Made by a program: the position numbers and the translations under genes. Below the pieces are notes generated by a model. The model did no database searches. It was not told the DNA's origin and saw only the letters and a program-made list of their open reading frames with translations. This document shows, piece after piece, positions 1 through 32,000 of a stretch of 32,000 bases of DNA. Numbering within the stretch: position 1 is the first letter of the stretch; each line of letters starts with the position of its first letter. The stretch is taken from positions 1-32,000 of the forward strand of contig SUTD01000003.1 of the NCBI GenBank assembly GCA_015063085.1, in the 5' to 3' direction. This DNA is from Methanocorpusculum parvum (lineage in GTDB: Archaea; Halobacteriota; Methanomicrobia; Methanomicrobiales; Methanocorpusculaceae).

Positions 1-54
1 CTGTTCTAAAAGGGCCTCGCCCATAGTTTTGATATAGCTTGGTTTAATTCCCAT
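1..54 (-). CDS. 5-prime end of a gene leaving the window (MGIKPSYIKTMGEALLEQ...). The N-terminus resembles ribosomal protein S17e.
   Basis: ATG at 54 (minus strand), open to the window edge. The MG-x-K...IK......LLE pattern matches S17e N-termini as I recall them. A TATAAT-like element at 75-80 lies about 24 nt upstream. Only 18 residues are visible. Confidence 0.3.
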   Translation of the reverse strand, partial: MGIKPSYIKTMGEALLEQ

Positions 55-73
55 GATATATGCCTCAAATGCT

Positions 74-577
74 CTATAATGTTAGTCGTTCCGATATGAT
101 AAGGATTCTGTTTGCAACATCGTCCGGAGTCTCCCCGAAAATGTAGATACAGCCCCCGTATGTCGGCTCATTTTCCGCACAAATTGCTGCCGGAACACCC
201 TCCTTGCAAAGGAACGCAACTCCCCATTCCATCGTCGAAATCCCTTTCGGGAACTTTTCCGCGTCGTATTCTTCAACGTCCTGCAAAACCTCGCGGACAG
301 TTTCTGCAATATCCTCGTTCAGTCTGATGCATCCGACAGCCCGCATCTCAGGAGTAAACCTGCGCGCGGTGATTATCACGCGGACAACAGGCTCATCAAT
401 CCCGAAGCCCACACTTCCCTCGCGGGCCACAGCAACACCTTTTGCATCGCGTGCATCTGCTATCGCGTATGCAAGGGAAATGCCTCCCTTTGGAATGATG
501 TATCTGTTTACATTCTCCACCTTGCCTGAAGCTTTCTGAATCCCGCGAAGAACCTCAGACTGCTGCTTTGCGGTCAT
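74..577 (-). CDS. ThiN-type thiamine-phosphate synthase domain protein (stand-alone ThiN-like)
   Basis: 167-aa ORF with an ATG start and a 4-nt ATGA overlap with the upstream HD gene. STMEWGV and EPTYGGCIYIFGETPDDV resemble the conserved ThiN blocks (meWG; G..G.EP...vFG.dp.eV) from memory. Confidence 0.55.
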   Translation of the reverse strand: MTAKQQSEVLRGIQKASGKVENVNRYIIPKGGISLAYAIADARDAKGVAVAREGSVGFGIDEPVVRVIITARRFTPEMRAVGCIRLNEDIAETVREVLQDVEEYDAEKFPKGISTMEWGVAFLCKEGVPAAICAENEPTYGGCIYIFGETPDDVANRILIISERLTL

Positions 578-1125
578 GAAATCCCCAACTCGTCCCTGAT
601 TGCAGAAATTTCTTCGATGGCAATCTCATACATCCTCTCACGCGGGAGAAGAACATCAGACATCGCGATTCTGTTTCTGTCGCATCCTGCGGCAAAAGAT
701 GCTGCTTTGTACTTCTTGGTAACCGTCTTTGGCGTGACCTCAGTAATCTTTCCGCCTTTTACATACGCGCACGCGATAACAAGCCCGGAAACACTGTCGG
801 CTGTCTGAAGACAGATTTCCACAGTCTCGGTATACTCACCATCGAAAAGCATATGGTTGTGTCGGCGAATCGGCATGGCAATCTCATCTCCGATTCCGGC
901 GGCTTTTAAAATCCCATAGCCGACTTCACCATGCTTTTCCATATCCTCATTAATCTCCTGGAAATCAATATCATGGAGAATGCCGATTAACTCGTAAAGA
1001 TTTTCGTCCTCTCCGAGTTCTTTTGCAAGACCTTTCATCACAGCAGCCGTTGCAAGACAATGTCCTATAAGAGATTCGGTTGTCACATGCTCTTTGAGAA
1101 GCGAAAGAGCCTCATTTCTATCCAT
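574..1125 (-). CDS. HD-domain metal-dependent phosphohydrolase
   Basis: Contains GHCLATA...GILHDIDF...RRHNH, the H...HD...H signature of the HD superfamily. The track ORF starts at GTG 1164. ATG 1125 (MDRNEAL...) is the more likely start and sits about 28 nt from an AT-rich box at 1148-1157. Confidence 0.75.
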   Translation of the reverse strand: MDRNEALSLLKEHVTTESLIGHCLATAAVMKGLAKELGEDENLYELIGILHDIDFQEINEDMEKHGEVGYGILKAAGIGDEIAMPIRRHNHMLFDGEYTETVEICLQTADSVSGLVIACAYVKGGKITEVTPKTVTKKYKAASFAAGCDRNRIAMSDVLLPRERMYEIAIEEISAIRDELGIS

Positions 1126-1181
1126 GATTATGTATGGGCATTCAAAAGTGATAAAAGCCCGCACGTTAAATATAATCTAAC
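1126..1181. promoter_or_regulatory. Divergent promoter region between the HD gene and the small membrane protein gene
   Basis: 56-nt spacer. GTGATAAAAG (1148-1157) lies about 28 nt from both divergent ATGs (1125 and 1182). A second TATA-like TTAAATATAAT sits at 1166-1176. The spacing fits archaeal TATA to TSS distance with leaderless mRNAs. Confidence 0.35.
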
Positions 1182-1391
1182 ATGAGAAAAGACTGGATAC
1201 TGGATATTGTAATTGCTCTGTCAGCAATCTTCATCTTCGCCCTTATGATGTTATTCCTCCCGACCGTCTTACCGGCTGCATTCGGATACGTTGCGGCATT
1301 CCTTGTTTTCGTCTTATACCTGACGCTTGTCGGTCTTTTTGTCATCAAGAGATTTGTCGGCGAAACTCCGCAGAAAAAAGTAAAGAACTAA
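1182..1391 (+). CDS. Small hypothetical membrane protein (2 predicted TM helices)
   Basis: 69-aa ORF with two long hydrophobic stretches and a basic C-terminal tail. It lies on the same strand as, and 39 nt upstream of, the TraX-like gene. I recognise no family. Confidence 0.45.
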   Translation: MRKDWILDIVIALSAIFIFALMMLFLPTVLPAAFGYVAAFLVFVLYLTLVGLFVIKRFVGETPQKKVKN

Positions 1392-1430
1392 CCGGAATAC
1401 CTCTTCTTTTTCCAAACAAGCCAAAAGGAT

Positions 1431-2168
1431 ATGGCGCAGAAATTTTCTCTGGAAACCACATCGGCATCCCTGCACATCTTTGCGATGGCATTCATGCTCT
1501 GCGACCATCTCTGGGGAACAGTCATACCCGGAAACGAATGGCTTACCTGTATTGGGCGCTTAGCGCTCCCGATTTTTGCATTCCTGCTTGTCGAAGGATA
1601 CTTCCACACCAAAAACCTGAAAAAATACGCAGGCAGACTTTTCATATTCGCTCTCATATCGGAAATCCCCTTCAACCTCATGATGGGGGGAAGTATCTTT
1701 TACCCAATTCACCAGAACATCCTCTTCAGCTTCTTAATAGCGCTCGGCCTTATCCATCTGAATGAAAAGGCAAAAGCGAGCGGAAAAATCAGCCTTAGGG
1801 TTCTGACCGGCTGCGGAACCGTCATCCTCGGATACATTCTCGGCATTCTGACAATGGTGGACTTCTATCATGCAGGAATCTTAACCGTTCTCGTCTTCTA
1901 CTTCCTCCGCGGAAAGAAGTGGTGGTGTTACATCGGACAGTTCCTTTGTCTCTGGTACATCAACTGCGAAATCCTTGGAGGGCTTGTCTATGAGTTTGCA
2001 TCATTCACATTCCCGCAGCAGGGCTTTGCACTGTTTGCCTTACTCTTCATCTGGCTCTACCGCGGAAAGCAGGGATACCACAGCAAACCCTTCCAGTACT
2101 TCTGCTATGCATTCTATCCCGCACACATGCTGATACTTTCAGTTCTTCGAATGCTGCTGCTCTCATGA
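1431..2168 (+). CDS. TraX-family polytopic membrane protein
   Basis: IGRLALPIFAFLLVEGYFHTKNLKKYAGRLFIFALISEIPFNL closely matches the TraX family core (IGRlafPIF.FllvEGf.HT.n..KY..RL..FAliSEiPFdL). An AAAAGGA sequence precedes the ATG. Confidence 0.8.
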   Translation: MAQKFSLETTSASLHIFAMAFMLCDHLWGTVIPGNEWLTCIGRLALPIFAFLLVEGYFHTKNLKKYAGRLFIFALISEIPFNLMMGGSIFYPIHQNILFSFLIALGLIHLNEKAKASGKISLRVLTGCGTVILGYILGILTMVDFYHAGILTVLVFYFLRGKKWWCYIGQFLCLWYINCEILGGLVYEFASFTFPQQGFALFALLFIWLYRGKQGYHSKPFQYFCYAFYPAHMLILSVLRMLLLS

Positions 2169-2203
2169 CCATTGTTAAACCCTAGGAAAACCAATATTAC
2201 TCT

Positions 2204-3055
2204 ATGACGAAAGTAGCAGCATTCGGTATGGGCCGCATTGGAGGAGAAGCGGCCTACATCTCCGCTGTAAACGGATTTGCCGATGAGCTTGTAATATACG
2301 ATATCATGCCGGAATTCCTGCATGCACAAAAACTCGATATCATGCACTCGCGGGATATCCCAATCTCCACAAACATCTCCGACATGAAGGATGCAGACTA
2401 CTGTATCTTCTCTGCCGGATACTCCCGCTCGCCGAATGTAAAAACCCGCGCTGACTTATTCGACAAAAACCTCCCGATCGCCCGCGAGGCAGCAGAGCTT
2501 CTCAAAGGATTTTCCGGAAAGCTGATTGTCATCACCAACCCGATGGACGTCTTTACCTGGTATTTCGCAAAGCACGCAGGTTTAGACGAAGGACAGGTTG
2601 TCGGATTCGGCGGACTTTTGGACAGCCGCAGATTTACCGTTGCTCTTTCTTCGATGGGAATCAAAGAGGAAGGAATGGTCTTGGGAGAGCACGGAGAAAA
2701 TCAGGTGCCGGTTTTCTCAAACCTCTCAGTCGATGTACCCGAAGCTGTCCGCGAGGAGGTGCTGCTTGGTCTTCGCGGATCTTCTATGCCTGTCATCAAA
2801 GGAAAGGGCGGAACCGTCTTCGGTCCTGCATATCATATCTTCAACATGATGCAGAAAATCGAAAAGGGTGAGGAGTTCATCTGCTCGCTTCCGGCAAACG
2901 GTGCGTACGGCATTGACGGATGTTCAATCGGTCTTCCGGCACGCGTAACCCGTGACGGAGCAAAGATTAACGAGAATTTAAAACTCGATGACTGGGAAAC
3001 CGCAAAACTCAACGCCGCAGCAGAGTTCTTAACAGGTCTTTGCCGGAGAGTGTAA
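2204..3055 (+). CDS. mdh: Malate dehydrogenase (LDH-like MDH family)
   Basis: N-terminal dinucleotide fold (FGMGRIGG...IYDI), ITNPMD, GG.LDSRRF, and the catalytic-His block LGEHGE. In AGYSRSPNVKTRADL an Arg occupies the position equivalent to LDH Q102, which favours malate specificity. Confidence 0.8.
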   Translation: MTKVAAFGMGRIGGEAAYISAVNGFADELVIYDIMPEFLHAQKLDIMHSRDIPISTNISDMKDADYCIFSAGYSRSPNVKTRADLFDKNLPIAREAAELLKGFSGKLIVITNPMDVFTWYFAKHAGLDEGQVVGFGGLLDSRRFTVALSSMGIKEEGMVLGEHGENQVPVFSNLSVDVPEAVREEVLLGLRGSSMPVIKGKGGTVFGPAYHIFNMMQKIEKGEEFICSLPANGAYGIDGCSIGLPARVTRDGAKINENLKLDDWETAKLNAAAEFLTGLCRRV

Positions 3056-5443
3056 ATGGATATCGCCATAAATCAGGCAGAATACTCAAACACTCCGGCA
3101 GGCCCGGTAGTTCATATCTTCGGACGCGAGGCGGACGGAACAGCTCATGAAGTAAAGGTCACCGGTTTTCGTCCTTACTTCTGGGTTCGGGAAAGCGAAG
3201 CGCACCGTCCGCATTCGGATAAAGTCGAGGTTACCGATGACAGGGCCTTTTCAATTAAAGGCGAGCCGCTTATCAGGCTTTACACACAAAAGCCGACTGA
3301 TGTCCGAATAGTTCGCGAGAACTATCACCACTTCGAAGCAGACATTCCGTTTGCCACCCGCTTTTTAATTGATCTTGGCCTCACCGGCGGCGTCTCCTTC
3401 CCGTCTGAGACATGCAGTTACACCGATCTCTCCCCCGCACATGTGCTCTCGAAGGCAAGGGTTTGCATGTGCGATATCGAGTGTGACGACCGATATGGTT
3501 TTCCTGAAGCAGAGCGTGATGCGATTAACTGTATCACCTGTCATGACTCCTTTGACGACTGCTATACTACGTTCTTCCTCAACGGCGAGACGCCGCTTTC
3601 AGCAGCAGAAGCTCTTCCAAACGGCTGCTTTGACGAAAGCCGCCACACAATTCTTGCCTTCAACTCCGAGCGCGAACTCTTCAAGGCATTTATCAGCTAC
3701 ATTCAGGAAAAAAATCCGGACATCTTATCCGGATGGAACTTTGCGGACTTCGATGCAGCATATATTTTGAAGAGGGCTGAAGTCCTCGGATTCAAGCCGG
3801 ATGTGTTCGCACGGCTTCCGGGCGTTGTTGACCGAAACGCCATGCGCGGAAGAGTCATCTTCGATTTGCTTACTGCATACAAGAAGATGCAGAGCGGACA
3901 AAAGGAGTCGTACCGCTTAGACGCCATCGCAGAAGAAGAGTTGGGCGAGCGAAAGGTTCGCTACACCGGAACTTTAGGAGATCTTTGGAACAATGATCCT
4001 TTGAAGATGATTGAGTACAACTTCAAGGATGTGGAGCTGTGTGTTGGAATCAACCGCAAAAACAGCATCATCGAGTTCTTCCAGGAAGTTTCCCGCTATG
4101 TGGGCTGCCCGCTTGATAAGACGCTGAACTCCTCGAATGTGGTTGACATCTTCATTCTCCGGCGTGCATTCGGTAAGTTCGTTCTTCCGTCGAAAGGAAA
4201 CGGTGTAGGCGAAGAGTTCGAAGGAGCGACCGTCTTTGCCCCGTCGAAAGGTGTGTGCGAGAATGTTGTCGTGCTTGATTTGAAGTCGCTCTATCCAATG
4301 GCCATGATGACCTTAAATGCCTCGCAGGAGACAAAGTCTCCGGAAGGCGAGATTCATGCGCCAAACGGCATCCGGTTCAAAAAATCTCCGGACGGGCTGA
4401 CCAGAAGTATCATCGGCGAGCTTTTGACTGAGAGAGACAACAAGAAAAAACTGAGAAATACCTTCCCCTACGGTTCAGACGAGTACAACCTCTATGACAT
4501 GCAGCAGAACGTCTTGAAGGTCATCATGAACTCATACTACGGGGTGTCCGGCTTTGCACGGTTCCGCCTCTATGACAGAGAGATTGGCTCTGCCGTCACC
4601 TCCGTCGGCCGCGCGATTATTCAGCACACCAGAAAAATCATCAACGAAAACGGTTACGAAGTAATCTACGGAGATACGGATTCCTGCTTCGTTCAGCTCC
4701 CGATGGTCTCGCAGGAGGAGACAATCAGTATCGCCAGAAAACTCGAGGATGAGTTAAACGAAAGCTACCCAACGTTTGCAAAAGAAACGCTTGGTGCTGA
4801 TGAGTGTTACTTCTCGATTAAGTTCGAGAAGATTTACCGCCGTTTCTTCCAGGGTGGGGCAAAGAAACGCTATGCAGGTCATTTAACCTGGAAGGAAGGG
4901 CAAGAGATTGACAAAATCGATATCGCCGGATTTGAGATGAAGCGCTCCGATTCATCCCACATCACGCGCGAAGCGCAGGGTGCGGTTCTTGAGATGATTC
5001 TGAAGGGCAACGGAAAATCCGACATCAAAGAGTATCTCCCGCAGGTGTTAAAGGATTACAGAGCCGGAACATATCCACTCGACAAGGCGGGAATTCCCGG
5101 AGGAATTAACAAAGCGCTTGACGATTATGCGCATCTTGATGCTCACGGAAGAGGAGCGCAGTATGCAAATCAGTATTTGGGAACTGATTTCAAGCGCGGA
5201 AGCAAACCGAAGCGCGTCTACATCAAACGCAGCCTGCGTCCGGATGAGTTTCCGAACACCGATGTCCTCTGCTTTGAGTATCCTGACCAGATTCCGGACG
5301 GGGCATTCGAGATTGACTGGGAGACTATGCTCGAAAAGACGATTCAGGCGCCCTTAAACAGAATCTTTGACGCTCTCGGGTGGGACTGGGATGAGTTCGA
5401 CCCGAAGGTTGCAAAAAAGACAACTCTTGATATGTTCTTCTAA
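3056..5443 (+). CDS. polB: Family B DNA polymerase (archaeal PolB), no intein
   Basis: Exo I CDIECD, Exo II NFADFDAAYIL, Exo III YNFKDVEL. Pol A DLKSLYPMAMM, Pol B KVIMNSYYG, Pol C YGDTDS. The ATG directly abuts the mdh stop (TAAATG at 3053-3058). Confidence 0.95.
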   Translation: MDIAINQAEYSNTPAGPVVHIFGREADGTAHEVKVTGFRPYFWVRESEAHRPHSDKVEVTDDRAFSIKGEPLIRLYTQKPTDVRIVRENYHHFEADIPFATRFLIDLGLTGGVSFPSETCSYTDLSPAHVLSKARVCMCDIECDDRYGFPEAERDAINCITCHDSFDDCYTTFFLNGETPLSAAEALPNGCFDESRHTILAFNSERELFKAFISYIQEKNPDILSGWNFADFDAAYILKRAEVLGFKPDVFARLPGVVDRNAMRGRVIFDLLTAYKKMQSGQKESYRLDAIAEEELGERKVRYTGTLGDLWNNDPLKMIEYNFKDVELCVGINRKNSIIEFFQEVSRYVGCPLDKTLNSSNVVDIFILRRAFGKFVLPSKGNGVGEEFEGATVFAPSKGVCENVVVLDLKSLYPMAMMTLNASQETKSPEGEIHAPNGIRFKKSPDGLTRSIIGELLTERDNKKKLRNTFPYGSDEYNLYDMQQNVLKVIMNSYYGVSGFARFRLYDREIGSAVTSVGRAIIQHTRKIINENGYEVIYGDTDSCFVQLPMVSQEETISIARKLEDELNESYPTFAKETLGADECYFSIKFEKIYRRFFQGGAKKRYAGHLTWKEGQEIDKIDIAGFEMKRSDSSHITREAQGAVLEMILKGNGKSDIKEYLPQVLKDYRAGTYPLDKAGIPGGINKALDDYAHLDAHGRGAQYANQYLGTDFKRGSKPKRVYIKRSLRPDEFPNTDVLCFEYPDQIPDGAFEIDWETMLEKTIQAPLNRIFDALGWDWDEFDPKVAKKTTLDMFF

Positions 5444-5447
5444 AAAA

Positions 5448-5468
5448 GCTGAAGATTAAATCTTCAGC
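5448..5468. terminator. Perfect palindrome (10-bp arms) between convergent genes, a likely bidirectional terminator hairpin
   Basis: GCTGAAGATT-A-AATCTTCAGC, with every arm position verified as complementary. It is flanked by A6 (5442-5447, read as T6 on the minus strand) and by T5 at 5475-5479 on the plus strand. It starts 5 nt after the polB stop and contains the stop codon of the 210-aa minus-strand ORF. Confidence 0.5.
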
Positions 5469-6088
5469 CGGTTCTTTTTGATTTTTCTGTAGCGCAGATA
5501 TGCAAGCGCGAAGACAACAAGCCATCCGGCAAGGAAAGCGTAGAGAATCGGCTCGCGGTTATCCTCGTAGAAGGTAAGCGAGGCTGCTTTCGTCTGATTA
5601 AAGGTGACAACCGTCTTCCCCTCCTCTTTTGCAACAACACCGCCGGAGGACACCGTTCCTAAAATCAGGTGACCGGTTGTGTACGGTTCTGGAAGAGTTA
5701 CGGTGACATTATAGAACTCCGGAAACTTCGCGTAGATAAAACCGCCGGAAATTGGCACATCATACGTCAGCGTATAGTCTCCTTCTGGAAATGTCAGTGT
5801 GCCTTTCGTATTCTTCGGCTCAACAACTGTTCCGTCTACCGAAACCAGAACAAGATTATTCACTGTTTCAAGCGCGACATCCTCGCCTAAGATACCCGGG
5901 GTTACCAAAAGGTAGGAAGAGCCGGAAAATCTGGCCTCGGCAAACAAGACCGAACCGTTTTCCGAAACCCTAAAGTCTGCGGTGTTGGCAGCCGCTGGGA
6001 CTGCCAGCAGAAGAAGTGCTGTAAGCAGAATTACAGCACAGAGAGCAGTGCTTCGATTGTTGCGTCGATCTCGATTGGGGCTGCGCAT
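5456..6088 (-). CDS. Hypothetical secreted or membrane-anchored protein (N-terminal signal-like segment, C-terminal TM anchor)
   Basis: 210 aa. Basic N-region, then the hydrophobic ALCAVILLTALLLLAVPAAA. A beta-rich middle. C-terminal ILYAFLAGWLVVFALAYL followed by the basic RYRKIKKNR. The only ATG lies 58 nt inside the 3-prime end of thrC. Confidence 0.6.
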   Translation of the reverse strand: MRSPNRDRRNNRSTALCAVILLTALLLLAVPAAANTADFRVSENGSVLFAEARFSGSSYLLVTPGILGEDVALETVNNLVLVSVDGTVVEPKNTKGTLTFPEGDYTLTYDVPISGGFIYAKFPEFYNVTVTLPEPYTTGHLILGTVSSGGVVAKEEGKTVVTFNQTKAASLTFYEDNREPILYAFLAGWLVVFALAYLRYRKIKKNRLKI

Positions 6089-7230
6089 TGCTTAATAACG
6101 GTTTCCGGATCTTTTAACAGGTGACCGGTAACGACACAGACAATCTTCTCATCTGCATCGAGAAGTCCCTGCTCTGCCATCTTCTTGATACCTGCAACGG
6201 ATGCTGCGGATGCCGGTTCAACACCGATACCCTCAAGGCGTGCTAAGTCGCGCTGCATGGCAAGGATTTCCTCGTCAGTGACAAACTCTGCAGTTCCATT
6301 GGTCTCGCGGATTGCACGAAGAGCTTTTTCTGCGTTGACCGGTGCTCCGATACGGATTGCGGATGCAACAGTCTCCGGGTTCTTCTCAACAACAACCTCC
6401 GGCAGGTTGCCTTTGATTGCGTTTACGACAGGCATTGCGCCTTCTGCCTGAATTGCAGTCATCTTCGGAAGCGTGTCGATGAAGCCGATCTCCTTCCACT
6501 CGGTAAGTCCTTTGTAGACTGCAGAGATGTTTCCTGCGTTTCCGACCGGTAAAACGAAGCGGTCCGGAACACAGCCAAGCTGATCAACAGCCTCGAAACC
6601 GATAGTCTTCTGACCTTCAAGTCTGTACGGGTTGATGGAGTTTAAGAGGTAGATTCCATGAGAGACACAAAGCTCGTGAACCATCTCTAATGCGCGGTCG
6701 AAGTTTCCGCGAATGGAGATGACTTTTGCTCCGTGCATGAGTGCCTGGGCAACTTTACCAAGAGCGACATGTCCTGCAGGGAGAAGGACAACGCCCGGCA
6801 TTCCTGCCTTTGCGGCATAAACAGCCATGGATGCAGAGGTGTTTCCGGTGGATGCACAGGCAACAATGTTCTTGCCGAGCTGCTTTGCCATGGAGACACC
6901 AAGAGTCATTCCTCTGTCCTTGAAAGATCCGGACGGGTTCATACCCTCGTGCTTGACGTAGAGGTTCTTTAATCCAAGCTCTTCACCAAGGCGCTTTGCG
7001 TGATAGAGCGGAGTCCCTCCTTCCTGTAACGTGACCGGATCAATTTTTACCGGCAGGAATTCCTTGTATCTCCATACACCAATCTTTCTGCTCTGCAGTT
7101 CCTCGCGGGTGACAGTAATCTTGTCGAGGTCGTATTTTACTGCGAGCAGGTGTCCGCATTTTTCACAGTTATACACAATTGCATCGGGAGAGTACTCCGC
7201 ACCGCAGTGTACACAGACGAGTTTATACAT
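6031..7230 (-). CDS. thrC: Threonine synthase
   Basis: N-terminal Cys4 ribbon (CVHCG...CEKCG), PLP-lysine motif SFKDRG, and the full-length fold-type II PLP enzyme pattern typical of archaeal ThrC. Confidence 0.95.
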   Translation of the reverse strand: MYKLVCVHCGAEYSPDAIVYNCEKCGHLLAVKYDLDKITVTREELQSRKIGVWRYKEFLPVKIDPVTLQEGGTPLYHAKRLGEELGLKNLYVKHEGMNPSGSFKDRGMTLGVSMAKQLGKNIVACASTGNTSASMAVYAAKAGMPGVVLLPAGHVALGKVAQALMHGAKVISIRGNFDRALEMVHELCVSHGIYLLNSINPYRLEGQKTIGFEAVDQLGCVPDRFVLPVGNAGNISAVYKGLTEWKEIGFIDTLPKMTAIQAEGAMPVVNAIKGNLPEVVVEKNPETVASAIRIGAPVNAEKALRAIRETNGTAEFVTDEEILAMQRDLARLEGIGVEPASAASVAGIKKMAEQGLLDADEKIVCVVTGHLLKDPETVIKQCAAPIEIDATIEALLSVL

Positions 7231-7293
7231 GCCTATGTATTGGCGTGCTTACATTAGAAGGGTTTCGCTCAGAGGAGGGAAAGATGCGGGTTG

Positions 7294-7301
7294 AAAAAAA
7301 A
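7294..7301 (-). terminator. Oligo-T (T8) archaeal terminator after the YdjM-like gene
   Basis: A8 on the plus strand, read as T8 on the minus strand, 14-21 nt downstream of the stop at 7315-7317. Confidence 0.4.
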
Positions 7302-7314
7302 GGAGGGTGTTATC

Positions 7315-8079
7315 TCAGCTCAAATCACGGTTCTGTTTCTTTGCCGGAACACCGGAGGCGGCAAGGAAGATAATCCAGAGGATGACCGCCACAGGGATTC
7401 CAAGGAATGCCGGAAGGCTGAGAATAAAGGATGCCGCGCAGAGGATGACTGCTGCTGCGAGAAAAAGAATCATGTAAACACGCGGACGTGTGTCTGTTCC
7501 GTCGCCAAGAAGTTTTCCGCGAAGTCTTCTGAAGACAAACGGATAGAAGTAGTGAACTCCTGCGATGTCACAGGTGTCTTCTACTAAGTGCATGAGGCAT
7601 CCGAAGAAGAATGAGGCGCCGAAGACAAAGATTAACGGATTGTTTGCGAGGAAGGAAAGTCCCGGGATGAAGGAGAGAGCAAAGCAGACTGCCCAGATGT
7701 AGAACGTGAGAAGTACTGACATGAAGAAGATGCCGATTGGCGAATGGGGAAGCTCGCGGTGTCCCTGCTTTGCATAAATCTTGTCACCGAAGATTAAATG
7801 GAAGACGAAGCGGACAGGCTTGTAGCAAAGGGTGTTTATGGTGTGTCCAAAGACCGGAGTTAAGAAGAACTTCTTTCCCTTCGCTCCGGGAATTTCTGCG
7901 TGGAAGATGGCAGAGCCTTTGCCCATGTCAATATCCGGAGTGATGGAACCAAGGAATGCTCCGAGGATGAAGAGGACTGCACCAAGGATTGCTGTTGGTG
8001 TGGTAAGCGTTGGAACTGCCGGGGCTAAGATGAGAAGGGCGGTTGCCATGGTGAGGATTATGTGGGTTACTCCTTTCAT
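7315..8079 (-). CDS. Membrane-bound metal-dependent hydrolase-like protein (YdjM/DUF457-like)
   Basis: MKGVTHI start, GSITPDIDMGKGS and HRELPHS blocks resembling the DUF457 PDiDh / HRg.THS motifs, and multiple TM helices. Confidence 0.6.
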   Translation of the reverse strand: MKGVTHIILTMATALLILAPAVPTLTTPTAILGAVLFILGAFLGSITPDIDMGKGSAIFHAEIPGAKGKKFFLTPVFGHTINTLCYKPVRFVFHLIFGDKIYAKQGHRELPHSPIGIFFMSVLLTFYIWAVCFALSFIPGLSFLANNPLIFVFGASFFFGCLMHLVEDTCDIAGVHYFYPFVFRRLRGKLLGDGTDTRPRVYMILFLAAAVILCAASFILSLPAFLGIPVAVILWIIFLAASGVPAKKQNRDLS

Positions 8080-8120
8080 GGAATAGTATGGGAAGGGATG
8101 AGGGATAAAGGGTATGGAGG

Positions 8121-8450
8121 TTATTTCAAAAGAGAGTCCACTTGAGTTACAAGCTCCGGGATTTTTGTTGTTGATATTTCCCAGACTTTTTCCAGGTCAA
8201 CAGCAAAGTATGCATGAATCAATCTGTCACGAAGTCCGCACATCCCTCTCCATGCAATTTCAGGATGCTGAGTACGGAAGTCATCGGATACGTGTTTTGC
8301 GGCTTCCCCGATTACCTCTAGAGCACGAATTACAATATGTTGTGCTACAACAGATTGATGAAACTCTTCTTCTGTGAGGTTTGCTATTGTCTGAACAATG
8401 AGATCTGCCTCTTCTTTGATATGGTGCAGCCAGACTTTGTTGTCAATCAT
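8121..8450 (-). CDS. hepT: HepT-like (DUF86) RNase toxin of a type VII TA pair
   Basis: 109 aa. RDRLIHAY matches the Rx4HxY active-site motif. Its start overlaps the stop of the upstream nucleotidyltransferase gene by 4 nt (ATGA). Confidence 0.85.
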   Translation of the reverse strand: MIDNKVWLHHIKEEADLIVQTIANLTEEEFHQSVVAQHIVIRALEVIGEAAKHVSDDFRTQHPEIAWRGMCGLRDRLIHAYFAVDLEKVWEISTTKIPELVTQVDSLLK

Positions 8451-8779
8451 ACCGATGCTGCCTCCGAAGAACTGAAAAGAATCATTTCCGGTTCAACATA
8501 TGGTTTCACATGCGGGCTCAGGTATTCAAGAGATACTATGTCAACCTTTCTCTGGAAAAGGTCTTCGAGATAGTCTGCCAAATCAAGGAAGGTATCATAT
8601 GAACCTTTTCCTTCTGAAAAGGTGTAAAGAACATCAACATCACTCTCTGCTGTGTCTTCACCACGAGATACTGATCCAAAAATCCCAATAGTATCGATAA
8701 AGAAACGCTCACGTATCTCGTGGAGATGCTCTCTGAGTTTTGTGAGGACGTCCTCTTTGATACTGACGTAGGCAGACAT
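8447..8779 (-). CDS. mntA: MntA-like nucleotidyltransferase antitoxin
   Basis: 110 aa. GIFGSVSRGEDTAESDVDVL matches the minimal NTase motif GSxxRG...DxD. It is translationally coupled to hepT. Confidence 0.85.
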   Translation of the reverse strand: MSAYVSIKEDVLTKLREHLHEIRERFFIDTIGIFGSVSRGEDTAESDVDVLYTFSEGKGSYDTFLDLADYLEDLFQRKVDIVSLEYLSPHVKPYVEPEMILFSSSEAASV

Positions 8780-8822
8780 GTGCGTATGTATTTGTATGTC
8801 TTGGAAGATATTAGGGTTTCCC

Positions 8823-10295
8823 TCACAGCCACTTCGGCCACGGGAGACCGAATGTGGTTACCATTCCTGCGATTTCATCGCGGATGCCTCTATCGATTTT
8901 GAAGAGGAGGAAGAAGTAGATGACAGCTCCCGCACACACAGGAATCAGAGTGAGGACAACGTTGTCGAGCGGGACGAAGAGTTTGTAGACGAAGACAAAG
9001 AGTCCCATCGCTGCGGCCGCAAGGATGATGTGGAAAATCGGGCGGCGTTCGATTTTGACGGTGAGGTAGCGCTTAAGGAAGTGTGCGATTAAGACGGCGT
9101 TTACGCTGTAGCTGATTAAGGTAGCCACTGCTGCGCCGTTGATGCCGATCAAGGGGATTAAGATGCAGTTGAGCAGGATGTTGATGACAGCAGCGGATGC
9201 TGTTGCATAGAAGGACTGGCGGGCATGATCAGATGCGGTCAAGGCAACACCAAGCAGAGTGATGAATACAGAGATTACCTGCACGAGAAGAAGGATTGTA
9301 CAGGCAGCTGCCCCGGCTGCAAAGTCTGCTCCGTAGAAGTAGTAGAGGAGTTTGTCTGCTAAGAGCAGACCGCCGGTAAATACCGGCACCGCGAGGATTA
9401 AAGCGAAGGTGATTCCGCGGGATACCGGCGGGGCGATTTTGTCCCACTGATTGTTTGCGCTCCAGTTGCTGATCTTCGGAGTTAAGGTTGAGTAGATTGC
9501 GGTGGTGATGAAGGTGGCCGCTGTGGTGAACTGGAAGGCAGTGCGGTAGACTCCAACGTCTCCGTTTGTCAGGAAGTAGCCGATGAAGATGGTGTCCGCA
9601 TAGGCGAAGACGGTAGAGCCGGTACTGATGAGGAAAATCCAGAAGCCGTAGACGAAAAGAGATTTGACATGGCGGAAGCCGAATTTTGCGGGGCGGAAGG
9701 TGAAGTATTTGATGCAGAGAATACCGGAGAGGATGATGCCGACGATGTAGCCTCCGATAAGTCCATAGACTGTAAAGCCGAGAAGGACGGTGATGATTTG
9801 GATTACAATGCGGGCAAGTTCGGAGAAACCAAAGCCTACGCTGTAGATACCCATGTGTCCTAAACCCATTACACCCCGTGTGATAGTCTGACCAAAGAAT
9901 GCGAAGATGAGTGCTAAGACAATCCAGAATACAAGTTCATACTCTTTCAAGTCCGCAAAGAAGGGACTGATGGTGATAAGAATGAGTGTAGAGACGATGG
10001 TGAGAATTCCGCGAAGACAGGCATATGCTGTCAGATAGGCATTCTGTTCAGCTCCTTCTGAGATACGCTTGACCGCTGCCTGACCGAATCCGCCGTCTCC
10101 TATCATATTGAAGATGCCGAAGTATGCAACGAAGAGATAGTAAACTCCCATTAGGTCTTTTCCAAGCACGTGGGAAAAGAGCATGGTGGAGAGGAAACCG
10201 ATTCCGGTTATGGCAAGCGTGAAAATAAGCGAGAGTGTGCTCTGACGCTGAATTGCCGGAAGACGCATGAATCGGGAGACGAAGTGGATGTTCAT
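8823..10295 (-). CDS. Polysaccharide/oligosaccharide flippase (Wzx/MOP superfamily)
   Basis: 490 aa with about 12-14 TM helices. The length and hydrophobic pattern fit Polysacc_synt-type flippases. It is adjacent to sugar-nucleotide and glycosyltransferase genes. GC is native (about 57% on one sampled line). Confidence 0.75.
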   Translation of the reverse strand: MNIHFVSRFMRLPAIQRQSTLSLIFTLAITGIGFLSTMLFSHVLGKDLMGVYYLFVAYFGIFNMIGDGGFGQAAVKRISEGAEQNAYLTAYACLRGILTIVSTLILITISPFFADLKEYELVFWIVLALIFAFFGQTITRGVMGLGHMGIYSVGFGFSELARIVIQIITVLLGFTVYGLIGGYIVGIILSGILCIKYFTFRPAKFGFRHVKSLFVYGFWIFLISTGSTVFAYADTIFIGYFLTNGDVGVYRTAFQFTTAATFITTAIYSTLTPKISNWSANNQWDKIAPPVSRGITFALILAVPVFTGGLLLADKLLYYFYGADFAAGAAACTILLLVQVISVFITLLGVALTASDHARQSFYATASAAVINILLNCILIPLIGINGAAVATLISYSVNAVLIAHFLKRYLTVKIERRPIFHIILAAAAMGLFVFVYKLFVPLDNVVLTLIPVCAGAVIYFFLLFKIDRGIRDEIAGMVTTFGLPWPKWL

Positions 10296-10424
10296 GGAGA
10301 TTTGTTATGTGTTGATTTTGCAGTTGGGATACTCGTTTTTGACGTCAAGTTTGTAGGGATGGACTGCAAATATTACACCTATGTGTTGGTGAGGGGAGGT
10401 TATGAAAGTGTTGGGATAGGGATT

Positions 10425-10433
10425 AAACAAAAA
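10425..10433 (-). terminator. T-rich tract (TTTTTGTTT on the minus strand) immediately after the 675-aa gene stop
   Basis: AAACAAAAA on the plus strand, directly abutting the stop codon at 10434-10436. Confidence 0.3.
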
Positions 10434-12461
10434 TTACGAGAAGATATTCATTCCCTGATTAGTGTAAACCAGACTGAGTGGATAAGTATTTTCCGTAAAC
10501 TGCTCCGTATTTTCTTCGGTCGACAGGATTTTGACAGTAGTTCCTGCCGAATCTTTGAGCCCCAATCCGTAAATTTCGTAGCAACTATTTCTATTTATTA
10601 CATACTTTACCAGATTCTCAACAGATACATCTTCTGAATACAACTTGTCAGCACCATTCCTGAACGAGTAGTAAGGGTAACCATATTTCTCAAATGCTTT
10701 GCCGGCGGCAAAATATCTTGAAGTATCATAATCAGTATAGACTGATGAAGAGAGAGGCAGGTAATTCTCAACGATGTCAAAAGAAGCTAACTCCTGTTCC
10801 GTGAAGAAGTGAACCTCACCAAACTGAGTGCCTGCAAAAACAGGGCTGTCCCTTGATTCAAGAATAAGTGGAGACGTTACTACCAGTAACATACAGAGAA
10901 TAACCGTGACAACTGCGCCATTGAATTTCCCAGTATGTTTTTTATTCCAGAGATTCCCTATAACCACAGCCCCTACAGCCATAATTACTGCAAATATTGG
11001 TGAGAGGACAAGCCTGACTCTATCCAGTTCGAGATCTCCGCTGATAAACATCTCAAACAAATCCATGACTCCAGGAATGAATACTATTGCGAGAACTACT
11101 CCTGCCATGCCCAACATTGCAATCTTTTTATCAATGATTTTTGGAGACAACAGAGCGATTACTCCCGGTAGTAATACCAGAATAATCGATGCACTAGCTA
11201 TGGCATTAATCCACGCATGTCCTAAATTCCCAAGATTGGCTACTATATCAAATGATGAACTTAACACAGAAACAACACTATCTGTATCAAATGCAGAACT
11301 CGGAGAAGCAGCGGAGACAGAACCAATAGGAAGCCAATCAGGTAATGGGATGTTATAAAACTGATTCGAGAGACGGTTTATCAGCCATGAAAAATCATAA
11401 GGACCATGTGTAATTCCAAATAATGCAATTAAGTAGAACGAAACCGTGAGCACAATTTGAGAAGCAGTTATCCTATGGTGATAGATAAAATATAATCCAA
11501 GAATACCTGTGAATACCAGCACAATAAGAATTAACTGTGCATGATGCACAAAGATCATGTACATCATAACAAGGAGTGTGAGAATCAGGGATGAGAGAGA
11601 AACACCGTCTGACTGCTTTTTAAAGAAGAAGAAAAGAACAATTACAAAAGCGATTGTTGCATGCATCCTGGGCATTGGGTAGATAGCATACCAGATTACC
11701 GCAGGGATTGTTATGTATAATAACGCAGAGAGAAGTGCAAGAGATTTAGATTTGGTAAAGTGCTTGGCAAGGGAGTAGATAAATACCAAAGACACGACTA
11801 ACAATGGGGTTGATGTGAGGTATAAGACTGTATATGTCGGGAGACCAGAAATCAAGGAAGCTATTACAGACTCAATATGGAATAAACAGAAATCCATGTA
11901 TTGCCCAAGTATGGGTGATACGAAGCCGTCCACAAGAATGGTTTCTGTCCAGGCAAGGTGAATTGGAATGTCTGTCCAACCATAATAGTAATCATGGGTA
12001 AATACTGTTGAGAACACATGGAGCGACAAAGTTGCTATAAGTTGGAATAATACAACAGGCTTTCTTGGACTGGGACTGAAGATTTCCAAAAGTACCAAGA
12101 AATAGAGCAACCCTATTAACACCAGATGGAAGAGATTGCAACTGTTTGTTATGAAAATCCAGGCTAAGGCAATGCAGAAGATAATCCAAAATATCTTTGA
12201 CAGATTTCTTTGACTGAGGTAATTAGGGAGGATTAAGTCATCAAATAATTTGTTTTCACATGGATTGGAGAACTTCTTTCTGTTTATGATAAGGATGACT
12301 GATATAATTGAAAGGGCCATGAGAATTGGAGATCCTTTCACCATAATCAGATATTGTCCACTCATAAAGAGAACAACATATGCTAATATCGGAAGTATTA
12401 ATGTGAGATAGGGGATTATTGGAGAGAGATAATGGAATACACAAAATATTCTATCCAACAT
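10434..12461 (-). CDS. Large polytopic membrane protein with a C-terminal soluble domain. Candidate glycan polymerase or GT-C-like enzyme, function unassigned.
   Basis: 675 aa with at least 15 hydrophobic helices across aa 1-520, then a roughly 150-aa hydrophilic tail. ATG start. AT-rich (about 37% on one sampled line) compared with its neighbours. It sits between the flippase and wecC. Confidence 0.65.
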   Translation of the reverse strand: MLDRIFCVFHYLSPIIPYLTLILPILAYVVLFMSGQYLIMVKGSPILMALSIISVILIINRKKFSNPCENKLFDDLILPNYLSQRNLSKIFWIIFCIALAWIFITNSCNLFHLVLIGLLYFLVLLEIFSPSPRKPVVLFQLIATLSLHVFSTVFTHDYYYGWTDIPIHLAWTETILVDGFVSPILGQYMDFCLFHIESVIASLISGLPTYTVLYLTSTPLLVVSLVFIYSLAKHFTKSKSLALLSALLYITIPAVIWYAIYPMPRMHATIAFVIVLFFFFKKQSDGVSLSSLILTLLVMMYMIFVHHAQLILIVLVFTGILGLYFIYHHRITASQIVLTVSFYLIALFGITHGPYDFSWLINRLSNQFYNIPLPDWLPIGSVSAASPSSAFDTDSVVSVLSSSFDIVANLGNLGHAWINAIASASIILVLLPGVIALLSPKIIDKKIAMLGMAGVVLAIVFIPGVMDLFEMFISGDLELDRVRLVLSPIFAVIMAVGAVVIGNLWNKKHTGKFNGAVVTVILCMLLVVTSPLILESRDSPVFAGTQFGEVHFFTEQELASFDIVENYLPLSSSVYTDYDTSRYFAAGKAFEKYGYPYYSFRNGADKLYSEDVSVENLVKYVINRNSCYEIYGLGLKDSAGTTVKILSTEENTEQFTENTYPLSLVYTNQGMNIFS

Positions 12462-12573
12462 AATTATCTCCCCTTAAAGCAAGATAAATAATAAACCATT
12501 AACAAACTCCCATACAAATATTAATTGAATCTATAAGAACATCACTCTTTTGGAACACTAAAATTAACTGAAA

Positions 12574-13824
12574 CTACGCACGATGAGGATAGCCCAGAAT
12601 CCTCACTCCAAATCCAGCATCTTCCCACTTTGCATGGTCGAGGAAGTTTCGCGAGTCAAACAGCTGCTTTGTTCTCACCTTCAACATCGATGGCTCAATC
12701 TCCTTAAACACTGCATGGTCAGTAATCAGAACAACACAATCACTTCCCTCACATGCTTCATCTAAATTAGCACAGACTGGGTAAACATACTGCTTTGCGA
12801 ATGGGTCGTGGATTTTAACCGTATATCCTTCGTTGACTGCCATTTTAATGAACTTAGTTGCTGGAGTCTCACGGCAGTCATCAATATCTGCTTTGTATGC
12901 AACACCTAAAACGGTAATTACCGGATTTTCAATTCCGGAAATCATCTTTCTCACATGCATCATCACAAAGTTCGGCATGGTGTCATTGATTGTGCGGGAC
13001 TTTAAGATGAGTTCAGCATTCTGCGTGTTTTCAGTTAAGAACCAAGGATCTACGGCAATACAGTGACCGCCGACACCAGGACCCGGACTTAAAATATTGA
13101 CACGCGGGTGCTTGTTTGCCAGTTCAATAACCTTCCAGACATTGACACCGTAATCCTCGGCAACCTTTGCCAATTCATTGGCAAAGGCGATGTTAACATC
13201 ACGGAAGGTGTTCTCGGTGAGTTTCACAAACTCTGCAGTGTTGGTGTCCGTTAAGTGAATATCTCCTTTCACATAGGACTTGTAGATGTCGCGGGTAACC
13301 TCACAGGACGTCTCGTCAATACCACCGACAATTCTGTCATTGTACTCCATCTCATAGAGCGTCTTTCCCGGGATTGCCCGCTCCGGGCAGTGAGAGTAGA
13401 GGAATTCTCCTGCTTTTATTCCGGACTTTTCCAGAATAGGGATGACAACCTTCTCACTGGCACAGGGAGATACCGTGGACTCCAGGATTACCAGATTTCC
13501 TGCTTTCAGATGCGGGACAATCATCTCTGCTGCTGACTTCACATAGGATAAATCCGAAAGGCGAGTCTCCTTATCGAACGGGGTCGGAACAGCAATCAGA
13601 AATACATCCGCATCACAGACCTCGGTGGATGCAGAGAAACTGTCCTTTGCGGATGCAAAGAGTTCATCAAGTCCCGGTTCTACAATGTGCAGTTTTCCTT
13701 TCTGCAGTGTCTCAACAACTGCTTTGTTCACATCCACACCGACTACTTCATGTCCATGGGAAGCAAGAAGCAGTCCGGTCGGAAATCCAATATATCCAAG
13801 TCCTAATATGCAGATTTTTGCCAT
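12574..13824 (-). CDS. wecC: UDP-N-acetyl-D-mannosamine dehydrogenase (nucleotide-sugar dehydrogenase family)
   Basis: MAKICILGLGYIGFPTGLLLA N-terminal Rossmann motif, the GGHCI catalytic-Cys block, and 416 aa length. Its ATG overlaps the wecB stop by 1 nt (TAATG). Confidence 0.9.
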   Translation of the reverse strand: MAKICILGLGYIGFPTGLLLASHGHEVVGVDVNKAVVETLQKGKLHIVEPGLDELFASAKDSFSASTEVCDADVFLIAVPTPFDKETRLSDLSYVKSAAEMIVPHLKAGNLVILESTVSPCASEKVVIPILEKSGIKAGEFLYSHCPERAIPGKTLYEMEYNDRIVGGIDETSCEVTRDIYKSYVKGDIHLTDTNTAEFVKLTENTFRDVNIAFANELAKVAEDYGVNVWKVIELANKHPRVNILSPGPGVGGHCIAVDPWFLTENTQNAELILKSRTINDTMPNFVMMHVRKMISGIENPVITVLGVAYKADIDDCRETPATKFIKMAVNEGYTVKIHDPFAKQYVYPVCANLDEACEGSDCVVLITDHAVFKEIEPSMLKVRTKQLFDSRNFLDHAKWEDAGFGVRILGYPHRA

Positions 13825-14903
13825 TACTGTTTACCCTCAACAAATTCCAGAATTTTTACCGCTGCATCGCCGTCTCCAAATGGGTTCTTCCAGGATGCAG
13901 TGTTGTTCATCATCTTTTCCGCACAGGAGATAATTGTCTCAGTCACCGTACCCGCAAGAACATTCGCACCGACAGTTACTGTCTCCGGACGCTCGGTGTT
14001 GTCTCGAAGAGTAACACATGGCGTGCCCAGGATACAGCCCTCCTCCTGCAGTCCGCCGGAATCGGTCAGAATCAGGCGGGCATTTTCTTCGAGTTGCAGG
14101 AATTCAAGGTAGCCAAGTGGTTTGGATACAGTGATTCCTTCGAGAGACAGACCAAACTCATTTACCATCTTTTCGGTTCTCGGGTGCATAGGGAAGAGAG
14201 CTGGAATCTGGTACTTCTGAGATAACTGACGCACTGCTTCCAGAATGCCGGAAAGGCGTTCTTTCACATCCACATTTTCTGCCCGATGGGACGTTACTAG
14301 GAAGTACTCCTTTGGTTTCAGGCCGAAGTCATCTAGGACATTCAGATGCCTCTTGGAAAGTTCCAGGTTCTGGTATGCTGCATCAACCACAGTGTTCCCA
14401 GTGATGAAAATCTTCTCTCCGTCAATCCCTTCCGCCAGTAACTGGTCTCGGGAAACTTCTGTCGGCGGGAAGAGATAGTCAGAGATGTGATCTGCAATAA
14501 TGCGGTTAATCTCTTCAGGCATGTTGCGGTCGAAACTCCGAAGACCTGCTTCCACATGACCGATTTTGATGTGGAGTTTGGATGCGGCAAGCGCTCCTGC
14601 CATTACTGTATTAGTGTCTCCTTGAACAAACACCACATCCGGTTTTTCCTTGAGCAGAATCTCTTCAATGCCGATTAAGATTTTTGCAGTTTGTCTTGCT
14701 TGAGTTCCTGAACCGACGTCTAAATTATATTTTGGTTCTAGGAGTTCAAGCTGTTCAAAGAATCTTCTGTCCATCTCATACGAGTAGTGTTGACCGGTAT
14801 GGAGGATAAAATAGTCATACTGCTTATCCTCACACGCCCGGATAAGCGGAGACATCTTAATGATTTCCGGACGAGTCCCTAGGATAATACAGTACTTCAA
14901 CAT
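13824..14903 (-). CDS. wecB: UDP-N-acetylglucosamine 2-epimerase (non-hydrolysing)
   Basis: 359 aa. ILGTRPEIIKMSPL, VQGDTNT, HVEAGLRS, SDSGGLQEE blocks characteristic of the family. Confidence 0.9.
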   Translation of the reverse strand: MLKYCIILGTRPEIIKMSPLIRACEDKQYDYFILHTGQHYSYEMDRRFFEQLELLEPKYNLDVGSGTQARQTAKILIGIEEILLKEKPDVVFVQGDTNTVMAGALAASKLHIKIGHVEAGLRSFDRNMPEEINRIIADHISDYLFPPTEVSRDQLLAEGIDGEKIFITGNTVVDAAYQNLELSKRHLNVLDDFGLKPKEYFLVTSHRAENVDVKERLSGILEAVRQLSQKYQIPALFPMHPRTEKMVNEFGLSLEGITVSKPLGYLEFLQLEENARLILTDSGGLQEEGCILGTPCVTLRDNTERPETVTVGANVLAGTVTETIISCAEKMMNNTASWKNPFGDGDAAVKILEFVEGKQ

Positions 14904-14926
14904 TTTATCATCATTTCTTTTAATGA

Positions 14927-14938
14927 ATATTATATATT
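14927..14938 (-). promoter_or_regulatory. TATA box for wecB-wecC (leaderless or short-leader transcript)
   Basis: AATATATAATAT on the minus strand, centred about 29 nt upstream of the wecB ATG (14903). Confidence 0.35.
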
Positions 14939-14948
14939 GCCTTAGAGA

Positions 14949-16304
14949 TTAACATAATACAATCTCGTTCAATATATCTGCAGTTTTTCTTGCCATCTCA
15001 CGATAACTATACTTAGCAACCTCCGTCTCAATCCCCAAATACTGGACAAAACCATCCCTCTGATATTCACAGTACCACTCTTGAAGTTGAAGTTTTAAAC
15101 GATCTAAAGACGAAATACACCTTCCAACTCGTGTTACCTCAAAGATATTCGATATAGTATCATTTTGTCCTGTGGCAAGAATTGGGCGTAACGCACTAAA
15201 ATACTCAAATATCTTCCCCGCAATTACACCTTCACTAGACTCACCAGACCATAATAATGCAAGCAATATTTGTGAAGTACGTTGTAAGTGGAGAGCAACA
15301 TCCTTTGAAACCAAACCACATTGTACCACCACATCATCTAACTTATATTTATGAATTTCCACATCCATCCAATCAGCAGTAGGTCCGTAGAACTCGATTC
15401 GAATATCTTCCCGTGGTATAATTCCAGATGATATTAATTCTGAAACAGCAGTGAACAACAACGTTGGATTCCGTGTCTCCTTAGTATATAGTGCACCAGT
15501 ATATGTTATTGTAAACTTATTACGAAGTGTAACATCATGAATTATATTTTCTGGGTTAAAACCATTCATAACGACTTCTGACTTTTTCAGATGATAAGAA
15601 GATAACTCATTAGCCAAATTTGGAGAGACAGCCGTAATTATGCTTGCCGATTTTAACAACTTACGCTCATATTTCCCCTCTATTGACAAACGCATGGAAG
15701 AGACAGGAAATGATGTAAACTTTCTTTGTGACCATGGATCACGGTAATCAGCAACCCAAGGTAATCTGAACTCAGAATGAAGTTTCTCAGCGATTTTATG
15801 TGCAGTAAATGGTCCAGAAGTACTTAATATCACATCATACTTATTTTTCTGTAACTCCCTCCTCGCGGCTTTCAGTGCGGATCTATACCACCCTGAAGAT
15901 AAATCCGGAAAATAAATCAACGAACAGAAAGAATAGATTCTTACTGCCATCCAAGAAAGCCATTTTACCTTTCCAATAGATGAAAGTACCTTATTTATAA
16001 TCCATGGCAGGAGATTTGGTTCTTGTTCATTTTCCGTTTGTTTATTATCAACTAACCCCCATGAATCCTGTTTGCTGAATCTAAAATATAATTTTAAGAA
16101 ACCCAATGGGTGTCTTGCATGAATGATATTGGGGAGAAGTAATCCTGGATAATCTTTTGGAGGGACAGTTAATAATGTAACATCCCAATCAAATTGCTTC
16201 AAATAATCAAAAATTGCATGTGTACGGTTTGATGCAACCATCTCACGTTGGTGATAGTAATAAGCGATAAATAGAACTTTTTTTTTCTTCTTGTGATTAT
16301 CCAT
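14949..16304 (-). CDS. GT-B fold glycosyltransferase (GT4-like)
   Basis: The C-terminal EGVIAGKIFEYFSALRPILA resembles the GT-B E..K.fEY.a.g.Pi block. The N-terminal half has the VLFIAYYY start typical of GT4 N-domains. The track start is TTG 16316. ATG 16304 (MDNHKKKKKV) is more likely. AT-rich (about 38% on a sampled line). Confidence 0.65.
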   Translation of the reverse strand: MDNHKKKKKVLFIAYYYHQREMVASNRTHAIFDYLKQFDWDVTLLTVPPKDYPGLLLPNIIHARHPLGFLKLYFRFSKQDSWGLVDNKQTENEQEPNLLPWIINKVLSSIGKVKWLSWMAVRIYSFCSLIYFPDLSSGWYRSALKAARRELQKNKYDVILSTSGPFTAHKIAEKLHSEFRLPWVADYRDPWSQRKFTSFPVSSMRLSIEGKYERKLLKSASIITAVSPNLANELSSYHLKKSEVVMNGFNPENIIHDVTLRNKFTITYTGALYTKETRNPTLLFTAVSELISSGIIPREDIRIEFYGPTADWMDVEIHKYKLDDVVVQCGLVSKDVALHLQRTSQILLALLWSGESSEGVIAGKIFEYFSALRPILATGQNDTISNIFEVTRVGRCISSLDRLKLQLQEWYCEYQRDGFVQYLGIETEVAKYSYREMARKTADILNEIVLC

Positions 16305-16327
16305 TATTATCCTCAAAGAGTAAACAG

Positions 16328-16342
16328 TATTAATAATATATC
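16328..16342 (-). promoter_or_regulatory. TATA-like element upstream of the GT-B glycosyltransferase
   Basis: GATATATTATTAATA on the minus strand, centred about 32 nt upstream of ATG 16304. Confidence 0.3.
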
Positions 16343-16344
16343 AC

Positions 16345-17112
16345 TTATTGTAAGTTATAATTGTCCATCAACCCCCACCTCTCCCGCATCTCTTCCACCC
16401 CACTAACAACCTCCGAAACATCAAACACCCACACCAATCCCCCCTCAAACACCCCGGCATCCTCAATTACGCGCCCCTCAAAATCGCACACCAGACTCCG
16501 TCCCGGATAATCAACCCCGGAAACACAATCATATCCAATACAGTTGCACCCAATCACATACCCTCTATTCTCCAGTGCCCGCGCACGAAGCAGTAACTCC
16601 CAGTCTGCAACGCGTGCCGCAGGCCAGGCTGCCTGCACAATCACACAGTGCGCACCCATCTTCAGATACTCGCGGAACAGCTCCGGAAACCGCAAGTCAA
16701 AACAAACCGCACAACCGAACTTCATCCCGCCGTATTCAAAGCAGACAGCTTCACTTCCGGCGGAGAAGGCTGCATCCTCACCTCCCGGCGTAAACAAATG
16801 TGTCTTCGCATACTCAGCAAGCACCTCTCCCTCCGGAGATACGACAAGCATCACATTCTGCGGCTTGCCGTTGGCTGCAGGACGCTGATAGGATCCCACA
16901 ATACAGGTATGATACTCCTTCGCCAGAGAAATCCAGCGGCTCCTCACAGCCTCCGCATCTGCGGCAGAAACTGACGGGCGCCAGCCGGTTGCATACTGCT
17001 CGCAGAAAATAACCATATCTGCATCGGCTGATGCAAGATACTCTTCAGCTCTTGCAAACGCCGTATCAATATCCTCATACACCTGACTTATCTGGGCACA
17101 GCAGATTCGCAT
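16345..17112 (-). CDS. Carbon-nitrogen hydrolase (nitrilase superfamily)
   Basis: 255 aa. Nucleophile block GCAVCFDLRFPELF, an upstream KTHLF lysine block, an early E (FCEQYATGW), and the overall nitrilase-superfamily length. Confidence 0.85.
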   Translation of the reverse strand: MRICCAQISQVYEDIDTAFARAEEYLASADADMVIFCEQYATGWRPSVSAADAEAVRSRWISLAKEYHTCIVGSYQRPAANGKPQNVMLVVSPEGEVLAEYAKTHLFTPGGEDAAFSAGSEAVCFEYGGMKFGCAVCFDLRFPELFREYLKMGAHCVIVQAAWPAARVADWELLLRARALENRGYVIGCNCIGYDCVSGVDYPGRSLVCDFEGRVIEDAGVFEGGLVWVFDVSEVVSGVEEMRERWGLMDNYNLQ

Positions 17113-17132
17113 ACTCTTATTCTGTGCTGCTG

Positions 17133-17143
17133 AGATAAATACC
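17133..17143 (-). promoter_or_regulatory. TATA box for the C-N hydrolase gene
   Basis: GGTATTTATC on the minus strand, centred about 26 nt upstream of ATG 17112. This implies a leaderless mRNA. Confidence 0.4.
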
Positions 17144-17153
17144 TTAAGAGATT

Positions 17154-17162
17154 AAAAAAAAA
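17154..17162 (-). terminator. Oligo-T (T9) terminator after the 93-aa gene
   Basis: A9 on the plus strand, 7-15 nt downstream of the stop at 17169-17171. Confidence 0.45.
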
Positions 17163-17168
17163 GAAGAA

Positions 17169-17450
17169 TTACTCCTTCTTGATGTGGAGTTTTTCTGCAG
17201 CCTTGCAGGATGCCTTCTCTGCAAGTACTTTGGACTTGTTGGAGACTGCACCAATCCAGACAGTGAAAAGGACTGCGAGAACAGTTACAAAGACTGCGTA
17301 TCCGAGCATTGCCGGAATCGTACTCTGCTCACCGAAGATTTCTGCAAAGATTGCCTGGATTGCACCGTTCCATGCAAGAGCGGCAACAAGACCGAAAGCT
17401 GCAGTAATTAATGCTGCAAGCTTGTCAATAACATCTACTGAAAGTGCCAT
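17169..17450 (-). CDS. Small 2-TM membrane protein, uncharacterised
   Basis: 93 aa with two hydrophobic helices (LAALITAAFGLVAALAW; AMLGYAVFVTVLAVLFTVWIGA) and a basic C-terminal tail. It has its own TATA and T-tract punctuation. Confidence 0.6.
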   Translation of the reverse strand: MALSVDVIDKLAALITAAFGLVAALAWNGAIQAIFAEIFGEQSTIPAMLGYAVFVTVLAVLFTVWIGAVSNKSKVLAEKASCKAAEKLHIKKE

Positions 17451-17472
17451 ACTGATACATTGGCGAAGAAAC

Positions 17473-17481
17473 TATTTAAAT
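17473..17481 (-). promoter_or_regulatory. TATA box for the 93-aa membrane protein gene
   Basis: ATTTAAATA on the minus strand, centred about 27 nt upstream of ATG 17450. Confidence 0.4.
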
Positions 17482-17497
17482 CTAAACGGCTGGATGC

Positions 17498-17505
17498 AAA
17501 AAAAA
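17498..17505 (-). terminator. Oligo-T (T8) terminator ending the ABC transporter operon
   Basis: A8 on the plus strand, 6-13 nt downstream of the permease stop at 17511-17513. Confidence 0.45.
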
Positions 17506-17510
17506 GAGAG

Positions 17511-18209
17511 TTATTCCTGCTTCGCACCGGAAACACCGGGGATGGCAAGCTTCTTCTCAAGCTTGTTCAGAGCAATGGTTGCGAAGGACACCAGAATCAG
17601 ATAGAAGATACCAACCGCCGCGAATGCCTCAAAGTAGGCGAAGTATTTTGTCGCGATAATTTTTGCCGCTCCGGTCATTTCTATAACTGTTACCACATAG
17701 GCAAGAGACGAGTACTTGATGAGGTAGATGAACTCGTTGGAGACGCCCGGGAGTGCACGGCGGAATGCCTGCGGGATTACCACATGGATGATTGCCTGAA
17801 TCTTGGTCATACCAAGCGAGCGTGCCGCAAGCATCTGCCCTCCCTTAATCGACTGCAGGCCGCCGCGTAAATACTCGGAGTTGTATGCCGAGTTACACAA
17901 AATGAAACCGAACAGCGCTGAAAGATACGAACCAAGCACGATTCCAATTGACGGCAGACCAAAGTACAGCAGGAACAGAAGCACCAGAAGCGGACATCCT
18001 CTAAAGAAGATGACATAGAGCTTCGCTAATGCCCTAACAGGCTTTGGACCATATACGCGGCAGACGGCAATCAGGAATCCCAAAAGGAAACCAAAGGGGG
18101 CTGTCAGCGCCACCAACTGGAGGGTTACCCACAGACCGTCAACTAACGCCGGAAGCAGAATGTCAGTCCAGAAGGGAATCTGGTCGATGAGATACTGTAC
18201 AATATCCAT
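17511..18209 (-). CDS. Amino-acid ABC transporter permease (polar amino acid, His/Glu/Gln/Arg type)
   Basis: Contains the EAA-loop-like block ARSLGMTKIQAIIHVVIPQAFRRALPGVSNEFIYLIKYSSLA. The track start is GTG 18230, which would overlap the ATPase gene by 20 nt. ATG 18209, 1 nt after the ATPase stop, is more likely. Confidence 0.9.
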   Translation of the reverse strand: MDIVQYLIDQIPFWTDILLPALVDGLWVTLQLVALTAPFGFLLGFLIAVCRVYGPKPVRALAKLYVIFFRGCPLLVLLFLLYFGLPSIGIVLGSYLSALFGFILCNSAYNSEYLRGGLQSIKGGQMLAARSLGMTKIQAIIHVVIPQAFRRALPGVSNEFIYLIKYSSLAYVVTVIEMTGAAKIIATKYFAYFEAFAAVGIFYLILVSFATIALNKLEKKLAIPGVSGAKQE

Positions 18210-18210
18210 G

Positions 18211-18951
18211 TTACTCTTCGGTATATGCACCCATGAATGCTCTCATGCGTTCAAAGGACGGGCTGGTCGGGATGTCCTCCGGTTTTCCGCGTTCGATGAT
18301 CTCTCCCTTTTCCATTAAGAGAATCTCGGAGGCAAAGGAGGTTGCAAATTTCATCTCATGGGTTACCACAAGACAGGTCATACCCTGTGCGGCAAGCTTT
18401 CGCATAACCTCCATTACTTCGCGCTTGAGTTCCGGATCAAGAGCAGAGGTCGGCTCATCAAAGAGCATGACCTCAGGGTCCATAGCAAGAGCACGGGCAA
18501 TAGAGACACGCTGTGCCTGACCGCCGGAAAGCTGTGCAGGATAGTGGTCTGCCCAGTCGAGCATTCCGACACGCTCAAGCTCAAAGAGTGCCTTCTCGCG
18601 GGCTTCCTTCTTTCCCATCTTCTTGACTTTGAGAAGTGCCAGCTCAACATTGCGGACTGCCGTTAAGTGGTCGAAGAGGTTGAAGTTCTGGAACACCATT
18701 CCCATCTTCTGCCGGTAGTCGTTGATTTTTCTTCCCGAGTTCGTGACCTCTTCACCGTTTAAGTACACCGAACCGCCGTCAGGCTCTGTTAAGAGGTTGA
18801 TACAGCGAAGAAGCGTGGACTTTCCGGTACCGGAAGGTCCAATAAAGACCTTCTTTTCTCCCGGATAGACATCGAAGGAGACACCCTTTAAGACCTCGAG
18901 GTCGCCGTAGGTCTTCGTCAGATTTTCCACGCGGAGAATCGGTTCGGTCAT
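18211..18951 (-). CDS. Amino-acid ABC transporter ATP-binding protein (GlnQ-like)
   Basis: Walker A GPSGTGKST, signature LSGGQAQRV, Walker B MLFDEPTSALD, H-loop VVTHEM. ATGA overlap with the upstream permease. Confidence 0.95.
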   Translation of the reverse strand: MTEPILRVENLTKTYGDLEVLKGVSFDVYPGEKKVFIGPSGTGKSTLLRCINLLTEPDGGSVYLNGEEVTNSGRKINDYRQKMGMVFQNFNLFDHLTAVRNVELALLKVKKMGKKEAREKALFELERVGMLDWADHYPAQLSGGQAQRVSIARALAMDPEVMLFDEPTSALDPELKREVMEVMRKLAAQGMTCLVVTHEMKFATSFASEILLMEKGEIIERGKPEDIPTSPSFERMRAFMGAYTEE

Positions 18952-19652
18952 GCTTCGCCTCCTTCCGGTCCAAGTCCCGGAATGTGCGTTTTCTTTTCAA
19001 TAAACTGGATAAGCATCATACCACCGTAGTTGAGCAGGATAAACATCAGTGCACAGGACAGATAGAGGAGCATCGGCTCTCCGGTTCTGGAGATGACCTG
19101 TGCGGTTCTGGTTAAGAGTTCGGCAACACCGATTACATATGCCACCGAGGAGTCGGTTAATAAAACCGGATATTCATTTGACCATCCCGGAAGCGAGAGA
19201 CGCAGGGTCTGCGGAAGGATGATGGAGCGGATTGCCTGCCATTTGGTCATGCCAAGAGAACGGGCGGCAAGCATCTGTCCCGAGGCAATCGATTCAATTG
19301 CTCCGCGGAAAATCTGCGACTGATATGCAGCGCTTCGCATTCCAAGAACGGTTACCGCGACAAAGAATGCGGGAAGGTCAAGCCCCATGAAGGGGAACAA
19401 AGCAAAGTAGAACAGGAAGAGTAAGACGATGTTCGGGAGACCGCGGAAGAACCAGACGTAAATCCCGACAAGTTTTTTGATAACCTTCGGACCGTATACC
19501 TGCCCTAAGGTCAGCACTATTCCGCAGACGAAGCCGATGAAGAGAGACAGAGCTACCAGAAGAAGGGTTACAAGTACGCCTTCGAGCAGATATCCTGCCG
19601 AGTTTGTCAGTGCGGAAATATCAACCATGAGAAAATCCTGTTGTTCTGCCAT
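18948..19652 (-). CDS. Amino-acid ABC transporter permease (second subunit)
   Basis: ARSLGMTKWQAIRSIILPQTLRLSLPGWSNEYPVLLTDSSVAY, paralogous to the other permease, with about 5 TM helices. Confidence 0.9.
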   Translation of the reverse strand: MAEQQDFLMVDISALTNSAGYLLEGVLVTLLLVALSLFIGFVCGIVLTLGQVYGPKVIKKLVGIYVWFFRGLPNIVLLFLFYFALFPFMGLDLPAFFVAVTVLGMRSAAYQSQIFRGAIESIASGQMLAARSLGMTKWQAIRSIILPQTLRLSLPGWSNEYPVLLTDSSVAYVIGVAELLTRTAQVISRTGEPMLLYLSCALMFILLNYGGMMLIQFIEKKTHIPGLGPEGGEA

Positions 19653-19673
19653 TATTATTGGCAGTCATAGGTC

Positions 19674-19679
19674 AAAAAA
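19674..19679 (-). terminator. Short oligo-T (T6) after the helicase gene
   Basis: A6 on the plus strand, 10-15 nt downstream of the stop at 19689-19691. It is weak, so read-through into the ABC operon is possible. Confidence 0.25.
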
Positions 19680-19688
19680 GTGTATGGA

Positions 19689-22600
19689 TTACACTGCTTT
19701 CCACACGCCGTTTTCTTCGACAAGAAGTCCTGATGCAGAAGCGGCATCAATTCCTGCCTCAATACGCTGTTTTACCTGTGCTGTGGCCTTGAATCCAAGA
19801 GAAAGAGCGGTCTGTTTTACTAAGTCAGCCTTCGGAGTTGCGAACTGCTTTTCGAGGACAATTCTTGCGGCAAGCCCGATTTCCTCTAAGGAAACGTCTG
19901 CAATAGACCACTTGCCTTCACGCTCGCGGGCAGTGAGTTCTCCTCCTGCTATTGAGTAGAATTTTTCTGCATCGCGCGTCAGTGTTCCTTCAGCAGCAGA
20001 TGCCTCGGCAAGGTTTACAATCCGTTCCTTGATTGCCGCAGTCATTCTCGGAACAGAGCCGAGTTCTTTGACGCGGGCGATTAAGAGCGACTCGGAGATT
20101 GGACCTTCGGCTCTGACAATCTCAACGAGAGCGGTCTGCAGAACTGAGTCATGAACAGAGGCAAACTGGTTGTAGCTCTGGAGAACACAGGAATCACAGC
20201 AGACATACGGCACGAAGCATGCAGAGGAGGTTTGCATCGGAACTTCTTCCGGTAACTCTTCTTCAATCTCTTCGACTGCGTCTGCCGCTGGAATTTCCGG
20301 TTCAGCCGATAACTTCAGCGGCTCTTTCTTTGCGGCCTCCTCAAGGAAGTCTAAGAGCACTTTTGTGCATGATGCCGGATGCTGGAACCATTCCGGAGAC
20401 CAGATGCGGATAAGATTCCATCCAAGCCCTTCCAAAACCTGTCCTCTGAGGCGGTCGCGGTCGCGTGCGTCTGCGGCAGACCAGTAGAACGGTCCGTCGC
20501 AGAGAATTCCTGCCATGTAAACGCCTTCCGTTTCCGGATGGAGAACTGCCAGGTCGATTCTGAATCCTGCACAGCCGACATTTCTGGCGACCGCATAGCC
20601 TTTGTCCTCGAGCATGCGGGCAACGGTTTCCGGGAAGAGATCGGCAACATCGGAACTGATGTCCTCGCCTGCGGCAAGCGGTGCCGCATTTCTGGTCTCT
20701 GCATAGGTCAGGAATGCAGAAAGAGCCGCAACGCCGTCCGGTGTGTCAGATTCGACCGGTAAGTCGTAGCCTCTGAAGTTTGCAAAGACCACACAGCGCT
20801 CGCGGGCACGCGTGATTAAGACATTTAAGCGGCGCTCGCCGCCGGTCTGGTTGAGCGGACCGAAGTTTCTGGAAAGCCGATGGTTCTCGTCGAATCCGTA
20901 GCCGATGGATATAAGCATGGTGTCACGCTCATCACCCTGCACGGTTTCCAGATTCTTGACGAAGAAGTGTTCGCCGTTTTCAGGGCGCATGGCTGCTTCC
21001 ACATCCGGATTGTCGCGGAGGAGAATATCCACTTCGCGGCGAATCAGCTCCTGCTGACGGGTGGAGAAGGTAGCAACGCCTAACGTTTTGTTTGGGAATC
21101 TGCGGTAGTAGTCAAGGACAGCCTCGGCAACCGCTTTGGCTTCACCCCGGTTGACGCCTGCCTTTCCGCGCTCATAGACCGTATCCGGGAGATGGACAAG
21201 CGAGAGACCCAAGTCATCGGTATCGTGCATTGGAGACGGGAAGACCTGCAGCGTTCCGTCATAGAACTCCGCGTTGGAGACGGCAATCAGAGACTCATGC
21301 CGCGAGCGGTAGTGCCAGCGAAGCCGTTTGGTAACAAACGACTGCTTGCAGACATGCAGCAGGCTTTCCATATCGGTGATGCCTGCGGTACTTTCCTCCT
21401 CCTCATCGTCTTCTGCGCCGCCAATCTGATCGAAGAAGGTGGTCGGCGGAAGCTGACGGGAATCTCCCATGACAACCAACTGCCGTCCGCGCATCAGTGC
21501 CCCTAAGGCATCCTCCGGCTTGACCTGACTTGCCTCATCGAAGATGATGATATCAAACATCACCGACCGCGGGTCTAAATACTGCGCAACGGATAAGGGA
21601 CTCATCATGAAGCACGGCTTAATCTTCTGGATAAGTGAACCCGACTTGGTCATCAGAGAGCGAATCGACATGTGACCGCGTTTTCTGTTGAACTCGCCGG
21701 TTAAGACTCCCATCTCCGACTCGCGGGATGCCCCGGTGAAGAGTTCCGGAATATTTCCGTCCAGAATCTGCACGAGACGTTTTGCGTTGGATGCAACCTG
21801 CTGGCGGTCAAACTCTTTGAACGCCGCAATCTTTTGCTCATGCGGCATCTGCGAGAAGTGGGCAAGGATTGGACGCTGCTGGTATGCCTCTTTGAGGAGT
21901 GCATCGGCATAGCCGGTTAAGAATGCCGGAATCAGGGCATCATGGTCAATCTTGTCCGTTAAGATAAGCGGGAGAACCGGTGCTGCCGCAGTTCCTGCGC
22001 AGACTTCTGCGTACGCAAGCAGTTTGCTCCACTCCTCAAGCCGGTCGATGTCGGTAATCCAGATGTCAGCCTGACGCCGCATCTGGGCAAATGTCAGGTC
22101 GTCCGGAATCTCATCGATTCCCAGACGTTCATAGAGAAGGGCAGACTGTTCGCTGTGCTCCTTTGCCGCGGCTTCGAGGTCGGCAAAGAGGCCTGCCATA
22201 ACCTCCGGGTCCAGCGTCTTGTCTGCGATGCGGGATACCGTCTGCTCGGTGATTAAGCCCTCGGAAATCATGGTGCGGATGGCAGAAATCCAGTCGCGGT
22301 ACGCAGAAAGAACCGAAGCATCGGTGTCCTCACCGTTCCAGACCGGAGCAAAGAGGGAGCGGTAACTCCGTTCCTCGGAAAGCCATCCGTCCCTGTCCGT
22401 CAGATAGTTTCTTGCCTCCTTCAAATCGGAGAGAATCACATGGTCTGCCGGAAGCGAACCGCCGTAGTATCCGCGAAGCTCCTCTTTCAGCCGTTTGAAG
22501 TCGCCGGAGAAGAGTTTGCTGATGACGTTCTTCTCCGAGTACTTCATGAACTCGGAGTAGAGGCGGGCAGGGTTTCTGGCGAAAATCTCCGGCGTGAAGA

Positions 22601-24395
22601 TGCCGAGAATCTTCTGGCGTGTCTCGGAGAGCTTCTTCATGCGGGAGATTAAGCGGTCAACCGCTTCGGTGTTGTCCCATAAGCGGTTAGCTAAAATCTC
22701 CGGCGTTGCCGTGAACTCGGAGGAAAGCGAGCGGCAGATTTCCATCATGAGCGGAACGTCCGTCTCGCTTCGCGGGATCGGAATCTCTGCCGCTTCGGAT
22801 ACGGCACGCATTGCGCAGACCAGACGCTCGATTCCGTCGCGGTAGGATACGGTGGCGTCATGAATTTCATCCCGGTCTGCGGGAAGAATCATCCCTGGTC
22901 TGGTCTCAGCCCATGGGTGCGTGGAGAGGCTTTCTCCGTCACGGAGAATGGACGGGATGTAGGATTCGATATCCGCTAATGCTGATACTGCCGCCTGATA
23001 ATCCTCCGGTGTGATTGCTGACGCATTTTCGACTGCTACCTTCGGCAGGCGGAAGTTCTTTCTGCCCGGACCGTTTTCGAACTCGTAGCGGTACTGTTCC
23101 CGGATGCCGAAGAGATCATACGGCGAGAATCCGCAGGCGCCGATTGGCTCACGCAGTTCACTGCAGTAGCCGGAAAGCTCCGTCTTCAGTGCTTCGATCT
23201 GCGTCGAGTCGCGGGAGTCAACAGCAGGAGAGGACGGATGCTGAATACAGCGTTCGAGTTCCCGGATGAACTCAACCTTCTTTGCGGTCTGGCTGTGGAG
23301 TTCCAGGCAGAAGCGGGAAAGACCGGCACTGTCCAGTCTTCGCTTGACAACTTCCAAGGCAGCCATCTTTTCGCTGACGAAGAGAACGGTCTTGCCGGAA
23401 GCAAGCATCTCTGCTATCATGTTGGCGATGGTCTGGCTTTTTCCGGTTCCCGGCGGACCTTCGACCACCAAGTTCTTTCCGGCCTTTGCCTCGCGAATGA
23501 CTGCAAGCTGCGAGGAGTCGGCATCCACGATGTTGCAGCAGTCTCCTGCTGCCTCCGGCAGGTCTACGGATTCCGCCGGGGCTTCTGCCGGGTGGAAGAT
23601 GGCGTTGATTAAGGGATTGTCCTCGATTGCAAACTCCTCGCCCCAGCTTGCCGGGTCAAGGTCCTTGAACATCACATACTTCTTGAAGCTGAAGAGGTCA
23701 AGCACGACCTCCGGGCAGAGCGTCCAGCCCTTTTCTTTGATGATTTCCTCAACAGACTCAAAGAATGCGCTGACATCGGCGGCACTTTCCGGATGCCCTA
23801 AATCCGGCAGTTCGATTCCCTGCTCGGCAAACTTGGCGGAAAGCGATAAGGAGACAACAGGATCTTCGCCTGACCAGCGCAGGGTATAGTTTTCTTTGAC
23901 TTTCTGCCGTTCCAAATCGACCGGCAGTAAGAGAAGCGGAGCTTTTAAGGGTTTGGCGGATTCGTTTTCCGTCCACTGGACAAAGCCGACGGCAAGATAG
24001 AGCGTTGGATATCCCTGCTCTTCAAAGACGGTCCGGCTTTTGTTCTGGAGGCTGTAGAGTTTCTTTCTCAGCTCAATATCGGTATAGGGAGTATCTAAGA
24101 CAAGGTCGGTATGCTTTGCGCTTTTGGAGAAGATTGGGTATTTCCAGATGTTCTTTTCTTCGGGAGCAGAAGAGGTATCCTTTTCTCCCGGCTGGAACTT
24201 CATGCCTTTCTCGTCCAAGACAAGGGATTGGTATATCTCGGCTAAGTGGGATTCGACAATCTCTATTGACCTCGCGGCAGAGGGTTTGTAGTTTAGGAGA
24301 TTATTTCGAAGAGTCAGGTCGAGCAGGCGGTTTCGCAGTTCTTCCAGATCTGATGTGCCTGTTGTCATTGTGTAGTATATGGGGGTTTGGAGCAT
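19689..24395 (-). CDS. Giant SF1 (Upf1-like) helicase: DUF4011-like N-terminus, AAA_11/AAA_12 helicase core, Vsr/DUF559-like REase domain, DUF3320-like tail
   Basis: - **N-terminus:** LLDLTLRNNLLNY and APLLLLPVDLER.
- **Helicase core:** Walker A GPPGTGKSQT (aa 313-322), motif II IIFDEASQ (aa 950-957), VVMGDSRQLPPT, TVQGDERD, NVLITRARE.
- **Nuclease-like domain:** GFRIDLAV...CDG...RDRDRLRGQVLEGLGWNLIRIWSPEWF (aa about 1255-1340).
- **Start:** possibly M10 at 24368. Confidence 0.9.
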   Translation of the reverse strand: MLQTPIYYTMTTGTSDLEELRNRLLDLTLRNNLLNYKPSAARSIEIVESHLAEIYQSLVLDEKGMKFQPGEKDTSSAPEEKNIWKYPIFSKSAKHTDLVLDTPYTDIELRKKLYSLQNKSRTVFEEQGYPTLYLAVGFVQWTENESAKPLKAPLLLLPVDLERQKVKENYTLRWSGEDPVVSLSLSAKFAEQGIELPDLGHPESAADVSAFFESVEEIIKEKGWTLCPEVVLDLFSFKKYVMFKDLDPASWGEEFAIEDNPLINAIFHPAEAPAESVDLPEAAGDCCNIVDADSSQLAVIREAKAGKNLVVEGPPGTGKSQTIANMIAEMLASGKTVLFVSEKMAALEVVKRRLDSAGLSRFCLELHSQTAKKVEFIRELERCIQHPSSPAVDSRDSTQIEALKTELSGYCSELREPIGACGFSPYDLFGIREQYRYEFENGPGRKNFRLPKVAVENASAITPEDYQAAVSALADIESYIPSILRDGESLSTHPWAETRPGMILPADRDEIHDATVSYRDGIERLVCAMRAVSEAAEIPIPRSETDVPLMMEICRSLSSEFTATPEILANRLWDNTEAVDRLISRMKKLSETRQKILGIFTPEIFARNPARLYSEFMKYSEKNVISKLFSGDFKRLKEELRGYYGGSLPADHVILSDLKEARNYLTDRDGWLSEERSYRSLFAPVWNGEDTDASVLSAYRDWISAIRTMISEGLITEQTVSRIADKTLDPEVMAGLFADLEAAAKEHSEQSALLYERLGIDEIPDDLTFAQMRRQADIWITDIDRLEEWSKLLAYAEVCAGTAAAPVLPLILTDKIDHDALIPAFLTGYADALLKEAYQQRPILAHFSQMPHEQKIAAFKEFDRQQVASNAKRLVQILDGNIPELFTGASRESEMGVLTGEFNRKRGHMSIRSLMTKSGSLIQKIKPCFMMSPLSVAQYLDPRSVMFDIIIFDEASQVKPEDALGALMRGRQLVVMGDSRQLPPTTFFDQIGGAEDDEEEESTAGITDMESLLHVCKQSFVTKRLRWHYRSRHESLIAVSNAEFYDGTLQVFPSPMHDTDDLGLSLVHLPDTVYERGKAGVNRGEAKAVAEAVLDYYRRFPNKTLGVATFSTRQQELIRREVDILLRDNPDVEAAMRPENGEHFFVKNLETVQGDERDTMLISIGYGFDENHRLSRNFGPLNQTGGERRLNVLITRARERCVVFANFRGYDLPVESDTPDGVAALSAFLTYAETRNAAPLAAGEDISSDVADLFPETVARMLEDKGYAVARNVGCAGFRIDLAVLHPETEGVYMAGILCDGPFYWSAADARDRDRLRGQVLEGLGWNLIRIWSPEWFQHPASCTKVLLDFLEEAAKKEPLKLSAEPEIPAADAVEEIEEELPEEVPMQTSSACFVPYVCCDSCVLQSYNQFASVHDSVLQTALVEIVRAEGPISESLLIARVKELGSVPRMTAAIKERIVNLAEASAAEGTLTRDAEKFYSIAGGELTAREREGKWSIADVSLEEIGLAARIVLEKQFATPKADLVKQTALSLGFKATAQVKQRIEAGIDAASASGLLVEENGVWKAV

Positions 24396-24486
24396 TTAGT
24401 AGTTCGCTCTTTCGAAACAGAAGAGATGTGAAGATTCACCAAGCATACCGCAACATACTTTTTCTGTCAGCACACAATTTAGATAC

Positions 24487-25413
24487 ATGGCATATCTGGT
24501 TACCGGAGGGGCAGGGTTTATCGGCTCACATATCACCGAAGAACTCCTGAAACGCGGGGATGAAGTAATTATTCTGGATAATATGTATTCAGGACGTTTT
24601 GAGAATCTTGCGGCAAATCCAAAGGCAGTTTTTGTTGAAGGGTCGATTATGGATACTAAGATTCTCGAATCTATCTGCACAGAATATGATGTCGAAGGAA
24701 TCTTCCATTTAGCCGCTGTTGCCAGTGTGCAGAAGTCGATTGAAAATCCATCGCTTGTGCATGAGGTAAATGTTACCGGAACACTGAGTGTTTTGGAAGC
24801 CGCACGAAAGCATGGTGTCCACAAGGTAGTTCTGTCTGCAAGCGCTGCAGCATACGGAGACAACCCGGTGTTTCCCAAGCGCGAGGACATGCTTCCCGAA
24901 CCGCTTTCCCCCTATGCAGTGTCAAAAATCGCGGCAGAGATGTACTGCAAAACGTATGCAGAGCTGTATGATTTGCAGACCGTATCGCTTCGGTACTTCA
25001 ATGTGTTTGGACCAAGACAGGACCCAAACGGTGAATATGCGGCAGTGATTCCAAAGTTTACCGAAAAGATTTGTGCAGGCGAGTCGCCGACGGTGTTCGG
25101 AGACGGAAACCAGACGCGGGACTTTGTGTTCGTAAAAGATGTTGCGCGGGCAAACCTTCTCGCCATGGATTCTGCTGTCTGCGGACTGTTTAACATCGGC
25201 ACCGGAGTACAGACTTCGCTGAATGATTTAGCGAAGATGATTATGGATGCGGCAGGGGTTTCGGTTAAGATGAAGTACGAAGCGGCACGCGAAGGGGATG
25301 TAAGATACTCGGTTGCGGATATCTCGAAGGCGGAGAGGGAATTAGGATATAAGCCAGAGTGGGATTTGGGTGAGGGGGTTAAGGAGACGGTGGAGTATTT
25401 CAGAAGCCTCTGA
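24487..25413 (+). CDS. NAD-dependent nucleotide-sugar 4-epimerase (UDP-Glc/GlcNAc 4-epimerase-like SDR)
   Basis: LVTGGAGFIGSH Rossmann motif, the catalytic S...YAVSK (YxxxK), and 308 aa typical of the extended SDR GalE/WbpP group. Confidence 0.88.
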   Translation: MAYLVTGGAGFIGSHITEELLKRGDEVIILDNMYSGRFENLAANPKAVFVEGSIMDTKILESICTEYDVEGIFHLAAVASVQKSIENPSLVHEVNVTGTLSVLEAARKHGVHKVVLSASAAAYGDNPVFPKREDMLPEPLSPYAVSKIAAEMYCKTYAELYDLQTVSLRYFNVFGPRQDPNGEYAAVIPKFTEKICAGESPTVFGDGNQTRDFVFVKDVARANLLAMDSAVCGLFNIGTGVQTSLNDLAKMIMDAAGVSVKMKYEAAREGDVRYSVADISKAERELGYKPEWDLGEGVKETVEYFRSL

Positions 25414-25502
25414 CCTCTTTTCTTTTTTGTGCGCGTTTTGATAACAAATCAGGCGTATGTTTTCATATTGAATGAGGACAATATATAATATCATTATCGG
25501 GT

Positions 25503-26465
25503 GTGTTCGTGAGCGAAGAGATTGATATTGTCCGGCAGATGGAAGAAGACATCAGCAACGCGGAAAAGAAGCCGACAGTTATGGTTGCGATGCCTGCCTA
25601 TAATGAGGAACTCAGGATTGCAGAAACCGTTTCCGGCGTAAAGCCGTATGCTGATGTTGTGGTCGTTGTGGATGACGGTTCAAAGGATAAAACTGTTGCC
25701 GTTGCCGAGAAGGAAGGAGCAATGGTTCTCCGCCACAAGGTGAATAAAGGATACGGCGGAGCACTGCGGACAATTTTCCAGACAGCAAAGAAGTATAAGC
25801 CGGACATCCTGGTTATTATCGACTCAGACGGACAGCACAATCCGGCAGATGTTCCGCGGTTTGTGGCAAAGGTTGCCGAAGGATATGATGTGGTTATCGG
25901 CTCACGTTTCTTGACCGAGGAAAGCCAGAAGAAGATTCCCGGATACCGCAAACTCGGCATGAAGGTCCTGGATTCCGCGACCGTAATGGCGATGAACGGC
26001 GTTCATGTGAGTGATTCGCAGTCAGGATTTCGTGCATACACCCGCGAGGCATACAATGCAGTAAACATCTCCGGAAACGGGATGTCCGCTGGCTCAGAGA
26101 TTCTCATGCAGGTCTCCGACCGCAAGCTTTCGATTGGGGAGATTTCCATTTCCGTGCGGTATGATTTGGAGGATACGAGTTCCCAGAATCCAATCCGGCA
26201 TGGTATTTCTGTGCTGATGAATCTGATACGGTTTGTCTCTATCCGACGGCCGATGACGTTCTTTGGGATTGGCGGTGGACTGGTGTTTGTGCTTGGATGT
26301 GCTGTTGGTATCTGGGCTCTGAATATCTTTATGTCAAGCGGGGCATGGCCTGTTACGATGACGCTTGTTGGCGGACTGATTGTGATTGTTGGGTTGCTGC
26401 TGATGACCACGGGGTTGATTTTGTATTCAATTTCACAGATGGTGAATATGGTTGGTGGGAGATAA
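25503..26465 (+). CDS. GT2 polyprenol-phosphate glycosyltransferase with a 2-TM C-terminal anchor (DPM1/GtrB/AglJ-like)
   Basis: MPAYNEE, VVVDDGSKD, IDSDGQH (DxD) and GFRAY blocks, then two C-terminal TM helices. The track start is GTG 25503. ATG 25539 (MEEDISN) fits better with the TATA ATATATAATA at 25481-25490. Confidence 0.85.
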   Translation: MFVSEEIDIVRQMEEDISNAEKKPTVMVAMPAYNEELRIAETVSGVKPYADVVVVVDDGSKDKTVAVAEKEGAMVLRHKVNKGYGGALRTIFQTAKKYKPDILVIIDSDGQHNPADVPRFVAKVAEGYDVVIGSRFLTEESQKKIPGYRKLGMKVLDSATVMAMNGVHVSDSQSGFRAYTREAYNAVNISGNGMSAGSEILMQVSDRKLSIGEISISVRYDLEDTSSQNPIRHGISVLMNLIRFVSIRRPMTFFGIGGGLVFVLGCAVGIWALNIFMSSGAWPVTMTLVGGLIVIVGLLLMTTGLILYSISQMVNMVGGR

Positions 26466-26598
26466 GACTACCACTAAAAACAGATTTGAAATATATTCTC
26501 TATTTTAATTAAATTGAGATTCTAAGTACTCTCAGAATCTTCCTAACTAGTTTGGATAATGGTCCATATCAACGCATTTCCTTCTTAGGATTTCCAAG

Positions 26599-26610
26599 AA
26601 AAAAAAAAAA
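26599..26610 (-). terminator. Oligo-T (T12) terminator after the ATPase/nuclease cassette
   Basis: A12 on the plus strand, 37-48 nt downstream of the TAG stop at 26647-26649. It is the longest homopolymer in the window. Confidence 0.5.
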
Positions 26611-26646
26611 CATCACATTTACTGCACAAAAATAGAAATGGGATCT

Positions 26647-27243
26647 CTAGAATGGCATACTGTAATTATTAATACACTGATTGAAATTAACAGAACTACC
26701 TGAGCATGCTATTGACAAAAAATTATTTGGGGTGTCATTTACCCCCAATGCACGCATTGAAGTGGCTCTCTTGTGGACACGAGATGATTCAATATGATTT
26801 ATGCAGACATAATACTCCTGAAATGATGAAAGGAAGTTTTTCTGATTATAACACTCCTTAGCAACAATTTTACAGTATTCAATCAGACATTTTAAACCTT
26901 TGAGCTGTTTGGAAACTTCAATCTTATTTGCCCCACCACGTTTTAGTTCAATATATATTATACAATTTGAAATATTCATATCAGTCCCATCTACAATCAA
27001 ACAATAATCTGCGTGTTTTTCCTTGAATGGTAAGTACTTATCCAAATCACTTTTAATGAGAACATAATTATGAGGAACTTTTACAATATTTACACTATAT
27101 TGGTGACAGGAATTTGACTCAGACAAAGTAAGATTAACATATTTATCATTCAAAGAAGAAGTGTAACTCGCATTTATAAATTCAGCTTTGAAGATATTTG
27201 TTATGAGAGGTAAATCAGGATGTGGATGAGGGAGAGGAGTCAT
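26647..27243 (-). CDS. Small PD-(D/E)xK-motif protein (predicted restriction-endonuclease-fold nuclease), partner of the upstream ATPase
   Basis: KHADYCLIVDGTDMNISNCIIYIELKRGG gives D83 or D89, a 14-20 aa spacer, then E103-L-K105 in a beta-strand-like hydrophobic context. ATG 27243 lies 2 nt after the ATPase stop. The alternative GTG 27255 overlaps it by 10 nt. About 30-35% GC. I recognise no family. Confidence 0.5.
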   Translation of the reverse strand: MTPLPHPHPDLPLITNIFKAEFINASYTSSLNDKYVNLTLSESNSCHQYSVNIVKVPHNYVLIKSDLDKYLPFKEKHADYCLIVDGTDMNISNCIIYIELKRGGANKIEVSKQLKGLKCLIEYCKIVAKECYNQKNFLSSFQEYYVCINHIESSRVHKRATSMRALGVNDTPNNFLSIACSGSSVNFNQCINNYSMPF

Positions 27244-27245
27244 GC

Positions 27246-28643
27246 TTAATTCCACAGTAGTTTATCCTGAATTTCATTCATCATATTAATTGAGTCATCA
27301 AAACTTGAGATTGAAATTCCCCAATTCTCATCCACATGCACAGGAACTAAAGTATATGCATCATTTGGCTTCTTAGATTTACTTGATGAATACTGCTCCG
27401 TGGCGTAAATCTTAATATTTTTTGGGTTGAGCACCTCAGACTCATCGTATCCATACATCTCCATTATATCATTACTTTTAGAATTATTCTGGTTAAATAA
27501 TATCAACGTGTTGAACTCTCTTATAATATAATCACTATGTGTAGTAATAAATATCTTAATTCCAGCATTTGCCAGTCTTACAAATAATCTTGCGATAAGA
27601 CGCTGGTTTTCAGGATGAAGATTAAGTTCTGGTTCATCCACGATGAGATTTTCATTTTTCTGTGCGCGGTGACGCAAATAGTAATCTATATGGATCAACG
27701 CACGAGCAACACTTGAACTCTCAGTAAGTTGAAGTTTTGGAGAACGTGATTTTGATAACTTGGGGATAAAGATAACATCACCATCTTTATCAATTCCATA
27801 TGTACCTCCAACAATTTCACTAAATTTAGCCAAAATCTCTGGGTTTGATTGTGAGAGTGGACTCTCCAGATGAAGCGAATCAAGTTCCTGAATAAAAGTT
27901 ACATTATCTTTAACTGGAAGAGGGTATAGAGAATAGGAACTAAATAGAAATTCATGTATATCAATATCTTTATCTTTGGTTGCGGACTCACTAAGCTTTT
28001 CCACGATACGATTTCGATTCAAATATAATTCTTTTTTAAAGATACTAGCACCTGTTCTTTCAACACTGGCGATAAACGTATCAGAACCAAACACATTTTT
28101 AAACATCACACGCAGGATGGTATGACCAATAAGAGTCAATAAGAAAGTCGATGGGAGAGGAATTGTATCATTTTCATTAATATTTGATACATATAGTATC
28201 TTTTTATCGACATCAGTATTAAATACGAGTGATTCACCATATTTTACTTTAGTTGGTGCTGGAATAAGTACGTCTGAATCATCCAAAATAATCTGAAACT
28301 TTGAATTTTTAAATCTCTTTTCTGTTGATGCAAATACTCTGTAAAGAGTTTTTGAGTATATATCACAGATATTATTAAGTATATTTGAGTAGTTATCGAG
28401 ATACTTTCCAATATTTATTTCTAATACCTTGTTTTCCTTGAGTTCATCAGTATTTATATCAGATAAGTCAATAATTTCATCAGAATATTCGATAAGACCT
28501 GTTTTCAGAAAATTAAGAAACCCATAATATGCATATGTTACATAAGTTTTACCAGAATTATTCTTACCACAAATTACCGTGATATCTCCAGGGACTAGTT
28601 CTGCATGTTTTATAGCACCTATGTTATCAACTATTATCTTCAT
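27246..28643 (-). CDS. ABC-type ATPase of the AAA_15/AAA_21 class (the ATPase type found in OLD/GajA, PtuA and AriA)
   Basis: Walker A GKNNSGKT (aa 26-33), a roughly 270-aa insert, signature-like TESSSVARAL (aa 307-316), Walker B/D-loop LIVDEPELNLHP (aa 333-344), H-loop ITTHSD (aa 366-371), and a roughly 95-aa C-terminal extension. A possible TATA, TATACTAAAA (28671-28680, minus strand), lies about 33 nt upstream. Confidence 0.85.
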   Translation of the reverse strand: MKIIVDNIGAIKHAELVPGDITVICGKNNSGKTYVTYAYYGFLNFLKTGLIEYSDEIIDLSDINTDELKENKVLEINIGKYLDNYSNILNNICDIYSKTLYRVFASTEKRFKNSKFQIILDDSDVLIPAPTKVKYGESLVFNTDVDKKILYVSNINENDTIPLPSTFLLTLIGHTILRVMFKNVFGSDTFIASVERTGASIFKKELYLNRNRIVEKLSESATKDKDIDIHEFLFSSYSLYPLPVKDNVTFIQELDSLHLESPLSQSNPEILAKFSEIVGGTYGIDKDGDVIFIPKLSKSRSPKLQLTESSSVARALIHIDYYLRHRAQKNENLIVDEPELNLHPENQRLIARLFVRLANAGIKIFITTHSDYIIREFNTLILFNQNNSKSNDIMEMYGYDESEVLNPKNIKIYATEQYSSSKSKKPNDAYTLVPVHVDENWGISISSFDDSINMMNEIQDKLLWN

Positions 28644-29104
28644 AAAAATCTGTATTGTATTATTTGTTTTTTTTAGTATAGAGTTGTTTTGTTGAGAGTA
28701 GTGTATCGTACCAAAAAAAAGAATCGTCTTTGAGTTGTGTCAGATTCAACTTTAGTGTGTCACTCAACAACACTAGGATTGCCCAAGTTACACAACATAA
28801 AAAGGATTCATTTTTTGGAGGGAGGGGGTGGTACAGCACAAATTTAGATTATGCCCCTTAAAATATAAGGCAAGACCTTCGTTATACCAGAGAACACAAC
28901 TACAACACAAACCAAAAGCAGTGGTGTAAAGTCCTCAATTGGAATGCAGTTTTAATAAGAACATAGTAAATCAAAAACGCAACTGCAACAGAGATTGTTA
29001 TTGAAAAATAGGTAGCTCCAACTCAGACTACGAATTGACTTATATAATTAAGAGTATAATTACATTGATTATAGATACATACTTCAGAAAGACAAATGGA
29101 ATAA

Positions 29105-29514
29105 AAAAAACGAACTATCAATAATATGGCACAGATTATTGATATTCCAGCAGATGCAAGAACTCGGAGCTGAATATATTTATCAAGAGTATAGAACATT
29201 ACTCCATTATGTTACATCATGAATCATTCCTTCCCCAATTTTGAGATTGTGTAAGTCAAGTTGTCTCTGGAATTCCACCCAGACAAGTTTGTCAACACTG
29301 GTTTAAACATGCACCCTCTAAACAACTAGATTGCAGAATTGTCAGGGATTGAATCTGGACGATTGGGTAAATACCATAAAGAAAGATGATTATTAATCTC
29401 GTGTTCTATGGCAATATCAGAGAGATTGTAACAGACTTTAAGTGACCGGGTTTTAAACATCAGGACAACATCAACATTAGGATGCCCAGCATTGGAAGAC
29501 TGATTATAGTACAT
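29105..29514 (-). pseudogene. Decayed transposase remnant with a DUF772 (InsH N-terminal, IS5/IS1182-like) domain
   Basis: The 62-aa ORF reads GHPNVDVVLMFKTRSLKVCYNLSDIAIEHEINNHLSLWYLPNRPDSIPDNSAI, matching the DUF772 consensus (grP.....ll.k.lllq.ly.lSd..le..l.d.l....Fl.......PD.st).
- **In-frame stop:** a TAG at 29326-29328 is followed by LFRGCM..., the expected FR..l continuation.
- **Frameshifted pieces:** further FYTLDKYIQLRVLASAGI and HIIDSS-like segments lie in other frames down to about 29110. Confidence 0.6.
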
Positions 29515-29784
29515 GGTTTCCAGAATTAGGTGGAAAGCAGATTAGTCAATAAGTATTCCAACTTCAGATAAACAGACGCCGATTTTGTAGCAACGATTGA
29601 AATAAATCCCATTCAAACAAAAACTCTGAAAGATAGTCATGAAATTATATTGTCCAAGCAATAAAATAGTGATTGTGAATTAAAAATATGAGTTATTAGA
29701 AATTCCCCATATGTGTATTTGTTGTGTGTATTTTATGTGTTTGTATTGATAATATACTTATAAACACTATAAATGTAGAATATA

Positions 29785-31791
29785 TTATGGTGATTTGTTC
29801 TGGAACATTATTGCAAGTCTTGTTATAAAAATAGCAAGAAAGATGTAGTTAATTATAGATAGTAAAAACATAAACACACTTACAAATGTAGATTCACCTG
29901 ATGTGGATGTATATAATGACAAGTAAGATGGAATATCATTAGTAAGTCCCCAAATATATTCTGTTAAATTAAATGAAGATGATTCTATGATGAGTTCATG
30001 TATATTCCAATAGAGGGTAATAAGTATAAAACTAATAACATTTACAATTCCTAAACAAATGAATGTTAATTTGCTATTTGTTCCATAGTCTGATAAACTC
30101 CAAAATATTCTAACAGGTATTTGTAGTATCTTGTGCTTTTTATACCATTTGTTCCAGTATATTTGACGTATATTTCGTTCTAAATATGATAATAAGTTTG
30201 GATTAATGCGAGATGTGGAAAGGCTAACGCCACTAAAATCAGTGTGTTTGTTTGCAAAATGTTTAGAATTACCTTTGAAGATAGTACTGGAATCAACAGA
30301 ACTCATTACAAATACTGCATCCTTAATGTTAGTGTATGAAAATATTGCCCCTTCTAGCTGACTATATGATAGGTATGCACCAGATAAATTTGCGTTTGAA
30401 AAATTTGCCCCCCTAAGATTAGCATGTGTCAAGTTTGCATTACTGAGATTCGCTCTCTTAAAATTAACATTTTCAAGATTGCTATATGTGAAGTTTACCC
30501 CAACCAACGATGAATGCTCAAAATTGGCTCCTGAGAGATTCGATTCAAATATTGTCATACCATCCAATGATAAATGTGACATTTCAATATTTGGCATGTA
30601 AACATGTTTCAAAACAATGTTCTCATAATCTTTAATCATTTTACGTTGCTCAAGGAATCTGATATATTTTGACCAATTCTCTTGAGACCAGAGTTCATAA
30701 AATGAATTATACATCTCTTGCCTTTTATTAGTTACAGAATGTGATAATTTTGGAGAGATGGAATTCTCATCAAAACAGAGAGAAGACAATATATAGAAAG
30801 AATCACGGATGTTGGACGATAAATAGTGCTTAAATTCATCAACTGCAGCTGTCTTATTTGAGACATAGTGTTCACAACACATAGCCAATATTTTTGGATA
30901 CTCAGTACTAGTTTGGGTTAATTTTTCTAACTTTTCAAAATCAGAACAATTTATATTACAACCAATTGATTTGATAAATTCATAAATTACCTTTCCCCTA
31001 TCATGTTCATTATCCATTTTATTCATCCTTCCTAAATATATATAATCATCCTTGAATTTCAAATCACAAATATGCGTGTTGTGATATCTAAGTCTTACTA
31101 TCAATATTTTAAGAAAATTGACCAATTTTTGTTTTTTTGATACACCAACCTCATTATATATCTCATCTGTTGAAGAGACCATGATTATAGCCCTTCGAGA
31201 ACTTTCTACTTTATCTATAACAAATCCATTTCGAATGTAGTATGAAGCTGCACCATATTTTGAATCAAGATAGATTAATTCATATTCTTTATCACATCTA
31301 AAACATTTATCCTTACCTCGATTATGATTAAGATACCTTAGTGTACGAAATATGGAGTATATTAAAGAATAACCAATATGGCAACCACAATATCTACTAT
31401 CTCTTCCCAAAGCTTTTATATTTAAGTATGCTTCGTCATTAGGGCCAATTTTTTCACCTAATGTATAGTAACCTACAAAATTATCTTTCCAATACAGAAG
31501 GAATGTTCTGTAGTCATCATTATTTATTGCCTCAGCAATAAGATGATTTCTTATCTCAGGTTCTTCGGAATGGAATTTAATAACAGTAGATAAGTAGGGT
31601 ATACTTTCATTCTTTTTGTGTGTGTGACTCGAAAATAGACTCACCAATTTATTGCCAGATGGTTCTATTGTATATATCACATTTCCTTTTGAATCAATAG
31701 GATAACATGAACAATAACAGATACAATATCTTGTAAAATCTTCTAAAGAAATCGTGTTTTTCTTATCTCGTATTTTATCTAGTAACCACAT
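29785..31791 (-). CDS. Multidomain protein: N-terminal Cys cluster, GNAT-like acetyltransferase fold, unassigned linker, pentapeptide-repeat beta-helix, C-terminal 2-TM module
   Basis: - **Size and start:** 668 aa, ATG start.
- **Cys cluster:** CICYCSCYP (aa 23-31).
- **GNAT-like blocks:** FLLYWKDNFVGYYTL, RDSRYCGCHIGYSLIYSIFRTL, YGAASYYIRNGF (aa about 95-195).
- **Pentapeptide repeats:** about 19 consecutive pentads (aa about 406-505, e.g. NLSGANFEHSSLVGVNFTYSNLENVNFKRANLSNANLTHANLRGANFSNANLSGAYL).
- **C-terminus:** an SDYG motif, then TM helices at aa about 575-597 and 634-660. Confidence 0.8.
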   Translation of the reverse strand: MWLLDKIRDKKNTISLEDFTRYCICYCSCYPIDSKGNVIYTIEPSGNKLVSLFSSHTHKKNESIPYLSTVIKFHSEEPEIRNHLIAEAINNDDYRTFLLYWKDNFVGYYTLGEKIGPNDEAYLNIKALGRDSRYCGCHIGYSLIYSIFRTLRYLNHNRGKDKCFRCDKEYELIYLDSKYGAASYYIRNGFVIDKVESSRRAIIMVSSTDEIYNEVGVSKKQKLVNFLKILIVRLRYHNTHICDLKFKDDYIYLGRMNKMDNEHDRGKVIYEFIKSIGCNINCSDFEKLEKLTQTSTEYPKILAMCCEHYVSNKTAAVDEFKHYLSSNIRDSFYILSSLCFDENSISPKLSHSVTNKRQEMYNSFYELWSQENWSKYIRFLEQRKMIKDYENIVLKHVYMPNIEMSHLSLDGMTIFESNLSGANFEHSSLVGVNFTYSNLENVNFKRANLSNANLTHANLRGANFSNANLSGAYLSYSQLEGAIFSYTNIKDAVFVMSSVDSSTIFKGNSKHFANKHTDFSGVSLSTSRINPNLLSYLERNIRQIYWNKWYKKHKILQIPVRIFWSLSDYGTNSKLTFICLGIVNVISFILITLYWNIHELIIESSSFNLTEYIWGLTNDIPSYLSLYTSTSGESTFVSVFMFLLSIINYIFLAIFITRLAIMFQNKSP
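30217..30594 (-). repeat. Coding tandem array of 15-nt-periodic pentapeptide repeats inside the 668-aa ORF
   Basis: The DNA shows reiterated GCxAATTT/ATT(A/T)GC-type units. The translation gives A(N/D)(L/F)xx pentads. Boundaries are approximate. Confidence 0.75.
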
Positions 31792-31919
31792 TCATTAATA
31801 ATTCTCAGTATCTTTGAAGAGTCCAAGTTTGCATCTTTAGAATTACTATTGTTGGAGTTAGACTTTTTAATAAATCTACCTAACTGACTTAAATCGATTT
31901 CATATTCTATTAATGCCAT
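31779..31919 (-). CDS. Possible 46-aa upstream micro-ORF overlapping the start of the 668-aa gene by 13 nt
   Basis: Hand translation gives MALIEYEIDLSQLGRFIKKSNSNNSNSKDANLDSSKILRIINECGY, ending in a stop. The ATG at 31919 lies about 21-27 nt downstream of a TATA-like AATAATATATAATG (31933-46). There is no homology evidence, and the region could simply be a 5-prime UTR. Confidence 0.2.
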   Translation of the reverse strand: MALIEYEIDLSQLGRFIKKSNSNNSNSKDANLDSSKILRIINECGY

Positions 31920-32000
31920 AACTTAAGACCACAATAATATATAATGTAATTAACTATCTATTATAATTATAGAATTAATAATTTAAATATTTATTTAATC

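Follow-up and report, generated by a model that had tools for sequence, protein, structure and literature searches.

Two adjacent minus-strand genes in a low-GC island of the gut/rumen methanogen Methanocorpusculum parvum raise the question whether they form a defence system of a new kind. The initial annotation of the window (the whole stretch of 32,000 nt of contig SUTD01000003.1 that was analysed here) had proposed a translationally coupled pair of an ABC-type ATPase and a small protein with a PD-(D/E)xK motif as an undescribed archaeal defence cassette. Dyads of an OLD-ABC ATPase and a protein with a restriction endonuclease (REase) fold are already present in the literature (PMC12137116; PMC12839542; bioRxiv 10.1101/2024.01.29.577857). 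As far as can be judged from gene and protein sequences, the locus is an ordinary, horizontally acquired and divergent archaeal copy of a catalogued pair type and no new system. Two "hypothetical proteins" (MBE6506800.1 and its neighbour E7Z72_02580) can thereby be given the label of a PDC-M47 / PD-T4-4-like ABC ATPase plus nuclease defence pair, and no new class of immunity is opened by the locus.

Organisation and surroundings of the locus

The elements of the locus that are needed for the following analyses are given below in the order of their coordinates in the window.

26599-26610, minus strand: T12 tract, 36 nt past the TAG of gene B, likely an archaeal oligo-T terminator
26647-27243 (ATG, 198 aa) or 26647-27255 (GTG, 202 aa), minus strand: gene B, PDC-M47B-type protein, predicted nuclease effector
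27243-27255, minus strand: A/B junction, 2-nt gap (TAA-GC-ATG) or 10-nt overlap (GTG), read directly
27246-28643, minus strand: gene A, OLD-family ABC ATPase (465 aa, PDC-M47A / PD-T4-4_A type), predicted sensor and regulator
28644-28812, minus strand: leader of the cassette, non-coding, conserved
29326-29514, minus strand: IS5-type transposase fragment, 62 aa (Pfam DUF772; score 27.5 bits, cutoff 23.1)

An ORF check of the window placed both reading frames at the minus-strand coordinates claimed for them. Gene A (NCBI MBE6506800.1, labelled "hypothetical protein") ends with the stop codon TAA at 27248-27246, and the neighbouring gene B (E7Z72_02580) starts with the ATG at 27243, 2 nt after this stop codon, or with the GTG at 27255, by which the two genes overlap by 10 nt. 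Both geometries are as initially described and are consistent with translational coupling. The ATG form of 198 aa is the one annotated by NCBI, and the residue numbering of B used here refers to this form. In 78 related loci the start of the longest B ORF was located between -121 and +6 nt relative to the end of A, the commonest offsets being -1 (24 loci), -16 (16 loci) and -4 (13 loci).

The T12 run was found at 26610-26599, and the AT-rich island was recovered as a drop of the GC content from about 0.49 to about 0.32 at approximately position 26500, which remains low up to the end of the window. The pair is flanked by glycosyltransferase and epimerase genes on one side and by the IS fragment and a gene for a pentapeptide-repeat protein on the other side; the 62-aa IS5-type fragment bears out the description of a dead insertion sequence nearby. 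No restriction-modification (R-M) or BREX locus was found around the pair, which stands alone. At a distance of 2.2 kb there is a gene for a 1568-aa PDC-S37 / ProA-like protein. The pentapeptide-repeat protein and the IS fragment were considered as a third component and rejected, due to the fact that the block homologous to a 91%-identical cassette (L102) spans only the leader, A and B.

Motifs and family of the ATPase A

Gene A codes for an OLD-family ABC ATPase in which every ATPase motif is intact. The motif set comprises the Walker A motif G26-K-N-N-S-G-K32-T33, E195-R196-T-G at the Q-loop position, the signature S309-S311, the Walker B motif with D336-E337 (DEPELNLHP) and the H-loop T367-T-H369-S-D. 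Across the homologue alignments of A, GxNNxGKT, ERTG (R196), SSS (309-311), DEPELNLHP and TTHSD were all invariant, so that the description of this motif set is upheld.

Searches against Pfam assigned A to AAA_15 (1.1e-18) and AAA_21, with weak matches to RecF and SMC_N. By far better matches were obtained with defence-system models of PADLOC. PDC-M47A (PDLC04664) matched at E 1.5e-142 and 473.8 bits over residues 1-465 and model positions 1-459 of 461, and PD-T4-4_A matched with PDLC04033 (E 3.3e-130 over residues 1-464) and PDLC04032 (2.3e-67). Secondary HMM matches were found to AriA (5.5e-24), Old, PtuA and GajA, those to the PtuA models (1e-8 to 1e-11) being confined to the C-terminal ATPase half. 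The AF2 model of A (pLDDT 83, pTM 0.84) has as its nearest solved folds PtuA, both Septu and retron-associated, the retron-Eco8 ATPase-nuclease, Rad50 and SMC heads, with E values between 1e-7 and 6e-10 for PtuA, the retron-Eco8 protein and Rad50. In comparison with the 91%-identical homologue, dN/dS was 0.07 for A and 0.27 for B, and both genes are thus under purifying selection.

Gene B encodes a predicted PD-(D/E)xK nuclease

A word-indexed protein search with B alone yielded two close relatives only, and the family emerged with an exhaustive HMMER search, which resulted in 262 homologue clusters (50% identity) of proteins of about 180-200 aa each. With the exception of one relative, all homologues found are at most 43% identical to B. 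The D...ExK arrangement, initially reported as the only recognisable feature of B, is by its conservation not a product of chance: in a set of 79 independently collected homologues, D79 is present in 78, E99 in 78 of 78, K101 in 71 (with Q in 7) and Q113 in 77, while E42 and D66 are acidic in every member. The near-invariance of D, E and K supports this part of the initial description, but the second aspartate that had been included (D89 there, D85 in the ATG form) is variable (D in 33, N in 13, E in 11) and is for this reason no catalytic candidate.

The AF2 model of B (pLDDT 82, pTM 0.83) has D79 at the beginning of strand 80-84 and both E99 and K101 within strand 94-102. Q113 is carried by helix 107-132, after which strand 142-150 follows. 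The conserved D...(D/E)xK signature is thereby modelled on a beta-hairpin and a helix as in PD-(D/E)xK cores, and a PD-(D/E)xK (restriction-endonuclease-like) core is predicted for B. Foldseek returned weak matches only, the best with E 0.03 (PDB) and 0.025 (BFVD) and no single one significant; most entries of this weak list are PD-(D/E)xK proteins, namely BsmI, PfoI, the Avs3 nuclease domain, MUS81, HamA, FokI, RecE, UL24 and cap-snatching endonucleases, and Holliday-junction resolvases are also present. Members of the B family match HSDR_N, VRR_NUC, DUF2726 and UL24 of Pfam weakly, no above-threshold Pfam match was obtained for B of the window, and a sequence-profile search of the PDB with the B family returned nothing at E<=10. 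A Pfam match of B to DUF7625 (E 0.003; 18 bits, with the cutoff at 27) was treated as noise, since it occurred in only 1 of 57 B family members.

With the PADLOC models, B matched PDC-M47B (PDLC04668) at E 3.6e-28 over residues 25-196 and model positions 9-184 of 186, as well as four further PDC-M47B models (PDLC04665, 04667, 04669 and 04666). The resemblance to NucS/Shedu-like nuclease cores that had been suggested for the ELKRG context was not recovered, as no match of B to Shedu, DUF4263 or NucS was found in Pfam and PADLOC at E<=1. The view that the ATPase has no Toprim or HNH partner was confirmed in Pfam and PADLOC: A has no Toprim domain up to its end at residue 465, no Toprim match was found in B and the neighbouring genes, and no HNH match was found in B.

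Relation to named defence systems

PDC-M47 ("phage defence candidate", multi-gene no. 47 of PADLOC-DB v2) is one of 145 candidates that were found by "guilt-by-embedding" (Payne et al., bioRxiv 10.1101/2024.01.29.577857). The models of both its proteins are matched by the proteins of the window, and the adjacent same-strand order of A and then B, the overlapping junction and the conserved residues are shared as well. The copy of the window differs in being archaeal, in standing alone and in the divergence of B, which is at most 43% identical to most members. Embedding in type I R-M, BREX or DISARM loci was the route by which PDC-M47 was discovered and is no recognition rule. As PDC-M47 is a candidate system, membership supplies a name and no proven function; a literature search by this name found no paper.

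PD-T4-4 came to light in E. coli by an experimental selection for protection against T4 (Vassallo et al. 2022, PMC9519451). Its organisation is that of the pair of the window: two genes, one for an AAA_15-type OLD-family ABC ATPase and, after it, one for a predicted PD-(D/E)xK nuclease of about 200 aa, make up the operon. The activity of PD-T4-4 against T4 is experimental, that of the Methanocorpusculum copy predicted. While PD-T4-4_A is matched by A at full length, A shares only about 28-30% identity with the versions of E. coli and Klebsiella plasmids, with differing middle inserts and a differing C-terminal part, and B has no match to the PD-T4-4_B HMMs at E<=1. The PDC-M47B and PD-T4-4_B families nevertheless cross-match at about 1e-5 in both directions, and hhalign of the B family against PD-T4-4_B-type proteins gave a probability of 98.3% and an E value of 2.6e-14 with D, (D/E)xK and Q in register. 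By these alignments the B family is a homologous sister family of PD-T4-4_B and a different subfamily. The PD-T4-4 proteins form higher-order complexes, but none of 11 DNA substrates was cut by them in vitro (10.1101/2025.07.10.664194). An assignment of the PD-T4-4 effector as an HNH nuclease in one 2026 preprint was set aside, since it disagrees with three other sources and with the motif analysis.

The initial annotation had stated that matches of both genes to an already named system model would speak against an undescribed system. Both genes match PDC-M47A and PDC-M47B of PADLOC, A additionally matches PD-T4-4_A, and the B family is homologous to PD-T4-4_B; the claim that the system is undescribed therefore fails. 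The wider proposal of a coupled two-gene defence cassette of an ATPase and a PD-(D/E)xK-type nuclease is well supported by the family, the conserved residues, the synteny and the R-M/BREX embedding of relatives.

More distantly, the pair is probably like WonAB of Vibrio cholerae (AWB73975.1 and AWB73976.1) in architecture and logic. WonAB consists of an OLD-type ABC ATPase and a small protein with a variant REase fold, and the likeness is drawn from a published remark on the similar organisation of PD-T4-4. An arginine is present at the Q-loop position of both ATPases (R182 in WonA, R196 in A). The activity of WonAB depends on both genes, on the Walker and H-loop residues and on the nuclease lysine, and infection is aborted with an arrest of translation, in which the genomic DNA is not degraded (PMC12137116). 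In the same article (PMC12137116), the same architecture is ascribed to the "OLD-ABC ATPase + novel REase" operon that Krishnan et al. described in 2020. Septu (PtuAB), PARIS (AriAB), Gabija (GajAB) and P2 Old use the same kind of OLD/ABC ATPase sensor as A, but the effector is an HNH protein in Septu and a Toprim protein in PARIS, Gabija and Old, whereas the pair of the window has neither and no helicase partner. The HMM scores of A for AriA, Old, PtuA and GajA are more than 100 orders of magnitude weaker than those for PDC-M47A and PD-T4-4_A.

Synteny and distribution of the gene pair

Related loci were collected with the alignment of A, which resulted in 80 genomes with an A relative. A check of the synteny, on which the proposal of a functional pair depended, found a B homologue directly after A in 78 of them. 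At least 12 of the 80 pairs are embedded either in type III R-M loci, between Mod and Res (Mod-A-B-Res), or in BREX loci by PglX/PglZ, and one relative adjoins a type I S subunit; by the queries used, 68 of the 80 relatives are without R-M/BREX embedding, a figure that understates embedding. Other relatives are located on plasmids and in a temperate Vibrio phage. PD-T4-4-type pairs are almost the sole cargo of 4-5 kb ColE1-type plasmids (L006, L009) and are also carried by conjugative plasmids, on which they lie beside toxin-antitoxin (TA) genes and resolvases. The 91%-identical cassette adjoins an integrase and a KAP NTPase gene. The pair was present in at least 23 metagenome contigs, and its distribution is patchy in the manner of horizontally transferred genes.

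Two other archaeal copies (L030 and L101) also stand alone amid housekeeping genes. That these copies and that of the window travel and persist self-contained without R-M or BREX argues for an autonomous function. With its low-GC island, the IS remnant and the 91%-identical copy on an integrase-bearing element, the locus is a further piece of evidence for a movement of bacterial-type defence modules into archaea.

Proposed mechanism and alternative explanations

The reading preferred here, with a probability of roughly 0.7, is that the pair is a horizontally acquired stand-alone PDC-M47 module from a sister branch of anti-phage PD-T4-4 that would work as follows. If PD-T4-4 and the remoter WonAB are taken as a guide, ATPase A probably senses infection and licenses nuclease B. 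A would dimerise head-to-head around two ATP molecules, and its C-terminal part would hold B in a complex that stays inactive in uninfected cells. A virus-derived cue, which may be a protein or a replication intermediate, would shift the ATP-dependent state of A and so license B. B would then cut nucleic acid and the infection would be stopped in the archaeal cell, probably at the cost of that cell (abortive infection). As the putative substrate of B, RNA (tRNA or rRNA) is considered no less probable than DNA.

It is unlikely that the pair is a selfish addiction or stabilisation module of a TA-like kind, in which a toxic nuclease B would be restrained by A and loss of the pair would be lethal. 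Such a role would suit the small ColE1-type plasmids with almost no other cargo and the conjugative plasmids with TA genes and resolvases; the Pfam text for AAA_21 reads "putative AbiEii toxin, type IV TA system", and WonB is toxic when overproduced (PMC12137116). This toxicity, however, depends on WonA and its ATPase activity, by which simple sequestration is ruled out according to the authors (PMC12137116). PD-T4-4 moreover came from a selection for phage resistance (PMC9519451), and frequent embedding in R-M/BREX operons suits defence better, although defence and addiction roles are not mutually exclusive. The same embedding could be taken to mean that the module is a "backup effector" dependent on neighbouring R-M or BREX genes, as a BREX survey proposes for OLD-ABC plus nuclease dyads (PMC12839542), and that the stand-alone archaeal copy is an orphan with little or no activity; the discovery of the module by "guilt-by-embedding" and the at least 12 relatives between Mod and Res or by PglX/PglZ fit this proposal. 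It is considered quite improbable in view of the majority of relatives without detected embedding (understated as embedding is by the queries), the stand-alone archaeal copies amid housekeeping genes, and the function of PD-T4-4 (PMC9519451) and WonAB as isolated two-gene operons in heterologous hosts. Both genes of the window are furthermore intact and under purifying selection, and the pair recurs in metagenome contigs.

A housekeeping role in DNA repair or recombination, in which a RecF/RecN/Rad50-like ATPase would act together with a structure-specific nuclease, is very improbable. The patchy distribution, the low-GC island with an IS remnant next to the pair, the integrase next to the 91%-identical copy and the relatives on plasmids and in a phage all speak against it, no conserved chromosomal repair context of the pair was seen among the related loci, and defence-system models are the best matches by far, even though the fold of A is similar to Rad50 and SMC heads in addition to PtuA, A matches RecF and SMC_N weakly, and MUS81 and Holliday-junction resolvases are among the weak fold matches of B. 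The stand-alone PDC-M47 module could also be conceived in a narrower form, in which the PDC-M47B branch would be an RNA-targeting (tRNA/rRNA) abortive-infection nuclease and the leader a cis-regulatory RNA or small RNA involved in control or sensing. This form is speculative and rather unlikely to be correct; if it were true, an ATPase-nuclease abortive system of this kind would for the first time be shown at work in a methanogenic archaeon.

Leader region and expression signals

Three further elements were distinguished within the leader upstream of gene A.

about 28680-28667, minus strand: A/T-rich TATA-like motif TATACTAAAAAAAA, about 37 nt before the ATG of A, plausible and putative only
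about 28720-28713, minus strand: T8 after the leader hairpin
about 28809-28721, minus strand: leader hairpin of about 90 nt

At the other end of the cassette, the homology with L102 stops at the stop codon of B, and the T12 terminator itself is thus not conserved. Folding of the leader RNA gave a minimum free energy of -31.5 kcal/mol with z = -2.4. No Rfam match was found anywhere in 26400-29400. The leader is not common to more distant archaeal-type relatives, and a scan of metagenome and viral contigs with a 19-mer of the leader returned two unrelated chance matches only. A 59-aa ORF at 28660-28839 on the minus strand was rejected as a conserved gene, due to a TTG to TAG stop in L102 and an unconserved 5' part, and an integron attC-like hairpin was rejected after own inspection because the order of the GTTRRRY/RYYYAAC-like boxes does not fit an attC site. 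The homology between the locus of the window and L102 begins abruptly at about 28812. As a separate observation, the 170-nt leader stands out by its unusual conservation: it is identical to L102 at 171 of 180 nt without indels, the coding sequence of A being about 87% identical (pS 0.45).

Organization and genomic setting of the gene pair

The locus consists of two head-to-tail open reading frames on the minus strand, A and B, with the following features:

29326-29514, minus strand: IS5-type transposase fragment of 62 aa, N-terminal domain (Pfam DUF772, above gathering threshold)
28644-28812, minus strand: non-coding leader of 170 nt, homologous to that of the related locus L102
27246-28643, minus strand: gene A, ORF of 465 aa
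26647-27255, minus strand: gene B, 202 aa from GTG or 198 aa from the ATG at 27243
26610-26599, minus strand: T12 tract, 36 nt beyond the stop codon of B

The TAA stop codon of A (27248-27246) is followed 2 nt downstream by the ATG of B, and use of the alternative GTG start results in a 10-nt overlap with A. At approximately position 26500 the GC content falls from about 0.49 to about 0.32, and it does not recover within the window. The initial annotation had described the gene pair accurately: both ORFs, their junction, the T12 tract, the low GC content and the IS remnant were confirmed. The exact A and B proteins are deposited as E7Z72_02585 and E7Z72_02580, both "hypothetical protein", from a MAG of Methanocorpusculum parvum, a member of the Methanomicrobiales, and the locus was found again in at least 23 metagenome contigs. 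The IS5-type remnant, which is also kept in other metagenome copies (L093, L095 and L096), is located between the cassette and a gene for a 668-aa protein (29785-31791, minus strand) in the same low-GC island. This protein carries pentapeptide repeats at about residues 390-530, followed by a hydrophobic C-terminus; no Pfam, PADLOC or NCBIfam match was obtained for its N-terminal 380 aa or so, and it lies outside the conserved A+B cassette.

Assignment to a defence system family

Defence system models were scanned using PADLOC-DB v2. Gene A matched PDC-M47A (1.5e-142) and PD-T4-4_A (3.3e-130) over the full length, all other matches (AriA, NsnB, HEC-02A, Old, PtuA, GajA) reaching 5e-24 at best. 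Five PDC-M47B models were matched by B (best 3.6e-28), and no PD-T4-4_B model was. With both genes matching models of a named candidate system, the proposal that the pair represents an undescribed system has to be abandoned; instead, it is assigned to the PDC-M47 family with a probability of about 0.9.

The two genes of PD-T4-4 come from an ICE-like element of E. coli; they were recovered by selection for T4 resistance (PMC9519451) and have been described as coding for an AAA_15/ABC ATPase and a PD-(D/E)xK nuclease (PMC10952713; 10.1101/2025.07.10.664194; PMC12137116). For comparison of the B families, PD-T4-4-type pairs were gathered from plasmids. Their B proteins matched PD-T4-4_B strongly and PDC-M47B weakly (2e-5 and 6e-6), and a cyanobacterial PDC-M47B showed the reverse pattern, with a weak PD-T4-4_B match of 1.4e-5. 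In profile-profile alignment the two families were matched with 98.3% probability (E 2.6e-14, 125 columns), the D, (D/E)xK and Q motifs being in register. At the sequence level, these cross-matches and the alignment place PDC-M47 as a sister branch of PD-T4-4. New here, on a modest scale, are a PDC-M47 copy that is archaeal, divergent and apparently autonomous, and explicit evidence for the homology of PDC-M47B and PD-T4-4_B.

The ATPase and the predicted nuclease

In A, Pfam AAA_15 (1.1e-18) and AAA_21 were detected, and alignments with relatives revealed invariant Walker A (G26-x-N-N-x-G-K32-T33), E-R196-T-G at the Q-loop position, serine-rich signature (309-311), Walker B and D-loop (D336-E337-P-E-L-N-L-H-P) and H-loop (T-T-H369-S-D). 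The AF2 model was confident (pLDDT 83, pTM 0.84), and its nearest solved folds were PtuA of Septu and retron systems, the retron-Eco8 ATPase-nuclease and Rad50/SMC heads (E 6e-10 to 1e-7). A PDB sequence search returned the same neighbours, and neither search found a solved structure of A's own subfamily. Domains, motifs and fold matches thus identify A as an OLD-family ABC ATPase.

No Pfam family was assigned to B in the Pfam scan. An exhaustive HMMER search yielded homologues in 262 clusters at 50% identity, all proteins of 180-200 aa, and conservation was read from an alignment of 57 sequences and again from 79 ORFs that had been extracted independently from genomes. In both sets L40, P57, D79, E99, Q113, G116, C119 and Y123 (ATG numbering) were near-invariant, position 42 was always E or D and position 66 always D or E; K101 was near-invariant as well, with Q in its place in 7 of 78. 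D89, previously put forward as a catalytic residue in a numbering higher by 4, varies among homologues and should be dropped. In the AF2 model of B (pLDDT 82, pTM 0.83) D79 is at the N-terminus of strand 80-84, E99-x-K101 lies on the next strand (94-102) and Q113 on a long helix (107-132) that is followed by strand 142-150. This order, beta2-beta3-alpha-beta4, is that of the PD-(D/E)xK core; in B, a helix and additional strands come before it. Foldseek searches against PDB and BFVD gave no significant match (best E about 0.03), and the weak lists were dominated by PD-(D/E)xK enzymes (BsmI, PfoI, Avs3 nuclease domain, MUS81, HamA, FokI, AddAB, CinB, McrC, RecE-like exonucleases, an archaeal-virus resolvase, bunyavirus cap-snatching endonucleases and UL24/UL76). 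Several family members gave weak Pfam matches to HSDR_N, HSDR_N_2, VRR_NUC, DUF2726 or UL24, all of which belong to the PD-(D/E)xK superfamily. As modelled, B is very probably a divergent REase-fold nuclease, for which E42, D66, D79, E99, K101 and Q113 are newly defined as mutagenesis targets.

Distribution and genomic contexts of related pairs

In a scan of one genome per species, relatives of A were present in at least 505 species, of which the best 80 were inspected. These were almost all bacterial (cyanobacteria, methanotrophs, Desulfobacterota, Poribacteria, Chloroflexota and others), with one archaeal host, a Methanosarcinaceae MAG whose copy also stands alone among housekeeping genes. 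Immediately downstream of A, as the next ORF in the same orientation, 78 of these 80 loci had a B homologue, nearly always overlapping A, typically by 1, 4 or 16 nt. None followed A in the remaining loci L038 and L078, and in L025 (6392-7858, Binatia MAG) B is in two pieces separated by an insertion of about 0.8 kb; these cases look like occasional effector decay or replacement.

At least 12 of the 80 pairs were embedded in type III R-M or BREX loci, a lower bound obtained with single-sequence queries only. Examples of defence contexts are:

L001 and L002: Mod-A-B-Res, type III R-M
L004: BREX, in the order A-B-PglX-PglZ
L105: type I S subunit and YhcG nuclease adjoining the pair

In L002, the PDC-M47 pair is directly followed by another AAA_15/AAA_21 ATPase of 444 aa, which has a small ORF of 140 aa of its own downstream (8693-10460 for the two), two ATPase-plus-small-protein modules thus being stacked between Mod and Res. 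Related pairs were also carried by small ColE1 plasmids, conjugative plasmids and a temperate Vibrio phage. Pairs of this type are horizontally mobile and accumulate in defence loci.

Among the closer relatives, to which the Methanosarcinaceae copy also belongs, L102 is 91% (A) and 77% (B) identical to the window pair and adjoins a tyrosine integrase and a KAP NTPase. With dN/dS values of 0.07 for A and 0.27 for B between the two, both genes are under purifying selection, B evolving faster. The L101 and L107 pairs (about 55% identical) occupy the same chromosomal insertion site in two assemblies, directly after the biotin-carboxylase subunit of pyruvate carboxylase. Their neighbours are of archaeal type (PvlArgDC, NRD1_2), gene content from which an archaeal host is inferred, and the shared site points to an older insertion that another methanogen lineage has passed on vertically. 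A GGAGG Shine-Dalgarno sequence precedes A in both these copies and is absent from the window copy.

Leader upstream of A

The homologous stretch that the window shares with L102 has a sharp upstream boundary at about 28812 and extends no further than the stop codon of B. The leaders are 95% identical without indels, while synonymous sites of A differ at 45%. The leader contains imperfect direct repeats (GTTGAGTGACACA and GTTGAATCTGACACA). In the predicted fold (z = -2.4) it forms a hairpin of about 90 nt with T8 directly behind it, upstream of an A/T-rich putative promoter. It matched no Rfam family, was not found in more distant relatives of the pair, and a sequence scan for it elsewhere gave chance matches only. 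Peptide coding was rejected, as the overlapping 59-aa ORF is not conserved. From the two sequences compared, the leader may be an operator, an insulator or a small RNA.

Proposed mechanism and alternative explanations

The locus encodes an ABC ATPase and a putative nuclease, both intact, which are inherited together as an obligate pair with linked translation. A comparator in organization is WonAB of Vibrio cholerae, for whose activity the two genes, the residues of the ATPase and the lysine of the nuclease are all required; WonB does not remain stable unless active WonA is present, and its predicted docking site is on the dimerised C-terminal extensions of WonA (PMC12137116). Defence is abortive and begins after the start of phage DNA replication, translation being arrested without degradation of genomic DNA, so that an RNA target is suspected (PMC12137116). 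The E. coli PD-T4-4 proteins assemble into higher-order complexes and cut 0 of 11 DNA substrates in vitro, the authors' suggestions being that a viral cue was lacking or that the target is RNA (10.1101/2025.07.10.664194). By analogy, a dimer of A would keep B in an inactive complex. A cue from infection would then change the ATP cycle of A, whereby B would be licensed to cut nucleic acid and so abort the infection; in outline, this scheme appears reasonably probable.

Carriage of related pairs on tiny plasmids has suggested an addiction module resembling toxin-antitoxin systems, and the dependence of WonB toxicity on WonA argues against a simple mechanism of that kind. Given the embedded copies, strict dependence on R-M or BREX was also considered; it is unlikely because many copies stand alone and both PD-T4-4 and WonAB are autonomous. 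A housekeeping repair pair does not fit the patchy, mobile distribution.

Other genes in the window

In a further low-GC patch (GC 0.37-0.40), inside a surface-polysaccharide gene cluster, a 675-aa ORF (10434-12461, minus strand) had no Pfam or PADLOC match at 1e-5. A second, single-gene defence candidate is located 2.2 kb from the A+B pair: a 1568-aa DUF4011/SF1-helicase/MTES_1575-REase/DUF3320 protein (19689-24395, minus strand), which matched PADLOC PDC-S37 over the full length (E 0, 1520 bits), NCBIfam anti-phage ProA with 1274 bits, under the cutoff of 1500, and also Hhe. Unlike the A+B pair, its gene has a normal to high GC content (0.55).

Follow-up and report, generated by a model that had tools for sequence, protein, structure and literature searches.

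A GNAT domain joined to a pentapeptide beta-helix and a filter-less, channel-derived module in one membrane protein of a gut archaeon

Why would an archaeon carry, in a single polypeptide, a domain that resembles toxins of the acetyltransferase type and a membrane module that resembles the pore of a potassium channel? The question is raised by a 668-aa open reading frame at 29785..31791 on the minus strand of the window (the whole stretch of DNA that was analysed, 32,000 nucleotides), which starts with ATG and is intact throughout. This gut-archaeon protein is a single-chain membrane protein built from known modules. In order, they are a GNAT domain, an orphan region of ~185 aa that is predicted to be helical, a pentapeptide beta-helix, and a two-transmembrane (2-TM) module without the K+ filter. 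Scans of the whole protein against Pfam, NCBIfam, PHROGs, and PADLOC returned pentapeptide matches alone. A first-pass annotation, made from the sequence, had listed the motifs FLLYWKDNFVGYYTL, RDSRYCGCHIGYSLI, YGAASYYIRNGF, CICYCSCYP, and CFRCD, all of which we found. Of the Pfam families that it had proposed for checking, Pentapeptide matched (PF00805, 78.5 bits), whereas the GNAT region stayed below threshold and Ion_trans_2 gave no direct match.

The GNAT domain covers aa ~63-205 (31177..31605, minus strand) and was placed in the AtaT/TacT/KacT toxin lineage by profile and structure comparison. The assignment rests on these two kinds of evidence because the region alone scored under the Pfam cut-off (14.3 bits against 27, E 0.053), in a match that spanned the full model. 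A 42%-identical GNAT paralogue on another contig of the same genome, C14 (tblastn 4.6e-24 to the target), passed both Acetyltransf_7 (28.4, cut-off 27) and Acetyltransf_1 (21.5, cut-off 20.7). A profile of this GNAT subfamily alone found marginal matches in the PDB (9ILR, 0.008; TacT, 0.05), so we used classical archaeal members as a profile-profile bridge. The subfamily profile aligned with nine classical archaeal GNAT toxins at 99.65% in hhalign (E 4.5e-25), and these nine matched the AtaT, TacT, and KacT structures at 1e-22 to 8e-20. Members of the related classical family were present on 17 viral or prophage contigs, and classical GNAT toxins also occur within the same archaeal genus; the subfamily itself had no matches in metagenome and viral contigs.

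The AF2 model of the GNAT region reached a pTM of 0.73 with core pLDDT of 76-92, and the alignment behind it consists of GNAT toxins. Foldseek returned 241 PDB matches at E<=1e-3 for this model; the best 50 of the 241 were all GNAT acetyltransferases, with 7BYY, TacT2, KacT, TacT1, AtaT2, AtaT, and GmvT at the top. As modelled, the GNAT alpha/beta fold is present in the target, and in both sequence and predicted fold it is closest to the toxin-antitoxin (TA) clade of AtaT, TacT, and KacT. The GNAT-like domain proposed in the first-pass annotation is therefore real by profile-profile and Foldseek evidence, and the GNAT toxins that it named just as an analogy turn out to be the aminoacyl-tRNA-acetylating TA clade into which the domain falls.

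In AtaT, G108 binds acetyl-CoA and Y144 is catalytic, while alpha3 (K77-K82/Y85) and R95 bind the tRNA acceptor stem (PMC7595197). The target keeps the Gly (G140, aligned with G108) and the Tyr (Y185, aligned with Y144), the latter invariant in alignments A4, A8, and A9, but it has H138 in place of AtaT G106 and A127 in place of R95. Its motif A loop (Q/R-x-x-G-x-G/A) reads C-G-C-H-I-G, in which the last Gly is G140 and the middle Gly has become His. The beta3-beta4 segment measures 19 aa in the target versus 32-37 aa in relatives, ~16 aa with the Lys-rich, tRNA-binding alpha3 site having been deleted. Both acceptor-stem elements, alpha3 and R95, are thus absent from the target in the alignment with AtaT. 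Because these determinants are missing, the substrate may not be an aminoacyl-tRNA and activity could be reduced, which somewhat weakens the idea of a sensor/effector or abortive-infection protein.

Ahead of the domain lies an N-terminal extension (aa 1-62; 31606..31791, minus strand), defined by alignment and modelled by AF2 with low confidence, which contains CICYCSCYP. Extension and start region are common to the GNAT subfamily and paralogues. The cysteines of the target are at 23, 25, 27, and 29 and, in CFRCD, at 163 and 166. Within the N-terminal cluster, only C29 and P31 are invariant among relatives (alignment A4), and CFRCD falls within a ~10-aa insertion specific to the target. The idea that the Cys cluster is a conserved metal site is not supported, as C29 is its sole conserved Cys.

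The orphan region that follows (aa 206-390; 30622..31176, minus strand) is predicted, with low confidence, to be helical. It had been called a linker of ~200 aa that could not be assigned, and it indeed matches nothing: there are no relatives among 1.84 billion representatives and no Pfam match. Up to aa 370 its pLDDT stays at 25-64, and for aa 371-390 the values are 79 and 67; the N-terminal half of the full-length AF2 model was of too low quality for use. We rejected homology to the N-terminus of the pentapeptide protein on C14, as the similarity is not significant (BLASTP E 0.53).

The pentapeptide-repeat beta-helix occupies aa ~391-510 (30262..30621, minus strand), as judged from Pfam, repeat register, AF2, and Foldseek. 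Its register is unbroken over aa ~402-506, which gives ~21 units where the annotation had counted an uninterrupted run of ~19 (aa ~406-505). The repeats were modelled at pLDDT 94-98, and Foldseek matched the domain to HetL, Qnr, MfpA, and Rfr proteins. Under the definition of at least eight contiguous A(D/N)LXX repeats that form a quadrilateral beta-helix, the target is a pentapeptide protein.

The remainder (29785..30261 including the stop codon, minus strand), delimited by profile and AF2, holds conserved juxtamembrane helices, the FWSLSDYG motif, and the 2-TM module, with TM1 at ~573-602, a pore-helix-like segment at 609-629, TM2 at ~635-664, and the tail ...TRLAIMFQNKSP. The sequence has two hydrophobic segments (~575-597 and 635-662), and AF2 models both as helices, in line with the two TM helices that had been expected. 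Archaeal tails of this kind aligned with filter-bearing bacterial modules in hhalign at 99.94% (E 1e-36); those modules include ones above the Pfam Ion_trans_2 cut-off, which the target does not match directly, and a PDB profile search with the C-terminal tail gave noise alone. A T-x-G-[YF]-G selectivity filter is absent from the target's pore loop, as its unlikeness to TxGYG had suggested, and the filter columns TMTTLGFGD align with a 5-residue gap and YLSLY. By profile comparison, the tail is homologous to the Ion_trans_2 2-TM K+ channel pore and has lost the selectivity filter; because those columns are lost, the protein should not be classed as a K+ channel.

A family combining pentapeptide repeats, an SDYG motif, and a two-helix, channel-like module had been named in the first-pass annotation, and such a family exists. 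Metagenome contigs contain 220 relatives, and among genome assemblies two relatives, found in KSB1 and Pirellulales MAGs, exceed the Ion_trans_2 threshold. The filter motif T[LI]G[FL]G[DN] is found in 62 of 73 metagenome relatives (~85%), 59 of these 62 having TLGFGD. Viral contigs contained no match to the channel module. We found no description of pentapeptide-tethered K+ channels in the literature searched, nor in a 2021 review of pentapeptide-repeat proteins. The filter is missing across the whole archaeal group and not from the target alone; despite this loss, the group shows no variation in TM2 or in the C-terminal motif TR.AIMFQN.S. Some paralogues in the genus carry an alternative soluble tail with a sub-threshold hint of Nuc_deoxyrib_tr (E 0.043).

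The gene sits in a setting that the annotation had described as a defence-type island, and the neighbours confirm it. A PDC-M47 / PD-T4-4 two-gene defence pair, an AAA_15 ATPase and a small partner, lies at 26647..28643 on the minus strand (GC 0.32; PADLOC scores of 474 bits for PDC-M47A and 433 bits for PD-T4-4_A, and 3.6e-28 for PDC-M47B). Between this pair and the 668-aa gene is a gene-poor spacer (28644..29784) with the remnant of an insertion sequence (IS), a decayed DUF772-type transposase fragment at 29326-29514 on the minus strand (62-aa ORF, weak PF05598:DUF772 match). Both PDC-M47/PD-T4-4 and a second system, PDC-S37/Hhe, are within 10 kb of the gene, and the island as a whole is marked by a low GC of 30%. 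The 668-aa protein itself matched 0 families in PADLOC v2; the neighbours alone match. On both sides, the island is bordered by glycosyltransferases, an epimerase, a DegT aminotransferase, and FdtA.

Elsewhere, the two halves of the fusion also occur as paired genes. On C14, a split version consists of a GNAT gene with its own TM tail that is convergent with a pentapeptide/2-TM gene; this locus is without recognised defence neighbours, and its GNAT paralogue matches 0 PADLOC families. A second convergent GNAT/pentapeptide pair is present in genome G437, and a small upstream ORF has been kept at both the target and C14 loci. At the target, it is a 46-aa micro-ORF, MALIEY...ECGY (31779..31919, minus strand), whose stop codon falls 13 nt into the 668-aa gene and which gene callers also predicted on metagenome copies. 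Its 39-aa counterpart, MALIEY...KWGY, lies upstream of the paralogous GNAT gene on C14, and the similarity of these two sequences is weak (BLASTP E 0.002). The micro-ORF had no match in Pfam. No DUF1778/RHH antitoxin gene was detected adjoining the target, with the 46-aa micro-ORF alone upstream. From its sequence and position, the product is a candidate small partner, either antitoxin-like or a leader peptide.

Among 1.84 billion representatives, the target alone has this fusion, and none of the channel-family members seen has an N-terminal GNAT domain, which bears out the annotation's view that the fusion is unusual. An exhaustive search with aa 1-390 yielded just two relatives, which match solely aa 65-205. 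Word-index searches with aa 1-390 and with aa 510-668 each returned the target protein alone, and the full-length search was swamped by repeat proteins. There was no match to aa 1-390 in plasmid and phage records by tblastn, and no match to the island in E. coli genomes by megablast.

We favour the reading that the protein is a membrane-tethered GNAT toxin or abortive-infection-type effector that was acquired horizontally with the defence island, and we give this a probability of roughly 0.45. The channel-derived hairpin would anchor the protein in the membrane and oligomerise it, and the pentapeptide rod with the juxtamembrane helices would serve as stalk or sensor. The effector would be the GNAT domain, cytoplasmic and dependent on acetyl-CoA, which would acetylate an amine of some cytoplasmic target, perhaps one related to translation. 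Since AtaT requires dimerisation, oligomeric state would be expected to control GNAT activity here too, and the MALIEY product may be a further regulator. A trigger might also cause the degenerate pore to leak ions.

The strongest competitor, which we still consider unlikely, is that this is a physiological membrane protein with no part in conflict. It would be a diverged sensor or scaffold of the genus's pentapeptide/2-TM family, with a GNAT domain that is regulatory (acetylating the protein itself, a partner, or a small molecule) instead of toxic. That family is present in 5/5 sampled genomes of the genus, in several copies each and at a near-native GC of 0.40-0.57, while the target and the C14 pair stand apart as a branch of 30% GC located in islands. 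Most environmental relatives resemble ordinary K+ channels with the filter intact, and at least one is among apparently ordinary genes, namely the bacterial member L033 (ORF translations judged by eye); the target, by contrast, is flanked by defence systems, and its unique fusion is not a conserved housekeeping architecture. The missing alpha3 tRNA-binding segment and the lack of a recognised antitoxin would also fit a regulatory enzyme, yet the nearest GNAT relatives in sequence and fold are all TA toxins.

A less probable account is that the gene is a recent chimera without a selected function, in which a rearrangement in the low-GC island joined GNAT and pentapeptide/2-TM genes through unrelated sequence and left a product that is inert or decaying. 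It would explain a singleton among 1.84 billion representatives with an orphan, poorly modelled linker of 185 aa and an IS fragment next door. At the DNA level, the eight copies retrieved do not differ at all (8/8, 100% identity), so nucleotide diversity among them is nil, and the G437 pair appears decayed, with a TAG codon inside the GNAT gene and the tail disrupted. Yet the target's 2-kb frame is intact in DNA of 30% GC, in which 668 stop-free codons would arise by chance with P ~3e-24. H138 has replaced a conserved Gly, but the gene retains G140, Y185, and the TM2 and C-terminal motif that are invariant in the family, and the lost filter is common to the whole archaeal group and therefore does not count as a defect of this gene in particular. 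Paralogues share its start region and N-terminal extension, and the upstream micro-ORF and its overlap geometry have been preserved.

A more elaborate form of the toxin reading, an assembly-gated immune or toxin module, is speculative and in our view improbable. A channel-derived, tetrameric anchor and the rod would hold four TacT-family GNAT domains at the membrane until a trigger, for example a viral protein that binds the beta-helix or a perturbation of the membrane, let dimers form that would acetylate a new, non-acceptor-stem target and cause arrest, with MALIEY as a minimal antitoxin. Last, a membrane-anchored acetyltransferase acting on an intermediate (sugar or lipid-linked) of the glycosyltransferase locus around it is very improbable: glycan genes do lie on both flanks, but the gene's GC of 0.30 is unlike theirs, the island is shared with the defence pair and IS remnant, the GNAT domain is in the toxin clade and not among sugar N-acetyltransferases, the locus already has a separate Acetyltransf_1 gene, and the C14 paralogous pair is outside any glycan locus.

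Compared with known systems, the membrane-tethered toxin that we favour has an ancestry in two of them. GNAT toxins are known as free enzymes of small size that are restrained by RHH antitoxins. With AtaT, TacT, KacT, ItaT, and GmvT, whose RHH partners are of the DUF1778 type, the target has in common the GNAT fold and lineage (its best profile and Foldseek matches), the N-terminal F-x-S/C-x-E...L...A helix, the beta4 and acetyl-CoA loop Gly, and the Tyr at the catalytic position. Those toxins are free proteins of ~170 aa, whereas the target's GNAT domain forms the N-terminal part of a 668-aa membrane protein, behind a 62-aa extension; unlike them, it has alpha3 deleted, Ala for R95, His for G106, and a 46-aa micro-ORF instead of a DUF1778 antitoxin. 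A membrane-tethered, fused GNAT without the classical antitoxin or tRNA-binding helix would suggest that control works by another logic and that the substrate, too, may differ.

The second ancestry is in the uncharacterised, mostly metagenome- and MAG-derived K+ channels tethered to pentapeptide repeats, with which the target has the same order of parts: pentapeptide helix, RI.P...LE.N.R..W..WY helix, FW.[LI]SDYG, TM1, pore region, and TM2 with TRFA. Family members have 300-420 aa and, in ~85%, a TLGFGD-type filter, whereas the target shows a deletion of 5 residues and lacks the filter; it also has IMFQNKSP where they have VLFTAGGPAG, and ~390 additional N-terminal residues that include the GNAT domain. 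The comparison exposes a sizeable uncharacterised family in which the pore of a K+ channel is joined to a pentapeptide beta-helix in the cytoplasm, and in whose archaeal branch ion selectivity has been discarded while the module is still under constraint. The DNA mimics Qnr, MfpA, AlbG, and EfsQnr are Foldseek matches to the repeats (E 1e-7 to 2.4e-5), but the target scored far under the cut-offs of the NCBIfam Qnr models, and its repeats, unlike theirs, are shorter (~5 coils), tethered to the membrane, and non-acidic, with a net charge of -1 over 120 aa.

In CBASS, Pycsar, and retron TM effectors, a cytoplasmic sensor or enzyme is followed by a short C-terminal TM module, and the genes lie in defence islands. 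The target resembles these effectors in layout and context, with no sequence relationship and no PADLOC match; unlike theirs, its putatively pore-forming TM module traces back to the pore of a K+ channel. To our knowledge, archaeal defence islands are far less explored than bacterial ones, and the fusion and its split paralogue offer a concrete case of toxin and channel parts recombining in them. Should the assembly-gated form be true, the filter-less archaeal pentapeptide/2-TM proteins with swappable tails would be a sensor-effector family that had gone unrecognised until now.

The target gene is an intact, ATG-initiated open reading frame of 668 aa on the minus strand (29785..31791). At its GC content of 30%, 668 stop-free codons would arise with a probability of ~3e-24, so we treat the frame as a coding sequence, and its start codon is corroborated by a 62-aa N-terminal extension common to its GNAT subfamily. 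Every motif listed in the first-pass annotation (Cys cluster, CFRCD, GNAT-like strands, repeats, and tail) lies where it had been placed, with cysteines at positions 23/25/27/29 and 163/166. The Cys cluster is present but not conserved, as C29 and P31 alone are kept, and CFRCD sits within a target-specific insertion. The repeat run is indeed uninterrupted, but its pentad register continues for ~21 units from aa ~402 to 506, instead of about 19 over aa ~406-505. Two hydrophobic segments, at aa ~575-597 and 635-662, agree with the two C-terminal TM helices proposed. Direct library scans recognized the repeats alone (Pfam Pentapeptide, 78.5 bits); no GNAT, Ion_trans_2, or PADLOC model matched the target in these scans. 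The target is a real, unusual protein built from known parts.

When aa 1-390 were searched exhaustively with HMMER against 1.84 billion protein representatives, only two relatives emerged (P0121 and P0122), and their matches are limited to aa ~65-205. A 286-aa paralog on contig C14 of the source genome shares 40-42% identity with aa 63-205 (tblastn E 4.6e-24) and exceeds the Pfam cut-offs for Acetyltransf_7 (28.4 vs. 27) and Acetyltransf_1 (21.5 vs. 20.7), while the target alone scores 14.3 bits over the full Pfam GNAT model. A target-subfamily profile aligned to a profile of nine classical GNATs with 99.65% probability (E 4.5e-25, 154 columns), and the nine-protein profile in turn matched the solved structures of AtaT (1e-22), TacT (1.5e-20), and KacT (8e-20). 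An AF2 model of aa 40-225, built on an alignment of the C14 paralog and GNATs from viral contigs, reached a pTM of 0.73 and a core pLDDT of 76-92; its best Foldseek matches were 7BYY, TacT2, KacT, TacT1, AtaT2, AtaT, and GmvT (TM 0.6-0.69). Together, the paralog's Pfam scores, the profile-profile bridge, and the structural matches make the GNAT assignment, suspected on first reading, solid, with the aminoacyl-tRNA-acetylating toxins as the nearest clade.

Aligning the target to AtaT, with residue roles taken from PMC7595197, revealed a mixed pattern. The Ac-CoA-binding G108, whose G108D substitution abolishes toxicity, is kept as G140, and the catalytic Y144 is kept as Y185. The motif A glycine G106, for which that paper gives no role, corresponds to H138, and R95, which acts in tRNA recognition, corresponds to A127. 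The alpha3 stretch K77-Y85, through which AtaT binds the acceptor stem of the tRNA, lies within a ~16-residue deletion in the target (segment length 19 aa vs. 32-37 aa). GNAT chemistry is probably retained, and the substrate may differ from those of known toxins.

Classical GNAT toxins (~170-230 aa) also occur in ~8 of the 44 other genus genomes searched. In G017, a 68-aa ORF (L050:134-340, +) stops 15 nt short of a classical TacT-like GNAT gene (L050:355-858) and is a possible archaeal antitoxin. Another genome, G431, holds five TacT-like gene copies (L038, L049, L053, and two more), two of them with internal stop codons, a local GNAT-toxin expansion with decay.

The middle of the protein (aa 206-390) matched nothing in the 1.84-billion-representative scan or Pfam, and AF2 modeled it as low-confidence helices. 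We considered homology to the N-terminal part of the pentapeptide protein encoded on C14 and rejected it, the similarity being nonsignificant (E 0.53).

From aa 392 to 667, the target is 44% identical to that C14 protein. After the repeats comes a module consisting of an 'RI.P...LE.N.R..W..WY' helix, FW.[LI]SDYG, TM1, a loop, TM2, and TR.AIMFQN.SP. It was present in 5/5 sampled genus genomes, often in multiple copies and in host proteins of 285-805 aa, with no convincing instance in a sample of ~395 other genomes of the phylum. Its non-archaeal carriers among species-representative genomes were two MAGs (KSB1 and Pirellulales), whose proteins pass Pfam Ion_trans_2 at 25.3 and 35.3 bits (cut-off 22.5), and a further 220 loci were found on metagenome contigs; the recurrent pentapeptide, SDYG, and two-helix channel-like family described in the first-pass annotation therefore exists. 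TLGFGD occurs in 59 of 73 extracted metagenome proteins, with close variants in 3 more. Archaeal tails match these filter-bearing modules with 99.94% probability (E 1e-36), yet the selectivity filter is absent throughout the archaeal group; in the target its columns hold a 5-residue gap and 'YLSLY', consistent with the earlier remark that the pore loop is no TxGYG filter. TM2 and the C-terminal motif are invariant in this group despite the filter loss. AF2 pLDDT was 91-98 for the beta-helix and juxtamembrane helices and ~50-88 for the hairpin, and Foldseek of the full-length model returned pentapeptide proteins alone. The family is usually 300-420 aa long, and no member examined carries a GNAT domain, in line with the first-pass annotation; no other protein in the 1.84-billion-representative scan shares the fusion.

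The filter-bearing members (L054-L133, L032, L033; ~300-420 aa) form a large family that combines an N-terminal 'EQYDMLKRCS..D.TEWN.WR' cap, a pentapeptide beta-helix, FWxxSDYG, and a 2-TM Ion_trans_2 pore with TLGFGD; we found no literature on this family. In some genus paralogs (L014:1-1317, −, G018; L031:580-2046, +, G022; L036:1893-3056, −, G437), a ~120-aa soluble domain, 'NVFVAMKF...GWIPQ...ISDLTY..GVYYETGYA', with a sub-threshold match to Nuc_deoxyrib_tr (E 0.043), replaces the 2-TM tail, which suggests that tails are swapped on a shared repeat scaffold. Two ~800-aa members (L017 and L024, from G009 and G004; open frames of 797 and 805 aa, or 726 aa when counted from the first ATG in the loci) have a very long acidic pentapeptide helix of >90 A[DN]L..A.L-type repeats and a ~70-aa insertion between the juxtamembrane helix and FW.ISDYG.

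The halves joined in the target are convergent neighbors at C14:67083-69630 (L152:5083-7630; L011), where a 39-aa micro-ORF just before the GNAT start is followed by the 286-aa GNAT gene, whose product has its own C-terminal TM helix and which lies tail-to-tail, 32 nt apart, with the 398-499-aa pentapeptide/2-TM gene. Both genes lie at the margin of an island (29-40% GC) made up largely of orphan genes, alongside one encoding a double-wHTH protein; just outside the island, a PDDEXK_3 nuclease-family gene (L152:3803-4546, −; C14:65800-66546; 110 bits) adjoins the micro-ORF and GNAT gene. In G437, a GNAT gene that contains an internal TAG converges on a pentapeptide gene whose tail is seemingly disrupted. 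The target has an upstream micro-ORF of 46 aa, overlapping its ATG region by 13 nt. Both source-genome micro-ORFs begin with MALIEY and end with GY-stop, and a BLASTP E of 0.002 is suggestive of kinship.

The target's contig (C23) belongs to a 1.4-Mb MAG, ~80% complete, that is archaeal (Archaea_SRP, 166 bits). A low-GC island (28-34% vs. ~49% for the genome) runs from ~26.5 kb to the window end and contains a PDC-M47 / PD-T4-4 ATPase and partner pair (26647-28643), a decayed DUF772 transposase fragment, and the target gene. Just outside lies a 1568-aa DUF4011 helicase-nuclease (19689-24395, −), which matches the PADLOC candidate PDC-S37 over its full length (1520 bits) and Hhe partially (617 bits). 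On either side lie genes for glycosyltransferases and sugar modification. These features mark a defense-type insertion in a surface-glycan locus, upholding the defense-type island first proposed. The target, both C14 genes, and the PD-T4-4 genes have a GC content of 30-32%; in other genus pentapeptide/2-TM genes it is 40-57%. The exact protein occurs on ~23 metagenome contigs, each time in the same context, and the eight copies retrieved are 100% identical in DNA over gene and flanks, so population variation is uninformative on selection.

Our preferred reading, to which we assign a probability of about 0.45, is a membrane-tethered GNAT toxin or defense effector. Given that the N-terminal ~570 residues lack a signal peptide and TM segment, they would be cytoplasmic, as in the channel family; the 2-TM module would serve as a membrane anchor and, if it behaves as K+ channel pores do, would also oligomerize the protein. 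As AtaT activity requires homodimerization (PMC7595197), a multimeric scaffold is a plausible means of controlling the GNAT domain, and the micro-ORF may encode a minimal antitoxin. A membrane protein with a physiological regulatory role is the less likely explanation. Somewhat less likely again is a recent chimera with no selected function. A glycan acetyltransferase, suggested by the flanking genes, is very improbable for a domain nearest to tRNA-acetylating toxins.

Our literature search found no description of pentapeptide-channel or GNAT-pentapeptide fusions, and a 2021 PRP review (PMC8145042) mentions neither; one paper reports pentapeptide repeats fused to Orc/Cdc6 proteins in counter-invader contexts (PMC10853773). 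Unlike TA GNAT toxins, the target has neither an RHH antitoxin nor the tRNA-binding helix, and unlike pentapeptide-tethered K+ channels, it has no selectivity filter. Lacking defining features of each, it should not be classed as a TacT-type TA toxin or a K+ channel; these two systems are nonetheless those from which it descends and like which it would work.
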